Source: Pseudomonadota bacterium
GTDB lineage: Bacteria; Pseudomonadota; Alphaproteobacteria; Rhizobiales; Rhizobiaceae
Assembly (NCBI GenBank): GCA_038525315.1
Contig: JBCBHU010000003.1
Coordinates: forward strand, 219,011 to 283,010
Direction of reading: 5' to 3'
DNA length: 64,000 nucleotides
Made by a program: the position numbers and the translations under genes. Within the stretch, counting starts at the first letter, position 1. Each line of letters starts with the position of its first letter. Shown here piece by piece: positions 1-64,000 of the stretch. The notes below the pieces were generated by a model. It saw only the letters and a list, made by a program, of their open reading frames with translations. It ran no database searches and had not been told where the DNA came from.

Positions 1-93
1 CAGCACCAGCGCAAGGGCAAGGACACCATGGCGAGTGGCCAACGCCATTCGATGAACCGCGTTTTTGGCTTGTTTAGTCGAAACGGAAGTCAT
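1..93 (-). CDS. bamA: 5' fragment of a probable outer membrane protein assembly factor BamA (runs off the window)
   Basis: Reverse strand from ATG at 93 reads MTSVSTKQAKNAVHRMALATRHGVLALALVL, which looks like a signal peptide. It lies directly downstream of rseP, where bamA normally sits. Identity rests on synteny only. Confidence 0.5.
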   Translation of the reverse strand, partial: MTSVSTKQAKNAVHRMALATRHGVLALALVL

Positions 94-326
94 TGAGCGC
101 TCTAGCTTTCAGAAATCTGTTGTAGCCCCGGAAAGGCCCGTAAAAAATATGATCACGAACCATGTCAGAATGTTACGCCACGCGGGCAGAATCCAACAAT
201 CTCGCTTTGTTTGTATAGGCTTTTTTTACCAGCGCAACTATGCTCGCGGAATGGTGTGAGCAATTTGTTTCCCCCTGTGTGAAAACGCAACACCAGATGG
301 GGCAATGGTAAATGAGGGGTTAATTT

Positions 327-1511
327 TCAGCCCGCAAACCCCAGCAATCGGCCCACATCATTGAAGGTTGCAAACAGCATCATGGCCAAAACACAGGCCA
401 AACCGATTCTAAATGCCATCTCCTGGGCATTCTCCGTCATGGCCCGTCCGCGCACCGCTTCCACCGCATAAAACATCAGGTGTCCCCCATCCAGCATGGG
501 CACCGGCAACAGGTTCATCAAGCCGATGCTCACCGAAAGGGCCGCCGCCAGCGACAGCAATTGCAACACCCCCAATGTGGCCACCTGGGATGTCATCTGG
601 CCAATGCCTATGGGCCCGCGCAGTTGGGAAGCATCCTGCTTGCCCACGATCAATTCGCGCACAAAGTGATAAGTCCTGCTGATGATCAGTCCAATATTGT
701 CGATGCTCTTCACAAAGGCATCCACCGGCCCCACCGAAAAGCGCACAATGGCCTCCGGGGATTGGTCCGGCCCAATGCCCAAAAGCCCCGTTTGGAAATC
801 GTTGCCAAACTGGTCCTTGCGCTTCGTCATGCGGGGAGAAGCCTCAATGGTTAGCTGTTCGCCCGCCCTTTCCACCACAAAGGACAATTGCCTGTCGGCA
901 CCCACCAGCGTGTAGCGGGAGATATCCTGAAAATCGTCAATGGGGTCCCCGTTAATGGAGATTACCCGATCACCAATCTGGAACCCCGCCTCTTCAGCCG
1001 CAGACGCCTCCGTGACTTTGCCGATCACCGGTTGGAGGCGAATATCACCGAAATACATCGTCAGACCGGTGTAAATGACGCTGGCAAGAATGAAATTGGC
1101 CAATGGGCCGGCGGCCACGATGGCGGCACGCCGCCAAAGCGCCTTTGTTTGAAAGGCCCCTTCCCGTTCATCCGCGCTGAGCCCTTCCAATTGTTCCGGG
1201 TCAGGCTGGCTCGCCGCGTTTTGGTCGCCCAAAAACTTCACGTATCCGCCCAGCGGTATGGCGCACAGTTTCCAGCGCGTGCCCTGCTTATCATGAAAGC
1301 CAAAAAGCTCCGGGCCGAAACCAACGGCAAAGGCTTCCACCCGCACCTTGTTCCACCGGGCCACCAGAAAATGGCCCAGCTCGTGAAAAAACACGACGAT
1401 GGTCAGCACGAAGACAAAAGGAACGATTTTGGTGAGCAAGAATGAAAACGGTGCCAGAATATCCATGAGGTGATCGATCTTTCCCGTTTCAGCACCCTTG
1501 GGCGCACTCAA
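327..1511 (-). CDS. rseP: RIP metalloprotease RseP (M50 family, PDZ domain)
   Basis: HELGH zinc motif, central PDZ-like region, C-terminal NLLPVPMLDGGH motif. Start is TTG 1511 or ATG 1466. Confidence 0.95.
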   Translation of the reverse strand: MSAPKGAETGKIDHLMDILAPFSFLLTKIVPFVFVLTIVVFFHELGHFLVARWNKVRVEAFAVGFGPELFGFHDKQGTRWKLCAIPLGGYVKFLGDQNAASQPDPEQLEGLSADEREGAFQTKALWRRAAIVAAGPLANFILASVIYTGLTMYFGDIRLQPVIGKVTEASAAEEAGFQIGDRVISINGDPIDDFQDISRYTLVGADRQLSFVVERAGEQLTIEASPRMTKRKDQFGNDFQTGLLGIGPDQSPEAIVRFSVGPVDAFVKSIDNIGLIISRTYHFVRELIVGKQDASQLRGPIGIGQMTSQVATLGVLQLLSLAAALSVSIGLMNLLPVPMLDGGHLMFYAVEAVRGRAMTENAQEMAFRIGLACVLAMMLFATFNDVGRLLGFAG

Positions 1512-1567
1512 ACTCTCTTAGGGCCACGGCGCTTTGAAACGCAACCGCTGGTCCAATTTATGGCAAA

Positions 1568-2377
1568 TTACAGATAAGGCGGGCTGACCAGCAGAATAAG
1601 CGCCATCAACAGGCTTGCCGTGATCAAACCATCCACCCGGTCCAGAAAGCCCCCATGGCCCGGAATGAGGTTGCTGGAGTCCTTGGTGTCAAACGCCCGT
1701 TTAACGCTGGATTCAAACAAATCTCCCGCCTGCGATGCCACGGACAGGATAATAGCAAACACCCAAGCGTAACCGGCTTTAAAGTCCGGCACGAAATACT
1801 GGAACAAAAGCCCCACAATCACCGCGCCGGCCAATCCCCCCAAGGCGCCAGACCATGTCTTTTTGGGCGAGACGGATTTCATCAGTTTTGGCCCGCCAAA
1901 CGCGCGGCCCACGAAATATCCGGCCACATCCGTTACCCAAACCACCAGAAACACGAACACCAAAAGCGCAAAACTGTGTTCACGGATAATCGGCAAAGCG
2001 AAAGCGGGAATGGCGCAATAAAGCGCGCCAAGCCCAATCCAGCGCACATCAGATTTTTCCTGCCCCTTGGCCGTCAACTCCAATATCAAGCCAAGGCCGA
2101 GGAATAACCCAAGGCCCCACCAGGGAAGGCCCAGGAGGATGAGCAGCAAAAGAGCCGCAAAACCGAGGGTGAGTACAATTTCCGTGCCATCAAATGGCGT
2201 CTGCCGAACGAGCGCCTGCCACTCGTAATACAGCACCGCCGCCAGAGCCAAAGAAAGCAGCACCAGCGCCACATCGCCAAACCAACTGATCGTCAGAACG
2301 ACGAACAAAAGCACGATGGCGGACACAATGCGCAGCCCCAGTTCAGAGGCAAAAAAAGTGCGGCTGGCTTGGCTCAT
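1568..2377 (-). CDS. cdsA: Phosphatidate cytidylyltransferase
   Basis: Multi-TM protein with SPKKTWSG and GDLFESSVKRAFDTKDSSNLIPGHGGFLDRVDG signature. Start taken at ATG 2377 (MSQASR). Confidence 0.95.
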   Translation of the reverse strand: MSQASRTFFASELGLRIVSAIVLLFVVLTISWFGDVALVLLSLALAAVLYYEWQALVRQTPFDGTEIVLTLGFAALLLLILLGLPWWGLGLFLGLGLILELTAKGQEKSDVRWIGLGALYCAIPAFALPIIREHSFALLVFVFLVVWVTDVAGYFVGRAFGGPKLMKSVSPKKTWSGALGGLAGAVIVGLLFQYFVPDFKAGYAWVFAIILSVASQAGDLFESSVKRAFDTKDSSNLIPGHGGFLDRVDGLITASLLMALILLVSPPYL

Positions 2378-2449
2378 GAAATCGTCCAGGTGGGTGAGCG
2401 TGCAAAAGGCTCTAGCGGCCAATCGTTAAATTTGCAGATAAAAACGGGA

Positions 2450-3220
2450 TCAGGCGCGGCGCTGGGCCCCATCGCCCGCCACAAGACCCCCAAAACGGCG
2501 GGTGCGGCGGTTAAACTGCGCCACCGCTTCTTCCAGATGGGTCCGCTCAAAATCTGGCCACAGGCAATCCAGAAAAACAAATTCCGAGTATGCCGCCTGC
2601 CACAACAAAAAGTTGGACAAGCGCTGCTCGCCGGAGGTGCGGATAATCAAATCCGGGTCCGCCCAATCGGCAGTATCTAAATGGCCGCTGATCATGTGTT
2701 CGTCGATTTGGTCGGAGCGTAATTCGCCGTCTTCCACCCGCCGTGCAATGGCCTGCGCCACGCGGGCCATCTCATCGCGCGCGCCGTAGTTGAAGGCGAT
2801 GACGAGACGCGTATTGGTATTGGCCCGGGTGAGATTTTCCGCCTCCTCCAGCAGACGCAAAATATCCTCCGGCACGTTGTGCCGGGCACCAATGATGGAG
2901 ATGCGCACGCCTTCCTTGTGCAAATCTGCCAGATCACGGCGAATGAAGAATTTCAGCAGGCGCAGAAGCTCGTTCACTTCCGACTTCGGGCGGTTCCAGT
3001 TTTCCGAAGAAAAGGCAAAAAGCGTAAGCGTTTTAATGCCCATCTCGCCGGCCGCGCGCACGGCGCGACGCACGGCCTCCACGCCCTTCCGGTGGCCTTG
3101 AGAACGCGGCAGACCGCGGCTTGTGGCCCAGCGCCCATTGCCGTCCATGATGATGGCCACATGGTCAGGCGCGTTCAAGGCACCTTCTTGAGGTTCAAAT
3201 TCTGCCGCCATGATCAGCAC
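2450..3220 (-). CDS. uppS: Undecaprenyl diphosphate synthase (isoprenyl transferase)
   Basis: [22 protein letters not shown] and [26 protein letters not shown] motifs. Confidence 0.97.
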
Positions 3221-3303
3221 ATCCCTTGCGTGTTGTCTGTGCCCCTTGGCCCGACATGAACGGACCCGCCCTAATTCTTCGTTAGCCCCAGGATAAGCCT
3301 GGG

Positions 3304-3864
3304 CTAGACCTGCATGATTTCGGCTTCTTTATTAGCAAGCACCTTGTCCACGTCGCTCACCATTTCATCGGTCATTTTCTGCACTTTGTCTGAGGATGCG
3401 CGCGCGTCGTCCTGGCCGATTTCCTTGTCCTTCTCAGCCTTTTTCAGGCTTTCCATGGCGTCCCGGCGCACGTGGCGGATGGCCACTTTGGCATCTTCCG
3501 CATAGCCCTTGGCAACCTTTACGAGCTCACGGCGGCGTTCTTCGTTGAGGTCCGGCATGGGAATGCGCAGGTTTTGCCCGTCAATCACAGGGTTCAGGCC
3601 AAGGCCAGCCTCGCGGATAGCCTTGTCCACTGGCCCCACCATGCTCTTGTCCCAAATCTGCACCGTGATCAGCTTGGGCTCCGGGGCACCCACATTGGCC
3701 ACCTGATTGATGGGCATTTTCTGCCCATAGGCATCCACCATCACCGGCTCCAAAATAGCGGCGGAGGCGCGGCCCGTGCGCAGACCTGCCAAATCCTTGT
3801 TCAGGGAGCCCACGGCCCCCTCCATGCGCTTTTTCAATGCTGCCAGATCAATGCCATCGGCCAT
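3304..3864 (-). CDS. frr: Ribosome recycling factor
   Basis: LRTGRAS...[13 protein letters not shown] motifs; position between pyrH and uppS. Start ATG 3864 (MADGIDL). Confidence 0.97.
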
Positions 3865-3912
3865 GTCTTCGTCCTCTTTATCATCCGCAAAAGCGAAAAA
3901 ATTGCTTTTCAA

Positions 3913-4632
3913 TCAGGTGCTGCTCACCCGGGTAAAGCGGCCCTGCCCTTGCAGAACACGCGCCAATTCTCCCGGTTTGTGAATGGAAAAAACAACAATA
4001 TCAATACTGTTGTCCTGCGCCAGCGATACGGCCGACGCATCCATAATGCCCAGCCTTTTTTCCAAAATATCCTTATGGGTCAGCGCGTCATAACGCTCGG
4101 CATTTTTGTCCTTTTTGGGGTCGGCGGAATAAATGCCGTCCACCTGCGTGCCTTTGAAAATAGCGTCCGCCTGAAATTCCGCCGCCCGCAAGGCCGCCGC
4201 CGTGTCAGACGTGAAGTAGGGAGACCCAATCCCGCCGGCAAAGATGACGATATCCCCCCGGTCCCGCGCCTCCCGCAGCCCGCGCTGGGTAAACGTGTCA
4301 CACACTTGGGGCACCGCGAGGCCAGAAAGCACCGTGGCAGGCACGCCTTTGTCCTCAAACGCCATGCGCAACGAAAGAGCGTTCATCACAATGGCCAACA
4401 TGCCCATGTGGTCGCCCGTCACCCGATCAGCGCCCTTGGATGCCAGCGCCACACCGCGAAAGATGTTGCCGCCCCCCACAACCAATGCCATGGACACACC
4501 CAAATCGCGGGCGGCAATCACATCATCCACCACCCGTGCCACCATGGCCGGGTCGATGCCGAAGGACTGCTCCCCCATCAGCGCTTCGCCGGAAATTTTG
4601 TAGAGAATACGGTGGTAGGCGGGTTGGCCCAT
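3913..4632 (-). CDS. pyrH: UMP kinase
   Basis: YKISGEAL, VVGGGNIFRG, DHMGMLA and GTQVDGIYSADP motifs. Confidence 0.97.
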   Translation of the reverse strand: MGQPAYHRILYKISGEALMGEQSFGIDPAMVARVVDDVIAARDLGVSMALVVGGGNIFRGVALASKGADRVTGDHMGMLAIVMNALSLRMAFEDKGVPATVLSGLAVPQVCDTFTQRGLREARDRGDIVIFAGGIGSPYFTSDTAAALRAAEFQADAIFKGTQVDGIYSADPKKDKNAERYDALTHKDILEKRLGIMDASAVSLAQDNSIDIVVFSIHKPGELARVLQGQGRFTRVSST

Positions 4633-4753
4633 CGAATCCTGCCAAACGGCCCATCGTTCAAAGTCGTGACTGAATACACAATGGGTCCGACGTTGTCACG
4701 CCACGAGCGGTTAAACGCTTTTTGGGACCAGAGAATTAGCAACCAACTCCATT

Positions 4754-4883
4754 GTCATTCCCGCAACAGCGGCAATCCATTTTTCCAATCGCATATTGTC
4801 TTTGTGGCAAGCCCTTGGGCCAAACACATCAACATCCACATTGCGCAAGCTGATGAATGGGTCCCCGCCTGCGCGGGGATGAC
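4754..4883. repeat. CGTC/GTCAT-tagged REP-like paired palindrome
   Basis: gtcattcccgcaacagcggcaatcca (4754-4779) faces tgggtccccgcctgcgcggggatgac (4858-4883). Each half is a hairpin and the two halves are inverted copies. Confidence 0.75.
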
Positions 4884-4916
4884 AGTGAGAGAGGGTTAGG
4901 CGCGATAGAGATACTC

Positions 4917-4951
4917 AAACAAAAAGACCGCGCAGCTTGCGCCGCGCGGCC
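4917..4951 (-). terminator. Rho-independent terminator after tsf
   Basis: Minus strand reads gccgcgcggc-gcaa-gctgcgcggt followed by ctttttgtttg. Confidence 0.7.
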
Positions 4952-4975
4952 CTCGTAAAACCATACTGAAACCAA

Positions 4976-5896
4976 TCAGTCTTTTTTATTCATCGCAGCC
5001 ACTTCGGCGGCGAAATCGTCTTCTTCTTTTTCAATGCCTTCACCCAGCTGGAAGCGGGTAAAGCCTTTGAAGTTGATGGGAGCGCCCACATCACCTTCGG
5101 CGTTCTTGATGGCTTGTTCCACCGTGTTCTCACCGTCGATCACAAAGGTCTGGGAGAGCAGCACGTTTTCTTGGAAAAATTTGCGGATACGACCTTCCAC
5201 CATTTTTTCAATAATGTTGTCGGGCTTGCCGGACTCGCGGGCGGATTCCACGAAGATCGCCTTCTCGCGCTCGACCACTTCGGGGTCCATATCTTCCTTG
5301 GTGGCGGCCAGCGGGTTCGTGGCGGCCACATGCATGGCCACCTGACGACCGATGGCGGAAAGAGCGGCTTTGTCACCGGAGGATTCCAGCGCCACCAGAA
5401 CACCGATTTTACCGAGGCCATCGGCAATTGCGTTGTGCATGTAAGAAGCCACCACACCGTCGGAGACTTCCATCACCGCCGCGCGCCGCAGGCTCATGTT
5501 TTCACCGATCGTGGCGATGGCTTCCGTGATGTTCTCAGAAACGGGCTTGCCGTTCAAATCAGCCGCGTTTACCGCATCCACAGAACCGTCCGTGCCCAGC
5601 GCCACTTCCGCCAGCGATGCAGCCAGTTCCTTGAACTTGTCATTGCGAGAGGCAAAGTCCGTCTCGGCATTGAATTCCACGATGGAAGCCTTGGTGCCTT
5701 CGGACTTCACGGAAACAAGACCCTCAGCCGCCGTGCGGCCGGATTTCTTGTCAGCTTTGGCAATGCCCTTGGCGCGCAGCCAGTCGATGGCGGCTTCCAC
5801 GTCACCATTGGTTTCGTTAAGCGCGTTTTTGCAATCCATCATACCTGCGCCGGTTTTCTCGCGCAGTTCTTTCACCATTGATGCTGAAATAGCCAT
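4976..5896 (-). CDS. tsf: Elongation factor Ts
   Basis: [27 protein letters not shown] and ETDFASRN motifs; follows rpsB. Confidence 0.98.
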
Positions 5897-5949
5897 GGTT
5901 CAAACCTTTCTATTGGGCCGCATTTCTTGGGAACCGGCCACCATCTTGT

Positions 5950-5987
5950 AAAGGGAAAAGGCAAGGCCCCCGCCGCGGGAGCCTTGC
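5950..5987 (-). terminator. Possible attenuator/terminator hairpin between rpsB and tsf
   Basis: gcaaggc...gccttgc stem followed on the minus strand by cttttcccttt. Confidence 0.4.
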
Positions 5988-6046
5988 GCGTTGTATGCGT
6001 CAAATGGGTGACAACCCAGCCCTTTCAAGGGCAGGGAAAAGCCAGC

Positions 6047-7222
6047 CTATTTGATGAGTTCTTTGGCCTGGGCCTGCCAGTCCTGAATCTGGGCCGTGGA
6101 GAAGGGCATGTAATCATCCACCTTCTGGATTTCCTCCGCCGTCAGTTCGGCGATCTGTTTCCATGTGGTGATACCCTGCTCGTTCAACTGGGTTTCAGCC
6201 ACGGGGCCGATGCCGTTGATCTTTTTCAGGTCTTCCTTGTCGCCCTCAGGGGCGGTGAACAGAGGGCCGGATGGCGCTTCACCACCGCCCACGGTATCCT
6301 TCGCCCCTTCCACAACAGCTTCCGTCACGCCGGAAACCGTTTCTGCAACGGAGGCGGCAGCCGCAGAGATGGCATCCGTAGCTGGAGCCGCCATTTCAGC
6401 AGCGCTGGCAGCGGCAGCGGAAATGGCATCCGTTGCCGTATCAGCAGCACCGGCGGCAGCAGACGTGGTGGCTTCCAAAATGGTCTCCTGCGGAGCCTCA
6501 GCTTGCGCACCCAGATCGACACCGGAAGCGCCTTGCTGGCGGGCGATGCCGTCAATGGCGGCCTTGGCCACAAGATCACAGTAAAGCGCGATGGCGCGGG
6601 AAGCGTCATCATTGCCCGGGATCGGCAGGTCCACATTGGCCGTATCGGAATTGGAATCCAAAATGGCGCAAACGGGAATCTTCAGCTTCGTGGCTTCCTG
6701 GATAGCGATAGCCTCTTTGTTCGTGTCGATCACGAAGATGAGGTCCGGCGTGCCGCCCATGTCCTTGATGCCGCCCAGAGCGCGTTCCAGCTTGTCGCGC
6801 TCGCGGGTCAGTTTCAGCAGTTCTTTCTTTTTGAAGCCCTGCCCTTCACCGGCCAGCAGCTCTTCCAGTTCGCGTAAGCGCTTGATAGAATTGGAAATCG
6901 TCTTCCAGTTGGTGAGCATACCGCCCAGCCAACGGGCGTTCACGTAATATTGCGCGGAACGGCGGGCGGCATCGGCCACCTGCTCAGAAGCGGTGCGCTT
7001 GGTGCCCACGAACAACACGCGACCGCCCCGGGCCACAGTGTCGGAAATCTGCTTCAGCGCTTGGTGCAGCAGCGGCACGGTCTGGGACAGATCAATGATG
7101 TGAATGTTATTGCGCTTGCCGAAGATGTAACGGTCCATCTTCGGGTTCCAGCGGTGGGTCTGGTGACCAAAATGGGCGCCTGCTTCAAGCAGATCGCGCA
7201 TGGAAAAATCGGGCAAAGCCAT
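6047..7222 (-). CDS. rpsB: 30S ribosomal protein S2 with long C-terminal extension (Ala-rich linker + HhH-like domain)
   Basis: [32 protein letters not shown] and [11 protein letters not shown] motifs. About 150 extra C-terminal residues include [10 protein letters not shown]. Confidence 0.97.
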
Positions 7223-7385
7223 GGCTCGCGTCTCCTGTTTACCGGTTGGGTCCTAAACGCGGAAAAGAACGGTCCCAACGGAAAAGGGGACCGCACCGGA
7301 AGTGCTGGTCGATGCCATGTTATCGCTAACTCGGGGCTGAGCGGGTGTGAAAACCCGTGACCACCACGCATCCGCGTGTGGAATG
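7223..7385 (-). promoter_or_regulatory. Structured rpsB 5' leader (probable S2 autoregulatory element)
   Basis: Minus strand has cccacacgcg near the 5' end, internal hairpins (e.g. ggtccc-N-gggacc) and aaccggtaaacaggag before the ATG. A tataag -10-like hexamer lies just upstream. Autoregulation of the rpsB-tsf leader is established in proteobacteria; the exact model was not checked. Confidence 0.45.
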
Positions 7386-7425
7386 GCGCGGCTTATACAA
7401 CATCCGCGCTCCATTGCAACCCGTC

Positions 7426-8328
7426 TTAGCCAGCCCGGCTTTTGCTATCTCTCCACGCCAGAATAATGCCGCTGATGATGATGATCAGACCACCTAACAG
7501 GCTCAACGGAACCGGGACGACATCAAACAAAATGAGATCATACAGCGCCGCAAATATCAGCGTGGCATAGGAAAAGGGCAGCACGAAACTGGCGTCTCCA
7601 ATACGCAGCGCGTTGGTGTAAAAACCTTGGGCCGTCACCATCAAAACGCCAGTTGCTACCATAAGCATCCATTGTGGAGGCGTTGGCCACTGCCAGCCGA
7701 ACACCAGCGCCACCGTCGCAAAAAGCGCTCCCAGGGCATTGGCGATCAGCACGACCTGAAACGCCCCTTCCCGTCCGGCCAGCAATTTCAGGGCAATCAC
7801 TTCCACGCCCATCAGCAGTGCCGCCAGCAGCGCGATGAGCGCAGCCGGCTGGAAAGTGCTGGCCCCCGGACGGATCAACAGAAGGGCACCAAACAAAGCC
7901 AGCGCCGCCATACTCCAGCGAATGAGGCCAATGCGCTCCGCCAAGATTGGAATGGCCAAAAGCATGGCGATGACCGGGTTCAAAAAGGAAATGGCGGTGG
8001 CATCGGCCAGTGGAATAAGGGCGGCCGCCGCAAACATGCAGGTGACCCCGGCTGCCCCACAGCCCACCCGCAAAACGTGCAAGGGCCATTGGGGCGCGCT
8101 GAAATGCGGGCGCACCACCGTCGCCACCAACAACAGCGCTAACAGGCCAAAGACATAGCGCCCCCAGGTCACCTGAAAGGCTGAAAGCGCGCCCTCCCCC
8201 GTTCCCAGCATTTTTGCGCACAAGGTAGAGGCGGCCACAAAGGCGCTGGCCAGCAAGATGAGGCCCGCCCCGGCGATGGGGTTGCCCTTTTTGCCTTGCG
8301 AAACCGCAACCGCGGGCGGCGCGCTCAC
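7426..8328 (-). CDS. DMT/EamA family transporter
   Basis: About 10 hydrophobic helices in two EamA-like halves (LADATAISFLNP...; ASFVLPFSYATLIFA). GTG start at 8328 overlaps the upstream stop (GTGA). Confidence 0.85.
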   Translation of the reverse strand: MSAPPAVAVSQGKKGNPIAGAGLILLASAFVAASTLCAKMLGTGEGALSAFQVTWGRYVFGLLALLLVATVVRPHFSAPQWPLHVLRVGCGAAGVTCMFAAAALIPLADATAISFLNPVIAMLLAIPILAERIGLIRWSMAALALFGALLLIRPGASTFQPAALIALLAALLMGVEVIALKLLAGREGAFQVVLIANALGALFATVALVFGWQWPTPPQWMLMVATGVLMVTAQGFYTNALRIGDASFVLPFSYATLIFAALYDLILFDVVPVPLSLLGGLIIIISGIILAWRDSKSRAG

Positions 8329-8936
8329 GCCCCACCTGCCCATTTGCGCCAGACAATAAACTGATTGTTGGAAGGCATGGGGGCATCATGCACCAGCACA
8401 AGACCTTGCGCCTGGGCCAAAGCATCCACTTCCTCAAAATCCCGAATACCAGCGCCCGAATAGCGCTCGCCCAGAAAATGGTTGAACTCTTCATTGCTGG
8501 GCGTGGTGAATGCCCCGCCATATTTGAACGGGCCATAAAGCATCATTTTGCCGTTGGGCTTCAAGGCGCTGGCTGCCCCTTTGACGTAGGGCGCAAGGTT
8601 CTCATGCGGCATCACATGAATACAATTGGCGCTATAGACGGCATCAAAGCCAACGGCGTTGTCGGGCCAGGCCGTCACGTCCAGTTCCGAGGGCGCGGGC
8701 AGATTGGTAAGCCCAGCCGCTTCAACAGCTTGCTCCAAACCGTATTCAGCAAGATCACGATCAGTCGTTTGCCAGGTTATATGGGGAAGCGCCGCTGCAA
8801 AATGCAACGCATGTTGCGCCGTGCCGGAGGCCACCTCCAACACACGCGCCCGCTTGGGCAAATGCAGCCGCAACTGCTCCAATATGATCTCTTTGTTGCG
8901 ATAAGCAGCGGCGCTAAAATGGGGTTGTTGCGCCAT
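8325..8936 (-). CDS. DUF938-type class I SAM-dependent methyltransferase
   Basis: VLEVASGTAQH motif I, SANCIH, YGPFKYGG, GIRDFE and MPSNN motifs typical of DUF938. Confidence 0.8.
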   Translation of the reverse strand: MAQQPHFSAAAYRNKEIILEQLRLHLPKRARVLEVASGTAQHALHFAAALPHITWQTTDRDLAEYGLEQAVEAAGLTNLPAPSELDVTAWPDNAVGFDAVYSANCIHVMPHENLAPYVKGAASALKPNGKMMLYGPFKYGGAFTTPSNEEFNHFLGERYSGAGIRDFEEVDALAQAQGLVLVHDAPMPSNNQFIVWRKWAGGA

Positions 8937-8939
8937 GGC

Positions 8940-11900
8940 CTATAATAACTCGGCTTCCACCACGCCTGGGATGGCCCGAATGGCCCCGGCAATGGCGGGC
9001 GAAATCATGAACCGGTCCGGCAGACCAATCTCCACCTCCCGCTGCCCGTTGTCATGCAGCACAATCAGGCTCACCCGGCTTTCCCCCCGTTTATCCAGCC
9101 GCTGGCGGATGCTGTTGAGGGGCTTATCATCGCGAAGATAAACATAAAGCTGCTTCTGCTGGCGACTGGCTTCTTGTTCGAGTGAACGTACAGAATTGAC
9201 GCGAATGGAGATGCCCTCGGGCTTGTTTTCCGCCCCCACATTCAAAATCACGGAGGCACCGGCCTTCAAAAGCTCGCCATTCTGTTCCAGCGTTTCGGAA
9301 AACATCACCGCTTCAAACTGACCGCTGGGGTCGGAAATTTGGGCAATGCCCATGCGGTTGCCCGTGCGCGTTTTGCGGGTCTGCATGGCCGTCACGGTGC
9401 CCGCCAGTTTGCCGTGGCTGGCCCCCTTTTTGACATCGTTTTCAAAATCTTCCCACCGTCGCACGCGCAGTTTTTCCAACACCTCACGATATTCATCCAA
9501 CGGGTGGGCGGAGAGGTAAAAGCCCACGGCCTGAAACTCCCGAAACAATTTCTCCGAAGCCATCCACGGGGGAACGGCTGGCAGGGTGACCTCCTCCTCA
9601 CCGCTATCAGACCCGAACATATCGCTCATGCCGATGGCCGCATTGTCCGCCACCCGGTTGGCATGGCCCAGCAACCGGTCCAGCCCGCCGATCAGCAGTT
9701 CGCGGGGATGGCCGAAACTGTCAAACGCCCCGGCGCAGATCATATTTTCCAGCATCTTGCGGTTCACCTGTTTGGGGTCGATGCGGGAAAAAAAGTTCGT
9801 TATTGACGTGAACGGCCCGCCCTGCCCCCGCACGTCCACCACGTGAGAAACCGCCTGCGCCCCCACGCCCTTGATGGCCGCCAGCGCGTAATAAATCTTT
9901 CCATCGCGAACCGAAAACTCCACCTCCGAGGTGTTCACCGAGGGCTTTACCACTTCAATTTTCGCCCGCTTCGCCTCGCGGTAGAAATCGTTGAGCTTAT
10001 CGGTATTGCCCAAATCCAGCGTCATCAGCGCGGCGAGAAATTCCACCGGATGATTGGCTTTCAACCAAGCCGTTTGATAGCTCAACAGCGCATAGGCGGC
10101 GGCGTGGGATTTGTTGAAGCCGTAGTCGGCAAATTTCGCCAGCACGTCGAAAATGTGGTTCGCCTGCGCCTTTTTTAGGCCCCGCTCCACGGCGCCGGAA
10201 ACAAAACGCTCCCGCTGCACTTCCATCTCGGCACGGATTTTCTTGCCCATGGCCCGGCGCAGCATGTCCGCCTCGCCCAACGAATATCCGGACAGGATTT
10301 GTGCGATCTGCATCACCTGTTCCTGATAGATGATGACGCCCTGCGTCTCCTTCAAAACGCTTTCGATCTTCTCGTGATAATAGTCCGGCTCTTCCTCCCC
10401 GTGCTTGCGGGCGTTATAGACAGGAATATTTTCCATCGGTCCGGGCCGATACAGCGCCACCAGCGCGATGATGTCTTCAAACTGGTCCGGCTTCATGCCG
10501 ATGAGGGCCTTGCGCATCCCCATGGATTCCAGCTGGAAGACGCCCACCGTCTCGCCCCGCTGGAGCATTTCATAGGTGGCTTCATCGTCCAGCGACAGGC
10601 CATCCGGGTCCAGTTTCACGCCCCGCTGGGCCACGTAATCCACGGCCTTGCGGATTACCGTCAGCGTTTTCAGGCCCAGAAAGTCAAACTTCACCAGCCC
10701 GGCCTGCTCCACCCATTTCATGTTGAACTGGGTCACCGGCATGTCGGAGCGCGGGTCGCGGTAAAGCGGCACAAGCTTGTCCAACTCCCGGTCGCCAATG
10801 ACGATACCGGCGGCGTGGGTGGAAGCGTGGCGGTAAAGGCCCTCCAGCTTTAAGGCGGTATCAATCAGATTGGCCACGTCCTGATCATCGGCCCGCGCCT
10901 GCACGAGCCCCGGCTCGCTCACCACCGCCTCTGAAAGCGGCGTGGGGTTGGCGGGGTTGTTGGGCACCATTTTGCAGAGCCGGTCCACCTGCCCATAGGG
11001 CATTTGCAGCACACGACCCACATCGCGCAGCACGGCCCGGGCCTGCAACGTCCCAAACGTGATGATCTGCGCCACTTGAGAGCGCCCGTATTTCTCCTGC
11101 ACGTAGCGGATCACTTCATCGCGCCGGTCCTGGCAAAAATCGATATCGAAGTCGGGCATGGAAACCCGTTCAGGGTTCAGGAACCGCTCGAACAGGAGCG
11201 AAAAACGCATGGGGTCGAGATCGGTAATCGTCAGCGCCCAGGCCACCAGTGACCCGGCCCCGGAGCCACGCCCCGGCCCCACAGGGATATCCTGCGCTTT
11301 CGCCCATTTGATAAAGTCCGCCACGATCAGAAAATAGCCGGGGAACTTCATGCCCTCGATGATGGAAAGCTCAAACTCAAGCCGTTCGTCATACTGTTGG
11401 CGCGTGTAGCCTTCGGCCAGTTCGTTCACGTCCAGCCGCTTTTGCAGGCCCTCCACCGCCTGCCGTCGCAATTCTGCCGCCTCCGCCGCCAGCGGGTCTT
11501 CGCCTTTGCCGCCGGTGAAAAACGGCAAAATGGGGTCCAGCTTGGGCACGCGGAATGCACAACGGCGGGCGATATTGATGGTATTGTCCAACGCCTCCGG
11601 CAGGTCTGCAAACAAGGCCGCCATTTCTGCAGAGGATTTCAGAAAGTGATCCGGCGTTAATTTGCGCCGGTCTTCTTCAACGACCATGCGCCCTTCGGCG
11701 ATGCAGATAAGCGTATCGTGGGCGGTATAATCTTCCCGCTTGAGAAAATAGACCTCGTTGGTGGCCACGAGCGCCACGTCATTGTCATAGGCCAGCCCCA
11801 CCAGATGATCTTCAACAGACCGGCTGTAACCGGCATGGCGCTGCAATTCCATGTAAAGCCGGTCGCCAAATAGCCGTTTCAGCGTGTGGAACCGCTGGTT

Positions 11901-12455
11901 TGCGACGGCCTGCTGATCATCGGCCAAAGCCCTGTTGAGCGGGCCGTTTTGCCCCCCGGTAAGGGCGATGGTACCTTCGGCATGCTCTTCCAACTGGGCC
12001 TTGCTTACATGCGCCCGGCTTGTCGCCGCCCCGTCCCCGTAGGCGAGGCTTACAAGGCGAATGAGATTGGCATAGCCCTCCTCGCTGGCTGCCAGAAACA
12101 CCATGATGGGCAGGGCCCGCATGGCTTCTGTGGAACTGCCCATGCGCGCGGATAGGCCTGTCTCGGCCTTGGGTGGGTCCAGGTCCACCTCCAGCGTGCA
12201 GCCGATAATGGGTTGCAGGCCCAGGCCTGCCGCCTTCTCTGAAAACTCCAAGGCACCGAACAGATTGGATGTATCGGTGACGGCCAGCGCCGGTTGTTCA
12301 TCCTCCACCGCCGCGCCGATCAGCTTGCCTAGCGGAACCGCCCCTTCCAGCAAGGAATAGGCGGAGTGGGTGTGCAGATGAACAAAAGGCCGCGCATCCG
12401 CTGCCTTCGGCAGGGACGTCTGCAAGGCTTTCGTCATTTCATCGCGCTTGGACAT
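8940..12455 (-). CDS. dnaE: DNA polymerase III alpha subunit
   Basis: PHP domain (FVHLHTHSAYSLLEGA), GPGRGSGAGS, SMPDFDIDF, KFDFLGLKTL and YGFNKSHAAAY motifs; OB fold at the C-terminus. Confidence 0.98.
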   Translation of the reverse strand: MSKRDEMTKALQTSLPKAADARPFVHLHTHSAYSLLEGAVPLGKLIGAAVEDEQPALAVTDTSNLFGALEFSEKAAGLGLQPIIGCTLEVDLDPPKAETGLSARMGSSTEAMRALPIMVFLAASEEGYANLIRLVSLAYGDGAATSRAHVSKAQLEEHAEGTIALTGGQNGPLNRALADDQQAVANQRFHTLKRLFGDRLYMELQRHAGYSRSVEDHLVGLAYDNDVALVATNEVYFLKREDYTAHDTLICIAEGRMVVEEDRRKLTPDHFLKSSAEMAALFADLPEALDNTINIARRCAFRVPKLDPILPFFTGGKGEDPLAAEAAELRRQAVEGLQKRLDVNELAEGYTRQQYDERLEFELSIIEGMKFPGYFLIVADFIKWAKAQDIPVGPGRGSGAGSLVAWALTITDLDPMRFSLLFERFLNPERVSMPDFDIDFCQDRRDEVIRYVQEKYGRSQVAQIITFGTLQARAVLRDVGRVLQMPYGQVDRLCKMVPNNPANPTPLSEAVVSEPGLVQARADDQDVANLIDTALKLEGLYRHASTHAAGIVIGDRELDKLVPLYRDPRSDMPVTQFNMKWVEQAGLVKFDFLGLKTLTVIRKAVDYVAQRGVKLDPDGLSLDDEATYEMLQRGETVGVFQLESMGMRKALIGMKPDQFEDIIALVALYRPGPMENIPVYNARKHGEEEPDYYHEKIESVLKETQGVIIYQEQVMQIAQILSGYSLGEADMLRRAMGKKIRAEMEVQRERFVSGAVERGLKKAQANHIFDVLAKFADYGFNKSHAAAYALLSYQTAWLKANHPVEFLAALMTLDLGNTDKLNDFYREAKRAKIEVVKPSVNTSEVEFSVRDGKIYYALAAIKGVGAQAVSHVVDVRGQGGPFTSITNFFSRIDPKQVNRKMLENMICAGAFDSFGHPRELLIGGLDRLLGHANRVADNAAIGMSDMFGSDSGEEEVTLPAVPPWMASEKLFREFQAVGFYLSAHPLDEYREVLEKLRVRRWEDFENDVKKGASHGKLAGTVTAMQTRKTRTGNRMGIAQISDPSGQFEAVMFSETLEQNGELLKAGASVILNVGAENKPEGISIRVNSVRSLEQEASRQQKQLYVYLRDDKPLNSIRQRLDKRGESRVSLIVLHDNGQREVEIGLPDRFMISPAIAGAIRAIPGVVEAELL

Positions 12456-12569
12456 GGTGGGCTTTCGATGCTTTTTCGATCCTCAACTTGAGGGTCCTTT
12501 AGGCTTCAGACAAGAAGCGGTTTGCCCAATCCACATATGCTGAGCAACGGTTTAGAGCCCATATTTCCT

Positions 12570-12652
12570 CTCCTAATGGCCAGGGATGTTCCGGTAATCC
12601 ATTCCGCTGAGCGTTCTTTGGCATGGATTGCAGGGACAGGCCCGGCAATGAG
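12570..12652. repeat. Degenerate REP-like palindromic repeat (same family as 36750-36847)
   Basis: ctcctaatggccagggatgttccggtaatccattcc...ggcatggattgcagggacaggcccggcaatga aligns by eye with the copy at 36750. Confidence 0.6.
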
Positions 12653-12668
12653 GGGGTATGAGAGACTT

Positions 12669-13370
12669 TTACCCTGTCACATCCACAATCTTGCCACCCT
12701 CAATCGTCACGATCCGATCCATTTGCTTGGCCAGTGCATGATTGTGCGTCGCCATGAGCGCCGCCAACCCGGTGGAGCGCACCAGATCGGTGAGTGCGCC
12801 AAACACCATATCAGACGTGGCGGGATCCAAATTGCCCGTCGGTTCGTCTGCCAACAATAACCGTGGTTGGTTGGCCACGGCACGGGCGATGGCAACCCGC
12901 TGCTGCTCGCCGCCGGAGAGTTCGGAGGGGCGGTGGGTGGCCCGGGCGGCGATACCCATATGCGCCAGCAATTCATCCGCCCGCTTTTCCGATAACCCGC
13001 GCTCCGCGCCGGCAATGAGCAAAGGCAGGGTGATGTTTTCACGGGCCGTCAGCTCCGGCAGCAGGTGGTGGAATTGATAGACAAAGCCAATGTCCACCCG
13101 GCGCATACGCGTGCGGGCATCATCATTGAGATTGCCACATTCAACGCCTCCGATTGAAAGCTGCCCGGCTGTGGGTTTCTCCAACAACCCGGCCAGATGA
13201 AGAAGAGTCGATTTCCCCGCACCGGACGGCGCCACCAACGCCACCAATTCCCCCCGCCCGATGCTGAACTGCGCATCCTGCAGGACGGTCAGCGCGTGTT
13301 CGCCCTCACCATAGGTGCGGCGAATGCCGGTCATTGCCAGAACGGCGTCACCCGTAACAACGTCACTCAT
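12669..13370 (-). CDS. lolD: Lipoprotein-releasing ABC transporter ATP-binding protein
   Basis: Walker A (APSGAGKST), [26 protein letters not shown] and [11 protein letters not shown] motifs; overlaps lolE. Confidence 0.92.
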
Positions 13371-14655
13371 AGCGCAACGCGTCCACCGGGTCCAAACGGG
13401 CGGCCCGCCAGGCCGGGAAAATGGTGGCCAAAAGGGAAAGCGCCAGCGAGAGAACCACCACCATCATGGTTTCACGCATTTCCAATTCCGCAGGCACCTC
13501 GGAGAGAAACCGCACCGTTTCGTCCCAGATCGCCGAGCCGGACAACCACGCAAAAAAGTCCTTGATGGCGTTGATATTTTGACAAAACACAATGCCCAGC
13601 AAAAAACCCGCCAGCGTGCCAAACACACCAATACTGGAACCCGTAATCAGGAATATCCGCATGATGGAACCCCGCGTGGCCCCCATCGTGCGCAGGATGG
13701 CGATGTCACCCCCCTTGTCCTTCACCAGCATAAACAGGCCCGAAATGATGTTCAGCGCAGCCACCAGCAATATGAGCGCCAGTATAAGGAACATCACATT
13801 GCGCTCCACCTCCAGCGCTTGAAAAAACGAAACATTTCGCTGTTTCCAATTGGTGATGTAAACGGGCCGGTCCGCCGCCGTTTCCATGGCGGGGATGTAA
13901 CCTTCCACCCCATCGGGATCGTCCACAAACACTTCAATGGCGCTGACCTTCTCCTCCATGTTGAAATAGAGTTGAGATTCCGCAAGCGGCATGAAAACGA
14001 AAATACCGTCATACTCACTCATGCCCATCTTGAAGATGGCCGTCACCGGATAGGCCTTCACCCGGGGTGACACGCCAAAGGCCGTTTGGTTCCCATCGGG
14101 GGTGATGAGCGTAATGTCGTCGCCCAGACCGATATTGAGATTGTTGGCCATGCCCACGCCAATGGCCACGCCCTCCCCTTCATCGAAACCGTCCAGCGTG
14201 CCCTCCACAATCTTGGTGCCCACGGCAGGCAGGCGTTTCACATCCACCTCCTTCATACCCCTCACCCGCGCCCCGCTGCCGCCGCGACCGCCAGAGGCCA
14301 ACACTTCGCCCTCCACCAGCGGCAAGGCCAAAGTGACACCGTCAACGCCCTCAAGCCGCTTGGCCACCGCGTCATAGTCCGTAAATTCCGCATGGGCGGG
14401 CTGAACGATAATATGCCCGTTGATGCCCAAGATCCGATCCAGCAATTCGGTGCGAAAACCGTTCATCACGGCCATCACCACAATAAGCGTCATAACGCCC
14501 AGCGTGATACCGATGAAGGAAATCACGGATATGACAGAAATAAACGTCTCCTTACGGCGGCTGCCCAGATAGCGGCGCGCCAGCGTCCATTCATGGCGGG
14601 CAAAGGCACCCGTCTTGCCGGGCAAGGCGTCCCTGATGGGCGTGGAATCAGCCAC
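13363..14655 (-). CDS. lolE: Lipoprotein-releasing ABC transporter permease LolC/E
   Basis: ARRYL...[27 protein letters not shown] and [17 protein letters not shown] motifs. Confidence 0.92.
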
Positions 14656-16003
14656 CGAAACGGGCCTCGGTCTGCGCCTGCCAATCGGTGAGCAGATTGA
14701 CCGCCGCTTCCAGGGTCAGCGTCTCGCGGTTGCCGGTGGCACGCTCTTTCAGTTCCACCTCGCCATTATCCAGCCCGCGCGGCCCCACAATTAACTGCCA
14801 CGGCAGGCCGATCAAATCCGCCAGGGCAAATTTGCCCCCCGCGCGCCCGTCAGTGTCGTCGTAAAGCACATCCATGCCCGCCGTGGTGAGTTGGCCGTAG
14901 AGGTTGTTGCAAGCCCCATCCGTCCGATCATCGCCGCTGCGCAGATTGATAAGCCCCACGTGAAAAGGGGCCACAGAAGCGGGCCAGATGATGCCGTTGT
15001 CATCATGGCTGGCCTCAATCAAAGCGGCGACAAGACGGCTCGGGCCAATCCCGTAAGAACCCATGTAGACGGGCGTATCCTTGCCGTCCGGCCCGGTCAC
15101 CTTTGCCCCCATGGGTTCGGAATATTTGCGGCCAAAGTGGAAAATGTGACCCACCTCAATGCCCCGCGCATTCATGCGGTCACCCTCGGCCACCTCTTGC
15201 CAGAGCGCTTCATCGTGCATCTCATCGGTGCGGGCGTAAGAGGCCGTCCAATCATCCACGATGCCTTTGATGGACGCATCATCTTTGTAATCGACGCCCG
15301 CATCCGGCACGGCGAGCTTCATGTAATCCCCATGGCAAAACACTTCGCTTTCCCCCGTGTCGGCCAAAATGAGGAACTCGTGGGAAAGATCGCCGCCGAT
15401 TGGCCCCGTATCCGCCCGCATGGGAATGGCCTTCACCCCCAACCGGTCAAACGTGCGCAGATAGGACACAAACATCCGGTAATAGGCGGCGCGGGATGCG
15501 GCCTCATCCAGATCGAAAGAATAGGCATCTTTCATCAAAAATTCGCGCCCGCGCATGACGCCAAACCGGGGCCGTACCTCGTCACGAAACTTCCACTGGA
15601 TGTGGTATAGATTGAGCGGCAAATCCTTGTAGGACTTCACATAGGAGCGGAAAATATCCGTGATCATTTCCTCATTGGTGGGGCCAAAAAGCATGTCCCG
15701 CTCTTGCCGGTCCTGAATGCGCAGCATTTCCTTGCCATAGTCGTCATATCGCCCGCTTTCGCGCCACAGATCAGCGCTCTGGATGGTGGGCATGAGCACT
15801 TCCACCGCCCCGGCGCGGTTCTGCTCCTCGCGGATAATTTGCTCCACCTTGCGCAGCACATTCAGCCCCAGCGGCAGCCATGAATAGATGCCCGCCGATT
15901 GCTGTTTGATCATGCCCGCACGCAGCATAAGCTGGTGCGAGACGATCTCCGCCTCACGAGGGGCCTCTTTCAAAACGGGCAGGAAATAGCGGGAAAGACG
16001 CAT
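14648..16003 (-). CDS. proS: Proline--tRNA ligase (short form lacking the INS editing domain)
   Basis: [16 protein letters not shown]-like [38 protein letters not shown] and GIEVGHIF motifs. Confidence 0.97.
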
Positions 16004-16128
16004 AAAAAATTCAAAGCCTTATGTGGCGCAAAACGAGATTCGACGCGCCGGAGGAATTTAGCCACTCAAACCCCATTAAATACCGTTTCACAAGGGGCCA
16101 AAGGGCATCAAACTATACACAGAACTGC

Positions 16129-17898
16129 TCACTCCTTGGGAATATCGAGACTGATCGTATCCTGCACTTTTTCAATCTGTGCATTGGTGAAGCGCGGCAG
16201 GGGCATGTCCCCCTCTTTCCTGCGCCGCGCCACCTCTTTGCCCGTGGCTTTGGCAGCCTCGGCGGTGGGTTTGGAATCGCGGGAAAGATAGATGGTCTGC
16301 GAGGGGAAGGCGAAGTCCGTGCCGCTTTCCTTCACCAAATCCATGACGCGCAGCAGCAAATCTTCCTGTATTTCGAGGAAATGATCGTAACTCTCCGCCC
16401 GCACATAGCTGAAAACCCAAATGTCGATGGAGTGTGAATTCAAACTCTCCAACCGCACACGGGCCGGTGTGTTGCTCACGTCTTCATGGGCATAGAGCAG
16501 CTTGCGAATTTCCACCAAAAGAAACCGGATCTGGTCCGGCGTGGTCTCGTAGCGAAGGTTAAGCCGCGTATCGAGCCGAAACTCGTCCCGCAACGTGTAA
16601 TTTTCAATCTGGGAGGAGGCAAAAGCACCGTTGGGAATTGTCACCACCGTGCGGTCCAAAGTGCGCAGGCGGGTGGAGCGAATGCCGATGTCCTCCACGG
16701 TGCCCATAACATCGCCGAATTTACAAAAATCCCCCACGCGCACCGGCTTGTCCGCCACAACGGTGATGCTGCCCACAAGGTTCTCAATGGTCTTTTGCGC
16801 CCCCAAAGCCAGCGCAATACCGCCGATACCAAGGGCCGCCAGACCGGTCGTCACATCCACGCCCAACGTGTTGAGAATGGAGATAGCAATCACGCCGATG
16901 ACCAGCGTCTTGCCCATGCGGCGGGCCAGCATCACCACGGCGACAGAATTGAGCCGGTTCGTGCGGCTCATGCCAAAGCGGGCAATATCCGCCAACCCGT
17001 CCACGATGCGCACACCCAGCCAGCCCACGGAGACAAGCGACAAAATGATGGCAATCCAATTGATATAGTCGCGCGCCACCACCTCAATGCCCATGTAAAT
17101 GACGCTGTAACGGTAGATGGAAACCCCGATGACCACGCCCAGCGGCACCACAATGGCGGCCAGCACACCGCGCCCGGGAATGTGCGCGCGGCTTTCCAGC
17201 GGTTTGCGCAAAAGCCCCGTGATAACCCGGCTGATCACGATGCCCACGGCCAGTGAAACAAACAGCGCAAGGACGATGGCAATCCAATGCCCCACCGGCA
17301 CATTCGCAATTTTGTGCTCTTTAAGGGTGTCCGGCAGCAACTGGTTGAGCCGCCCCTCCTGCGTCACCCGCAGCAGGAAACCGTAGCGGTTGTGCCCGTC
17401 GCCATGGAACCGCCAGATGACGGCACCAGAACTATTGGTGCCCTTTCGCATGATGATGGGCACTTGTCGGTTGGACTGGTCCAGCACACCCACCACATCA
17501 TCGCTGGCGGCCAGATCGTCCCCCGATTTGCCTTCCGGGCTGTTGGACAGGCTGGTGGTTTCGAGAAAATAACCATCCCGGTCCAATAATTGTTTGAGCT
17601 GCCTTGCGCGCAATTGTGCCTGACTGCGCCGTTGCCCAAGGTTGGTGGCGCTCATGTCAAAAAATTCTGCCGCACGGACGTAATTGTCCTCAGCAATGGC
17701 CCGCAAATAGCCCTCCACCGAGGAACGCGGGGTGCCCCGACCGTATTCGTCCACCGGCGCCGCCGCTGCCGCAGGCGCAGGCGCGGCTGGCGCCAATTGC
17801 GCATGGGAAGACGCCGGCAAAAGCGTGTGCAAAGCAAACAACGCTGCCACAAGGAGGCCGAGACGGCGCAACAGGGTGAAAGTCATGTATCTGTCCAA
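16129..17898 (-). CDS. Mechanosensitive ion channel, MscS family, with large N-terminal periplasmic domain
   Basis: Signal peptide, TPRSSVEGYL periplasmic motif, LAALGIGGIALALGAQKTIENL, DKPVRVGDF, GTVEDIGIRSTRLRT and GTDFAFPSQT motifs. Confidence 0.9.
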   Translation of the reverse strand: MDRYMTFTLLRRLGLLVAALFALHTLLPASSHAQLAPAAPAPAAAAAPVDEYGRGTPRSSVEGYLRAIAEDNYVRAAEFFDMSATNLGQRRSQAQLRARQLKQLLDRDGYFLETTSLSNSPEGKSGDDLAASDDVVGVLDQSNRQVPIIMRKGTNSSGAVIWRFHGDGHNRYGFLLRVTQEGRLNQLLPDTLKEHKIANVPVGHWIAIVLALFVSLAVGIVISRVITGLLRKPLESRAHIPGRGVLAAIVVPLGVVIGVSIYRYSVIYMGIEVVARDYINWIAIILSLVSVGWLGVRIVDGLADIARFGMSRTNRLNSVAVVMLARRMGKTLVIGVIAISILNTLGVDVTTGLAALGIGGIALALGAQKTIENLVGSITVVADKPVRVGDFCKFGDVMGTVEDIGIRSTRLRTLDRTVVTIPNGAFASSQIENYTLRDEFRLDTRLNLRYETTPDQIRFLLVEIRKLLYAHEDVSNTPARVRLESLNSHSIDIWVFSYVRAESYDHFLEIQEDLLLRVMDLVKESGTDFAFPSQTIYLSRDSKPTAEAAKATGKEVARRRKEGDMPLPRFTNAQIEKVQDTISLDIPKE

Positions 17899-17988
17899 AC
17901 GAAAGTGATCTGATTTGCCCCGCCAAATCTGCGCCCTTTATTGGCAAACAATAAACGCGGTGCAAGCCGTCTCACCGCCAAAGCCGTT

Positions 17989-18840
17989 TTATTGCTTACC
18001 CCCCTTGGAAGCAGCCGAGGCGCGAACCGTCGCCGATTTTGATACCTTAACGGGCGGTTCCTGCGCCGGTTCCCGCTCCCGCCGCGGCCGTGTTTTACGC
18101 CCCTCCAACGTGGCAACAACCCCGCGTAGGGCATGGATTTCCTGAAGCGACAGCCCCGCCTTATGAAAAATATTGCGCAAATTTTCCACCATTGTTGCCC
18201 GCTTGTGGGGTGGCCGAAAATAGTTTTCCCGGTCCAACACGGTCTCCAAATGGTCAAACAGACCATAAAGGTCCTGCTTGGTGGCGGGCTGACTGGGCGG
18301 TGTCGCGATGGGCAGGTCCTGCTCTTCAAAATTGAGCCACTCGTAACTCATCAGCAAAACCGCCTGCGCGATGTTCAACGAGGCAAAGGCAGGGTTCACC
18401 GGAAAGGTGACGATCTCATCGGCCAGCGCCACTTCCGTGCTTTCCAACCCCCAGCGCTCCCGCCCAAACAGAATGCCCGTGCGCTGGCCATCAGCGTGGC
18501 GCGCCCGCAAATTGGCGACCGCCTCCCTTGGCCCCCGCACCGGTTTAAGCATCTCCCGCTGCCGCGCCGTGGTGGCATAAACGAAGACCAAATCGGCCAA
18601 TGCCTCCTCCAGCGTGTCGAACACCCGAACGCCATCAATAATATGGTCCGCCTTGGCCGCATTGGCCCGCGCCACATCATTGGGCCAACCATCGCGGGGG
18701 TCCACCAACCGCAATTCATCCAGCCCGAAATTGGCCATGGCCCGGGCCGTGGCTCCAATATTTTCGCCCATTTGCGGGTTCACCAGCACGATGACCGGCC
18801 CATCCCGCAAAAGCGGCTTTGTTCTATCGGTGCCAGACAT
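17989..18840 (-). CDS. trmJ: SPOUT tRNA/rRNA methyltransferase, TrmJ/TrmH family
   Basis: PQMGENIGATARAMANFG, LFGRERWGL and SLNIAQAV motifs. Confidence 0.88.
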   Translation of the reverse strand: MSGTDRTKPLLRDGPVIVLVNPQMGENIGATARAMANFGLDELRLVDPRDGWPNDVARANAAKADHIIDGVRVFDTLEEALADLVFVYATTARQREMLKPVRGPREAVANLRARHADGQRTGILFGRERWGLESTEVALADEIVTFPVNPAFASLNIAQAVLLMSYEWLNFEEQDLPIATPPSQPATKQDLYGLFDHLETVLDRENYFRPPHKRATMVENLRNIFHKAGLSLQEIHALRGVVATLEGRKTRPRREREPAQEPPVKVSKSATVRASAASKGGKQ

Positions 18841-18902
18841 GATCCACCTTCACCCATTTTTTGGCTGGTTAGCACCCTGTGCGGTCAAAGGAAACGCCAC
18901 CC

Positions 18903-18916
18903 CTAAACCGGTTTAG
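18903..18916. promoter_or_regulatory. Perfect 14-bp palindrome, candidate operator between trmJ and icd
   Basis: ctaaaccggtttag is self-complementary and lies in the divergent promoter region. It has the AAA-CCGG-TTT shape of LacI/GalR-type operators. Confidence 0.35.
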
Positions 18917-19009
18917 ACCTGCGACTAATTTGCCTAACGGGCGATGGATGATATAGGGGCCGCAACACCCCGAACACGGGTGAAGCAGGCAATTTGCGAA
19001 AGAGAGAGC

Positions 19010-20221
19010 ATGGCAAAGATCAAAGTAGAAAACCCGTTGGTGGAGCTGGACGGCGACGAGATGACCCGCATCATCTGGCAGTTCATCAAAGACAAGCTGA
19101 TCCACCCCTATCTGGACATTGATCTGAAATATTACGACCTCGGCATTCAGGCCCGGGACGATACGGACGATCAGATCACCATCGATTCTGCTGAAGCCAT
19201 CAAGAAATACGGCGCAGGCGTCAAATGCGCCACCATCACGCCGGACGAAGCCCGTGTGGAAGAGTTTGGCCTCAAAAAAATGTGGCGCTCCCCCAACGGC
19301 ACCATCCGCAACATTCTGGGCGGCGTGATTTTCCGCGAACCCATCATCATGCAAAACGTGCCCCGTCTTGTGCCCGGTTGGACCAAGCCCATCATCGTGG
19401 GCCGTCACGCCTTTGGTGACCAATACCGTGCCACCGATTTCCGCTTCCCCGGCAAGGGCAAGCTGACCATGAAATTTGTGGGCGAGGACGGCACAACGCA
19501 GGAATATGACATTTTCGATGCCCCCGCCTCCGGCGTTGCCATGGGCATGTATAATCTGGACGAAAGCATCAAGGACTTTGCCCGCGCCTCCATGAACTAC
19601 GCGCTCCAGCGCGGCGTGCCTTGCTACCTGTCCACCAAAAACACCATCATGAAAGCCTATGACGGCCAGTTCAAAGACATCTTTGAAGAAATCTTCAACA
19701 GCGAATTCAAAGACAAATTCGACGAAAAGAAAATCTGGTACGAACACCGGCTGATCGACGACATGGTGGCCGCATCGCTGAAATGGAATGGCGGTTATGT
19801 GTGGGCCTGTAAAAACTACGATGGCGATGTACAGTCCGACATCGTCGCCCAGGGCTTCGGCTCGCTGGGCCTCATGACCTCCGTGTTGATGACGCCGGAC
19901 GGCAAGACGGTGGAATCGGAAGCGGCCCACGGCACCGTGACCCGCCACTACCGCGCCCATCAGCGCGGCGAAGAAACCTCCACCAACTCCATCGCTTCCA
20001 TCTTCGCCTGGACCCGTGGCCTCGCCCACCGGGCCAAGCTGGACGATAATGCGGAATTGGCCAAATTCGCCGACACGCTGGAGCAGGTCTGCATCGACAC
20101 CGTCGAAAGCGGTTTCATGACCAAAGACCTGGCCCTCCTCATCGGCCCCGACCAACCTTGGCTCTCCACCACCGGCTTTTTGGACAAGGTGGACGAAAAC
20201 TTGCAGAAGGCCATGAGCTAG
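19010..20221 (+). CDS. icd: NADP-dependent isocitrate dehydrogenase (subfamily II)
   Basis: [50 protein letters not shown] and [13 protein letters not shown] motifs. Start ATG 19010. Confidence 0.98.
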
Positions 20222-20243
20222 CACTCAAATCCCATTCAATAAT

Positions 20244-20349
20244 CGTCATCCCCGGCCAAAGCCTGCACCCGGCTTGATGCCGGGTGTGCCCAGGATCTGC
20301 GGACCATCAATGTCATTGAAATATCCCAGGACTGAGCCGAAGGATGCCG
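20244..20349. repeat. CGTC-tagged REP-like element with nested hairpin
   Basis: cgtcatccccggc at the start, internal gcacccggc-ttgat-gccgggtgtgc hairpin, and a degenerate closing half atcccaggactgagccgaaggatgccg. Confidence 0.5.
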
Positions 20350-20358
20350 AACTGAAAC

Positions 20359-20391
20359 AAAAAAGGGCGGTCTGGAAGGAGCGCCCTTTTT
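20359..20391. terminator. Bidirectional Rho-independent terminator between convergent icd and clpA
   Basis: aaaaaagggcg-loop-cgcccttttt, with an A-tract on the left and a T-tract on the right. Confidence 0.8.
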
Positions 20392-20408
20392 CTTAGATAT
20401 AAACGACG

Positions 20409-22850
20409 TTAGCTCTTCAAAGGCACCTTGGGGACGGTGCCACCGCCTTTGCGGGTGGGCTTATCGTCTCCGTCGTCCTTCTTTGGTGAAGCCTTCGCTT
20501 CAGTTTTCTTCACTGTTACCTTCTTGGCCGTCTTGCGCTTGGGCGTTGGCTCTTTTTTGGGCTTCACTGGCTTGTCTTCGATGGCCTCCAGCTTCAGCGA
20601 CGTTTCACCGTCCTTCTTCTGAACGCCGACTTTCACCGTGCCGCCCTTTTTCAGTTTTCCGAACAGCACTTCATCCGCCAGCGGCTTCTTGACGTATTCC
20701 TGAATGACGCGGCCCAGCGGGCGGGCGCCCATGCGGTCGTCATAGCCCTTCTCGGCAATCCACTTGATGGCGGCAGGCGTCAGATCGAAGGTCACCCCCC
20801 GCTCGGAAAGCTGAGCTTCCAACTGCATGATGAATTTCTCCACCACCTTGTTGATGACAGAAGATTTCAAACCGGCAAACGGAATGATGGCGTCCAAACG
20901 GTTGCGGAATTCCGGCGCAAACAGGCGGGTAATGGCTTCCATATCATCGCCAGTCCGCTTGGAAGACCCGAACCCGATGGCAGATTTAGCCGCTTCCGCC
21001 GCGCCAGCATTGGTGGTCATCACGAGAATGACATTGCGGAAATCCACTTTCTTGCCGTTGTGGTCCGTCAATTGCCCCGCATCCATCACCTGCAACAAAA
21101 TGTTGAACAGGTCCGGGTGCGCCTTCTCGATCTCATCCAGCAGCAGCACGCAATGAGGGTGCTGATCCACACCATCGGTGAGCAAGCCCCCCTGATCAAA
21201 GCCCACATAGCCGGGAGGCGCACCGATCAGTTTGGAGACAGTGTGGCGCTCCATATATTCTGACATGTCAAAGCGCAGCAATTCCACGCCCATCGTATCG
21301 GCCAACTGTTTCACCACCTCGGTTTTGCCAACACCGGTGGGGCCGGAAAAGAGGTAAGACCCAATGGGCTTGTTAGGCTCCCTCAGACCAGCCCGCGCCA
21401 GTTTGATGGAAGACGTGAGCGCTTCAATGGCCTTGTCCTGACCATAGACCATGCGCTTCAACTGCTCATCGAGATTTTTGAGCACTTCCGCATCGTCCTT
21501 GGACACAGTCTTGGGTGGAATGCGCGCCATGGTGGCGATGGTGGCTTCAATCTCTGCCGTGCCGATGGTCTTCTTGCGCTTTTCGGCTGCCACCAGCATC
21601 TGGCTGGCCCCCGTCTCATCCACCACATCAATGGCCTTGTCTGGCAACTTACGGTCATTGATATACCGGTTCGACAATTCCACCGCCTGCACGATGGCAT
21701 CGTCGGAATATTTCACCTTGTGGAAATCCTCGAAATAGGGCTTCAGCCCTTTCATAATTTCAATGGCGTCGGACACGGAAGGCTCGTTCACATCAATCTT
21801 CTGGAACCGCCGCACCAGCGCCCGGTCCTTTTCGAAGAACTGGCGATATTCCTTGTAAGTCGTCGACCCGATGCAGCGGATCGTCCCACCGGAAAGGGCG
21901 GGTTTGAGCAGGTTGGAGGCATCCATGGCCCCGCCAGACGTGGCCCCTGCCCCGATTACCGTGTGAATTTCATCGATGAACATGATCGCGCCGGGCGTGT
22001 CCTCAATTTCCTTCATCACCTGCTTGAGGCGCTCCTCAAAATCACCGCGATAGCGCGTGCCCGCCAGCAATGTCCCCATATCCAGGGAGAATATGGTGGC
22101 GTCCATTAACACTTCCGGCACATCTTTATCGACGATGCGCTTGGCCAGACCCTCGGCAATGGCCGTCTTGCCCACCCCGGGATCACCCACGTAAAGCGGA
22201 TTGTTCTTGGAACGGCGGCACAGCACTTGAATGGTGCGGTTCACCTCATCCGTGCGCCCGATCAATGGGTCCACTTTGCCGTCCATGGCTTTCTGATTGA
22301 GGTTGACGCAATAGGCAGCCAGCGCCTCGCCCTTCTTGGCCGCGTCGCCCCCTTCCCCATCACCCATGTCAGCATCCATGCCCTCCACGGGGCGGCTTTC
22401 AGAAGCGCCAGCCTTTTTGGCAATGCCATGGGAGATGAAATTCACCGCATCATAGCGCGTCATGTCCTGCTCTTGCAGGAAATAGGCCGCATGGCTCTCC
22501 CGCTCGGCAAAAATGGCTACCAGCACATTGGCCCCGGTGACCTCTTCACGACCGGAAGACTGCACGTGGATGACAGCCCGCTGGATAACGCGCTGGAATG
22601 CGGCGGTGGGCTTGGAGTCCTCGTCCGCATCGCCCACCAAATTGGCCAGCTCAGAATCGATATAGTCCCGCAGCGCTTCGGAAAGCTGCTTCAAATTCAC
22701 ATTGCAGGCGTTGAGCACGGAGACCGCGTCATCATCCTCCACCAGCGCCAGCAACAGGTGTTCCAGCGTGGCATATTCCTGACTGCGATCATTGGCGAAT
22801 GTGAGCGCCTGATGCAGTGCCCGTTCCAGCGAGTCGGTAAAACTTGGCAA
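20409..22850 (-). CDS. clpA: ATP-dependent Clp protease ATP-binding subunit ClpA
   Basis: Clp N-domain ([12 protein letters not shown]) and two AAA+ modules ([16 protein letters not shown]). No ClpB middle domain. Downstream of clpS. TTG start. Confidence 0.97.
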
Positions 22851-22911
22851 AAGCTCGTTCCCTAGGTTCTCAGTCGGGCAGGATGCCCCTGAATTGAGCG
22901 GCTCTCGCCGC

Positions 22912-23328
22912 CTATTTCTTTTCCATCACGCATTGCAGCGGATGCTGGTTTTTGCGCGCGTGGTCCATCACCTGTGTCACCTTCGTCTCGGCAACCTCAT
23001 AGGTGTAGACCCCGCACTCCCCCACGCCGTTTTGGTGAACGTGCAGCATCACCTGTGTGGCCTGTTCGATGTTCATCTGGAAAAACCGTGCCAACACTTC
23101 CACCACAAATTCCATGGGAGTGAAGTCGTCATTGAGCAGCAACACCCGATAAAGGCTCGGTTTTTTAACGCGCGGCTTGGTCTTGGTGATGACCCCGATG
23201 TCAGGGCCGCCACCGCGCTCATCATCGCCGTCGCCGGCATTGCCCGCCATGGAACGGGCGTCAAAATAGACCGGCGTGAAGGTTACCGCCATGTTCTCAT
23301 CTGTTCCCGATTTCGACATCACGTTCAT
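22912..23328 (-). CDS. clpS: ATP-dependent Clp protease adaptor ClpS
   Basis: [17 protein letters not shown]...[24 protein letters not shown]...HPLQCVME. Exact start among several ATGs is uncertain. Confidence 0.95.
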
Positions 23329-23378
23329 GTCTCGTCCTGCTCGTCCAAACTGCCTTTCGCTTACGCGACTGTTTCCTC

Positions 23379-23406
23379 ATATAGGCCGCGCTGCCGAAAG
23401 TTTAAG
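23379..23406 (-). promoter_or_regulatory. Putative RpoH (sigma32) promoter of clpSA
   Basis: Minus strand reads CTTAAA-N15-CCTATAT, one mismatch from the rhizobial RpoH consensus CTTGAA-N15/16-CCTATAT, upstream of a protein quality-control operon. Confidence 0.65.
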
Positions 23407-23620
23407 CCCTGCCCGTGCGGTAACTCAACTGCGGCGAAAGGTGTTTTTTATGGCGAAGTGAACAGAAAAATTTGTGTAGCGATTACAAAGACAAGCGCCA
23501 CGATCACGAGCCTTTGACGAAAATTCGCCACCATCACTTAAGCCTTTAGCAACCACGTCGGTTTACCCAAGAGCCAAGGTCGAAACCGCGTTTGTTCGTG
23601 CGGCGGAGGCCAAAGAGTGT

Positions 23621-25195
23621 GTGTATCCCGGCGCGTTTTCGCCGGCTCTTGAACAGGATTGTGTCGTGCGTATTGCTGCCGGACCGACTGCCCCCGCCCT
23701 CTCGCGGACCCTTAAGCCTTTCGCCCTGCTGCGGGCCTTCTCCATCATCGTCATCACTGCCCTCATGGCCCTTGCGCTGAACCTGGCTGTCGCTGGTGAT
23801 GTGGAAGCTAAGAAGAAGAAGTCCAGCTACAAAAAAGCAAAGGTGACCAAGTCCTACAAAAAGCGCCGCAGCGTGAAGCGACGGGTGCGCAAAACCCGCA
23901 AGGCCCGCCGCGCCCGGGGCAACCCCAAATATGCCGCCTATGTAATTGATGCAAAGACCGGCAAAGTGCTGCATTCGCGCAATGGCCAAGCGCCCCGCTA
24001 CCCCGCTTCGCTGACGAAAATGATGACGGTCTATTTGATGTTTGAAGACATCAAGGCGGGCCGGATCAAGAAATCCACGCGAATCAAAATGACCCGCCAC
24101 GGTGCCCGCCAGGTGCCATCCAAACTGCACATGCGCCCGGGCCAAACCCTGTCGGTGGAACAGGCCATCCTGGCCCTGGTCACAAAATCCGCCAATGACG
24201 TAGCCACCGCCGTTGCTGGCAATCTGGAAGGCTCCGAAGCAGCGTTTGCCAAGCGCATGACACGCACCGCCCGCCGCTTGGGCATGAAGAATACGACCTT
24301 CAAAAACGCCAATGGCCTGACAGCCCGGGGGCAAATTACGACGGCGGCAGACATGGCGCGCCTGGGTCTTGCCCTGCGGGAACATTTCCCCCGCATGTAT
24401 CGCTACTTCCAGACCCGCACTTTCCGCTTCGGCAAACGCCGTTATGGCAATCATAACAAGCTGCTGGGCCGGGTAAGGGGTGTGGATGGTATCAAAACGG
24501 GATACACCCGCGCCTCCGGTTTCAACCTGGTCTCCTCCGTCTCCACCGGCAGGCGCCGCATTGTGGCGGTTGTGATGGGCGGACGCAGCGGGGCCCGGCG
24601 CAATGCCCAGATGAAACGGCTCATCCGTGCCTATTTGCCAAAAGCCAGCCGGGGCGCCCAGCGCCGCCTGGTGGCGCGGCCCAAAGGTGCCAGCCGCAAG
24701 GTCGTGCAGGCCAATGGGGGCGTCGATACACAGGTAATCGCCAAAAAAGCGGCAAATTCCATAGCCAACCGCATCAAAACGGCCCACACACCCGCCACAA
24801 CAAATTCCGTGACTAAGAAAGAGGTCAAAAAGGTCAAAAAGACCATCAAAGCCCTCAACGCTGAGACCCGGCCTGTGCCGCAGTTGCGCCGCACCATCGA
24901 CGCCGACGCTTCCGTGGACCGCAGCACCGTCTCCAGCATTGCAACCCCCAGCGGCTTTCACATTCAAATCGCCGCCTCCGACAACCGCGCCAAAGCGGTG
25001 GCCATGTTGGAGCGGGTTCAAAGCAGAAACCGCAAATTGCTGGGTGCCCGCGAGATTTACACGCAGGAAGTGCTGAAAAACGGTGTCACGCTTTATCGCG
25101 CCCGCTTCACCGGCTTTGCCTCAAAGCGGTCTGCCGAACGGGCCTGCAAGGCGCTAAAGCGCCAGCGCCTGGCCTGTCTCGCCCTGGCCGGTTGA
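23621..25195 (+). CDS. D-alanyl-D-alanine carboxypeptidase (S11) with C-terminal SPOR domain
   Basis: SxxK (PASLTKMMT), SxN (KSAND) and KTG (IKTGYT) motifs. C-terminal IQIAA...LYRARFTGF...AERACKAL is SPOR-like. Start uncertain. Confidence 0.9.
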   Translation: MYPGAFSPALEQDCVVRIAAGPTAPALSRTLKPFALLRAFSIIVITALMALALNLAVAGDVEAKKKKSSYKKAKVTKSYKKRRSVKRRVRKTRKARRARGNPKYAAYVIDAKTGKVLHSRNGQAPRYPASLTKMMTVYLMFEDIKAGRIKKSTRIKMTRHGARQVPSKLHMRPGQTLSVEQAILALVTKSANDVATAVAGNLEGSEAAFAKRMTRTARRLGMKNTTFKNANGLTARGQITTAADMARLGLALREHFPRMYRYFQTRTFRFGKRRYGNHNKLLGRVRGVDGIKTGYTRASGFNLVSSVSTGRRRIVAVVMGGRSGARRNAQMKRLIRAYLPKASRGAQRRLVARPKGASRKVVQANGGVDTQVIAKKAANSIANRIKTAHTPATTNSVTKKEVKKVKKTIKALNAETRPVPQLRRTIDADASVDRSTVSSIATPSGFHIQIAASDNRAKAVAMLERVQSRNRKLLGAREIYTQEVLKNGVTLYRARFTGFASKRSAERACKALKRQRLACLALAG

Positions 25196-25269
25196 CCCTC
25201 TCGTTCAGACCGCGCGTGTTTGCGGCCTGATCCCCTTCGAATTCCAACTTTGTATTGCGTATTGGAACT

Positions 25270-25971
25270 TCACGAATGACGACTCAAAAGAACATCCTTC
25301 GCTTCGTTGATCTTGGCAGCAAGAAAGGTCGATCCGCCGCTGTCGGGATGCGCGCTTTTCATCAAGCGGCGATGGGCCGCCCTGATCTCGGCGGCGGTGG
25401 CGCCCGCAGCAAGCCCCAGCACCTCATAGGCCTCCTCTTGGCCCATGGGTCCCGCGCCCGCCGCGCCAGCCTCCCCCGCACCGGCATCCGTCTCAGTGTC
25501 TTCACGCCATGCGGGGTACCGGCGGTCAAGATACGCCTCTAGCAGGGCGAGCGATTCCGCATCGTCCACAATCTCTCCGTAAAGATCGAAGAGATCGTCC
25601 CTCTCCATGGCATCCAGTTCCGAGCCCTCGTGGCGACCGGCCAAGACGATGCCGTTCATGGCCCCCGTCTCATGGTCCAACTCCATTTCCAACGCGGCGG
25701 ACCGCACATTGGAATGGCTGGCCCCGTGGCTTCCGGTGGACGGTGAACTTAACCGCCCCACCCCGGACCAGCGCCGCCACAACGATATGGCACCCATGGC
25801 CACCATACCGGCGGCCACAAATTGTTTTGCAAACAACAGCCCCACAGCAAGCACACCCAGCACCAGCACCGGAAACATCTTAAGCGCCGACGCCAAGGCT
25901 TTCGGGGGTAAAATTATGAACAACAGCCCCGCCAGCACCACCAGTATGGCGATAATGGAAAATCCACTCAT
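25270..25971 (-). CDS. Membrane-anchored J-domain protein, Pam18/Tim14 (TimB)-like
   Basis: N-terminal TM helices; C-terminal short J-domain AYEVLGL...HRRLMKSAHPDSGGSTFLAAKINEAKDVL with the HPD motif. Confidence 0.85.
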   Translation of the reverse strand: MSGFSIIAILVVLAGLLFIILPPKALASALKMFPVLVLGVLAVGLLFAKQFVAAGMVAMGAISLWRRWSGVGRLSSPSTGSHGASHSNVRSAALEMELDHETGAMNGIVLAGRHEGSELDAMERDDLFDLYGEIVDDAESLALLEAYLDRRYPAWREDTETDAGAGEAGAAGAGPMGQEEAYEVLGLAAGATAAEIRAAHRRLMKSAHPDSGGSTFLAAKINEAKDVLLSRHS

Positions 25972-26702
25972 TTAAGCTGCTCCAGCAAAAGGCGATCGGC
26001 GGCTCCCCCCGCCTTTTCAAGGGCAACCCTGCCACCGGCAGCATAACGCGCCACAGCCTTCAACAAATCCGCCAATTTAGCGGCTGCACCGGGGCCAAAC
26101 CGCATGAAAGCTCCGCCCGAAAGCCGCGCCACCTCACGAAAAGCCAACTCCGCCTGCCGGTCTTGGCCCTCCAGAAACATAAAACAGGGCACTTTCAGCA
26201 TGCCCAACTCCCCCGCCTTCTGGCAAAGCGCATCCACCTGCTCTTCCATGGCATCCCCCACATAGACCAGCGCATCCACGCGCGAGCGCTGACCGTTGAG
26301 CGGATTCTTTTTGGCAGCCTCCTTGCGCACATGGCTCAAAACCTTGCCAATTTGCGTTTGGCCCCCGCGGCAGTCGATGCCCGACATCAAATCGCGCAAT
26401 GCGGAAGGTTTGTTGACCCACCGCGATGCCCGACACTCCCCAAAACCGCGAAAATAAACCAACTGAACGTCCAACCCGCCGGTTTGCTCCACCGCGCCAA
26501 ACATTTCCGCCTGAATGTGCTGGGCCTGATCCCATGTGTGCTGACGACTCATGGTGGCATCCATGGCAAACACCAACCCGCCATTGCCCGCCTCGCTCTT
26601 TTTCAACTTGGAAGCGGCCTTCAAAAATGCGGAAATATCACCTTGCGAGGACGCACCGGCTTTCGGCAGGGATGAGTTTGTTTTGGAAAGATCGCGGGCC
26701 AT
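25968..26702 (-). CDS. VWA domain-containing protein
   Basis: MIDAS-like LVFAMDATMSR, then GGQTQI and LVYVGDAMEE. Stop overlaps the J-domain gene start. Confidence 0.8.
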   Translation of the reverse strand: MARDLSKTNSSLPKAGASSQGDISAFLKAASKLKKSEAGNGGLVFAMDATMSRQHTWDQAQHIQAEMFGAVEQTGGLDVQLVYFRGFGECRASRWVNKPSALRDLMSGIDCRGGQTQIGKVLSHVRKEAAKKNPLNGQRSRVDALVYVGDAMEEQVDALCQKAGELGMLKVPCFMFLEGQDRQAELAFREVARLSGGAFMRFGPGAAAKLADLLKAVARYAAGGRVALEKAGGAADRLLLEQLK

Positions 26703-26782
26703 GCCGCTATATTTGGCACGGATACCCTATCGCACAAGAGGGTATGCCTGCGGCCTTGCGGCCACCGGCATGACAAAGACCG

Positions 26783-27736
26783 TTAGTCCGCAAAAATATC
26801 CGGCAATTCCATAGGCTGCTGGGCCTTTTCCAGCCACGTCTTGCGCGCGGAAGCACGCTTACGTCCCTGCTCATCGATGGGAAGGCGCAGGGAGCGAATG
26901 AGCTTGCGCACTTCTTGCCGCGCCGACAGGTGGGACATGGAGGGCGCACGGTCCAGGCCGATATGGTCCAGATCGTCCAGCGCCGTCAGCCCCATGGGAA
27001 AATATTCCCGAAAAATCACCCGCTCGCTAATGCCATCCGCCGTGCGGAACCCAAGCCGCAGCGACAATTCCTTCACGCAACCTAAAAGGTTCTGCTGATT
27101 GCGCGACGTCAACGAAGACAAACGGTTTCGCACCACAATCCAGTCCAGAAGGCCATTGTCTGCGGCTCGCCGCTGCCGCCGGGCCTCACGCACCATCACG
27201 GCGTAGTGGCTCACATCGGCAATTTCCAGCGTCTTGGGGTCCACCCGGCCCAGCACATCAAAATCCACAAAGGAATCATTCATGGGCGTCACCAAAGTGT
27301 CCGCCATGGAATGGGACAGACGCATCAGGTAGTTGTCAGAACCCGGCGTATCCACCACCACAAAGTCATGGCTGTGTTCCACCTCGGAAACAGCCCGCAC
27401 AAAAGATGAAAAGTCTTCGCTTTGCGCCTCAATCATGCTGTCCAACCGGGCCGTGTCGAAACGGTAATGGTTGGGCAATTCCAGATCGAGACCATTGGTC
27501 TGCGCCCAATTTCGCCGGTTCTGCACGTATCGGGTTAACGACTGCTGGCGGGTATCCAGATCGATCGTCGCCACCTTAAAACCGGATTTCAGCAGGGACA
27601 CGACAATGTGCATGGAGGTCGTGGTCTTCCCCGACCCGCCCTTTTCGTTGCCGCAGACGATGACATGGGCGTTCCGCTTCCGGCGCATGTTGCCGTTGAT
27701 GCGATGAACGCTACCCAAACTCCCCAGACTACCCAT
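26783..27736 (-). CDS. mipZ: Division plane positioning ATPase MipZ (ParA-like)
   Basis: Deviant Walker A VCGNEKGGSGKTT, IDLDTRQ, VVVDTPG, TPMNDSFVDFD and SERVIFREYFPMGLT motifs. Alternative start ATG 27688. Confidence 0.85.
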   Translation of the reverse strand: MGSLGSLGSVHRINGNMRRKRNAHVIVCGNEKGGSGKTTTSMHIVVSLLKSGFKVATIDLDTRQQSLTRYVQNRRNWAQTNGLDLELPNHYRFDTARLDSMIEAQSEDFSSFVRAVSEVEHSHDFVVVDTPGSDNYLMRLSHSMADTLVTPMNDSFVDFDVLGRVDPKTLEIADVSHYAVMVREARRQRRAADNGLLDWIVVRNRLSSLTSRNQQNLLGCVKELSLRLGFRTADGISERVIFREYFPMGLTALDDLDHIGLDRAPSMSHLSARQEVRKLIRSLRLPIDEQGRKRASARKTWLEKAQQPMELPDIFAD

Positions 27737-28093
27737 CGGGCATACCCTTTACACTCAGCACACAGCCCCCTGTATGGCACGCGATCATCGAACCGAGCTC
27801 GCAACAAGAACTCAACGCTGTCGTCACCGGGTGACCACCATGCTCGCGCCCAAACACCATACGCCTGTTACAGTTTTACAAAAGCACAAAATTTGAGACA
27901 ATTCGCGCTTACCCACGGATCAAACGGAATTTACAGTTAATTTGCCGTGCCTTAGCGCACATGACGAACAACCCACCGTCCGATTTTAAGAGTTAGAGAC
28001 AGTAGGCGCAAACGACCGGGGCGTTTGCTAGTGAGCGGATATTGCCGGCGCTAATTACGCTTTGATTCGCGTCAAAGTTGCAATCACGTAGTC

Positions 28094-28522
28094 TTAAAGC
28101 AGGCCCAACTCGCTTAGATCGGCCCGCAAAGCGGCAGGGATCGGCTCGTTGCCCTCCTTGAGATCAGTAGGTGCATCCTCCCCTTTGAGGTAGCGCCACC
28201 CCTGAAAAGGCCGCTTGGGCTGCCATTGGGTTTCCACTAACTTATCGTCCAGCATCAAACGACAGCGCCGAATGCCCGACCGGTCGGTAAAAGGCTCAAT
28301 ACCCACCAGCTTTTGGCGGGCCTGAACCTGCCCCTTGATAACCCAATAGATGGAGCCGCCGTCCATCAATTCATCCACCCGCTTGGGCACCATTCGGGTG
28401 GTGTGAAACCGCGGCCCCGTATGGCCTGCGGAACGCAATAGGCGAAGGTGTTCCCGGTTCCAGCGCTTCAAATCTTCTACGGATTCCGTGCCCACCGACA
28501 ATTTGATGAGGTGCAGGCTCAT
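28094..28522 (-). CDS. DUF1489 family protein
   Basis: LHLIKLSVG, TRMVPKR...GGSIYWVIKG and PKRPFQGWRYL motifs. Confidence 0.8.
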   Translation of the reverse strand: MSLHLIKLSVGTESVEDLKRWNREHLRLLRSAGHTGPRFHTTRMVPKRVDELMDGGSIYWVIKGQVQARQKLVGIEPFTDRSGIRRCRLMLDDKLVETQWQPKRPFQGWRYLKGEDAPTDLKEGNEPIPAALRADLSELGLL

Positions 28523-30516
28523 GCCACGTCCTCCCTTGATTGCACGATCAGCGCCACCTGCCCGTCCGTCGCCTGATCACCAGCAGCGATGGCGAGACCG
28601 GTAATTTGTCCGTCAAAAGGCGCGATAACCGCGTGCTCCATCTTCATGGCCTCCACGGAAAACAGAATATCCCCCTCCTCCACCATGTCGCCATCTGCCA
28701 CAGTCACGGCGATGACCTTGCCATGCATGGGCACCCGGATTGTGCCGTCGCCACCCGATTTTTCGTCTTCAATTAGGGAATAAGTTGGCAGCGAGAAGCG
28801 GTAGTGGTGGCCGTCATTTTGAAGATACAGAACAGGCCGCGCGCCGGAATCATCCAGAAAGACGCCCTCATCCCGCTTCGCGGCTTGATTGAGTGTTCCA
28901 TCTTCCCCCTGCATCTGCAGACCATGGGGGCCGAAACGAACCCGTATATCTTCCAAGACACCATCAATCTCAATCTGGTGCGCCATCTCCCGTGTACCCA
29001 CCAGCTGAAAACCATCCGTTGCGTCAAAGGGATCGTCACCCACAAACAAGCCCTCCTCTTCTTCAAGCCCCAGCAAATGCTCCATGGCCAAGGCCTTGAT
29101 GGCGGTGGAAGGTTCTGGCCGGGCGGTGAAGTCTTCACCCATACGATCGATCAGGCCAGTATCGAAGCGTTCAGCCCGAAAATCTTCCTGCGCCAGAAGC
29201 GCCTGCAAAAAGGGAACATTGGTCGCCAAGCCCATGACGTTGGCAGTCGAAAGGGCCGCCGAAAGGTCTTCCATGGCCGTCATCCGGTCCGAACCGTGTG
29301 CGATTACTTTTGCAATCATCGGATCATAGTGGGGCGAAATGACATCGCCTTGCGTCACGCCGCTATCCACACGAATGCCTTCTGTCTCACCATCCGGCAG
29401 AAAATAGTTGCTTTCCCATTCTAAATCGAACGTGTGCAGCGGCCCACTGGACGGCAAAAACCCCTTGGACGGATCTTCCGCATACAGCCGCGCCTCCATG
29501 GCATGGCCGTTGATGGACAAATCCTCCTGCGCCATGGGCAGTGCCTCACCCGCCGCCACGCGCAACTGCCATTCCACCAGATCAACGCCCGTGATGGCTT
29601 CCGTCACTGGATGCTCCACCTGCAAACGGGTGTTCATCTCCATGAAGAAAAAACCGTCTTCGGAAAGACCGTTGGAGCCGTCGACGATGAATTCCACCGT
29701 CCCCGCCCCTTCGTAATTCACCGCCCGCGCAGCATCACAGGCGGCCTTGCCCATGGCGGCACGGACGGCTTCCGTCATGCCCGGCGCGGGGGCTTCTTCA
29801 ATCACCTTTTGATGGCGGCGTTGCAGGGAGCAATCCCGCTCGAACAGATGCACCACATTCCCCTGGCTGTCGCCAAAGACCTGAATTTCGATGTGGCGTG
29901 GGCTTTCCACAAAGCGCTCGATCAGCACATCATCATTGCCAAAAGCGGCCAGCGCTTCGCGGCGCGCTGCCTCCAGTGCATCGTCAAATTCTAGCGCGCG
30001 GGAAACTTTGCGCATGCCCTTGCCGCCGCCTCCGGCCACGGCCTTTATGAGGACCGGATAGCCGATTTCGTAAGCTTTGCGCTTGAGGAAATCGGCCGTT
30101 TGGTTGTCACCGTGATAGCCCGGCACCACCGGCACCCCGGCGTCCTGCATGATCTTCTTGGCGCGGTCTTTTAGGCCCATAGCCCGGATGGCCGATGGTG
30201 CTGGACCGACAAATTTAATACCGGCCTCCCCCACCTGCTCCGCAAAATCCGCATTTTCAGACAGAAAACCGTAGCCGGGGTGAATGGCATCCGCCTCTGT
30301 GGATTTCGCCACAGCGAGAATGCGATCCATCCGCAGGTAGGAATCAGTGGCGGCAGCGCCGCCCACGTGGTGGGCTTCATCAGCCTCCCGCACATGCCGG
30401 GCATGGGCGTCCGCGTCCGAATATACGGCAATGGTATGGATGCCCATATTCTGGGCGGTTCGCATGATACGGCAGGCGATTTCGCCTCTATTGGCGATGA
30501 GAAGTCTTTTAATCAT
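28519..30516 (-). CDS. Acyl-CoA carboxylase alpha subunit (biotin carboxylase + BCCP; methylcrotonyl/propionyl-CoA type)
   Basis: LLIANRGEIACR, HPGYGFLSEN, ERDCSLQRRHQKVIEEAP and EMNTRLQVEHPVTE motifs; biotinyl motif EAMKMEH. Confidence 0.92.
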   Translation of the reverse strand: MIKRLLIANRGEIACRIMRTAQNMGIHTIAVYSDADAHARHVREADEAHHVGGAAATDSYLRMDRILAVAKSTEADAIHPGYGFLSENADFAEQVGEAGIKFVGPAPSAIRAMGLKDRAKKIMQDAGVPVVPGYHGDNQTADFLKRKAYEIGYPVLIKAVAGGGGKGMRKVSRALEFDDALEAARREALAAFGNDDVLIERFVESPRHIEIQVFGDSQGNVVHLFERDCSLQRRHQKVIEEAPAPGMTEAVRAAMGKAACDAARAVNYEGAGTVEFIVDGSNGLSEDGFFFMEMNTRLQVEHPVTEAITGVDLVEWQLRVAAGEALPMAQEDLSINGHAMEARLYAEDPSKGFLPSSGPLHTFDLEWESNYFLPDGETEGIRVDSGVTQGDVISPHYDPMIAKVIAHGSDRMTAMEDLSAALSTANVMGLATNVPFLQALLAQEDFRAERFDTGLIDRMGEDFTARPEPSTAIKALAMEHLLGLEEEEGLFVGDDPFDATDGFQLVGTREMAHQIEIDGVLEDIRVRFGPHGLQMQGEDGTLNQAAKRDEGVFLDDSGARPVLYLQNDGHHYRFSLPTYSLIEDEKSGGDGTIRVPMHGKVIAVTVADGDMVEEGDILFSVEAMKMEHAVIAPFDGQITGLAIAAGDQATDGQVALIVQSREDVA

Positions 30517-30574
30517 GGCCTATCTTACCGCTCTCCCTGCCCCGGCGGTAGCGGCAAATGGGCGGATTAACAGA

Positions 30575-31981
30575 TCAGCATTCCACCACATTCACGGCCA
30601 GACCGCCTTGGGACGTTTCCTTATATTTTGCATCCATGTCCCGCCCCGTCTGGCGCATGGTTTCAATACAGGCGTCCAGCGGCACAAAGTGCTGACCGTC
30701 ACCGTGCAGTGCCAGCGAAGCGGCAGTCACAGACTTCACAGCCCCCAGCGCATTACGCTCGATGCAAGGCACCTGCACCAACCCGCCTACAGGGTCGCAG
30801 GTCATGCCCAAATGGTGTTCCAGGGCTATTTCTGCCGCATTTTCCACCTGTTCCGGTGTTCCGCCCATAACAGCGGCAAGGCCCGCGGCGGCCATGGCGG
30901 CGGCCGAACCCACCTCCCCCTGACAGCCCACTTCCGCGCCGGAAATGGAAGCATTGGTTTTGATAATGCCCCCAATGGCGGCGGCGGTGAGCAAGAAATC
31001 TTCAATCTGCTCGTCGCTAACGCCGGGGTTGAATTTCAAGTGATAGCTCAACACGGCGGGGATAACCCCGGCCGCCCCGTTGGTGGGGGCCGTCACCACC
31101 TTGCCCCCCGCTGCATTTTCCTCGTTCACCGCCATGGCGAAGACGGAAAGCCAATCATTGGCCGCCAGCGGGCCAAGCATATTGTCCTGCCAGTTCTGCT
31201 CCAGCTTCTCCGCAAGACCTTTGGCGCGCCTTTTCACAAACAGCCCGCCGGGCAATTCCCCCTCTTCAGAAAGCCCCCGCTTCACGCACGCATCCATGGC
31301 CCCCCAAATCTGGCGCACTTCTTGTCCTAAAACCGGGGCGGAGCGGCCAGAGGCCGCCAGTTCATTCTCCCGCTTCATGGCTGCGATTGATTTACCGCTG
31401 CGCGCGGCCATCTCAAGCATTTCGCGGGCCGAGGCGAAGGGGTGGGGGGTGTTGCGCGGCGGTGCCGGGTCCACCCCCGCTTTCATGCGCTCCAACTCCA
31501 TTTCATCCACCACAAAGCCGCCACCGACAGAATAGTAAACCTGCCGCACCAGCACTTGCCCATTCTCATCAAGGGCGCAAAACCGCATACCATTGGCATG
31601 GCCCGGCAGGGTCTCGTCATAATCAAAAATCAGATCACGGGTGGGATCAAAAGCCCAAGGGGCAAAACCCTGCGCTTCCACCACACAATCGCGGGCGTTG
31701 CGTTCAATAATGCCCTCTACGGCGTCCGGGTCCAGCGTGGCCGGATCACACCCCATCAGGCCCAAAATCACCGCCCGGTCACTGCTGTGCCCCTTGCCTG
31801 TAAAGGCCAGCGACCCATGCAGCGAAGCCTGAATGCGGTGCACGCTGGCCGAAGCCGGTCGCGGCCAGTCCCCATCCCGCACATGGTGCAGAAAGCGGCG
31901 TGCCGCCACCATGGGCCCCATCGTGTGGGAGGAGGACGGCCCAACCCCAATCTTGAACAGGTCAAATACGGACAAAAACAT
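30575..31981 (-). CDS. sdaA: L-serine ammonia-lyase (Fe-S, single chain)
   Basis: SVFDLFKIGVGPSSSHTMGPM, VTAPTNGAAG, AEVGCQGEVG, LGMTCDPVGGLVQVPCIERN and KYKETSQGGLA motifs. Start ATG 31981. Confidence 0.95.
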   Translation of the reverse strand: MFLSVFDLFKIGVGPSSSHTMGPMVAARRFLHHVRDGDWPRPASASVHRIQASLHGSLAFTGKGHSSDRAVILGLMGCDPATLDPDAVEGIIERNARDCVVEAQGFAPWAFDPTRDLIFDYDETLPGHANGMRFCALDENGQVLVRQVYYSVGGGFVVDEMELERMKAGVDPAPPRNTPHPFASAREMLEMAARSGKSIAAMKRENELAASGRSAPVLGQEVRQIWGAMDACVKRGLSEEGELPGGLFVKRRAKGLAEKLEQNWQDNMLGPLAANDWLSVFAMAVNEENAAGGKVVTAPTNGAAGVIPAVLSYHLKFNPGVSDEQIEDFLLTAAAIGGIIKTNASISGAEVGCQGEVGSAAAMAAAGLAAVMGGTPEQVENAAEIALEHHLGMTCDPVGGLVQVPCIERNALGAVKSVTAASLALHGDGQHFVPLDACIETMRQTGRDMDAKYKETSQGGLAVNVVEC

Positions 31982-32136
31982 GGGCTGGCCTGCCTGAATC
32001 ACTATGGCGACAGGCCTTGCTAACGCCCTATCACACAACGAAGATCACGATTGACTCTTTGCCTTAACTTGAAGCGCGGCACAACGCGCCCCGCGACGCG
32101 CTATGCCGCAGTCGGCATTTCCGCTAAGGCCGGTTC

Positions 32137-32859
32137 ATGGAATTCCCCTCCCCCCTCATCGAAGGCATTTTGGAACAGCGCTACAAGCGGTTTCTGGCCG
32201 ACATTCGCCTGCCGGACGGCACGATCATCACCGCCCACTGCCCCAATTCCGGTGCCATGATGGGCCTCAATCAGCCGGGCGCGCGCGCTTTTTTGTCCAA
32301 GAGTGACAACCCCAAACGCAAGCTCGCCCACACCTTGGAGGTGCTGGAAGTGGATGCGCCGGCTGGCCCCGTCATGGTGGGCATCAACACCATGCACCCC
32401 AACAAACTAGCGCAAGAAGCCATCATCGCTGGCCGTCTGCCAACGCTGGCGGGCTATGACAATCTGCGGCGCGAAGTGCGTTATGGCGAGAATTCCCGCA
32501 TCGACATACTGCTGGAAAGTGAAGACAGGCCACCCTGCTATGTGGAAGTCAAAAACGTCCATCTTGTGCGCCAAGCCGGGCTGCACGAATTTCCTGACTG
32601 CCGAACGGAACGGGGCACAAAACACCTGCGTGAACTCACAACGGTTGTCCAAGGGGGAAGCCGCGCCGTGATGCTCTACATCATCCAGCGCGGCGATGGT
32701 GACCGGCTGGCCTTTGCCCGCGATCTTGACCCAGACTATGTGGCAACACTTGCTACCGCCCATGCGGCCGGGGTGGAAGTCTTGGCCCTGGTTTGCACTG
32801 TGACAACGCAGGGCATAGACGCCATCCGGCCTGTTCCTGTTGATATTCCCACAGTATAG
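32137..32859 (+). CDS. sfsA: DNA/RNA nuclease SfsA
   Basis: RYKRFLAD, AHCPNSGAM, YVEVKNV and FPDCRTERGTKHLREL motifs. Confidence 0.93.
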   Translation: MEFPSPLIEGILEQRYKRFLADIRLPDGTIITAHCPNSGAMMGLNQPGARAFLSKSDNPKRKLAHTLEVLEVDAPAGPVMVGINTMHPNKLAQEAIIAGRLPTLAGYDNLRREVRYGENSRIDILLESEDRPPCYVEVKNVHLVRQAGLHEFPDCRTERGTKHLRELTTVVQGGSRAVMLYIIQRGDGDRLAFARDLDPDYVATLATAHAAGVEVLALVCTVTTQGIDAIRPVPVDIPTV

Positions 32860-32923
32860 GTGTTGCGGGGTCAGCCTGCGCCCACTAGGTATTGGTTAAT
32901 TCTGCTCACCGAAGGCCGATGCC

Positions 32924-33754
32924 GTGACAAGCTATCTTGAAGCCGCCGCCGCCCCGCTGCGCAATACAGGACAGATCAAGCTCTACAGTGCCGGGGAATT
33001 TGAGGCCATGCGCGCGGCTTGCCAGCTGACGGCGCGCTGCCTTGATGCGGTCAACGATCTGGTGGAAGTGGGCCGCCCCACCCAAGACATTGAAGATTTT
33101 GTCCACCAATTTGGCCGGGACAATAATGCCGTCCCCGCCACCCTTAATTATCGCGGCTATCCCCACTCAAGCTGCATATCGCTCAATCATGTGGTCTGCC
33201 ACGGTTTCCCCTCCAGCAAGCCCCTGCGTAATGGCGACATTCTCAACGTGGACATCACGTTCATTTTGGACGGGTGGTTCGGCGATTCCAGCCGCATGTA
33301 TATAGCCGGCCAGCCAAAACGGGCGGCAGAACGGCTGGTGGATCTAACCTATGATTGCCTGATGGCCGGTATCGGGGCCGTGAAACCCGGCAATCGTATG
33401 GGCGCCATCGGTGCCGCAATTCAGGAATTGGCCGAAAACGAGCGTTGCTCCGTGGTGCGAGACTTTTGCGGCCACGGTCTTGGCCGCCTGTTCCATGATG
33501 CGCCCAATGTGCTCCACTACGGTCGCTCCGATGAGGGCGTGGAAATGCGCCCCGGCATGATGTTCACCATCGAGCCCATGATCAATCTGGGCAAACATCA
33601 CGTCAAAATTTTGAAAGACGGTTGGACGGCCGTGACGCGGGACCGTTCCCTCTCAGCCCAATTCGAACACTCCGTGGGCGTGACCGAGGACGGCTGCGAA
33701 ATTTTTACCACCTCCCCCAAGGGCCTGCACAAACCTGCCCAACTCATGGGTTAG
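32924..33754 (+). CDS. map: Methionine aminopeptidase type I
   Basis: [41 protein letters not shown] and SAQFEH metal-site motifs. Confidence 0.97.
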
Positions 33755-33758
33755 GAGC

Positions 33759-34526
33759 ATGGGCGGGGGAGACGACAAACAACTGCCCTTCGACACATCC
33801 ACCGGATTGGGCGAAGCGCCGCTCAAATCTCCGGCCAAACCCGTCAGCAAAAGCGAGCCCCACTATCACGGCCACCGGGACCGTTTGCGCGCGCGGTTTG
33901 AAATGGGTGGCCCCGAGGGTTTGTTGGACTACGAACTGTTAGAACTGCTGCTCTACCGATTTATCCCCCGGCGGGATACGAAACCCATTGCCAAGGCTTT
34001 GCTGGATCAATTCGGCTCCCTGGGCGGTGTGCTGAATGCCAGCCGGACCGATTTGCTGAAGGTGTCGGGCATTGGCCTGTCCAGCGCCTTGGATTTGCAG
34101 GCTATGGCCGCCATCACCCGCCGCTCCCTCAAGGAAGAGATCAGCGATCGCCCGATCCTCTCCTCATGGTCGGCGGTCATCGAATATTGCACTGCGGCCA
34201 TGGCCCATGAAACCATTGAACAATTCCGCATCCTGTTTCTCGATAAGCGCAATTGCCTCATTGCCGATGAAGTGCAACAGAAAGGCACGCTGGACCACAC
34301 GCCGGTCTATCCCCGTGAGGTGGTCAAGCGCGCGCTGGAGCAATCGGCATCCGCCCTCATTCTGGTCCACAACCACCCCTCCGGCGACCCTTCGCCTTCC
34401 CTTGCCGATATTGAAATGACCAAGATTATCCTTGAGACCGCAGCGCCCCTGGGGATCACCATCCACGACCACATCATCATCGGGCGTCACGGCCACGTCT
34501 CCATGAAAGCGCAAAATTTGATCTGA
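33759..34526 (+). CDS. radC: RadC family protein (JAB domain)
   Basis: [32 protein letters not shown] and [14 protein letters not shown] motifs. Confidence 0.93.
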
Positions 34527-34575
34527 AAGAGCGCCACCTCTTTTTTCCAACGCCGTCAAAGGCTAGACCGGTTCC

Positions 34576-35700
34576 ATGATGCGCATCCTGTTTTTTATTG
34601 CCGCGGTCTGGTGCATTACCGGCCAAGCCCTGGCCCAGACCGGTGAGAAGATTATCGGGCTTTCCCTCCCCCTGGAGGGACGGTTTGGCCCCGTGGCCCA
34701 AAAGGTTGAGTTCGGTGCCCGGCTGGCGCTGGAGCAAATGCGTGGTGCGGGCGAAAACACCACGCTGAAACTGGTTCCAAGCGCCTGCAACGCCAATGCG
34801 GCCATTGAGCAAGCGAGCATGGAAGCCGCCGCATTGCTGGAAGCGAAGGCTGACATAATCATCGGCAGCCTGTGTTTTCGTCACGCCGTGGCGCTCGCCA
34901 AAGCGCTCAACACAGCCGACGGCACAACGCCCACCATCCCTCTCATCGCCCTCGATACCCGTAATAGCGGGCTGGACCGCCTGCGCCGCGTGCAAAACGT
35001 TCCGCTCTACAGCCTGTCTGCCGCAGCCGATGCGGAGGCCATGGCGGTGGTTCAGCAAATCCTGCCCCGCTTCAAGGGCGTGCCCTGGGCACTGGTGGAC
35101 GATGGCAGCGTCTATGGCCGCAGCCTTACCGATGCGGTGCGACTGGCGGCGGAACAGGTGGGCATGAAACCCACGGTGGTGGATAATTTTCGCCCGCTGC
35201 AAACCACGCAGATTGGGCTGATGCGCCGCCTGCGCCAATCCGGCGTTGAAGCCGTGTTCATCGCCGCAGGGCCAGAAGACATCGTCACGCTCCTGTCCAA
35301 CGCCCGCACCCTTTCGCTGAACTGGCAATTTGCCGCCGGCGAACAGGCAATCCTGCTGCCTTTCACCGCCGGAGCCTCCACCGTGCCGCAGGGTTTTTTG
35401 ATGGCTGCCCCCCAAATGCCCGCCCTGCAAACCACGCCCGAATTGTTGGAAAAACTAAAAGGCGAAGAAGACCGGGTAGAACCCGAATTGCTGCTGGGCT
35501 TTTTGGCCGTGCAGGTCGCGGCCAAGGCGCTGGAAGGCCGTAACCCCACCAAAGGTTTACCCGATTTTACGGGCCAGAGCTTCAACACGCTGGTGGGCCC
35601 ATTGCAATTTAATGACGAGGGGCGGGCAACGCCCATTCCCTTTGGCATTTTCCGCTGGAACAACGGCAGTTTCTCCCCTGTTCCACCGCAGCAGAACTGA
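34576..35700 (+). CDS. ABC transporter substrate-binding protein, branched-chain amino acid (Liv) type
   Basis: Signal peptide, IGLSLPLEG, DDGSVYGRSL...VRLA and FNTLVGPLQFNDEG features of periplasmic binding protein type 1. Confidence 0.75.
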   Translation: MMRILFFIAAVWCITGQALAQTGEKIIGLSLPLEGRFGPVAQKVEFGARLALEQMRGAGENTTLKLVPSACNANAAIEQASMEAAALLEAKADIIIGSLCFRHAVALAKALNTADGTTPTIPLIALDTRNSGLDRLRRVQNVPLYSLSAAADAEAMAVVQQILPRFKGVPWALVDDGSVYGRSLTDAVRLAAEQVGMKPTVVDNFRPLQTTQIGLMRRLRQSGVEAVFIAAGPEDIVTLLSNARTLSLNWQFAAGEQAILLPFTAGASTVPQGFLMAAPQMPALQTTPELLEKLKGEEDRVEPELLLGFLAVQVAAKALEGRNPTKGLPDFTGQSFNTLVGPLQFNDEGRATPIPFGIFRWNNGSFSPVPPQQN

Positions 35701-35705
35701 CTTCC

Positions 35706-36725
35706 ATGAAGACCGGCCAGCGCAATTTGATAACAGACGTTCCCGGCCTGACCGTCGGCAATGCCCAGGACGAAACACTTAAATCCGGCGTCACAACGCT
35801 GCTTTGCGAACGGGAAAACCGGGCCAGTGTTCACGTCATGGGCGGTGCGCCGGGCACGCGGGACACGGAATTGCTCTCACCCCATAACACGGTGGAAAAG
35901 GTTGATGCCCTTTGCCTGTCCGGCGGCTCCGCCTTTGGGCTGGATGCGGCAACTGGCGTGCAATCGGCCCTGCGTGAACAGGGCAAAGGGTTTGCCGTGG
36001 CGGGCCAGCACGTGCCCATTGTGCCCGCCGCCATTCTGTTTGATCTCATCAATGGCGGTGACAAAGACTGGGGCCGCCACCCGCCTTATCGTGACTTGGG
36101 CTATGAAAGCGTGGGCAACGCCCGGCCCCATTTTGACCTGGGCAGCGTTGGCGCTGGCACCGGGGCCTTGGTGGGCAGCAATCTGAAAGGCGGCCTTGGC
36201 TCCGCTTCGACCGTCCTGCCCACCGGCCACACCATTGGTGCGCTGGTCGCCGTCAATGCACTGGGCAGCCCAACTATGGGCGATGGCCCGCACTTCTGGG
36301 CCGCGCCCTTTGAAATCGACCGAGAATTTGGCGGTTTGGGTATGGGCTCCGTTGACCCGGCGCAAGCTCAGGTTTTGCGCATAAAGTTTCGGGAAACCGC
36401 CAAACCCCAAACCAACACCACCATTGGCATCATCGCCACCGATGCCCCCCTCACCAAAGCCCAATGCCAACGCCTCGCCATGGCAGCCCATGACGGCTTT
36501 GCCCGCGCCCTATGGCCCGCCCACACGCCGCTGGATGGCGATCTGATTTTCGCCATTTCCGTGGGCGAGCTCGGGGAACCGGCGGGGCTGGACGCTCAGA
36601 TCGACCTAAGCGCCATTGCCGCCAGCACCATGAGCCGCGCCGTGGCGCGAGGGGTGTATGAGGCGAGAGCAGCTGACGCGGATGTGTTTCCAACTTGGGT
36701 AGAAAAATTTGGCAGCCGCCTTTAA
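35706..36725 (+). CDS. P1 family peptidase (DmpA/S58 L-aminopeptidase/D-esterase-like)
   Basis: NLITDVPGLTVG, GGAPGTRDTELL, LSGGSAFGL, GAGTGA, NTTIGIIATD and PAHTPLDGDLIFA motifs. Confidence 0.88.
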   Translation: MKTGQRNLITDVPGLTVGNAQDETLKSGVTTLLCERENRASVHVMGGAPGTRDTELLSPHNTVEKVDALCLSGGSAFGLDAATGVQSALREQGKGFAVAGQHVPIVPAAILFDLINGGDKDWGRHPPYRDLGYESVGNARPHFDLGSVGAGTGALVGSNLKGGLGSASTVLPTGHTIGALVAVNALGSPTMGDGPHFWAAPFEIDREFGGLGMGSVDPAQAQVLRIKFRETAKPQTNTTIGIIATDAPLTKAQCQRLAMAAHDGFARALWPAHTPLDGDLIFAISVGELGEPAGLDAQIDLSAIAASTMSRAVARGVYEARAADADVFPTWVEKFGSRL

Positions 36726-36749
36726 GCGGTCGCATAACCTACCCTCTAG

Positions 36750-36847
36750 CTCCTCATACCCGGATTTATTGCGGGTATCCATTCCAACGCCCTCGCAAGC
36801 AGCGTGATCTTCAGGCATGGATTACCGGGACAAGCCCGGTAATGACG
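36750..36847. repeat. REP-like paired palindromic repeat (GTCAT/ATGAC-ended family)
   Basis: ctcctcatacccggatttattgcgggtatccattcc ... ggcatggattaccgggacaagcccggtaatgacg; the halves are imperfect inverted copies. Confidence 0.7.
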
Positions 36848-36898
36848 AAGTCAAAAATGTTCCCCTCTTCGCCCACTGTAAAAATCGACAAAAGCACC

Positions 36899-37564
36899 AT
36901 GACCAATCCCATCCTCATCGCCCCTTCGATACTGGGCGCAGACTTTTCCCGTATCGGGCAGGAAGTCACCGATGGCCTGGATGCCGGGGCAGATTGGGTG
37001 CATCTGGACGTGATGGATGGTCACTTCGTGCCCAACATTTCCTTCGGCCCCTTCATCGTCGAAAAGCTGCGCCCGCTCACAGATGCGGTCTTCGACGCCC
37101 ACCTCATGATCGCCCCCTGTGACCCCTATCTGGAAGCCTTTGCCAAGGCCGGCAGTGACATCATTACGATCCATGCAGAAGCCGGACCCCATGCCCACCG
37201 CTCCCTCCAGGCCATCCGGGCGCTGGGCAAAAAAGCGGGTATTGCCCTCAGCCCCGGCACGCCCGTCAGCGCCGTGGAACCATTGTTGGACGTGCTGGAC
37301 CTCATTCTCATCATGTCCGTCAACCCAGGCTTTGGCGGCCAGAAATTCATTCCCCACGCGGTGGAAAAAGTGGCCGCCGTCAAAGCCATGATCGGCGACC
37401 GCCCCATCCATATTGAGGTGGATGGCGGTGTGACCGTTGAAACCGCCCCGCTGGTGCACAAAGCGGGTGCAGATGTGCTGGTGGCCGGGTCCGCCATCTA
37501 TGACGGCAAGGGCAAAGACAGCTATGCTGCCAACATCACCGCCCTCCGAAAGGCCTGCGCATGA
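36899..37564 (+). CDS. rpe: Ribulose-phosphate 3-epimerase
   Basis: IAPSILGADF, HLDVMDGHFVPNISFG, MSVNPGFGGQKF and EVDGGV motifs. Start ATG 36899. Confidence 0.97.
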   Translation: MTNPILIAPSILGADFSRIGQEVTDGLDAGADWVHLDVMDGHFVPNISFGPFIVEKLRPLTDAVFDAHLMIAPCDPYLEAFAKAGSDIITIHAEAGPHAHRSLQAIRALGKKAGIALSPGTPVSAVEPLLDVLDLILIMSVNPGFGGQKFIPHAVEKVAAVKAMIGDRPIHIEVDGGVTVETAPLVHKAGADVLVAGSAIYDGKGKDSYAANITALRKACA

Positions 37565-38352
37565 TCATCCGTCTTCTCGCCTTCCTGTTTTTCGTCACCT
37601 CCGCCCACGCCGCGGAATTTTCCCAAAGCCATGTCTTGGGTTTCTCCGAAGACGGCAAATATTTCGCCTGGGAAGAATACGGCTATCAAGACGGGTCTGG
37701 CACGCCCTATCTCACATTGCATGTGCTGGACGTGGCCAAGGACAGCTTCGCCAAGGGCTTTCCCAAGCGGCTGAAAGCGGACGAGGAAGAGGCCATTGCG
37801 CTGGAGCGGGAAGCGCAGCAAAACAAGGCCGTGTCCATCAGCGTCTTTTACCAAAACTATATGGAAAAGCTGCGCGCCAATTTTCGCCAACAACACGCTG
37901 AAGCACTGCGCGCCTATGGCCCTTTCCTGAAAACCCCCGCCAGTGCCCAAAACAGCCCTTTTGAGCGCAATGCCGACACCAATTTCATGGCTTTCAACAT
38001 CTTTGCGTTCAATCCTGTCTTGCGGGCGGGCAAGGATGCCCAAGGCTTTGAATTGCGGCTGGAGGAGTTTCCCCTCTCCGCCACCCATTGCCAACAATTC
38101 AACCCTGACAGCAAGGGCTTCTCCATCGGTTGGCTCGACACAAAATCGGGCCGTGCTGATTTGATCGCCAACGACACCCGCATCCCAAAATCCCGCAATT
38201 GCCCCAAGCGCTACGGGCTGGAAGCGGCGCATATCCACATCAATCGGGATGACATGGCCTCGCTTGCCGTGCTGGTGCGGTATACAACGCCCGGGTTCGA
38301 GGGTGACGATGGCCGCTTGCTTGCCGTCTCCGCCCGCCTCCCCATTCGCTAA
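37561..38352 (+). CDS. Secreted protein, DUF2259-like
   Basis: Signal peptide (…TSAHA), LGFSEDGKYFAWEEYGYQDGSGTPY and IPKSRNCPKRY motifs. ATGA overlap with rpe. Confidence 0.7.
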   Translation: MIIRLLAFLFFVTSAHAAEFSQSHVLGFSEDGKYFAWEEYGYQDGSGTPYLTLHVLDVAKDSFAKGFPKRLKADEEEAIALEREAQQNKAVSISVFYQNYMEKLRANFRQQHAEALRAYGPFLKTPASAQNSPFERNADTNFMAFNIFAFNPVLRAGKDAQGFELRLEEFPLSATHCQQFNPDSKGFSIGWLDTKSGRADLIANDTRIPKSRNCPKRYGLEAAHIHINRDDMASLAVLVRYTTPGFEGDDGRLLAVSARLPIR

Positions 38353-38381
38353 AGTATCTCTATAACAGTAGAGCCACTTTA

Positions 38382-38460
38382 GCTTCGTTCGCGCTCACTC
38401 TGTGGGCCTCCCACCCGTGGGTGGCCTTCGCTACGCGGGTGCGGCAAACGATTGCCGGAC
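38382..38460. repeat. Possible single copy of another palindromic intergenic repeat
   Basis: gcttcgttcgcgctcactc...ccacc-cgtg-ggtgg...ccttcgctacgcgggtgcggc. It has nested hairpins, but only one copy is in the window. Confidence 0.3.
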
Positions 38461-38503
38461 AGCTCTTCGCCGTCCACCATTTTTAGCCTGACTGGAGCCT
38501 CCC

Positions 38504-39811
38504 ATGATACCCCGCTATTCCCGCCCTCAAATGGCGGAAATCTGGTCCCCCGCTTCCAAATTCCGCATCTGGTTTGAGATTGAAGCCCACGCCTGCGATG
38601 CCATGGCCGATCTGGGCGTTATTCCCAAATCCGCCGCCGAAACCATCTGGGAAAAGGGCGGCAAGGCGGAATTTGACGTGGAGCGCATCGACGCCATCGA
38701 GCGCGAAACCAAGCACGATGTGATCGCCTTCCTCACCCATCTGGCGGAAATCGTCGGCGACGATGCCCGTTTCGTCCACCAGGGCATGACTTCCTCCGAT
38801 GTGCTGGACACCACCCTCAATGTGCAACTGGTCAAAGCCACCGACCTGTTGCTGGAGGATATAGATGCTCTACTGGCCGCCCTCAAAAAACGGGCCTTTG
38901 AGCATAAGGACACGATCACCATTGGCCGCTCCCACGGCATTCACGCGGAACCCACCACATTTGGCGTAAAACTGGCCCAAGCCCATGCGGAGTTTCAGCG
39001 CAACCGTGACCGGCTCATGGCAGCCCGCGCAGAAGTGGCCACCTGCGCCATTTCCGGTGCCGTGGGCACCTTCGCCAATATCAACCCGGCGGTGGAAGAA
39101 CATGTGGCCCAGGCCATGGGGTTGATGCCAGAGACCGTCTCCACCCAAGTCATCCCCCGCGATCGGCACGCCCTGTATTTCGCCACGCTGGGTGTCATCG
39201 CATCCTCCATCGAGCGGCTGGCCACGGAAATTCGCCACCTTCAACGCACGGAAGTGCTGGAAGTGGAGGAATATTTCGCACCCGGCCAAAAGGGCTCCTC
39301 CGCCATGCCCCATAAACGCAACCCCGTGCTGACAGAAAATCTCACGGGCCTGGCACGCATCGTGCGCATGGCCGTTACCCCCGCCATGGAAAACGTGGCG
39401 CTGTGGCACGAGCGGGATATTTCCCACTCCTCCGTGGAACGGATGATTGGCCCGGACACCACGGTAACCCTCGATTTCGCGCTGGTGCGCCTGACTCAAG
39501 TTATCGAAAAACTGCTCGTCTATCCTGAAAATATGGACAAAAACCTCAACCAGTTCCGCGGCCTCGTCCACTCCCAGCGCGTGCTACTGGCCCTCACCCA
39601 AGCCGGTTGTTCCCGCGAAGACAGCTACCGGCTGGTCCAGCGCAACGCCATGAAAGTGTGGGAGCAGGATAAGGATTTCCTGACCGAATTGCTGGCCGAC
39701 GAAGAGGTGCGAGAGCACCTGTCTGAAGACGACATCCGCGAAAAATTCGACCTCGGTTACCACACCAAACATGTGGATACGATTTTCCAGCGTGTGTTTG
39801 GGGAAGCCTAA
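38504..39811 (+). CDS. purB: Adenylosuccinate lyase
   Basis: MIPRYSRP, TKHDVIAFL, GRSHGIHAEPTTFG and signature GSSAMPHKRNP motifs. Confidence 0.98.
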   Translation: MIPRYSRPQMAEIWSPASKFRIWFEIEAHACDAMADLGVIPKSAAETIWEKGGKAEFDVERIDAIERETKHDVIAFLTHLAEIVGDDARFVHQGMTSSDVLDTTLNVQLVKATDLLLEDIDALLAALKKRAFEHKDTITIGRSHGIHAEPTTFGVKLAQAHAEFQRNRDRLMAARAEVATCAISGAVGTFANINPAVEEHVAQAMGLMPETVSTQVIPRDRHALYFATLGVIASSIERLATEIRHLQRTEVLEVEEYFAPGQKGSSAMPHKRNPVLTENLTGLARIVRMAVTPAMENVALWHERDISHSSVERMIGPDTTVTLDFALVRLTQVIEKLLVYPENMDKNLNQFRGLVHSQRVLLALTQAGCSREDSYRLVQRNAMKVWEQDKDFLTELLADEEVREHLSEDDIREKFDLGYHTKHVDTIFQRVFGEA

Positions 39812-39826
39812 TACACCCTCGATCTC

Positions 39827-39954
39827 CACCTCCCCCCGGAGGGGAGGTCGGAGAGCGTAGCGATCCGGGTGGGGGGCTGGATCGTAGCGGCAACTCACAT
39901 CCAGCCCTCCACCCGAAACAACAAGTTGTTTCGACCTCCCCTCTAGGGGGAGGT
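39827..39954. repeat. CCTCCCC...GGGGAGG paired-hairpin repeat, copy 1
   Basis: cacctccccccggaggggaggtcggagagc...ccgaaacaacaagttgtttcgacctcccctctagggggaggt; nearly identical ends recur at 63756-63902. Confidence 0.85.
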
Positions 39955-39975
39955 TAGCCACTTCAAAGGCGAACC

Positions 39976-40536
39976 ATGAAAATCGCAGACGCCGATATTC
40001 TCATAATCCCCGGTTACACCAATTCCTCCCCCGAGCACTGGCAGTCCCGTTGGGAAAAGCAAATGAAAACCGCCCGGCGTGTGCAGCAAGACGATTGGCA
40101 CAAACCGGTGGTGGAGGATTGGACCGTAAATATTCGCGCAGCCATCGAGGAAGCCACCAAGCCGGTCGTGGCGGTGGCCCACTCGCTCGGCGTTCAGGCC
40201 TTTGTGCAAGCCGTGCAGCAAATGGGCGAAGCGGAGACCGCCGCTATCGCCGGAGCCTTTCTCGTGGCCCCACCGGATGTGGAAAATCCATCCATCAAGC
40301 CCAAACACCTCATGACTTTTGGCCCCTACCCGCGCAGCAAACTGCCCTTCCCCAGCGTCTTGATCCACAGCACCAATGATAATTTCTGCGCCATCGAGAA
40401 GGCCGAAGAGATGGGGGCAGCGTGGGGCTCACTCTTCGTGAACGCCCGCGAAAACGGCCACCTCAACGCCGCCACCGGGCACGGCCCCTGGCCGGACGGG
40501 CTGATGGTGTTTGCCAATTTTATGAAGGAATTGTGA
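39976..40536 (+). CDS. RBBP9/YdeN family alpha/beta hydrolase
   Basis: LIIPGYTNS...HWQ, nucleophile elbow VAHSLG, LVAPPD, and GHLNAATGHGPWP motifs. Confidence 0.88.
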   Translation: MKIADADILIIPGYTNSSPEHWQSRWEKQMKTARRVQQDDWHKPVVEDWTVNIRAAIEEATKPVVAVAHSLGVQAFVQAVQQMGEAETAAIAGAFLVAPPDVENPSIKPKHLMTFGPYPRSKLPFPSVLIHSTNDNFCAIEKAEEMGAAWGSLFVNARENGHLNAATGHGPWPDGLMVFANFMKEL

Positions 40537-40633
40537 GTTAAAGTCCGTCTCGCCATGGGCGGACTTCGGCGGCACAACGCGTCAACATTGCGTCATTGGA
40601 CGCCCAAGACGGCCAATAACGCATGGTTAGGGC

Positions 40634-41368
40634 CTAGCCCGACATATCCCCGGCTTTGGCCTCATCCACCAAAGCCTGCATTTCGGCCTTGGAAAGCGCC
40701 TGCCCCCCACTTGTCTTGTATTCGGGAGCCACTAGGCCTGCAGAAATCACCAGCTTCGCTGCCTCTTCCACCGACATCTTCAAGTTAATAACGTCCTTGG
40801 CAGGCACAAACAGCAGGAAACCGGACGTGGGGTTGGGCGTGGTTGGCAAAAACACGCTCACCGTCTTCCCCGCCGGGTCATCCAGCTTGGCTTGGACTTC
40901 ACCCAGCGTATCGGTGGCCACAAAGGCCAACGCCCAGATGCCGGGGCGCGGATATTCCACCAGCACGACGGATTGAAAACTGTCCGAATCCTCCCGAAAC
41001 ACCGTCTCGAATATCTGCTTCAGCGCGGAATAGATATTGCGCACCACCGGCATGCGCGACAGCAGATATTCGCCATAGGAGACGATGGATTTGCCGATCA
41101 GATTGGCCGTCAAAAAGCCAATCATGGTGATGCCGATCAAGGCCACCAGGACCCCGAAGCCGGGGATGGAAAACGGCAAATAGGTTTCCGGATTATAGAC
41201 CGCCGGTAAATAGGGCTTCACCCAGGAATCAATCCATTCCACCAGCGTCCACGTGAGGTAAATGGTGATAGCCAGCGGCGCGCAAATAACCAGCCCGGTG
41301 AAAAAATAGTTACGCAGCCGCGTCATATAGGGCTGGCGTTTCACAAGCTGAGATTTGGACTTGGCCAC
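40634..41368 (-). CDS. DUF502 family membrane protein
   Basis: RNYFFTGL, YSALKQIFE, VLVEYPRPG and VFLPTTPNPTSGFL motifs. Alternative start ATG 41326. Confidence 0.9.
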   Translation of the reverse strand: MAKSKSQLVKRQPYMTRLRNYFFTGLVICAPLAITIYLTWTLVEWIDSWVKPYLPAVYNPETYLPFSIPGFGVLVALIGITMIGFLTANLIGKSIVSYGEYLLSRMPVVRNIYSALKQIFETVFREDSDSFQSVVLVEYPRPGIWALAFVATDTLGEVQAKLDDPAGKTVSVFLPTTPNPTSGFLLFVPAKDVINLKMSVEEAAKLVISAGLVAPEYKTSGGQALSKAEMQALVDEAKAGDMSG

Positions 41369-41462
41369 GGGCGTTTTCCTGGAGGGGCCGTCACCGGCAC
41401 CCTTTCTATTTGGCCTGCCCTGTCAGATTTGCAAGCGCTTTATGAACGCCCACAAAAACCAC

Positions 41463-42941
41463 TCAGGGGGACATGGAAACAATGCTGCCGATCTCGTCGA
41501 TATAGACCTTTTGCAGGTTCTGCTGCGCGGTCACCACCTGCCCTTCACCCGTCACCCCAGCGCGGCGAACGGCCATCATTGTCATGCGCAGGTCGGTGTC
41601 ATTTTCCGTGGCGTGGGACTGGGAGATGCGCGCACCGTGATCGCCATGGATCATCACATCCACATTGCCCTTGGCAATGGCGGCATCAACAATGCCCATC
41701 AAATGCTTATGGGTGCAGACGGCCTGATCCCAAAAGCCCTTATAGGCATGGCTCAGGTCAGGATTGGAGGAATAACGGGCCGGATTGGTCCATTCTTCCA
41801 TGGGTTTGAACGAGCAATCGGCGTTCAACACATAGGGGAAATGGGGCAGCAGCAGGTGGGCGATATGCACATCGCCGACTTCCAGTTTGTCCACCTTGCC
41901 GCGAATAACATCCATCATCTTCAACACCACCAGCGGGCGGGAGAAGAAACCGGCGCGATCTTCCTCTTTCTGATTGGCAATGTGCCAATACCGGTCCGCC
42001 ACTTGCACAATGTGAACGGCGGACAGGAAATTGGGGCGTGTGTAGTCGCCATACATGGCGTGGGCCGCCACGTGCAATCGGCGCGTGTAGGACAAGTCAA
42101 AATCCGCAAACATGCCCATATTGTTGGCGCGGGTGTAGGTGTTGCACTCCTCCACTTTGCGGTCGCGGCAAATGTCGAGGAAATTTGTTTGCAGGATGGA
42201 GAGCTTATAGCCCTCATCTTGCATTTGTTGCAGCAGCCGGTCTTCCTTCACCGAATAGGTGTAAGCCGCTCCCACCTCATGTTTGATATAATTATCGGCC
42301 TTGTCCGTCAGGTTCATCATGGCCGAGACGGATTCATAGGTATTTTTGGTGATGGCCATCGTGTTGCCATGCACGGTAAACCCGCGCTTGCGGTAATCCT
42401 CGATAATCCCATGGGCCGCGTGGCCGTCGGGAATAGTATGGGCCATGGCCAAGGGTGAAGATTGCTCATCAATGATGATTTGCAACACGGCATTGCCCGG
42501 CCTTTTTTCAGCCCGTTCAGCGGGACGGGCAGCCGACGCTTGGGCGTGGGAAACCAGCAGTTGCGGGCCGGGTTTCAACAGTGACGTGCCGGAAAAGAAA
42601 ACGGCAAAAACGCCCACTAACGGCAAAAACCACTCCTCAATGCGCTTCATCTCCAAGGACAACAGTAGCGCTAACAGGAAAATGCCGCCCACCCAAGGGT
42701 TCATGCCCTTGATAAAATAGACTTCCAAAAACCAGTAGAGCGCCAACACCATGATGGGGCCAAAAAGCCCACTGCCCCGGCACAAAAAAGCCAGCACGGC
42801 GCCTGCAAAAGCAAACAACGCCGTGATGGTCAACAATTCAAAACTGAACACGCCATAGCCCAAGTCCAGCATGTGGGTGAGCGGGATCGCCCCCATGAGA
42901 GCCATGAGGGCGAAGCGGCGTTTGTTCAGATCGACAGTCAT
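41463..42941 (-). CDS. Membrane-anchored alkaline phosphatase superfamily (sulfatase-like/LtaS-like) enzyme; NoeB-like by context
   Basis: 4-5 N-terminal TM helices, then IIIDEQ (first metal Asp), TKNTYESVSAMMN (candidate Thr nucleophile), HLLLPHFPY and MIHGDHG. No CxPxR formylglycine motif. Start ATG 42941 or TTG 42944. Confidence 0.75.
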   Translation of the reverse strand: MTVDLNKRRFALMALMGAIPLTHMLDLGYGVFSFELLTITALFAFAGAVLAFLCRGSGLFGPIMVLALYWFLEVYFIKGMNPWVGGIFLLALLLSLEMKRIEEWFLPLVGVFAVFFSGTSLLKPGPQLLVSHAQASAARPAERAEKRPGNAVLQIIIDEQSSPLAMAHTIPDGHAAHGIIEDYRKRGFTVHGNTMAITKNTYESVSAMMNLTDKADNYIKHEVGAAYTYSVKEDRLLQQMQDEGYKLSILQTNFLDICRDRKVEECNTYTRANNMGMFADFDLSYTRRLHVAAHAMYGDYTRPNFLSAVHIVQVADRYWHIANQKEEDRAGFFSRPLVVLKMMDVIRGKVDKLEVGDVHIAHLLLPHFPYVLNADCSFKPMEEWTNPARYSSNPDLSHAYKGFWDQAVCTHKHLMGIVDAAIAKGNVDVMIHGDHGARISQSHATENDTDLRMTMMAVRRAGVTGEGQVVTAQQNLQKVYIDEIGSIVSMSP

Positions 42942-42947
42942 CAAGAC

Positions 42948-44354
42948 CTACTTTGTTTTGTAAGAAACCAGCAGACGGCCGTTTTCGTCAAACTCATGCT
43001 CATCTACGATGTTGGCGCGGCTCGAGATGATCTCGCGGAAACGTTCCGTGGTGTAGTCGGGGAAAATATCTTCCCGCACTGCCAGAAGCTGCTTCACCAT
43101 GGGGTCGCGCTTCGGCACGAACTCGATGATACCGCAGGGTGCCAAATCCATCAGCCAATCCACGGCCTCTTGGAAGGGTAGATTGCCGCCGATGACCATG
43201 TGGTGGATGACGGCCAGCGCGATAATGCCATCGGCATCAGCCCGCTCGGCCAGACCCTTGCGCTCCGTCTGACGCCAGCCTAGCGCCGGTGTCGGATCGT
43301 TCATGTTCATCATCACGGGCAACACCGGATCGCCCTTGCGGGTGCGCAACCGATAAGCACCCTCCAGCGAGTCCAGATCAGCGTCCAGAATGACGGCCTT
43401 ACCGGCCCCCTTCCCGATGGCAGCCATGGAAAAGTCGCCCGTATTACCGCCAATATCCCAGAACGTGGCGGGCTTGAACGTTTCGCCCCAACGGCCCACA
43501 AAATCCAGCTTCACGTCCCGCATGGGCTCGCTATAGCTGTTTTTCGCAGCATATTCTTTCCAATAGCTGTCAGGCCGCTTGGCGGATTTCAAATCAGCCA
43601 CAAAATTGCGCAATTGCTTCAAGATCGCTTCATAGCGCGCCTTGGGCAGCGGCGCGGTGGCCTTGTGCTTGTCGTCCGGCGAAGACGTATTCGACAACAC
43701 CGCCTTGCCGTGCAGATAAACATGCATGAACCCACCCAGGCTGGTGAACAGCTTGCGCTTGGGAAGAATGGACATGGCGTCTTCGAACGAAATACCGTTC
43801 AGCGAACCGCGATACATGGGCTGGAAGGAGACACCCGCCCACGCCTCAATCAGCAGCGGCAGCACAAACTGGCGGCAAAACTGATTGTAGCCGTCCCAAT
43901 GCTCACCGTCCTTATAGCGGCGCACCGACATGACATCGATATGCACCGGCTTACCGTCCATGAACTGCATGTTGTAGGCGGTGGCGTCAGAGAGCACAAA
44001 ACCCTTGGCCAGCGCCGCAATCTGCAAATCCAGATGGGCCAGCGCCGCATCTTTCAACTGCGAGAACACCCACTCATAGGGGTATGACAAGAAAGGCACG
44101 CGCGGGTGGCTGTAGAGCGCCGCTGCGCTTTCGCCGCGGGCACCCGTATAGCCGTCAAGGTCACCATTTTCGATCCGCTCGCAGCCGATCATCAGGCCCT
44201 TGTCGTGCAACTCGCCCAAAATGCCGCTGTCATACACATCGCCAAACGCCTCGTGGGCGGCGGGCATAACGGCGCGCACAATGCGCTCACCGTCTGCAAA
44301 AACATAGGCATTGGGGTCCCGAAAAGAGCCGGGATCGCGGACAGGCGCCGTCAT
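42948..44354 (-). CDS. Kinase-like domain fused to class I SAM-dependent methyltransferase (NoeA-like)
   Basis: N-terminal RDPGSFRDP, SYPYEW, LSDATAYNMQF and HIDVMS; C-terminal WDIGGNTGDFS (SAM motif I), LDAD and ALAVIHHM. Confidence 0.8.
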   Translation of the reverse strand: MTAPVRDPGSFRDPNAYVFADGERIVRAVMPAAHEAFGDVYDSGILGELHDKGLMIGCERIENGDLDGYTGARGESAAALYSHPRVPFLSYPYEWVFSQLKDAALAHLDLQIAALAKGFVLSDATAYNMQFMDGKPVHIDVMSVRRYKDGEHWDGYNQFCRQFVLPLLIEAWAGVSFQPMYRGSLNGISFEDAMSILPKRKLFTSLGGFMHVYLHGKAVLSNTSSPDDKHKATAPLPKARYEAILKQLRNFVADLKSAKRPDSYWKEYAAKNSYSEPMRDVKLDFVGRWGETFKPATFWDIGGNTGDFSMAAIGKGAGKAVILDADLDSLEGAYRLRTRKGDPVLPVMMNMNDPTPALGWRQTERKGLAERADADGIIALAVIHHMVIGGNLPFQEAVDWLMDLAPCGIIEFVPKRDPMVKQLLAVREDIFPDYTTERFREIISSRANIVDEHEFDENGRLLVSYKTK

Positions 44355-44575
44355 TTGGCGGTGTCGTCAGCGGAGGTTTCTTCCACAGCCTTGGACTTGA
44401 AGCCCAGAACCGCAAAAATTTTCTCACGAACGTTGCGCACGGCCAGAGAAACAGCAGCAAAACCGCCAATCAGCGCCTGAAGAATGACACTGCCCGTTAT
44501 GGGATCAATGTAAGCGAAAGCGGGGGTGGTGAACGTGACCGTCAAAACGGCGGCAACAAGAACAGTTCTGGACAT
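44351..44575 (-). CDS. 74-aa small membrane protein with YIDPxTGS motif
   Basis: MSRTVLVAAVLTVTFTTPAFA|YIDPITGSVILQALIGGFAAVSLAVRNVREKIF...: signal-like helix, AxA cleavage site, one TM helix, charged tail. ATGA overlap with the downstream gene; GGAA RBS-like sequence upstream. Confidence 0.8.
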   Translation of the reverse strand: MSRTVLVAAVLTVTFTTPAFAYIDPITGSVILQALIGGFAAVSLAVRNVREKIFAVLGFKSKAVEETSADDTAK

Positions 44576-44706
44576 TGCTTTTCCTTGGCAAAACGCGAAA
44601 CAAAATGAGCCAATGCTCAAAGCCCAAATGTGGACCTTGGGAAAACTATGCAGGACTGCTCTTAAGTTGAGGTAAAGATGGTGAACATTGTTGGACACCA
44701 CCCTTT

Positions 44707-44746
44707 AACCATAGAGGGACGGCGGGAACCATAAAGGGACGGCGGG
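44707..44746. repeat. 20-bp tandem direct repeat immediately downstream of the glmS stop (attTn7 position)
   Basis: aaccatagagggacggcggg (44707-44726) and aaccataaagggacggcggg (44727-44746), 19/20 identical. Confidence 0.9.
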
Positions 44747-44749
44747 GGA

Positions 44750-46588
44750 TCACTCCACCGTCACAGATTTCGCCAGATTGCGGGGCTGGTCCACATCCGT
44801 GCCCATGGTCACTGCCGTGTGGTAGGCCAGCATCTGAATGGGCAGGGAATAAATGATCGGCGTGATGATCTCCGGCATTTCCGGCATCACGATCACATTC
44901 GCCTCGTCCATGGCTGCCGCATCGGCACCCTTCTGGTCGGTGATCAGAATGATCTTCCCACCGCGGGCCGCCACTTCCTGCATGTTGGACACGGTCTTTT
45001 CAAAAATGCGGTCATGGGGTGCGATGACGATGACGGGCATTTCCTCGTCGATGAGCGCGATGGGCCCATGTTTTAATTCGCCCGCCGCATAGGCTTCCGC
45101 ATGGATGTAGGAAAGCTCCTTGAGTTTAAGCGCCCCTTCCATGGCCAGCGGATAATTGGTGTCTCGGCCCAGATAGAGAACGCTCTTTTTGTTGGCCAGT
45201 TGATGAGCCAGTTCCGCGATGCGGTCTTCCATCTTCAGCACTTCATGGGCGTAGCGCGGGGCCTCCGCCAATTCCTGAACCAGCTGCTGCTCTTGGGCAG
45301 CATTGATATGCCCACGCTGCACACCGGCCGCCACAGCCAGTGAAGCCAACACAGAAAGCTGGCAGGTGAACGCTTTCGTAGAAGCCACCCCAATTTCCGG
45401 CCCGGCCAACGTGGGGAACACATTGTGGGACGAACGCGCCATGGTGCTTTCGCGCACATTCACAATGGCCGCCAGTTTCTGATCCTGCTGCTCGCAGTAT
45501 TTGAGACACGCCAGCGTATCCGCCGTTTCCCCCGATTGGGAGATGAACAGGGAGAGTCCATTCTGCGTCAACGGCGCCTCGCGGTAGCGAAATTCGGAGG
45601 CCACATCGATATCCACCGGCAGGCGGGCATGGCGCTCAAACCAGTATTTGCCCACAAACCCTGCCAAATAGGCCGTGCCGCAGGCCGTGATGTTCAGCCT
45701 ATCAAGGCTCGCAAAGTCCAGCGGCGCGTCGTTGTCCGCCATATCCCGAATGGCGATCTTACGCTCGTTAAAGTCCACGTAATTGGAAAGCGTGTGGCCG
45801 ATGACCTCCGGCTGCTCATAAATTTCTTTGAGCATAAAGTGGCGGTGATTGCCCTTGTCCACCATCAGCGCCGAACCCACGGAAATTTGCACCGCCCGCT
45901 CCACCGGCGCGCCCGTCTCGTCATAAATTTTATGGCTATCGCGGCGCACAACGGCCCAATCCCCATCTTCCAGATAGGTGATGCGGTTGGTGAACGGCGC
46001 TAGGGCGACAGCGTCGGACCCCAGATACATCTCCCCGTCCCCATGGCCAATGGCCAGTGGCGGGCCGTTGCGCGCGGCCACGATGAGGTCCGCATCGGAG
46101 CCAAACATGATAGCCAGTGCAAAGGCCCCATGCAGACGGGCGATGGCAGCCCGGGCAGCATCTTCGGATGCGCACCCCTCGTTGAGATACTTGGCCACCA
46201 AATGGGCCACCACTTCCGTGTCCGTCTGGCTGGCGAAGGAAAAACCGTCCTTTTCCAACTCCGTGCGCAACTCGCGGAAGTTTTCGATAATGCCGTTATG
46301 AACCACCGCCACGTTGGACGAAAAATGCGGGTGGGCGTTCATTTCCACGGGCGCGCCATGGGTGGCCCAGCGCGTGTGACCAATACCCACATGGCCTGCC
46401 AGCGGTTCAGCATCCAGCCGCTCTTCAAGGTTGACAAGCTTACCCTCCGCCCGGCGGCGGTGCAGGGCACCATCCACATAGGTGGCAACACCGGCGGAAT
46501 CATACCCGCGATATTCCAGCCGCTTCAGCGCATCCACAATCAGCGGCGCCACGGGGCGCGTGCCTACAATACCGACAATTCCGCACAT
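44750..46588 (-). CDS. glmS: Glutamine--fructose-6-phosphate transaminase (isomerizing)
   Basis: N-terminal MCGIVG, RLEYRGYDSAG, GHTRWATHG, EIGVASTKAFT and C-terminal DVDQPRNLAKSVTVE motifs. Confidence 0.99.
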   Translation of the reverse strand: MCGIVGIVGTRPVAPLIVDALKRLEYRGYDSAGVATYVDGALHRRRAEGKLVNLEERLDAEPLAGHVGIGHTRWATHGAPVEMNAHPHFSSNVAVVHNGIIENFRELRTELEKDGFSFASQTDTEVVAHLVAKYLNEGCASEDAARAAIARLHGAFALAIMFGSDADLIVAARNGPPLAIGHGDGEMYLGSDAVALAPFTNRITYLEDGDWAVVRRDSHKIYDETGAPVERAVQISVGSALMVDKGNHRHFMLKEIYEQPEVIGHTLSNYVDFNERKIAIRDMADNDAPLDFASLDRLNITACGTAYLAGFVGKYWFERHARLPVDIDVASEFRYREAPLTQNGLSLFISQSGETADTLACLKYCEQQDQKLAAIVNVRESTMARSSHNVFPTLAGPEIGVASTKAFTCQLSVLASLAVAAGVQRGHINAAQEQQLVQELAEAPRYAHEVLKMEDRIAELAHQLANKKSVLYLGRDTNYPLAMEGALKLKELSYIHAEAYAAGELKHGPIALIDEEMPVIVIAPHDRIFEKTVSNMQEVAARGGKIILITDQKGADAAAMDEANVIVMPEMPEIITPIIYSLPIQMLAYHTAVTMGTDVDQPRNLAKSVTVE

Positions 46589-46699
46589 GATGATTTTTCC
46601 CGCAACCAATCCAAGCCTTACGGCCTGGCCATATCAAATGATGGGCAAAACCTTAGTCAAAAAAGATTTCATTCTTGCAAACAAGCCAAAGAGACACGT

Positions 46700-48088
46700 T
46701 CACGTTTTGGATTTAGCCTCTTTGGCTGCCCTGTTCTTTTCGCGCAGGGTGACAGCCCGCCCGGTTTTATTCACCTGTTCGCCCCGTTCAATGGCCAAAT
46801 CATCATCCGGCACGTCTTTATAGATCACGCTACCCGCCGCCGTGTTGGCGTTTTTGCCCACGCTCACCGGCGCAACGAGGGACGTATTGGTGCCGATAAA
46901 GGCCCCCTCACCCACGATGGTTTTGTGCTTGCCGAAACCGTCATAATTGCACGTAATCGACCCTGCCCCGATATTGGCCTTGGCCCCAATTTCCGTATCG
47001 CCGAAATAGGACAGATGGTTGATCTTGGCCCCAGCCCCCACATAGGCCGCTTTGGTCTCCACGAAATTACCGATCTTCGCCCCTTCCCCCAGCACCGTGC
47101 CGGGCCTTAGACGGGCATAGGGGCCAACGGTGGCATTTTTTCCCACGCTGACCCCTTCCAGATGGGAGAACGCGCGAATGGTAGCGCCAGAAGCAACCAA
47201 AACCTCGGGCCCAAAAACCACATTGGGTTCAATCACCACATCCCGCTCCACCAGCGTATCGTGGTGCAACACAACGCTGTCCGGCACTTGCATGGTCACC
47301 CCATTGCGCAGCAGGGCGTTTCGGCGGCGCTGCTGCCAAAGGGCCTCCACTTGCGCCAGTTGCACCCGATCGTTCACGCCCAGCGTGTCTTCCTCAGGAA
47401 CCGTGATGGCGGACACGTTCAACCCTCGCGCTACACCGATTTCCACCGTGTCCGTGGCGTAATATTCGCCCTGGACATTGTCGTTTTCCACCGCATCCAG
47501 CAGCGATAAAACATGCTCACCGGAAAAGGCGATAATACCACTGTTACAGAAGGTTACCAAGCGTTCTTCATCCGTTGCATCCTTTTGCTCCCGAATGGCC
47601 AGCAGCTTGTCCCCTTCCGTCAACAGACGGCCATAGCCGTGGGGGTCATCCGTCTCAAACCCGAGCACCACAATGCGCTGGCCCGCTGCCAATTGATCGC
47701 GGGCGGCCTTCAAGGTCTCCGTGCGGATAAGCGGCACGTCACCATAGAGCATGACCACATCATCAAACCCCTGCTCTATGGCCTCCCGCGCCGCCAGAAC
47801 GGCATGGGCGGTCCCTGCGCGCACGGTTTGCTCATGAATGGTGGCATTGGGGTCAAAGTCCCCGACGGCCGCTGCCACCCGTTCAGCCTGATTGCCCACC
47901 ACCACGGCCCGGGCACCACCGCCCGCCTCCATGGACGTTTGCAGCACATGGCAAAGCATGGGCAAACCCGCCACCGGGTGCAGCACTTTGGGCATATCAG
48001 AAGCCATGCGCTTGCCCTCACCCGCCGCCAGAATCACGGTCAGGCAGCTGCGCTCCGCGGCTGGTTTGTTTGAAGAATCGCTGGTCAT
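46700..48088 (-). CDS. glmU: Bifunctional UDP-GlcNAc pyrophosphorylase/glucosamine-1-phosphate acetyltransferase
   Basis: VILAAGEGKRMASDMPKVLH, LYGDVPL and GYGR motifs; hexapeptide repeats (GPYARLRPG, KINHLSY, NIGAGSITCNYDG). Start ATG 48088. Confidence 0.97.
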   Translation of the reverse strand: MTSDSSNKPAAERSCLTVILAAGEGKRMASDMPKVLHPVAGLPMLCHVLQTSMEAGGGARAVVVGNQAERVAAAVGDFDPNATIHEQTVRAGTAHAVLAAREAIEQGFDDVVMLYGDVPLIRTETLKAARDQLAAGQRIVVLGFETDDPHGYGRLLTEGDKLLAIREQKDATDEERLVTFCNSGIIAFSGEHVLSLLDAVENDNVQGEYYATDTVEIGVARGLNVSAITVPEEDTLGVNDRVQLAQVEALWQQRRRNALLRNGVTMQVPDSVVLHHDTLVERDVVIEPNVVFGPEVLVASGATIRAFSHLEGVSVGKNATVGPYARLRPGTVLGEGAKIGNFVETKAAYVGAGAKINHLSYFGDTEIGAKANIGAGSITCNYDGFGKHKTIVGEGAFIGTNTSLVAPVSVGKNANTAAGSVIYKDVPDDDLAIERGEQVNKTGRAVTLREKNRAAKEAKSKT

Positions 48089-48162
48089 GGGGGGAATGCC
48101 CAAATCGTTAAAGGTTCTGCTAACCATTTCGTAATGCCTGCGGCCCTAATGTGCCAACAGCG

Positions 48163-48178
48163 TTAAACGGGGCTTAAC
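48163..48178 (+). promoter_or_regulatory. Full CtrA-binding consensus TTAA-N7-TTAAC
   Basis: ttaa-acggggc-ttaac in the divergent glmU / hypothetical gene intergenic region. Confidence 0.65.
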
Positions 48179-48241
48179 GGCCAGCCGCCCATTCCACAAT
48201 ACCGCTGCTGTCTCAAGGCAATAGACGCAGGAGAGCCGGAT

Positions 48242-48991
48242 ATGATGCACACACCTGCCCGCACCCATGAAATGAGTTTAGAGCGCGCCCGACTGGCCGC
48301 CCGCCACGCGGCGCAGGCCCATTTGGATGCGCTGGATGAAGCGGAAAAGTCCAATGCACCCGGCAACGGCCTTGCCGTATTGACCTGGGGTGCCATGGCC
48401 ATGGCATGTTCACTGGCCGCCGCCGTCACCATCGCTTTGCCACTGGTAGACAGCGATTGGTTGGTGGGAAACAAACTCGCCCAAACGGAAACATCGAGCC
48501 TTGAGCGCACCGAATTTTCAAAACCGGCAGACCAGGCAATCAACAAACCATCCGTTTCTGACGACCTTTTAGCCCCGGCAGAACCAACACTGGAAGAACT
48601 GGCCGCCACAACACCGCCCCCCACGCCGCCAGCCAGCGAAGGAGCCAACATCCAATCCGATGAACCATTGGATCAAACAGTTGTTGCCGCCATTCGCCCC
48701 TCCGAAACCGTTTTCCGCCGGGACGAGCTTGCAAACCAAGCGCCACAAACCCCCCTCATCACACAAGATAGCCTGACGGTCTCCATTGCACTGCCCAAAA
48801 GCGCGGTAAGCATGGACATGCAACTGGCCGCCTTGAAGCGCCGCGCGCCGGGCCTTTTCAATGCCAAGGCGGTGGAAGCCAATGAAAACGGCAGCGCACT
48901 CAACGTGGGCCCCTTCACCTCTCCCGCCGAAATCGCCCGCTTCTGCCGCAACATCAAACTCTCCCTCACGCTGGATTGCAAAGCGGGCTGA
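48242..48991 (+). CDS. Hypothetical single-pass membrane protein with Pro/Thr-rich linker and SPOR-like C-terminal domain
   Basis: One hydrophobic segment (LAVLTWGAMAMACSLAAAVTIALPLV), a low-complexity linker, and C-terminal LNVGPFTSPAEIARFCRNIK...LDC resembling the SPOR GPF..A..FC motif. Confidence 0.6.
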   Translation: MMHTPARTHEMSLERARLAARHAAQAHLDALDEAEKSNAPGNGLAVLTWGAMAMACSLAAAVTIALPLVDSDWLVGNKLAQTETSSLERTEFSKPADQAINKPSVSDDLLAPAEPTLEELAATTPPPTPPASEGANIQSDEPLDQTVVAAIRPSETVFRRDELANQAPQTPLITQDSLTVSIALPKSAVSMDMQLAALKRRAPGLFNAKAVEANENGSALNVGPFTSPAEIARFCRNIKLSLTLDCKAG

Positions 48992-49059
48992 CGGCGACCT
49001 GATCACGGGCTAGAACAGGCACAAAGCCATCGGCACTTTGCCACGAAAGCCCCCTTTTT

Positions 49060-49992
49060 TTGACAACGACCAACAACACCGCCGCCACTGGAGAACGGGG
49101 TAAGGCTCTCGCCATCCTGTTCATCATGCCGCTGTTCTTTTCCTCCAACATCATCTTCGGCCGCGCGGCGGTGGATGAGGTGGAGCCTTTCACGCTGGCC
49201 TTTCTGCGCTGGGGCTTCACGGCCCTTTTGCTGGCCCCCTTTGCGCTGCCGCTGCTCAAAGGGCGCTCTGGCCACCTGCGCTCAATCACACCCACGCTCC
49301 TGCTTATGGGATTTATGGGCATGTGGGTTTGCGGCGCGCTGGTTTATCTGGCCCTTAAATACACAACAGCCACCAATGGCACGCTGATCTACACCTCATC
49401 GCCGGTCTTGATCATTCTCATCGAATGGCTCTTCAAAGGCCGCGCCATACGCTGGCGGGAGGGGTTTGGGGTCACAATCGCTTTTTTGGGCATCGTGGCC
49501 ATCGTGGTGCGCGGCTCGTGGGACAACCTCTTGGCCCTGCAATTCAATCTGGGCGATCTGATTTTTGTGGGCACCGCATTGAGTTGGGCCATCTATTCGG
49601 TGGGCCTGAAATCGAACCGGTTGCAGAGCCTGGGCACTTTGCCCCTGTTCATGGCCATTGCCGCCAGCGGCGCCTTACTGTTGGCCCCGTTCGCGGCCGC
49701 AGAAATTGTCTACACCAGGAACTTTCCCACCACGGGCAGTGCCTGGTTCAACATCACAGGCATCGTTTTCCTGGCGTCCCTGCTGGCCTTCAGCGCCTTC
49801 CAATACGGCGTGAAGGTGCTCGGCGCATCGCTGGCAGGCGTGTTTTTATATCTTCTGCCCGTCTACGGCGTGGGCCTCGCCATCGTCTTTTTGGGCGAAG
49901 AGCTTTTCGCCTTTCACATCTGGGGCATTGCGCTGGTGCTGGGCGGTGTGATTTTGGCTACCGTCCCCACGGGTCTGCTCAAAAAGCGCTAG
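49060..49992 (+). CDS. DMT/EamA family transporter
   Basis: About 10 TM helices; PFTLAFLRW, YTTATNGTLIYTSSP and LYLLPVYG motifs. Confidence 0.88.
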   Translation: MTTTNNTAATGERGKALAILFIMPLFFSSNIIFGRAAVDEVEPFTLAFLRWGFTALLLAPFALPLLKGRSGHLRSITPTLLLMGFMGMWVCGALVYLALKYTTATNGTLIYTSSPVLIILIEWLFKGRAIRWREGFGVTIAFLGIVAIVVRGSWDNLLALQFNLGDLIFVGTALSWAIYSVGLKSNRLQSLGTLPLFMAIAASGALLLAPFAAAEIVYTRNFPTTGSAWFNITGIVFLASLLAFSAFQYGVKVLGASLAGVFLYLLPVYGVGLAIVFLGEELFAFHIWGIALVLGGVILATVPTGLLKKR

Positions 49993-50750
49993 CCCACATT
50001 TTGCAGGGCAGGGAAAGTCTCCAGCAGGAAAAACGCGAAGCGCTCCATGCCGCCGGTCAAAAACAAGATGCCGGTGAGCACCAATAGCCCCCCCATCACT
50101 TTTTCTACGGACCCCAAATGCCGGCGAAAGCGGGACAGAAACTCCATAAACTGACTGGCAAACAGCGCCGCAATCATAAACGGCACTCCCAGCCCCAGCG
50201 AATAGACGCCCAGCATGGTCGCCCCCTGCCCCACCGTATCCTTGGCGCTGGCCAGCCCCAGGATCACGCCCAAAATCGGCCCGATACAGGGTGTCCAGCC
50301 AAAGGCAAACGCCAGGCCCATGACGAAAGACCCGGCAATGCTGGCTCCGCGCACAAGATCATCGGAAACCTGAAACCGCGCTTCGCGGTACAAAAGCCCG
50401 ATGCGAAAAACACCCAAAAAATGCAGCCCCATGGCGATAATCACGCCACCGGCAATCATGGACAAAATATCCTGGTTTTGACGAACCACCTGGGAAACGC
50501 TGGACGCCCCCGCCCCAAGCGCCACAAAAACAACGGTGAACCCGCCCACAAAAAAGGCGGCATTCACCAGCGCTTTGCGCCGCACACCAGTCTGGGCAGC
50601 CACCGTGCCATCGCGGTTTACCGTCATCTCGTCTAACGACACACCGGCAAGATAGGTCAGATAAGGGGGCACCAGGGGCAAGACGCAGGGCGATATGAAA
50701 GACAATAGCCCCGCAAAAAAGATCGCCGCCAATGTAAGCTCATCACCCAT
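49989..50750 (-). CDS. ccdA: Cytochrome c biogenesis CcdA/DsbD-type transmembrane protein
   Basis: GLLSFISPCVLPLVP, FAFGWTPCIGPIL and YSLGLGVPF motifs. Start ATG 50750. Confidence 0.92.
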   Translation of the reverse strand: MGDELTLAAIFFAGLLSFISPCVLPLVPPYLTYLAGVSLDEMTVNRDGTVAAQTGVRRKALVNAAFFVGGFTVVFVALGAGASSVSQVVRQNQDILSMIAGGVIIAMGLHFLGVFRIGLLYREARFQVSDDLVRGASIAGSFVMGLAFAFGWTPCIGPILGVILGLASAKDTVGQGATMLGVYSLGLGVPFMIAALFASQFMEFLSRFRRHLGSVEKVMGGLLVLTGILFLTGGMERFAFFLLETFPALQNVG

Positions 50751-50996
50751 AGTCGCTCTTTCACAGTCCCGTTCAATGCCCCGCGCTCTCACTGCGCCCC
50801 GGTAGCCTTACGCCTATATCCCGGTCAAACCCACTCACACCCTCTCACGGCTCCGTTAGCGTGGGCATGAGGCGGCAGGGGCCGCCCCAACGCCTGCCGG
50901 TTGTGCGGCTCTCAATGTAAATTGGGTGGGTCAACAGTGTCTGGATAAAAGTGACGCATGGTGTCAAAAAAACCTGCCCAGCCCCACCACAAACCG

Positions 50997-51025
50997 TTGA
51001 CGCGCCCCCGCATCTTGCCTAATCA
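50997..51025 (+). promoter_or_regulatory. Putative sigma70 promoter of tRNA-Lys-tgt
   Basis: TTGACG at 50997-51002 and a ctaat-containing -10 region ~16-17 nt downstream, about 27 nt before the tRNA. Confidence 0.45.
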
Positions 51026-51051
51026 CACGCTGTCTGGAGCGCACGCTCTGG

Positions 51052-51127
51052 GAGCCCTTAGCTCAGTTGGTAGAGCGCCTCACTTTTAATGAGGATGTCC
51101 ACGGTTCGAGTCCGTGAGGGCTCACCA
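51052..51127 (+). tRNA. tRNA-Lys (anticodon UUU)
   Basis: Folded by hand: acceptor GAGCCCT/AGGGCTC, D arm GCTC-AGTTGGTA-GAGC, anticodon arm CCTCA-CTTTTAA-TGAGG, T arm CACGG-TTCGAGT-CCGTG, encoded ACCA; 76 nt. Confidence 0.97.
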
Positions 51128-51157
51128 TTTTCTCGCAAATTTCGGGTAACGATCATC

Positions 51158-52327
51158 ATGGTGGACCAAACGCCGGAGCGTGATCGCACGTCTGCTTCCT
51201 TCACCTTTACCCTGCACACCACCGATGGCGCGGCCCGCCGCGGCGCGCTTTCCATGCCCCGCGGCACCATTCGCACCCCCGCCTACATGCCCGTGGGCAC
51301 GGCTGGCACCGTCAAAGCCATGTATATGGATCAGGTGCGGGATCTGGGTGCGGATGTGATCCTTGGAAACACCTATCACTTGATGCTGCGCCCCGGCGCC
51401 GAGCGCGTGGCCAAACTGGGCGGGCTTCACGAATTTGCCCGCTGGCCTCACCCCATCCTCACCGATTCCGGTGGCTTTCAGGTCATGTCACTCTCCGCCC
51501 TGCGCAAAATGAGCGAAAAGGGCGTCACGTTCAAAAGCCATATCGACGGCGCGAAGTTTGAAATGTCGCCGGAGCGCTCCATCGAAATTCAGGCCTTGCT
51601 GGACAGCGACATCCAAATGCAGCTGGACGAATGCATCGCCCTGCCCGCGGCGCGTGACGAACAGCAGCGCGCCATGGAGCTTTCGCTACGCTGGGCAGAA
51701 CGGTGCAAAACGGCTTTCCACAGCCAAAGCGACCACCAAGCCCGCGCCCTTTTTGGCATTGTCCAGGGCGGCGATCAAGTGGATTTGCGCATCCAGTCCG
51801 CCCAGGCGCTCAAGGCCATGGACCTGAGAGGATATTCCATCGGCGGCCTGGCCGTTGGTGAACCGCAGGACGTGATGCTGGATATGCTCACCGCAACATG
51901 CCCTGAACTACCGGAAGAAAAGCCGCGCTATCTGATGGGCGTAGGCACGCCCGATGATATGCTTAAATCCATCGCGCGGGGGGTGGACATGTTCGATTGC
52001 GTCATGCCCACCCGTGCGGGCCGCCACGGGCAGGCCTTCACCCGTTTCGGCAAAATCAACCTGCGCAATGCCCGCCACGCCGAAGACCCCCGCCCGCTGG
52101 ACGAGCAATCCACATGCCCGGCGGCCCGCGACTATAGCCGCGCCTATCTGCACCACCTCGTGCGCGCCAACGAGAGCCTGGGCGGCATGCTGCTCACATG
52201 GGTAAATTTGGCCTATTATCAAGACCTTATGGATGGCGCGCGCAGGGCAATCGAGGCGAAGCGCTATACCGATTACATGGCTGAAACCGCGTCCGGTTGG
52301 GAAAAGGGCGATCTACCAGCGCTTTAG
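51158..52327 (+). CDS. tgt: tRNA-guanine transglycosylase (queuine tRNA-ribosyltransferase)
   Basis: [50 protein letters not shown] and zinc-site [15 protein letters not shown] motifs. Start ATG 51158. Confidence 0.97.
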
Positions 52328-52371
52328 CAATCGCCCTTCCCGCCAAATACCGAACATTGAGACAAGAAAAC

Positions 52372-52407
52372 AAAAAGGCCGTGTCGGGGCTTTCCCAACA
52401 CGGCCTT
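52372..52407 (-). terminator. Rho-independent terminator (serves the minus-strand CARDB gene, possibly bidirectional)
   Basis: aaaaaggccgtgt-cggggctttccca-acacggcctt hairpin with an A-tract on the left. Confidence 0.7.
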
Positions 52408-52592
52408 GCTCGTTTTACGATATCCAAAGTGGCAAGGCATTCATTGAAAGATCAAAACCCTGCCAACAGGCAAAGGCGGTGCCCAAGGAACTTTACGTCC
52501 CATTCAAACCGAAAACCGCCGCTTCTTTTACGGCAAAGCACAGTCCGCGTGTGCGATTTTCGATAGGTCCCGTTTCGCTCTGAACGGGCTTT

Positions 52593-53957
52593 TTAACTGG
52601 CCCAGCCGAAACCTCCAACGCCACCAAGCCATTCGGAATAGGGAAGGCTTTCAAATGTGGCGAATGCGCCGAGGTCTGCATACCAACCCAGATACCAACC
52701 CATATTCCAGCCGACGCTCCATGCGCTTCCGTCAAAATACCAGCCCATGTTCCATCCCATGGACCAGCCATAGTCATAGTGCCAACCCCAGCCCGTGCCG
52801 GTCAGTTTTCCGGGGCTCAGTTCAGGCCCTTTCGCGATACGCCCGTAATTGTTGCCCTGTCCGATGCCGGCACCCAGACCGGTATTGGCCCAACCGTAAT
52901 AAGTGGCACCGCCCCAGCCCCAACCGCCGTTCATTCTGCCTTCGGCATACATCAAATCGCCGAGTTGGCTATGATAGGTGGTGTAGGTCACTTCGCCCCA
53001 GCCGTAATACCAGCCAAAATCATTATACCAGCCAAAATACCAACCGACATTCCAACCATAGAGCCAAGCGGAACCGTCGAAATACCAGCCCAGGTTCCAG
53101 CCTATACCCCACCCATATTCCAGGTGCGAGCCATTATACCAACCCAGCGCAACTGTCTCCGTTTCGATGGCAACGGTCTCAACCTGGTAATACCAGCCCG
53201 TAAATGTCCCCTGATCATAGGGATCATTGACGCTGCCCTGATCGACATATTGGACAGGGGCATCTTCGTTATTGGATGTGTTTTGTTCGTTCTCCCCATA
53301 CAAATAGGCTTTCAGGTAGAACGTCTCTCCTTCAAAGTTGTCATAGGTGTATAGCGTGCCGGTAATACTCCCACTTTCGCCGGGATCAACACTTTCAATG
53401 CTCTCAGAATCGCTGTTGTTGCTGCCAATGGTCCCATCGCCGGCCCGTATGCCCCCATGGCCTTCAATCGCAGCACCGCCCACATTGGTGTAATTGATCG
53501 TGTAACCAATCTCACCGGTGCTTTCGTAGTTGGAATAATCATACACAACACTGTCGAGCTGAAGATCGCCGTACAGGGCCGGATTGTTGTTGATCGTAAA
53601 TTCCACGCCAGACGACGCGTTGTTCATCTCATCGCTTTCCGCGATGCGATTGTCACCATCAACGATTGCGAAAATGTAGTATTCACCCTGAATAACGTTA
53701 TTTGACGGATAAATATAAAAATTGTCCGTACGCGAACTACCGGCGTTAATGCTGCTCAGATAGTCTTCGCCGATAAACGTGTCGTTTATATCAAGGATAT
53801 TGTCATCAGAGATATAATAGTGGGTGCGCGTATTACTGGCGGTTTCATCGCCGTTATTGGCAACTTCGATCTCAATATTGATCTCGCCTCCACCGGTAAA
53901 CGTCGTGGTCCATGAGGAATCGATGTTGATACTGGTAATGCTAAGGTCGATAGCCAT
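52593..53957 (-). CDS. Hypothetical protein: two CARDB-like Ig domains + Gly/Trp/Tyr-rich repeat C-terminal domain
   Basis: GGAGG RBS 7 nt before ATG 53957. CARDB hallmarks DLSITSI, EVANNGD, YYISDD, GEYYIFAIVDGDNRIAESDEMNN, and a second DLQLDSV...TNVG...ENEQNTSNN unit. C-terminal ~205 aa contain 25 Trp. Confidence 0.8.
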   Translation of the reverse strand: MAIDLSITSINIDSSWTTTFTGGGEINIEIEVANNGDETASNTRTHYYISDDNILDINDTFIGEDYLSSINAGSSRTDNFYIYPSNNVIQGEYYIFAIVDGDNRIAESDEMNNASSGVEFTINNNPALYGDLQLDSVVYDYSNYESTGEIGYTINYTNVGGAAIEGHGGIRAGDGTIGSNNSDSESIESVDPGESGSITGTLYTYDNFEGETFYLKAYLYGENEQNTSNNEDAPVQYVDQGSVNDPYDQGTFTGWYYQVETVAIETETVALGWYNGSHLEYGWGIGWNLGWYFDGSAWLYGWNVGWYFGWYNDFGWYYGWGEVTYTTYHSQLGDLMYAEGRMNGGWGWGGATYYGWANTGLGAGIGQGNNYGRIAKGPELSPGKLTGTGWGWHYDYGWSMGWNMGWYFDGSAWSVGWNMGWYLGWYADLGAFATFESLPYSEWLGGVGGFGWAS

Positions 53958-54259
53958 GGCTAACCCCTCCAAGGTTGTGACGTCGGCGGCATAAACGCCG
54001 TTGGCACGTCGCTTTGATTTTCAACCTGCTGATGAATTACGCCCCAGCCCCATCAACCAAGCTGGTTTACTTGCCCCAGCGCGCCCCCGCGACCCCGTGC
54101 AAAATAAGGTGTTGGCCGCGCATGACGGGTCACCTACGCGCAGGAGAGTAGCGAAAAAATGAGAATGCACAATGCTTTAGCGACAAAAGTGCGACATTTG
54201 CGTATATTGAAGGCCTAATGTGTTCGATGGGCCACTAGGGTCATCTGAGGAAAACCGCC

Positions 54260-54877
54260 ATGACCGACCTTCCCACCCTGCTCACCTTCATCGCCGCCAG
54301 CGTTGCGATACTGGTCGTTCCGGGGCCGACAGTAACTTTGATTGTCGCCAACAGTCTGCGCTTTGGCACCAAAGCAGGCATGCTCAATATTGCGGGAACT
54401 CAATTCGGCCTGACGCTCATGCTCCTGATCCTCGCCCTGGGTTTTGAGGCCGTCGCCGCCTTTTTGGCAGAAATGTTCGAGTGGCTCCGCCTGGTGGGGG
54501 CGGCATACCTCATTTGGCTGGGCTACAAACTGTTGCGGGCCGATGGGACGCTGGGCAGCGCCGAGGAGGCCGTAAAACCCCGCTCGAACACGGGGTTTTT
54601 CATGCAGGGTTTCGGCGTTATTCTGTCCAACCCGAAGGTCCTGTTTTTCTTCGGTGCTTTCCTGCCCCAATTCATCGATCCCGCCGGGAGCGCGGCCTTG
54701 CAAACCCTGTTCTTCGGCTTCCTCTTCATGGCGCTGGCCACGGTGCTGGATGGTGCCTACGCCCTTGCCGCTGGCCGGGCGGGCGGCCTGTTGACGCGGC
54801 GCAATGTGCGGGCGGTGGAAGTTGGCGGCGGCAGCCTTTTGGTGGGCGGCGGTCTGTGGATGGCGCTTTCGCGCTAA
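54260..54877 (+). CDS. LysE/RhtB family translocator
   Basis: LVVPGPTVTLIV, GAAYLIWLG and ILSNPKVLFFFGAFLPQFI motifs. Confidence 0.92.
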   Translation: MTDLPTLLTFIAASVAILVVPGPTVTLIVANSLRFGTKAGMLNIAGTQFGLTLMLLILALGFEAVAAFLAEMFEWLRLVGAAYLIWLGYKLLRADGTLGSAEEAVKPRSNTGFFMQGFGVILSNPKVLFFFGAFLPQFIDPAGSAALQTLFFGFLFMALATVLDGAYALAAGRAGGLLTRRNVRAVEVGGGSLLVGGGLWMALSR

Positions 54878-54997
54878 TAGGGTCGCGCCGGTCACATCAA
54901 CAAACGCTGCTCACTGCACTACCGAGGCGGGGCTGCCGCAGCCTTGGACTATGACCTTGATATTGCCAATTGGGCCCCTTCCGCCTATGCCCCTGCC

Positions 54998-55483
54998 ATG
55001 GAAAAGCGCGCTTTTTACCCCGGCTCCTTTGACCCGTTTACGAACGGCCACTTTGATATTTTGCTGCAAACACTGGGCTTTGCAGACCATGTGGTGGTGG
55101 CCGTCGGCGTCCATTCCGCCAAAGCGGGCCTGTTCACCTATGAAGAGCGCAAGGGTTTAGTAGAACAAATCGTACCGGAGGGTTTGCGGGAGCGGGTTTC
55201 AGTCACCTCCTTCAATAATCTCACCATCGAAGCAGCGCGGGCGAACAAGTGCACCATGATGGTGCGCGGCCTGCGCGACGGAAGTGATCTGGATTATGAG
55301 ATGCAACTGGCCGGCATGAACGGCGCCATGGATGGTGGCCTGCAAACGATCTTTTTGCCCGCTTCCCCGGACACCAGGCCCATCACCGCCACACTTGTGC
55401 GCCAGATTGCGGCCATGGGCGGGGACGTGACCCCCTTTGTGCCGGAACCGGTGGCACAAGCCCTCGTTGGAAAACACACCTAG
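54998..55483 (+). CDS. coaD: Pantetheine-phosphate adenylyltransferase
   Basis: AFYPGSFDPFTNGH (HxGH-type), MVRGLRDGSDLDYE and ITATLVRQIA motifs. Start ATG 54998. Confidence 0.96.
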   Translation: MEKRAFYPGSFDPFTNGHFDILLQTLGFADHVVVAVGVHSAKAGLFTYEERKGLVEQIVPEGLRERVSVTSFNNLTIEAARANKCTMMVRGLRDGSDLDYEMQLAGMNGAMDGGLQTIFLPASPDTRPITATLVRQIAAMGGDVTPFVPEPVAQALVGKHT

Positions 55484-55504
55484 AAACCGATTTTCGGAGA
55501 CATT

Positions 55505-56047
55505 ATGCGCATTTTGAAAACACTGGCGCTGGGCATGGCCCTCGCCGCCGCCGCGACCGCCGCCTGGGCGGAAGATAAGGCCAATATCCTGCTGATGGAT
55601 ACCAAAAACGGCCAAATCACCATTGAATTGAACACCGAGGGCGCGCCCAACCACGCCCAGCGCCTCAAACGCCTGGCCAATGAGGGCTTTTACGATGGGC
55701 TCAATTTCCACCGCGTGATCCCCGGCTTTATGGCCCAAACCGGTGACCCCAACGGCAACGGCACAGGGGGTTCCAGCCTGCCGGACCTGAAGGCTGAGTT
55801 TACAAATACCCCGTTCCAGCGCGGCACTGTGGGCATGGCCCGTGCGCAAAATCCCGATAGCGCCAACAGCCAGTTTTTCATCATGTTCGCCCCCGCTCCG
55901 CACCTAAACGGCCAATATACCGTGGTGGGTCAGGTGACGGACGGTATGGAAGCTGTGGATGCCATTAAAAAAGGTAGCCGCGCCGCCAACGGTGCCATAT
56001 CCGGTGAACCCGACAAAATCGTCAAAATGCGCACAGCTGACCAATAG
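55505..56047 (+). CDS. Cyclophilin-type peptidyl-prolyl cis-trans isomerase, exported
   Basis: Signal peptide (…AAWA), FYDGLNFHRVIPGFMAQTGDP, GMARAQNPDSANSQFFI and LNGQYTVVG motifs. Confidence 0.95.
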   Translation: MRILKTLALGMALAAAATAAWAEDKANILLMDTKNGQITIELNTEGAPNHAQRLKRLANEGFYDGLNFHRVIPGFMAQTGDPNGNGTGGSSLPDLKAEFTNTPFQRGTVGMARAQNPDSANSQFFIMFAPAPHLNGQYTVVGQVTDGMEAVDAIKKGSRAANGAISGEPDKIVKMRTADQ

Positions 56048-56070
56048 AATTTTGCCTGAAGGAAAAGCAC

Positions 56071-56544
<474 letters not shown>

Positions 56545-56566
56545 GGCGGTCCACACCAACTCCGAG

Positions 56567-56601
56567 AGGCGGGTTCTTACACCAAAGAGCCCGCCTTTTT
56601 T
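56567..56601 (+). terminator. Rho-independent terminator between ppi and queA
   Basis: aggcgggttctt-acacca-aagagcccgcct followed by tttttg. Confidence 0.75.
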
Positions 56602-56617
56602 GTGGGAGATATGATCC

Positions 56618-57667
56618 ATGAAAGTCGATGAATTTGACTTTGACCTGCCGGAAGAGCGCATTGCCCTGCGCCCCGTCTCCCTCCGCCACAGCGCCAAATT
56701 ATTGCACGTCAACGGCCCCCACGCGGCGCTGGAGGACCGAACGGTTCTGGACCTGCCGAACCTGCTTCAGCCCGGCGATGCGCTGGTTTTCAACGACACC
56801 CGCGTTATCCCCGCCCAGTTGGAGGGGACGCGTTCCCGCGGCGATGCCGTGGCAAAAGTCGGCGCAACGCTGCACATGCGAACCGCGCCGGACGTGTGGA
56901 AAGCCTTCGTGCGCGGAGCCAAGAAGCTGAAAATTGGCGAAAACGTCACTTTCAGCGACCATCTGAACGCAACGGTTCTTGCCAAGGCCAAAGGCGGTGA
57001 AGTGACGTTTCGGTTCAACCGCAGCGGTCCCGACCTCGACGCAGCCCTCGTCCAATGCGGCCACATCCCCCTGCCCCCCTATATCGCCCTTAAACGGGGG
57101 GAGGACGAACGGGATCGGACGGATTATCAAACCATCTACGCCCGCGAAGATGGGGCCGTGGCCGCCCCCACAGCCGGCCTGCATTTCACCGATGAACTGT
57201 TCGCCGCCCTCGATGCGCGCGGTATCCAGCGCCATTTCGTGACCCTTCATGTGGGGGCCGGCACATTTTTGCCGGTGAAAGCCGACGACACAGACGACCA
57301 CAAAATGCATGAAGAGCGCGGCTCAATCAGCGCCAAGACGGCGCAGGCGCTCAACGACGTTCGGGCAAAGGGTAATCGTCTCATTGCCGTCGGCACCACT
57401 TCGCTACGCCTGCTGGAGAGCGCCGTGGCCGATGACGGCAGCTTTTCCCCTTGGGAAGGCAGCACGGATATTTTCATCACGCCCGGCTACCGTTTCAAAG
57501 CGATCGACGCCCTGATGACCAACTTCCACCTGCCCCGCTCCACCCTTTTCATGTTGGTGAGCGCTCTGGCCGGCACGGCGCAGATGAAAGCGGCGTATGC
57601 CCATGCCATCCAAAACCACTACCGCTTTTACAGCTACGGCGACTCCTCATTGCTTTGGCCTGCCTGA
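56618..57667 (+). CDS. queA: S-adenosylmethionine:tRNA ribosyltransferase-isomerase
   Basis: [62 protein letters not shown] and YRFYSYGD motifs. Confidence 0.98.
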
Positions 57668-57804
57668 ACATTCAGCGCATAAAAGGTGTTGCGGCATAGA
57701 AAGCCCACGCACCACAAAACCTTTTGTCGCATTGCGCCGTTACTCCTTTACCGTGTCACATCGGCACAAGCCGCATCCTGCGGTTGCAAACAAGGAGACG
57801 ATCC

Positions 57805-58245
57805 ATGGTGCTCAAACCCCTTACCGCCGCTGCAATGCTGGCCACCGCCCTCACCCTCACGCCCGCAACCGTATCCGCGCAAGACGTTCCCGCCGCCAAA
57901 TTGCAACAATTGCAAATGGTCATCGACAATCAAATAACCGCCTTTCGCACCCAAAAACACGACCAGGCTTTCAGCTACGCCGCACCGCGCCTGCAAACCA
58001 TATTTGGGTCCACCGAGCGTTTCATCGGCATGGTGAAAAGCGGTTACGGCGCCATCTACGGTGCAAGGAATTGGCAATTTGGACGTTCACGCCAAAACGG
58101 CACCAGCGAAGTGTGGCAAGAAGTGCGCCTCACCGGCCCCCAAGGCCGCGACTGGGTCGCCCTTTATACGATGCGCCAGATGAAAGACGGCACGTGGCGG
58201 ATAGCGGGCGTGCAGATCAAAAAGGCCGAGGAGTTGTCGACTTAA
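57805..58245 (+). CDS. DUF4864 family secreted protein
   Basis: GGAG RBS, signal peptide, VIDNQITAFR...AFSYAAP...FGSTERFIGMVKSGY...ALYTMRQMKDGTWRIAGV. Confidence 0.75.
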   Translation: MVLKPLTAAAMLATALTLTPATVSAQDVPAAKLQQLQMVIDNQITAFRTQKHDQAFSYAAPRLQTIFGSTERFIGMVKSGYGAIYGARNWQFGRSRQNGTSEVWQEVRLTGPQGRDWVALYTMRQMKDGTWRIAGVQIKKAEELST

Positions 58246-58420
58246 AGTTGGCCGGGTCGTCTTTTCCGAGGCGAAGGCCCGCAATTGAGGACTTTACTAC
58301 CCACCACATATTTGCCATGCAAGCCCAAGTAAGTGGGTAGATCAGGCCACCGGAATCTCAATGATATCGTTGTCAACGTACACATCTGTAGAAATTAGAT
58401 TGGGATAAGTATAAATAAAA

Positions 58421-59608
58421 ATGTTTTGGCCTCTTACTCAATTAATGGATGCATCAAATTTATATAAGTTCAATAAGTACGGTATTTTAGTTAGATTTTT
58501 TTTGTTACCGTTTTTTGTCAATTTTACACTTATAAGTCATACAACAGCTGCCGAGGCAAGATGTAGTGTGATAATCAAGGGCGTGGAAAATGGTAAGGTA
58601 GACCTAGACTTCTACAAGAGCATTTGCGGGAATGAGGCGTCTAAATCGGAACGGTTGAGAGAAGCGCTAAGAGTTGGAGATGGCGAAGTTCTCAAGGGGT
58701 TTGGACAATCGAGCAAGGCCTTATTAGCAGCTACGTTTCAACAACCAAGCGTAGCTAAAAATTTTTTTCGCTTTGCGAAATCGCAAGAGGCTCTTGATTG
58801 GTTTAAGGCACAGATATCATCAACCATAAGTCCTAATTTGGTTTTAAATGATAAAAGTGTACTCGAATTAGCGTTATTGGAGTCCAATCTATCAATTGCG
58901 CGTATGCTACTCGAGGCGGGGGCGACGCCCCATGTATATAGCGAGTTATGGGGAACTGAAAGTTATTTCCCAAAAATGCTGTTCCCGCTAACATGGCTTC
59001 ATCAGCTAGATGTTGTTGGCGCCCCCGAAGAGGTACAGGCCTTTATGCATTTATACTCCCAGAATGTAGTCGCACCCAACAGCAAAGATGCCGTAGATAG
59101 AGGGTCGGTTAGAGCGGTGGAAAAAAGGATAGCAAAGTTTGAAGAAATCTATGGGCTGAGAGTAAAAAGATCTAGCTCAATTTGCGATGTTCCGGTGAAA
59201 GAACAATGTGAAAAATTTGCGAAAGAAAAGAGCATATGTAGTTATGCCAGTGAATTCCCAAAAAAAGTGATAAATCATGATTATAGATCGTCAGAACACC
59301 GTTATCTCGACAGCCTTGATTTATTGGGTTTATTAGGCGTGTATAAAGGTCGTCTATATTTTATGACAAGAAATAGTTATCAAAATATAGGCTTGTTAAT
59401 TTCTAATTCCAATTTCACGCGAGTTGATCTTCTAGGTAGTGATAATTTGCAGTCATATCATTTCTGTCGAGGACCAAATGGTCTTAAGAAAAAGCAATAC
59501 CGCTATGGTCCATGTTGGCGGAAAATATCATTAGACTACATAAGCCCTACACAGATGGAAGTTCGAGGCAAGGCCAGTGTGAAATTTCAAAAGTATTTCT
59601 GCAAATAG
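58421..59608 (+). CDS. Hypothetical AT-rich protein, probable signal peptide, one ankyrin-like repeat
   Basis: 395-codon ORF in AT-rich DNA, where such length is unlikely by chance. Hydrophobic N-region ends ...TTAAEA. KSVLELALLESNLSIARMLLEAGATPH resembles an ankyrin repeat. Start uncertain. Confidence 0.65.
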   Translation: MFWPLTQLMDASNLYKFNKYGILVRFFLLPFFVNFTLISHTTAAEARCSVIIKGVENGKVDLDFYKSICGNEASKSERLREALRVGDGEVLKGFGQSSKALLAATFQQPSVAKNFFRFAKSQEALDWFKAQISSTISPNLVLNDKSVLELALLESNLSIARMLLEAGATPHVYSELWGTESYFPKMLFPLTWLHQLDVVGAPEEVQAFMHLYSQNVVAPNSKDAVDRGSVRAVEKRIAKFEEIYGLRVKRSSSICDVPVKEQCEKFAKEKSICSYASEFPKKVINHDYRSSEHRYLDSLDLLGLLGVYKGRLYFMTRNSYQNIGLLISNSNFTRVDLLGSDNLQSYHFCRGPNGLKKKQYRYGPCWRKISLDYISPTQMEVRGKASVKFQKYFCK

Positions 59609-59614
59609 ACCCGT

Positions 59615-59902
59615 TTAATTGCATACATTTTTACCAATAGAAATTTCAATAGAGCTGGTTCCGCTAATATCTTTACTAACGATTCCACATCTTACATTTC
59701 GTGGTGAGTCGGTGGAAATGCCAGTGGCCTGTACAGAGGTATCATTGCCATTTATAGTCTCAGCCTTTGTATTTTTTACTGCCAGATCAATATCTAAGCT
59801 GTTGTACCAAATTCCTACTGCGTAAAATGTGCCAATTATGATTGCCACTAAAGCAAAAACATACTGCCAACGATGCAACGGGATGTCTGATGATTTTTTC
59901 AT
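59615..59902 (-). CDS. Small AT-rich hypothetical single-pass membrane protein
   Basis: 95 aa with one TM (YVFALVAIIIGTFYAVGIWY) and a Ser/Thr/Asn-rich tail with two Cys; convergent with the preceding ORF. Confidence 0.5.
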   Translation of the reverse strand: MKKSSDIPLHRWQYVFALVAIIIGTFYAVGIWYNSLDIDLAVKNTKAETINGNDTSVQATGISTDSPRNVRCGIVSKDISGTSSIEISIGKNVCN

Positions 59903-60038
59903 GCTTTTCTATCCATGTGCTTCAAGATGATTGTGAGCTTTATGAATAGCCCACTGTTCCTTTAATAACTATCATATGTGTTGCAATAAGGCTACCAGCA
60001 GACCTCAACACGATACACCTGTGCAATAACGCATCCCC

Positions 60039-62861
60039 CTACTCCTCCGTCTCGCTCACCCGCTCCACGGACACTACGCTTTCGCCCTCCGCCGTGCGGA
60101 ACACCCGCACGCCTTTGCTGGCGCGGCTGGCGAAGCGGATGTTGTCTACGGGGACGCGGATGAGTTGGCCCGCGTTGGAAACCAGCATGATTTGGTCGCT
60201 GTCTTCCACGGGGAAGGCGGAAACAAGGCGGCCGATTTCGTCGGCCTTGGACAGATCTGTGGCCTTCAGCCCTTTGCCGCCCCGGCCTGAAACGCGGAAT
60301 TCATAACTGGAAGAGCGCTTGCCGAAACCCTGATCGGTAAGCGTGAGGATGAACTGTTCCGCAGCCCCCATGGCGGCATAGCGTTGCGTATCCAGCGAGA
60401 CGTTGTCGCCCACGGCTTCTTCTTCGTCATCAGCGGGCGCATCAACCTCGTCGGCTTCGGCACCCAGCGCCCGGCGGGCGGCGGCGGCCTGTTTGAGATA
60501 GGCGGACCGCTCCTCTGCCGTGGACTCAAACCCGTGCACGATGGCCATGGAGATCACCTCCTCGCCCTCGCCCATCTTGATGCCCCGCACACCCACGGAA
60601 TTGCGGCTGTTGAACACGCGCACATCATCCACCTTGAAGCGGATAGAATAGCCACCGGAGGACGTGAGCAGCACATCATCGGTGGCCTGGCAGGTCTCCA
60701 CGCCCACAATGCCGTCATCATCGTCCAGCTTCATGGCAATCTTGCCGTTGCGGTTCACCTGCACAAAATCGGAGAGCTTGTTGCGCCGCACCGTGCCTTT
60801 TTTGGTGGCGAACATCACGTCCAGCGTGTCCCAACTGTCCTCGTCTTCCGGCAGGGGCATGATTGTAGTGATCGTCTCCCCCGCTTGCAGCGGCAGCAAG
60901 TTCACCAACGCCTTGCCCCGGCTTTGGGGCTGGGCCAGGGGCAGTTTCCAGACCTTCAATTTATAGGCGATGCCCCGGGAGGAGAAAAACACAACGGGCG
61001 TGTGCGTGTTCACCACGAACAGACGCGTGACAAAATCCTCGTCCTTGGTCGCCATGCCGGAGCGGCCTTTGCCCCCCCGGCGCTGGGCGCGATAGGTGGC
61101 CAGGGGCACGCGCTTGATATAACCACCATGGCTCACGGTGACGACCATATCCTCCCGGGCAATCAGATCTTCATCATCGTGCTCATAGCCGGCCTCGATG
61201 ATTTCCGTGCGGCGCGGCGTGGCGAACTCATCCTTCACCTGCGCCAACTCATCCTTCACGATGGCCTGCACGCGGGCGCGGGAGGAGAGAATATCCAGAT
61301 AATCTTTGATCTCTTCGCCGATTGCATTCAGCTCGTCGGCAATCTCATCGCGGCCCAGCGCGGTCAGGCGTTGCAAGCGCAGGTCCAGAATGGCCCGGGC
61401 CTGTTCTTCGGAAAGATTGTAGGTGCCGTCATCGTTGAGCCGGTGGCGCGGGTCGTCGATCAGTTGGATGAGCGGAGCCACGTCCTTGGCGGGCCAGCGC
61501 CGCTTCATCAGCCCCGCCCGGGCCGTGGCTGGGTCCGGTGCGTTGCGGATTAGCGCGATCACTTCGTCAATATTGGCCACCGCAATGGCGAGACCAACCA
61601 AAACATGGGCGCGGTTGCGGGCCTTGTTGAGCAGGAACTTGGTGCGCCGCGTCACCACTTCTTCGCGGAAAGTAATGAACGCCTTGAGCATGTCAATCAG
61701 GGTCAACTGCTCCGGCTTGCCGCCGTTCAGCGCCACCAGATTGCAGCCAAAGGAGGTCTGCAAATTGGTGAAGCGGTAAAGCTGGTTCAGCACCACATCC
61801 GCCACCGCATCGCGCTTCAACTCGATAGCCACACGGTAGCCATGGCGGTCGCTTTCGTCACGCACGGCGGCGATGCCCTCAATGCGCTTTTCTCGCACCA
61901 ATTCGCCGATCTTCTCCACCATGGCAGCCTTGTTGACCTGGTAGGGAATTTCCGAAATGGCGATGGTCTGCCGGTCGCCCCGGCCCGTTTCAATGTCCGT
62001 GCGGCCCCGGGTCATGATGCTGCCGCGGCCCGTCTCATAGGCGGCCTTGATGCCCCCACGGCCCAAAATCAAACCACCGGTGGGAAAGTCAGGCCCCGGA
62101 ATGATGTCCATCAGTTCGATCAGCGGCAGATCGGGCTGGTCAATAAGCGCCAGACAACCGTCGATCACCTCGCCCAAATTGTGGGGCGGGATATTCGTGG
62201 CCATGCCAACGGCGATGCCACCGGCTCCATTCACAAGAAGGTTGGGAAAGCGCGCCGGCAGCACCATGGGCTCCCGCTCGCGGCCATCATAATTGGCCTG
62301 AAAATCCACCGTTTCCTTGTCGATATCGTCCAACATCATGTTGGACACTTTTTCCAGCCGACACTCGGTGTAGCGGAAAGCGGCGGCCTTATCCCCATCC
62401 ACGGAGCCAAAATTGCCCTGCCCGTCGATGAGCGGCACGCGCATGGCAAAGTCCTGCGTCATGCGCACGAGGGCATCATAGATGGAGGCGTCCCCATGAG
62501 GATGGTATTTACCAATCACCTCCCCCACCACACCTGCGGATTTGCGGTATCCTTTGGAACTGTCCAACCCCATCTCGTGCATGGCGTAGAGAATGCGCCG
62601 GTGGACCGGCTTCAACCCGTCCCGCACATCCGGCAGGGCACGGGAGACGATCACGCTCATGGCGTAATCGAGATAGGAGCGCCGCATCTCCTCGACGATG
62701 GAAACCGGCTCGTGTTCGGACGGGGTCAGCGCACCACCATCGTCTTCGTTGCCACCATCGCCGCCGCCGTAACCGGCGTCTTCGTTCTTGTTAGCCGCAT
62801 TCTCATTGCCATCGTTGGGGGGCGTGGAACCGTCTTCGGTCGGGGTCTCTTCGTCGGACAA
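60039..62861 (-). CDS. gyrA: DNA gyrase subunit A
   Basis: [35 protein letters not shown], catalytic RYTE and GyrA-box QRRGGKG (distinguishes it from ParC). TTG start with AAGGGG RBS. Confidence 0.98.
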
Positions 62862-63116
62862 ATATTTAGCCCCTTGGCGCTGATAGAATCGCTCAAAAGT
62901 GAGTTTCCCAAACTACCGTATTGCGCCCGCAAAGCCAAATTCTCGCCCGGCATGACGCCTATCAAAACCGAACATATTCAAAGAGATAAATGGTGGTGTT
63001 GATTCATTTTGTTCTGTGGAAAGGCCTTGTTGTACGCCAGCGCCAAAGGGTGGGTGGCCAAGCCATGCCCCACGGCATAAGAGACACACAAAGCCGCTCC
63101 CAAACAAGGCCCGGGC

Positions 63117-63743
63117 ATGACCACAGACGCAATGCTGAACGCCTTCGCCACGTTTTTCGTGACCATCGATCCGCCCGGTCAGATCGCCATCTTTTTGGCC
63201 CTAACGGCAGGCATGTCCAGCGCTGAGCGAAAGCAGGTGGCCCTGCGCGGCGTTCTCATCGGGCTCGCCATCATTCTGGGCTTCATGATGGTGGGCGGCG
63301 CGCTGCTGGGGCTGCTGGGCATCTCCATGCCCGCCTTCCGCGTGGCGGGCGGTCTGCTGCTGTTTTACACGGCCTTTGAAATGGTTTTTGAAAAACGTCA
63401 GGAGCGCAAAACGCAGAGCGCCAAGCGCGTTATCTCCAAGTCGGAAATTCAGTCTCTCGCCGTCTTCCCGCTGGCCATTCCGCTCATCGCCGGCCCCGGC
63501 GCCATATCAGCGGCAATACTCTTGGCCAACGATTTCACCTGGCCCTATGAGCGGCTCGTGCTCATCGCCATTCTACTATCCGTGGGCCTGATGCTCTATA
63601 TCGCCCTTTGGCTGGCCGATTGGCTCAACAAATACATCGGCGAGACGGGCCAAATTGTGCTCACCCGCCTGTTCGGCATCATTCTGGCTGCTCTCTCCAT
63701 CCAGTTCATCGCCGACGGTGTGCTGACGCTGGCTCAAAAATAA
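63117..63743 (+). CDS. MarC family inner membrane protein
   Basis: FFVTIDPPG, ISMPAFRVAGGLLLF, VFPLAIPLIAGPGAISA and TRLFGIILAALSIQFIADG motifs. Confidence 0.93.
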   Translation: MTTDAMLNAFATFFVTIDPPGQIAIFLALTAGMSSAERKQVALRGVLIGLAIILGFMMVGGALLGLLGISMPAFRVAGGLLLFYTAFEMVFEKRQERKTQSAKRVISKSEIQSLAVFPLAIPLIAGPGAISAAILLANDFTWPYERLVLIAILLSVGLMLYIALWLADWLNKYIGETGQIVLTRLFGIILAALSIQFIADGVLTLAQK

Positions 63744-63755
63744 CTCCGGGCACCC

Positions 63756-63902
63756 CACCTCCCTCTGGAGGGGAGGTCGGAGAGCCGCAGGCGATTCGGA
63801 TGGCGGGGAGCAGGTTTGACGTGCAGTTCAGAATAGTGGTTCTGGCATTCAGCCCCCCACCGAAACAGCAAGCTGTTTCGACCTCCCCTGAGCGGGGAGG
63901 TG
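63756..63902. repeat. CCTCCCC...GGGGAGG paired-hairpin repeat, copy 2
   Basis: cacctccctctggaggggaggtcggagagc...ccgaaacagcaagctgtttcgacctcccctgagcggggaggt; matches 39827-39954. Confidence 0.85.
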
Positions 63903-63919
63903 GGGGTCTCAATTTACGC

Positions 63920-64000
63920 TTACTTCGTCAAATCGACGACCACCGCCTTGCCCAAGCCATGCACACTGTCGCGCCCGCGCACGGTCACCTGTGTTACGCC
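63920..64000 (-). CDS. 3' fragment of a hypothetical protein (enters from the window edge)
   Basis: Reverse frame reads GVTQVTVRGRDSVHGLGKAVVVDLTK-stop, ending just before the repeat element; convergent with marC. Confidence 0.45.
   Translation of the reverse strand, partial: GVTQVTVRGRDSVHGLGKAVVVDLTK

Follow-up and report, generated by a model that had tools for sequence, protein, structure and literature searches.

A horizontally acquired noeA/noeB-type cassette with a membrane microprotein, placed 3' of glmS in a Rhizobiaceae genome

The region between glmS and a DUF502 gene contains three closely packed genes, all on the minus strand, which were identified as a noeA/noeB unit that was acquired horizontally and placed immediately 3' of glmS in one lineage of the genus. 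The genes are part of the window, by which we mean the whole stretch of 64,000 nucleotides that was analyzed (Table 1). On balance, we favor the interpretation that the cassette is a horizontally acquired NoeA/NoeB unit with an obligate microprotein, which probably decorates a lipid-linked surface glycopolymer. A first-pass annotation had regarded the cassette as a candidate undescribed system. However, noeA and noeB were defined genetically in S. meliloti already in 1995 (Ardourel et al., as cited in PMC9048898 and PMC9758233), and a neighborhood consisting of a kinase-like/methyltransferase gene, a small protein gene and an alkaline phosphatase (AP)-fold gene was described in the Legionella pan-kinome (Sci Rep 2022; PMC9758233). 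[quoted passage not shown]

Table 1. Coordinates of the cassette genes, their junctions and the flanking genes in the window
Feature	Coordinates	Strand	Description
glmU	46700-48127		Flank; Pfam
glmS	44750..46609	-	Flank; Pfam SIS + GATase
glmS-proximal junction and cassette leader	44576..44749	-	20-bp tandem repeat, weak hairpin
Microprotein gene	44351..44575	-	74 aa; ORF 44575 to 44351; ATG after AAGGA (SD)
NoeA-like gene	42948..44354	-	468 aa; ORF 44354 to 42948; stop TAG ending at 42948
NoeB-like membrane enzyme gene	41463..42941	-	493 aa (492 aa from ATG at 42941)
Distal junction	41369..41462	-	CTTGCAA-containing sequence, about 41429-41435
DUF502 gene	40634..41368	-	Flank; Pfam DUF502, E 1.3e-35

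Gene organization and insertion site

The three-gene architecture was confirmed as first annotated with respect to the coordinates, the ATGA overlap and the 6-nt gap. The ATG of the NoeA-like gene overlaps the TGA of the microprotein gene as ATGA (44354-44351), and the ATG of the NoeB-like gene (42941) is located 6 nt past the TAG of the NoeA-like gene, whereby a TTG at 42944 presents an alternative start. Since homologues of all three proteins occur across phyla, these are true genes and not chance ORFs.

It had been suspected that the cassette was inserted between glmS and DUF502, and comparison with relatives revealed the corresponding empty sites. In 10 out of 10 cassette-free congeners glmS and DUF502 are direct neighbors, with DUF502 following within about 80-210 bp of the glmS stop codon, and thus the 3.3-kb block represents an insertion. 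The 468-aa gene is carried by only 2 of the 25 genomes from the genus, and none of 16 further families in the order has it. The CTTGCAA-containing sequence, which is found directly past the glmS stop codon in the empty-site relatives, is located past the stop codon of the NoeB-like gene in the window and therefore marks the end of the insert. At the opposite junction, a 20-bp tandem repeat (44707-44746) lies directly past the glmS stop codon, and the cassette leader contains a weak hairpin at 44606-44619. The tandem repeat is specific to the window genome. In the sister genome G001, the 20-mer occurs once at this position, together with about 170 bp of different sequence, and the junctions of G000 and G001 are unlike. 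The insert contains the three cassette genes only, and no mobility genes were detected in it. A Tn7-like element at attTn7 was ruled out, since the insert has neither transposition genes (tnsABC(D)) nor terminal inverted repeats. A defense system was rejected because none of the three proteins matched a PADLOC model, and phage cargo was rejected because no cassette copy occurs in 50,697 phage records.

Features of the three encoded proteins

The relationship to Sinorhizobium NoeA and NoeB, which the first-pass annotation had pointed out and suggested for comparison, was recovered for both proteins. The NoeA-like protein shows full-length homology to S. meliloti noeA (tblastn, 38.7% identity over residues 4-466, 99% coverage, E 8e-89) and has more than 5,900 homologous clusters. 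Its AlphaFold2 (AF2) model has a pLDDT of 90.8 and a pTM of 0.91. A Foldseek search with the whole chain yielded 931 PDB matches at E<=0.001, of which the best 50 were all class I methyltransferases, including NodS. The SAM motif I reads D300-I-G-G-N-T-G306, whereby D300, G302, G303 and G306 as well as D324 are invariant. Thus, the methyltransferase fold that had been proposed is confirmed, and the C-terminal domain has the fold of a class I SAM methyltransferase.

The N-terminal domain comprises about 260 aa, in which R27, D123-x4-N128 and D140 are invariant among 70 sequences that represent more than 15 phyla. In the AF2 model, its order of secondary-structure elements is compatible with a kinase C-lobe. 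For the Lani_1194 family from Legionella, a protein-kinase-like N-terminal domain with conserved R/D/N/D positions has been reported, whose signature consists of an Arg in place of Lys72, a D-x4-N catalytic loop and a DFG-like Asp (PMC9758233); these positions of Lani_1194 correspond to the invariant R27, D123, N128 and D140 of the window protein. The domain can therefore be termed putatively kinase-like, whereby this assignment leans on the invariant residues and on the published report because the profile tests were negative. A kinase was absent from the best whole-chain Foldseek matches, which were dominated by the methyltransferase domain, and no kinase was retrieved with the 70-sequence NoeA profile from the PDB sequences. 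A Pfam scan of the 70 members gave only RIO1 in two of them (E about 0.09), and hhalign against APH and UbiB/ABC1 alignments that were built from related genomes resulted in probabilities below 1%. Kdo/WaaP kinases were sought as a yardstick, and none was found in 61 genomes of the class.

The NoeB-like protein is predicted to consist of five transmembrane (TM) helices (residues 6-122) and an extracytoplasmic alpha/beta domain of the alkaline phosphatase superfamily (AF2, pLDDT 87.5). Its homology to S. meliloti NoeB was evident from hhalign with a 50-sequence profile from which NoeB was left out (99.6% probability, E 9.6e-24, 432 columns), whereas the pairwise similarity is that of a very divergent homologue (BLASTP, 23% identity, E 2e-19; tblastn, E 4e-9). 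The best Foldseek matches of the model were MCR-1, LtaS, EptA, PbgA and sulfatases (E 4.6e-10 to 1e-7), with TM-scores of only 0.35-0.45 to the MCR-1/LtaS/EptA/PbgA-type structures. At the sequence level, neither Pfam Sulfatase nor any other Pfam or NCBIfam family was detected at E<=0.1, and there was no match among the PDB sequences. The enzyme is thus akin to EptA/MCR-1/LtaS in fold only and is not assigned to these families by sequence. Within the 50 aligned sequences, D159, T202, D435 and H363 are invariant (50/50 each), H368 is conserved in 49, and the H436 column contains 37 His and 13 Glu. By analogy to the AP-fold transferases, T202 would be the Thr nucleophile, accompanied by a D/D/H metal site. 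A formylglycine-dependent sulfatase could be ruled out, since the nucleophile position is always occupied by Thr, within N-x-T-x-x-S, and a CxPxR motif (C/S-x-P-x-R) is missing. In this respect, the AF2 model, the Foldseek matches and the column counts agree with the earlier description of a multi-TM protein that has an alkaline phosphatase fold and a Thr instead of formylglycine. The protein shares with EptA/MCR-1, LtaS, OpgB and PbgA the 5-TM and AP-fold architecture and, by analogy, the Thr nucleophile and the Asp/Asp/His ligands, but differs from them in that its first metal ligand would be Asp and not Glu.

The microprotein from the window has a predicted signal peptide ending in AFA, which is followed by YIDPITGS. 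Its single TM helix contains the invariant Gln33 and precedes a basic juxtamembrane stretch, and the end of the protein is acidic. In members of the family, a signal peptide is followed by the pattern Y-[LI]-D-P-G-[TS]-G-S...Q, and a single TM helix leads to a basic tail, with a juxtamembrane net charge of about +4. The Tyr and the Gln are invariant, and D/P/G/S are conserved to at least 90%. An AxA-like site directly precedes the invariant Tyr in 49 of 61 leaders, and 11 members have no leader and begin close to the Tyr. As the strongest conservation is extracytoplasmic, a function as a mere cytoplasmic tether is an insufficient explanation. The microprotein profile is matched by 16,082 representative clusters at E<=1e-3. 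No Pfam or NCBIfam family matched the window copy, and a literature search on the microprotein motif and on NoeA as a nodulation protein yielded no description.

Distribution and genomic context of the cassette

Loci were selected by NoeA and searched in six frames for the microprotein. A match to the microprotein profile was found beside the NoeA-like gene in 80 of 80 genomic loci, which represent more than 15 phyla, including archaea. Of the 78 loci in which the NoeA ORF was called, 75 have the microprotein gene directly upstream of it and 3 have it downstream; the linkage is near-universal, on the same strand and usually overlapping. In the reverse test, NoeA abutted the microprotein in 65 of 70 metagenome loci that were chosen by the microprotein motif alone, whereby the query was a 12-sequence subset and the test thus covers the YLDPGTGSY subgroup only. 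A NoeB-like gene lies within 2.5 kb of NoeA in 58 of 78 loci, and 10 of the other 20 loci are truncated. Five genomes in which NoeB is not adjacent were tested, and four of them have a strong NoeB at another position. The triad is conserved across phyla, as the neighborhood survey had been expected to reveal: NoeA essentially always comes with the microprotein, and NoeB is usually present even if it is unlinked.

This pattern also bears on the idea that the microprotein is itself a substrate or shuttle, whose invariant outward Tyr/Ser cap (Y-x-D-P-G-x-G-S) would bear a phospho-group, added or removed by NoeB, comparable to D-alanine on the conserved Tyr of DltX. [quoted passage not shown] However, the microprotein tracks NoeA and not NoeB, NoeB-like genes apart from NoeA have no microprotein beside them, and the cytoplasmic NoeA cannot reach the cap. 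Away from NoeA, the microprotein gene precedes genes for TagF-like glycerophosphotransferases, a nucleotidyltransferase-methyltransferase fusion or a sulfatase-like protein, and the pairing with TagF-like enzymes likewise argues against the shuttle, which we consider unlikely.

The locus survey revealed no further conserved partners beyond the triad. Other recurrent neighbors were only sugar epimerase/dehydratase, GT2, GT4, ABC ATPase, WbsX and capsule-synthesis genes, so the recurring context of the cassette is surface-glycopolymer synthesis and not LPS or symbiosis. The three genes have the same order on S. meliloti pSymA, on a Novosphingobium plasmid, where polysaccharide genes flank the cassette, and in Singulisphaera, likewise with a small ORF that overlaps noeA. 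On a deltaproteobacterial plasmid (Smac51, L005), the AP-fold gene is located before and the small ORF after the NoeA-like gene. The gene order matches that of the S. meliloti nodL-noeA-noeB operon, including a 71-aa ORF with Y-L-D-P-G-T-G-S that overlaps the noeA start. Unlike this operon, the window has no nod box, nodL or symbiosis genes, and its copy is chromosomal and follows glmS.

The same set of genes is found in Legionella anisa, where Lani_1193/1194/1195 encode a small hypothetical protein, a kinase-like and class I methyltransferase fusion and an AP-fold membrane protein. The small neighbor was reported for 65% and the AP-fold neighbor for 38% of the annotated neighborhoods (PMC9758233), compared to 80/80 and 58/78 in our six-frame counts. 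The same study placed the family within the Legionella effector kinome and predicted secretion signals for the neighbors; NoeA would accordingly be a protein kinase or a secreted effector with protein targets, a role that has been suggested for Lani_1194, and not an envelope-glycan enzyme. The distribution observed here argues instead for a general envelope role: the family is spread through bacteria and archaea that are free-living and have no host-directed secretion systems, and it is found in glycan-biosynthesis neighborhoods. In addition, no signal sequence is present in the NoeA-like protein of the window, whose translation is coupled to that of membrane proteins. We therefore regard an effector function as very improbable.

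The first-pass annotation had proposed that NoeA produces a methyl-phosphate or phospho-methylated donor, possibly on a lipid carrier, which NoeB transfers to LPS, periplasmic glucan or another GlcNAc-derived glycan, with a functional link to glmU-glmS. An ATP- and SAM-dependent enzyme inside and an AP-fold transferase outside would be compatible with this domain logic, and a precedent for methyl phosphate on a glycan is WbdD of E. coli O9a, a kinase-methyltransferase that caps the O-antigen. The functional link to glmS and GlcNAc was rejected because, among 80 other loci, there are only two in which glmS and the cassette lie within 10 kb of each other, and in view of the 10 empty sites the adjacency is peculiar to the window insertion. 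A target specific to LPS or periplasmic glucans misfits as well, since the cassette is present in Chloroflexota, Actinomycetota, Patescibacteria and archaea, i.e., also in monoderms and other lineages without LPS and osmoregulated glucans. To our knowledge, the known AP-fold transferases draw the phospho-group from ordinary phospholipids and not from a dedicated methylated donor. Overall, this proposal has a low probability.

Proposed mechanism and implications

The decoration of a lipid-linked glycopolymer that we favor might proceed in two compartments. The microprotein, with its N-terminus outside and its basic tail inside, would provide a docking site for the soluble NoeA on the inner membrane face. 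There, NoeA may use ATP at its kinase-like N-terminal domain and SAM at its C-terminal domain, so that the substrate would be phosphorylated and methylated in the manner of WbdD. On the outer face, NoeB would carry out a metal-dependent transfer of a phospho-group via a covalent Thr202 intermediate, as EptA and LtaS do. The acceptor would differ between lineages, with no tie to glmS, LPS or periplasmic glucans. Taken on its own, this mechanism is a tentative suggestion.

WbdD provides the best functional analogy for NoeA, as a bifunctional enzyme that uses ATP and SAM at the inner membrane face on a lipid-linked glycan. It differs in its reversed domain order, in its coiled-coil ruler and in having no microprotein or AP-fold partner. 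A similar cast is known from enterobacterial cellulose modification, in which the cytoplasmic BcsE, the recruiting single-pass protein BcsF of about 60 aa and the AP-fold phosphoethanolamine transferase BcsG take part. This is a likeness by analogy alone and no homology is claimed; BcsE is not a kinase-like/methyltransferase-type fusion, and BcsF lacks the Y-x-D-P-G-x-G-S cap.

It might also be that NoeA phosphorylates and N-methylates an amino-alcohol of the ethanolamine/choline type and that NoeB, similar to PptA/EptC, attaches a phosphocholine-like group to a surface glycan or protein. AP-fold enzymes attach phospho-head groups to both glycans and proteins. In one microprotein locus, NoeA is replaced by a nucleotidyltransferase-methyltransferase fusion, which recalls LicC-type activation, and the threading match of the methyltransferase domain was a phosphoethanolamine N-methyltransferase (PMC9758233). 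However, it is not evident why a soluble small-molecule route would require an obligate membrane microprotein, the likeness of the methyltransferase domain to any single class I enzyme is generic, and hhalign against the APH/choline-kinase family was negative, so that such a head-group pathway seems improbable.

A broader role of the microprotein is conceivable, although we lean against it: the family may constitute unrecognized, very widespread transmembrane coupling subunits for phosphate-glycopolymer enzymes, whereby the outward-facing cap and the buried Gln would connect these enzymes with an AP-fold transferase on the outer face or with the lipid carrier itself. The recruited enzymes would be the cytoplasmic NoeA, TagF-like glycerophosphotransferases and nucleotidyltransferase-methyltransferase fusions. 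The proposed class extends over bacteria and archaea and comprises at least 16,000 clusters (50% identity). If this reading were true, NoeA/NoeB would be one of the outputs of a general principle of assembly that is as yet undescribed.

The chemistry of noeA and noeB has been a question since 1995, and the window adds no new kind of system to it. What it does offer is a clean natural experiment, as sister genomes with and without the bare three-gene insert are available. Since the NoeA/NoeB unit spans most bacterial phyla and some archaea, one solution would annotate thousands of genes.

The cassette and its encoded proteins

The list of ORFs, their translations and the raw boundary sequence confirmed three co-oriented cassette genes on the minus strand, as described in the first-pass annotation (see the table). 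The cassette is flanked by glmU and glmS upstream and by a DUF502 gene downstream (Pfam). None of the three cassette proteins matched a Pfam or NCBIfam family (E<=0.1), and neither a sequence-level PDB match nor a PADLOC model was obtained.

Coordinates and context of the cassette genes and of further features discussed in the text (window positions unless a locus is named)
Feature	Position	Strand	Remark
Microprotein ORF, 74 aa	44575->44351	minus	AAGGA ahead of ATG
NoeA-like ORF, 468 aa	44354->42948	minus	its ATG and the TGA of the small ORF overlap as ATGA
NoeB-like ORF, 492/493 aa	ATG at 42941	minus	6 nt past the preceding TAG; alternative TTG at 42944
20-bp tandem repeat	44707-44746		19/20 identical, directly past the glmS stop
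Octamer TGTGGGCG	41447-41454	minus	8 nt past the NoeB-like stop
Small ORF of S. meliloti pSymA, 71 aa	L003:3763-3978		between nodL and noeA
Two tandem NoeB-like paralogues	L023:11428-14829		after NoeA
Two tandem NoeB-like paralogues	L072:11387-14544		after NoeA
Non-NoeA partner, sulfatase-family protein			3' of small ORF
Non-NoeA partner, nucleotidyltransferase-methyltransferase fusion			3' of small ORF, beside dTDP-sugar genes
Non-NoeA partner, TagF-like CDP-glycerol glycerophosphotransferases (two loci)			3' of small ORF
Loci of the non-NoeA partners, together	L166:2313-3969, L207:122-1573, L221:2670-5547, L161:11-2025		
Exception locus L179			small ORF without called neighbour

The 468-aa protein is a full-length homologue of NoeA from S. 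meliloti (38.7% identity, residues 4-466, E 8e-89), and the NoeA-like family comprises more than 5,900 clusters. Its AlphaFold2 model, built on 48 homologues, has a pLDDT of 90.8 and a pTM of 0.91. In Foldseek, the C-terminal half falls among class I SAM methyltransferases, including NodS, and motif I (D300-I-G-G-N-T-G306) as well as D324 are invariant. The N-terminal 260 residues constitute a separate domain, with R27, D123, N128, and D140 invariant in 70 NoeA-like sequences from more than 15 phyla. The D-x4-N...D spacing and the helix-strand order of this domain fit a protein-kinase C-lobe, and the NoeA-type domain has been assigned to the protein-kinase-like superfamily by FFAS, HHpred, and AlphaFold, with the same four key positions being named (PMC9758233). 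A kinase-like N-terminal domain is plausible from the published assignment and the compatible sequence pattern. The fold predictions of the first-pass annotation were largely right, with those for the methyltransferase and the multi-TM/AP-fold protein confirmed. The kinase-like fold was not recovered in our searches: whole-chain Foldseek gave only methyltransferases and no kinase among the matches listed, the NoeA-like profile had no match among PDB sequences, the sole Pfam match was RIO1 (2 of 70 members, E ~0.09), and hhalign against APH and UbiB alignments stayed below 1%.

For the 493-aa protein, comparison with S. meliloti NoeB gave an E value of 4e-9 in tblastn and 23% identity in BLASTP (E 2e-19). 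A profile of 50 NoeB-like sequences, from which S. meliloti NoeB was left out, aligned to NoeB over 432 columns in hhalign (99.6%, E 9.6e-24), and the protein is a divergent NoeB homologue. In the AlphaFold2 model (pLDDT 87.5), five TM helices at the N-terminus are followed by an alpha/beta domain, and its best Foldseek matches were full-length MCR-1, LtaS, EptA, and PbgA, followed by many sulfatases (E 4.6e-10 to 1e-7, TM 0.35-0.45). Across 50 homologues D159, T202, H363, and D435 are invariant and H368 is present in 49; the column of H436 holds His in 37 and Glu in 13. This pattern predicts a metal-dependent active site of the phosphotransferase type with a Thr nucleophile. A formylglycine sulfatase site is ruled out by the invariant Thr at T202.

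Both noeA and noeB go back to genetic work in S. meliloti (Ardourel et al., 1995, cited in PMC9758233 and PMC9048898), and the conserved three-gene neighborhood has been described earlier (PMC9758233). The suggested relationship to NoeA and NoeB was confirmed for both proteins, the proposal of an undescribed system did not, and the cassette of the window is a NoeA/NoeB-type unit that is already known.

Insertion downstream of glmS

Within the genus, just 2 of 25 genomes carry the gene for the 468-aa protein, and the 16 other families sampled from the order all lack it. A DUF502 gene was recorded in 23 of 26 genomes of the genus. In all ten inspected congeners without the cassette, DUF502 follows about 80-210 bp past the glmS stop, as expected from the earlier suggestion that the cassette was inserted between these genes. 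A CTTGCAA-containing sequence lies directly past the glmS stop in the empty sites and past the stop of the 493-aa gene in the window, which places a 3.3-kb block immediately 3' of glmS. The cassette is therefore an insertion. Neither an integrase or transposase nor terminal inverted repeats were found for this block. Located at the proximal border of the insert, the 20-bp tandem repeat is specific to this genome. In the sister genome G001, the 20-mer is found only once, behind some 170 bp of unrelated sequence with an inverted repeat in it, so that the duplication is recent and strain-specific. The octamer TGTGGGCG is identical to the terminal 8 bp of Tn7, but this is probably a chance match, since it is oriented wrongly for the end of an element, a partner end and tns genes are missing, and it is absent in G001.

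A functional link to glmS, as proposed initially, found no support. Just 2 of the 80 other loci have glmS no more than 10 kb away from the cassette, and the position after glmU-glmS is thus uninformative on function.

The microprotein and its partners

The same small ORF precedes noeA on S. meliloti pSymA, where it is annotated as "hypothetical". It encodes Y-L-D-P-G-T-G-S and overlaps the noeA start, and the classical nodL-noeA-noeB operon thus has a fourth gene. The small ORF also lies ahead of the NoeA-like gene of a Novosphingobium plasmid and, unannotated, before this gene in Singulisphaera and after it in a deltaproteobacterium. The five small proteins, including that of the window, were used for a profile with which the NoeA loci were searched. 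A profile search of 1.84 billion representatives detected 16,082 clusters (E<=1e-3) or 8,298 clusters (E<=1e-10); the best 150 matches were all small proteins. The best-scoring representative, P0137 (161 aa), has two matched stretches and is either a tandem duplication or a fusion of two microproteins. The motif strings occur in none of the papers searched.

The microprotein consists of a leader, the motif Y-[LI]-D-P-G-[TS]-G-S, a single TM helix that carries an invariant Gln, a basic juxtamembrane stretch (net charge ~+4), and an acidic end. Since the motif frequencies derive from sequences picked with a loose pattern, no count other than that of the Gln is fully independent; the Gln was also present in 7/7 sequences outside this pattern. 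An AxA-like site directly precedes the Tyr in 49 of 61 leaders, and eleven leaderless forms, mostly from Chloroflexota and Gemmatimonadales, start at or near the Tyr. For both forms, the N-terminus is predicted to lie outside and the C-terminus inside.

The five-protein profile detected the microprotein in each of the 80 genomic loci that had been collected by way of NoeA, on the same strand throughout. Where a NoeA ORF was called (78 loci), the microprotein is located directly upstream of NoeA in 75 and directly downstream in three, all from Bacteroidales. In a reverse test, 80 metagenome loci were chosen solely by YLDPGTGSY, of which 70 had at least 300 nt downstream. Here, a NoeA-like gene came right after the small ORF in 64/70 and directly upstream in one more, and in the remaining five the small ORF did not adjoin NoeA. 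The presence of the microprotein ahead of other enzymes suggests that it is common to several enzymes of phosphate-containing glycopolymer synthesis, and the swapping to TagF-like partners points to such polymers as the common theme.

NoeB linkage, distribution, and proposed mechanism

In 58 of 78 loci, NoeA has a NoeB-like gene no more than 2.5 kb away, in 45 of them on the same strand; of the 20 loci without it, 10 are truncated by the end of the contig. Among five genomes in which NoeB is not adjacent, four code for a strong full-length NoeB-like protein at another site (E 1e-118 to 1e-151). As neither NoeA nor the microprotein adjoins these copies, the microprotein goes with NoeA, and NoeB is a partner that is often present but can be separated. 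Annotated neighborhoods were reported to contain the small neighbor in 65% and the AP-fold neighbor in 38% (PMC9758233); our higher frequencies result from six-frame searching. NoeB-like forms of 700-880 aa with extra C-terminal domains were seen in L091 (Pfam DUF7024), L033, L052, L093, and L005, and some loci (L023, L072) carry two tandem paralogues.

Clustering of neighbors within 6 kb revealed no further widely common family beyond the three cassette genes, the next commonest being sugar epimerase/dehydratase (8 loci), GT2 (6), ABC ATPase (5), and GT4 (5). At loci that lack NoeB, WbsX, capsule-synthesis, and another AP-superfamily protein were encountered, and the Novosphingobium copy is surrounded by polysaccharide export, glycosyltransferase, and GDP-mannose genes. 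No cassette copy was found in phage records. Conservation of the triad across phyla was borne out, with a range that includes Chloroflexota, Actinomycetota, Firmicutes, and Patescibacteria as well as the archaeal Altiarchaeota and Methanomicrobia. A target confined to diderm envelopes is incompatible with this range, and an LPS-specific target is thus unsupported.

By way of its basic tail, the microprotein might bring the soluble NoeA to the inner side of the membrane. A simple tether role leaves the outward-facing, best-conserved part of the microprotein unexplained. WbdD is an enzyme that uses ATP and SAM and acts on the O9a antigen. By analogy, a lipid-linked glycopolymer would be the substrate on which NoeA acts with ATP and SAM, and NoeB may transfer a phospho-group at the outer face via Thr202, as EptA and LtaS do.

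What the first reader, a model, noticed from the sequence alone, without database searches (positions are those of the whole stretch)
52593..53957. Orphan protein: tandem CARDB-like Ig domains fused to a duplicated Gly-Trp-Tyr tetrapeptide repeat domain
Seen: the C-terminal ~205 aa (about 52596-53200) have 25 Trp, 22 of them as GW. They are arranged mostly with 4-residue periodicity in two homologous blocks: GWNLGWYFDGSAWLYGWNVGWYFGWYNDFG and GWNMGWYFDGSAWSVGWNMGWYLGWYADLG, separated by a Gly-rich spacer (GGWGWGG...GLGAGIGQG). The protein is very acidic with almost no Lys/Arg, has no Sec signal and no RTX nonapeptides, yet has a strong RBS and its own terminator. It interrupts housekeeping genes and is partly AT-richer than them. 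Established: CARDB domains occur in surface and secreted adhesins. Inference: the GW block could form an aromatic beta-solenoid or functional amyloid, a polysaccharide/ice/lipid-binding surface, a membrane-inserting beta structure, or a non-canonical secretion/anchoring signal. I do not recognise it as a named family.
Basis: partly seen in the sequence, partly recalled or inferred. Interest (0 to 1): 0.75.

Follow-up and report, generated by a model that had tools for sequence, protein, structure and literature searches.

The report
Tryptophan-zipper tail on exported-type proteins
This is a real, selected gene whose odd glycine-tryptophan tail is not a one-off: about 28 otherwise unrelated, apparently exported proteins in this genome carry the same undescribed module, which looks like a shared export or anchoring tag built from tryptophan-zipped hairpins.

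Summary
The ORF at 52593-53957 (-) encodes 454 aa. It has one Pfam-confirmed CARDB domain, a second Ig-like domain, and a 205-aa C-terminus with 25 Trp, 22 of them as GW.

It is not an orphan. The genome holds 28 ORFs ending in the same (GWxx)n module. Their N-terminal parts include CARDB, PD40 propellers, RTX repeats, an M10 protease and a PPC domain, and a few are GW-only mini-proteins. All are acidic, virtually Cys-free and lack a signal peptide.

The module is very rare. I found it in a sister species, a few related MAGs and two metagenome lineages, but not in 23 congeners or 400 genomes of the class. It matches no Pfam, NCBIfam or PDB family.

The repeat arms come in length-matched pairs around D/N-G turns, and the Trp positions mirror each other, which points to hairpins. 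AlphaFold is unconfident and inconsistent, giving beta for one protein and alpha for another.

A syntenic orthologue shows purifying selection (dN/dS about 0.08). In other orthologue pairs the tail is far more conserved than the passenger domain. In a GW-less congener the homologous PD40 protein ends in RTX repeats and a T1SS-type C-terminus.

Best reading: a lineage-specific export and retention tag of type I secretion substrates. This is unproven.

The scan noted the same tail before on other DNA (e1-4234641).

The parts
52593..53957 (-). Complete CDS (454 aa plus stop) of the CARDB-Ig-GW protein (P0001)
   Evidence: Syntenic orthologue P0002 has 63% identity, with dN/dS 0.075.
53966..53970 (-). 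Shine-Dalgarno GGAGG, 8 nt before the ATG. It is conserved in the orthologue.
53613..53948 (-). CARDB domain (residues 4-115)
   Evidence: Pfam PF07705 E 3.4e-15. PDB 2kut E 6e-4. AlphaFold beta-sandwich.
53238..53582 (-). Second Ig-like, divergent CARDB-like beta-sandwich (residues about 126-240)
   Evidence: AlphaFold strands at pLDDT 60-85. Weak in-register similarity to domain 1. Foldseek matches tandem beta-sandwich proteins. No Pfam hit.
52596..53210 (-). GW C-terminal domain (residues 250-454): 25 Trp, 22 of them as GW
   Evidence: Homologous to the C-termini of 27 paralogues.
53025..53114 (-). GW hairpin A (residues 282-311): 3 GWxx units, YFDGSA turn, 4 GWxx units
   Evidence: AlphaFold places strands 285-294 and 299-308 around the turn, but at pLDDT below 40.
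52770..53024 (-). Middle segment (residues 312-396): GWYYGWG, a conserved HxQLGDL motif, and a Gly-rich loop (GGWGWGG...GLGAGIGQG). This is the least conserved part (52% identity to the orthologue).
52680..52769 (-). GW hairpin B (residues 397-426): 3 GWxx units, YFDGSA turn, 4 GWxx units
52596..52679 (-). C-terminal tail (residues 427-454) ending in a G-x-(F/W)GW motif that is conserved in P0002, P0003 and the paralogues
54014..54067 (-). 54-nt upstream block that is nearly identical in the orthologous locus although synonymous sites are saturated. It contains the palindrome AACCAGCTTGGTT. Probably a promoter or operator. It is unique to this locus.
54080..54091 (-). CGCG-GGGG-CGCG mini-hairpin with a G4 loop. 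This motif class is enriched upstream of GW-family genes.
52375..52536 (-). 3' untranslated region with three terminator-like hairpins (52516-52536, 52458-52475, 52375-52407). The last is shared with the convergent tgt gene.
   Evidence: Most of this region is absent from the orthologous locus.

Best explanation
The gene encodes a modular extracellular-type protein. Two Ig-like (CARDB-type) passenger domains are followed by a lineage-specific C-terminal 'GW module'.

The module consists of runs of the tetrapeptide G-W-x3-x4, where x3 is mostly N/H/Y and x4 mostly V/Y/L/F, with almost no charged residues. The runs occur as length-matched pairs joined by short D/N-G turns. Each pair most likely folds back on itself as a hairpin in which the tryptophans of the two arms face each other, a natural extended 'tryptophan zipper'. 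One face would be aromatic and hydrophobic (W plus x4), the other Gly and polar (G plus x3).

The canonical family module is a single hairpin of about 9 + 9 repeats. The window protein belongs to a divergent subfamily with two short hairpins (3-5 + 4 repeats each) and a Gly-rich spacer.

The same module ends about 28 otherwise unrelated proteins that lack a signal peptide, are acidic and are Cys-free. In a GW-less congener, the corresponding position is occupied by RTX repeats plus a type I secretion C-terminus. I therefore infer that the module is a shared C-terminal tag with two roles:
- routing these proteins out of the cell through a type I secretion system (candidate exporter: the ABC/MFP pair at G000:C2:270021-273174);
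- afterwards holding them at the cell surface, or co-assembling them through the tryptophan face, possibly with the GW-only mini-proteins.

Shown: the gene is real and under purifying selection; the family and its modular architecture; its narrow distribution; arm matching; the absence of any known-family match.

Inferred: the hairpin fold, the beta conformation, type I secretion, and the anchoring or co-assembly role.
For: (1) Family. 28 ORFs in the genome end in the module. All have pI about 4.1, 25 of 28 have no Cys (the rest 1-3), none has a hydrophobic N-terminus, and the GW region is always C-terminal.

(2) Passengers are of extracellular or T1SS type: CARDB, PD40, HemolysinCabind (RTX) in at least 3 members, Peptidase_M10 and PPC.

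(3) Hairpin anatomy.
- 30 of 44 adjacent arm pairs differ by at most one repeat, across arm sizes of 3, 6, 9 and 11-12.
- There is one nested 11-(3-3)-11 case.
- The modal linker is 6 residues, of YFDGSA type.
- Trp positions mirror about the DG turn.

(4) Position-specific composition over 418 repeat units: G 88%, W 100%, x3 = N/H/Y, x4 = V/Y/L/F, charged residues 2.5%. Chou-Fasman beta propensity is 1.13 against 0.89 for alpha.

(5) Selection. The syntenic orthologue gives dN/dS 0.075 (0.17 in the GW part). In three other orthologue pairs the tail is much more conserved than the passenger: 96% against 32%, 67% against 38%, 81% against 58%.

(6) Positional equivalence to RTX. The PD40 homologue in GW-less congener G013 ends in long RTX repeats and a classical T1SS C-terminus.

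(7) Secretion machinery. The genome has five T1SS ABC/HlyD pairs. One pair is 96% identical in the other GW-bearing species. It has no match at E<=1e-60 in 29 other genomes of the genus. A syntenic 56% orthologue lies in the same metagenome assembly as the distant GW orthologue P0003.

(8) No known family matches the module. NCBI names relatives only 'hypothetical' or 'CARDB domain-containing'.
Against:
- The fold is unresolved. AlphaFold gives beta hairpins at pLDDT 20-36 for this protein and an alpha-helical hairpin at pLDDT about 50 for the canonical member P0009.
- No T1SS gene is adjacent to any GW gene, and no neighbour recurs.
- The co-occurrence with T1SS #4 rests on closely related genomes plus one same-sample metagenome association, so it is phylogenetically confounded.
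- The window protein itself has no RTX repeats, and its GW part is no more conserved than its passenger.
- T1SS signals are normally not conserved in sequence, so the tag may serve only a post-secretion role, or a different route altogether.
Confidence: 0.45

Rival explanations
1. The GW module is a carbohydrate- or polymer-binding module. It would act as a flat aromatic platform, like a type-A CBM or choline-binding repeats, and tether secreted enzymes and adhesins to a polysaccharide: chitin, cellulose, algal glycans, or the cell's own capsule or LPS. On this reading it plays no part in export.
For: One face of the proposed hairpin is a continuous Trp/Tyr/Phe/Val strip. Passengers include enzymes (M10 protease, an alpha/beta-hydrolase-like protein) and adhesin-type domains. 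The local motif GWYFDGSAW resembles the WYYFDxxG core of choline-binding repeats (my own knowledge; the sequence is).
Against: The Choline_bind_1 model finds nothing in the genome at E<=1, and there is no CBM hit in Pfam. A pure binding module does not explain how 28 proteins without signal peptides leave the cell. Trp spacing along a strand (about 13.6 Å, i to i+4; my own geometry estimate) does not match the 10.3 Å cellobiose repeat.
Confidence: 0.18
2. The module is a self-assembling, amyloid-like matrix element. GW-only mini-proteins (G000:C6:169616-171153; C3:64060) polymerise through their Trp faces, and the GW tails of the larger proteins co-polymerise with them. The result would be a fibre or sheet displaying enzymes and adhesins. 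This overlaps with the retention half of the best explanation.
For: Four proteins consist of GW repeats only. The arms are uncharged and amphipathic, with Asn/His ladders on one face. The tail is far more conserved than the passengers.
Against: There is no experimental or structural support. No chaperone or nucleator genes comparable to csgB/E/F/G or fapA-F recur near GW genes. The matched-arm design also fits a monomeric hairpin.
Confidence: 0.15
3. The module inserts into a membrane. Amphipathic hairpins would oligomerise into a beta-barrel or lie in the outer leaflet of the outer membrane, either anchoring the passenger or forming pores in target cells.
For: Strict alternation of a hydrophobic/aromatic face and a Gly/polar face; no charges in the arms; Trp and Tyr, which favour membrane interfaces (established knowledge of beta-barrel membrane proteins and beta-pore-forming toxins).
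Against: Canonical arms of about 36 residues are three to four times longer than a membrane-spanning strand. The window protein's arms are short, but there are only two hairpins. There is no match to any porin, autotransporter or toxin family. Passengers are adhesin- or enzyme-like rather than toxin-like.
Confidence: 0.1
4. Structural rival: each arm is an alpha-helix, and the pair forms a helical hairpin packed through a continuous GxxxG 'glycine zipper', as AlphaFold drew for the canonical member.
For: In the AlphaFold model of P0009 the two arms are helices 152-179 and 184-214. Gly at every fourth residue is formally a run of GxxxG motifs (established helix-packing motif).
Against: pLDDT is only about 50, and the same program drew beta hairpins for P0001. 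The composition (G 25%, plus N, Y, V, W; almost no A/L/E/K) favours beta over alpha. An exact 4.0-residue period over 36 residues drifts 40 degrees per repeat on a 3.6-residue helix, so a single Gly stripe cannot stay in one interface (geometric inference). The 2-residue D/N-G centre is a classic tight beta-turn.
Confidence: 0.25
5. The GW region is non-functional low-complexity sequence, or an artefact of repetitive DNA.
For: Pattern scans for GWxx repeats in public collections mostly return 12-nt microsatellites read in frame, such as GWLVGWLV.
Against: Here the repeats are not DNA-identical; x3 and x4 vary with position-specific preferences. The module aligns without gaps among paralogues. 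dN/dS is 0.03-0.17 in the tail. It is kept at 95% identity while the passenger diverges to 32%.
Confidence: 0.02

Closest known systems
RTX / serralysin-type type I secretion substrates (C-terminal Gly-rich nonapeptide beta-roll plus an uncleaved C-terminal signal)
   Same: No N-terminal signal; very acidic; essentially Cys-free; a Gly-rich short-period repeat region at the C-terminus of diverse passengers (M10 protease, lipase-like, adhesin-like). Some family members still carry RTX repeats just upstream of the GW tail. A congener's homologue has an RTX C-terminus where these proteins have GW. T1SS machinery is present.
   Different: The repeat is a tetrapeptide GWxx, not GGxGxDxUx. It has no Asp for Ca2+ binding and almost no charge. 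It contains 25% Trp. The arms are paired as hairpins rather than stacked as a beta-roll. There is no HemolysinCabind hit in this protein. Secretion has not been demonstrated.
Designed tryptophan-zipper (trpzip) beta-hairpin peptides (own knowledge: Cochran et al. 2001)
   Same: Cross-strand Trp-Trp pairs around a tight D/N-G turn, with Trp at every other position on one face of a two-stranded ribbon.
   Different: Trpzips are 12-16-residue synthetic peptides with a 4-residue W-to-W linker. Here natural arms reach about 36-48 residues with a 6-residue linker. The register (H-bonded or non-H-bonded Trp pairs) and even the beta conformation are unproven.
Shared C-terminal sorting or docking modules (T9SS Por_Secre_tail CTD, dockerin, PEP-CTERM, SLH and choline-binding domains)
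   Same: One conserved C-terminal module, about 60-100 aa, is appended to many unrelated secreted proteins within one genome. The tail is more conserved than the passengers.
   Different: No sequence similarity to any of them. There is no TM helix or basic tail as in PEP-CTERM. No dedicated sorting enzyme or receptor gene was identified. The distribution is limited to a handful of related alphaproteobacterial-type genomes.
Pfam PF12779 WXXGXW (YXWGXW repeat) and GxxxG glycine-zipper motifs
   Same: Short Gly/Trp-containing repeats with Gly at every fourth residue.
   Different: The PF12779 model finds nothing in the whole genome at E<=1. Glycine zippers span 2-3 repeats in helices, not 9 repeats in matched pairs.
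Vibrio cholerae RbmA and other tandem Ig/FnIII-like matrix or adhesin proteins (for the passenger part only)
   Same: Foldseek's top match to the two N-terminal beta-sandwich domains (E 6e-9); CARDB domains are typical of surface and secreted proteins.
   Different: Low TM-scores (0.19-0.33) and 13% identity: a generic fold resemblance, not homology. RbmA has a signal peptide and no GW tail.

Membership tests
CARDB (Pfam PF07705) | Match to the family HMM above the gathering score | tested here: met
   Residues 4-115, 56.5 bits against a cut-off of 22.7, E 3.4e-15
CARDB (Pfam PF07705), second copy | A second HMM match for residues about 126-240 | tested here: not met
   Only one stretch was reported at E<=10. 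The beta-sandwich is seen only in the AlphaFold model, and similarity to domain 1 is weak at E 0.11. I therefore describe it as 'Ig-like, CARDB-like', not as a member.
WXXGXW / YXWGXW repeat (Pfam PF12779) | HMM match | tested here: not met
   No match in the protein at E<=10 or anywhere in the genome at E<=1
Choline-binding / cell-wall-binding repeats (Pfam PF01473) | HMM match to the 19-20-residue repeat | tested here: not met
   No match in the genome at E<=1 and none in ten GW modules at E<=10
RTX type I secretion substrates | GGxGxD nonapeptide repeats (Pfam PF00353 HemolysinCabind) | tested here: not met
   Absent from P0001. Present in at least 3 paralogues upstream of their GW tails.
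RTX type I secretion substrates | No N-terminal signal peptide; acidic; few or no Cys | tested here: met
   pI 4.1, 0 Cys. The N-terminal hydrophobicity score is 1.35, against 1.9-2.3 for signal-peptide controls. This is a heuristic, not SignalP.
RTX type I secretion substrates | Cognate ABC transporter and membrane fusion protein present | tested here: met
   Five ABC/HlyD pairs in the genome, none adjacent to the gene. Candidate pair C2:270021-273174 by phyletic pattern.
RTX type I secretion substrates | Secretion that depends on the C-terminus and on the T1SS | not testable with these tools
   Needs secretome and knock-out experiments.
Known structural families (PDB) | Sequence-profile match of the 81-aa GW module to any solved chain | tested here: not met
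   Best E 0.24, which is spurious
T9SS C-terminal domain, curlin repeat, Listeria GW module, porins | Pfam HMM match in the GW region | tested here: not met
   No Pfam family at E<=10 in P0001 or in ten GW modules. NCBIfam gave only a 9.9-bit match in the N-terminal part.
Tryptophan-zipper beta-hairpin (structural class) | Two antiparallel strands with cross-strand Trp pairs around a tight turn | tested here: inconclusive
   Mirror-symmetric Trp positions, D/N-G turns and matched arm lengths support it. AlphaFold is unconfident and contradictory: beta, alpha.

The most novel reading that the evidence does not exclude
The GW module is a new natural fold class: tryptophan-zipped beta-ribbons up to about 100 Å long. 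It would define a previously unknown sorting and assembly system linked to type I secretion. A dedicated ABC/MFP exporter (C2:270021-273174) would secrete about 28 cargo proteins, which then co-assemble on the cell surface with GW-only mini-proteins into a tryptophan-stacked matrix that displays enzymes and adhesins.
Probability: 0.15. Interest if true: 0.85.

Novelty: new variant of a known kind. Interest (0 to 1): 0.7.

Why it matters
If the reading holds, this is an undescribed C-terminal module that a small bacterial lineage has attached to more than two dozen exported-type proteins.

- It would add a new member to the short list of protein-sorting and anchoring tags.
- It would give type I secretion a sequence-conserved, recognisable substrate tag, which that system generally lacks.
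- The predicted structure, long hairpins in which every fourth residue is tryptophan, would be the first natural counterpart of the designed tryptophan zippers. It would interest structural biologists and protein-materials researchers.
- The family is compact: an 81-aa canonical module and 91-aa GW-only proteins. That makes it directly testable.
- The metabolic cost is high, with 20-25% Trp in the tails, which argues that the function is important to these organisms.

Tried and rejected
- **Known-family searches.** Pfam and NCBIfam at E<=10, PDB by sequence and by profile, PF12779 and PF01473 searched genome-wide. None matched the GW region.
- **Global pattern scan of 185k species genomes** for five consecutive GWxx units. 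It is uninformative about distribution.
- **Metagenome scan with the module profile**. 79 of the 80 loci kept were the same microsatellite junk. One was a true relative, L149, an M10 protease with a GW tail.
- **Class-wide genome search** (400 genomes). The single outside hit, G115, is a GWRR junk frame.
- **Search for a recurrent neighbour gene** (sorting enzyme, chaperone, dedicated transporter) within 6 kb of all GW genes. None was found.
- **T1SS ABC pairs #1 and #2** as GW-specific exporters. Rejected because relatives occur in GW-less congeners, or the pair is missing from the sister species. Pair #3 sits next to a protein of more than 1950 aa, which I read from size and position as its likely own substrate; it was not annotated.
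- **AlphaFold for the fold.** Two jobs gave low confidence and contradicted each other on the GW part.
- **Literature searches** for Gly-Trp or Trp-rich repeats and tryptophan zippers in bacterial secretion. They returned only GW182, Plasmodium and beta-lactamase motif papers.
- **'Empty site' test next to tgt in congeners.** The region is rearranged: in G003, tgt is followed directly by DUF4864-queA. I can say only that the GW gene is absent there, not show a clean insertion.
- **The weak Rfam trpB-motif hit** downstream (32 bits against a gathering score of 59). Treated as chance.
Full report

Yes. The ORF at 52593..53957 on the minus strand is open and starts at an ATG. GGAGG lies 8 nt upstream. 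The product is 454 aa. It has 26 Trp, of which 25 lie in the last 205 residues and 22 of those follow a Gly. Successive Trp are mostly exactly four residues apart. The protein is very acidic (58 D+E against 9 K+R, pI about 4.1) and has no Cys.

Pfam confirms one CARDB domain at residues 4-115 (E 3.4e-15). Residues about 126-240 get no Pfam hit. AlphaFold models them as a second beta-sandwich at pLDDT 60-85. They align weakly but in register with domain 1, and Foldseek matches the model to tandem beta-sandwich proteins such as RbmA.

GC falls to 0.47-0.49 in the passenger half, against about 0.59 in the flanks.

The terminator claim is only partly right. The hairpin directly after the stop has its T-run on the other strand. 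Three terminator-like hairpins do follow further downstream.

**2. It is not an orphan.**

A search of the window's own genome (G000, 3.5 Mb, 97% complete) with the protein found a dozen further places with GW repeats. A six-frame scan then found 28 ORFs ending in (GWxx)n.

By Pfam, their N-terminal parts are unrelated to one another: CARDB, PD40 beta-propeller repeats, RTX nonapeptide repeats, an M10 metalloprotease and a PPC domain. Several have no match at all. Four proteins are little more than GW repeats (91-199 aa).

All 28 have pI about 4.1. Twenty-five have no Cys, and the others have 1-3. The GW region is always at the C-terminus. None has a hydrophobic N-terminus: the family maximum on a simple hydropathy measure is 1.57, against 1.9-2.3 for three signal-peptide controls.

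The genes are scattered singly or in runs of 2-4 between housekeeping genes. No neighbouring gene family recurs.

**3. Distribution.**

The family is extremely narrow.
- A full HMMER pass over 1.84 billion representative proteins with residues 250-454 found five proteins.
- Word-indexed searches of 5.8 billion clusters found 6 proteins with the whole protein as query and 16 with a family profile. Nearly all come from this genome and three or four related MAGs. NCBI labels them 'hypothetical protein' or 'CARDB domain-containing protein'.
- Among GTDB representatives, the sister species G001 has 24 matches. The other 23 genomes searched in the same genus have none, nor do 16 other families of the order.
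- None of 400 genomes drawn across the class has a real match.
- Outside that clade there are two true relatives. P0003 is 31-34% identical over its full length and comes from an ENA metagenome. L149 is an M10-protease-GW protein from a JGI metagenome.
- Pattern scans of large collections mostly return in-frame microsatellites such as GWLVGWLV and should not be mistaken for relatives.

**4. The gene is maintained by selection.**

P0002, from GCA_039198355.1, is a syntenic orthologue with the gene order LysE, GW gene, TGT. It is 63-64% identical. dN/dS is 0.075 overall and 0.17 in the GW part. dS is saturated, and dN is about 4-5 times that of the flanking housekeeping genes.

In three other syntenic orthologue pairs the tail is far better conserved than the passenger: 96% against 32%, 67% against 38%, and 81% against 58%. 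That pattern is expected for a constant handle carrying variable, probably exposed, passengers. In the window gene itself the two parts are equally conserved.

**5. Anatomy of the module.**

The canonical module is 81 aa and aligns without gaps among ten paralogues. It reads as about nine GWxx units, a turn such as Y-F-D-G-S-A, then about nine more GWxx units and a final WGW.

Over 418 repeat units:
- position 1 is Gly in 88%;
- position 2 is always Trp;
- position 3 is mostly N, H, Y, G or T;
- position 4 is mostly V, Y, L or F;
- charged residues make up 2.5%.

The Trp positions of the two arms mirror each other exactly about the D-G pair.

Across the family, the arms on either side of a turn are length-matched: 9/9, 9/10, 8/8, 11/11, 12/10, 6/6 and 3/4. 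There is one nested 11-(3/3)-11 arrangement. One paralogue has lost one repeat from each arm. Overall, 30 of 44 adjacent arm pairs differ by at most one unit, and the modal linker is six residues. Paralogues are not independent, so the nominal correlation (r = 0.61) overstates significance, but the pattern recurs at four different arm sizes.

Matched arms argue for hairpins and against a solenoid. If the arms are strands, one face carries W plus x4 (aromatic and hydrophobic) and the other carries G plus x3 (small and polar).

The window protein belongs to a divergent subfamily, together with P0002, P0003, P0007 and two paralogues at C3:348752-352070. This subfamily has two short hairpins (residues 282-311 and 397-426), a conserved HxQLGDL segment and a Gly-rich loop.

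**6. The fold is unresolved.**

For P0001, AlphaFold placed beta hairpins around both DGSA turns, but at pLDDT 20-36. For the canonical P0009, with an 11-sequence alignment, it drew an alpha-helical hairpin at pLDDT about 50.

Three things favour beta. The composition gives a Chou-Fasman beta propensity of 1.13 against 0.89 for alpha. The D/N-G centre is typical of a tight turn. An exact 4.0-residue period does not keep one stripe on a 3.6-residue helix over 36 residues. I put beta at roughly 60-65%.

**7. Why a type I secretion tag is the leading reading.**

- All members lack signal peptides, yet they carry domains typical of extracellular proteins.
- They share the acidic, Cys-free, Gly-rich-repeat character of T1SS substrates. 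That character is established knowledge of RTX proteins.
- At least three members retain bona fide RTX repeats just upstream of the GW tail, and one is an M10 protease, the class that includes the serralysins.
- In the GW-less congener G013, the homologue of the PD40 passenger ends in long RTX arrays and a classical T1SS C-terminus.
- The genome encodes five ABC/HlyD pairs. One of them, at C2:270021-273174, is 96% identical in G001. It has no counterpart at E<=1e-60 in 29 other genomes of the genus. I saw no obvious large substrate gene next to it; only small ORFs of unknown function follow the MFP gene.
- A syntenic 56% orthologue of that pair lies in the very assembly (ERZ23498655) that carries P0003. 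By ferrochelatase identity, that lineage is no closer to G000 and G001 (77% to each) than to GW-less congeners (76-79%).

This last point is suggestive only. Presence in the same sample does not mean the same genome, and one marker is not a phylogeny.

**8. What remains inference.**

Secretion, the route, and the post-secretion role (anchoring, co-assembly with the GW-only proteins, glycan binding or membrane insertion) are all untested.

**9. Comparison with what is known.**

The module fails every membership test I could run: Pfam, NCBIfam, a PDB profile search, WXXGXW and choline-binding repeats. The searchable literature holds nothing on it.

Functionally it is closest to the C-terminal regions of RTX-type T1SS substrates and to shared C-terminal sorting or docking modules. 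Structurally it is closest to the designed tryptophan zippers.

It reached essentially the same reading: a tryptophan-zipped hairpin tail on dozens of exported proteins in a narrow group. I saw that note only after forming my own reading. It is agreement, not independent evidence.

**10. Verdict.**

This is a real, selected gene. It is a divergent member of an undescribed, lineage-restricted family defined by a C-terminal Gly-Trp tetrapeptide hairpin module. The module is most likely a shared export and retention tag. I score it as a new variant of a known kind (C-terminal secretion or anchoring modules), with a substantial chance that the fold itself is new.

Noticed in passing
window 54080-54091 (-); also upstream of G000:C1:652514, C3:350580, C5:145673 and C6:170878: A mini-hairpin NNCG-GGGG-CGNN (4-bp GC stem, G4 loop) occurs 35 times in the whole genome. 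Five of these lie within 300 nt upstream, on the sense strand, of GW-family genes, against 0.04 expected. The core CGGGGGC lies within 150 nt upstream of 9 of 29 GW genes, against 0.8 expected. This may be a shared regulatory element of the family. At least one copy doubles as the upstream gene's terminator.
   Followed up: partly
window 54014-54067 (-): A 54-nt block upstream of the gene is almost identical in the orthologous locus of the sister species, although synonymous sites are saturated. It contains the palindrome AACCAGCTTGGTT, is unique in the genome, and is probably this gene's promoter or operator.
   Followed up: partly
window 52367-52464 (-): Weak sub-threshold Rfam match to the trpB ncRNA motif (RF04312; 32 bits against a gathering score of 59; E 0.055). 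It lies in the 3' UTR of this Trp-rich gene and overlaps the shared terminator. Probably chance, but a curious coincidence.
   Followed up: no
G000:C2:270021-273833 (outside the window): A divergent PrtD-type T1SS ABC transporter (its signature motif reads LSRSQ instead of LSGGQ), its MFP and two small conserved ORFs. This set shares the phyletic pattern of the GW family: present in G000 and G001, absent from 29 other genomes of the genus, with a syntenic 56-65% orthologue set in ENA assembly ERZ23498655.
   Followed up: partly
L237 8001-11226 (GCA_039198355.1); L137 6001-7359: GW genes sit inside otherwise highly conserved core gene clusters. Two lie directly after rplJ-rplL in the sister species. 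P0003 lies between a UDG-family gene and lepB-rnc-era-recO; G000 has only a 154-nt gap at that site. The family seems to spread as single-gene islets without visible mobility genes.
   Followed up: partly
G000:C1:388278-389057 compared with L239 8001-8741: In this syntenic orthologue pair the 81-aa GW tail is 96% identical (dN 0.015, dS 0.44), while the passenger is 32% identical (dN 0.75). This points to passenger replacement or strong diversifying selection on a constant tail.
   Followed up: partly
G000:C6:169616-171153 and C3:64060-64659: Four small proteins (91-199 aa) are made almost entirely of GW or WxxxW repeats (up to 24% Trp) and have no passenger domain. They are candidate core subunits if the tails co-assemble.
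   Followed up: no
G000:C1:772924-784003: Another T1SS (ABC, MFP and a 614-aa ORF, possibly the outer-membrane component, not annotated) lies next to an ORF of more than 1950 aa that may be its adhesin-like substrate, inferred from size and position only. Upstream ORFs (C1:764-770 kb) looked phage-like to me by eye and were not annotated. The ABC gene is 96% identical in G001 and at most 46% in four congeners.
   Followed up: no
window 52328-52592: The 266-nt spacer between the convergent tgt and GW genes holds three terminator-like hairpins. Most of it is missing from the orthologous locus, whose spacer is about 100 nt.
   Followed up: no
L241 (G003) 2652-4149: In congener G003, tgt is followed directly by DUF4864 and queA. 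In G000 and G001 the block lysE-coaD-ppi-ppi-queA-DUF4864 is in the other orientation, with the GW gene at the junction. The GW gene therefore lies at a lineage-specific rearrangement breakpoint.
   Followed up: partly
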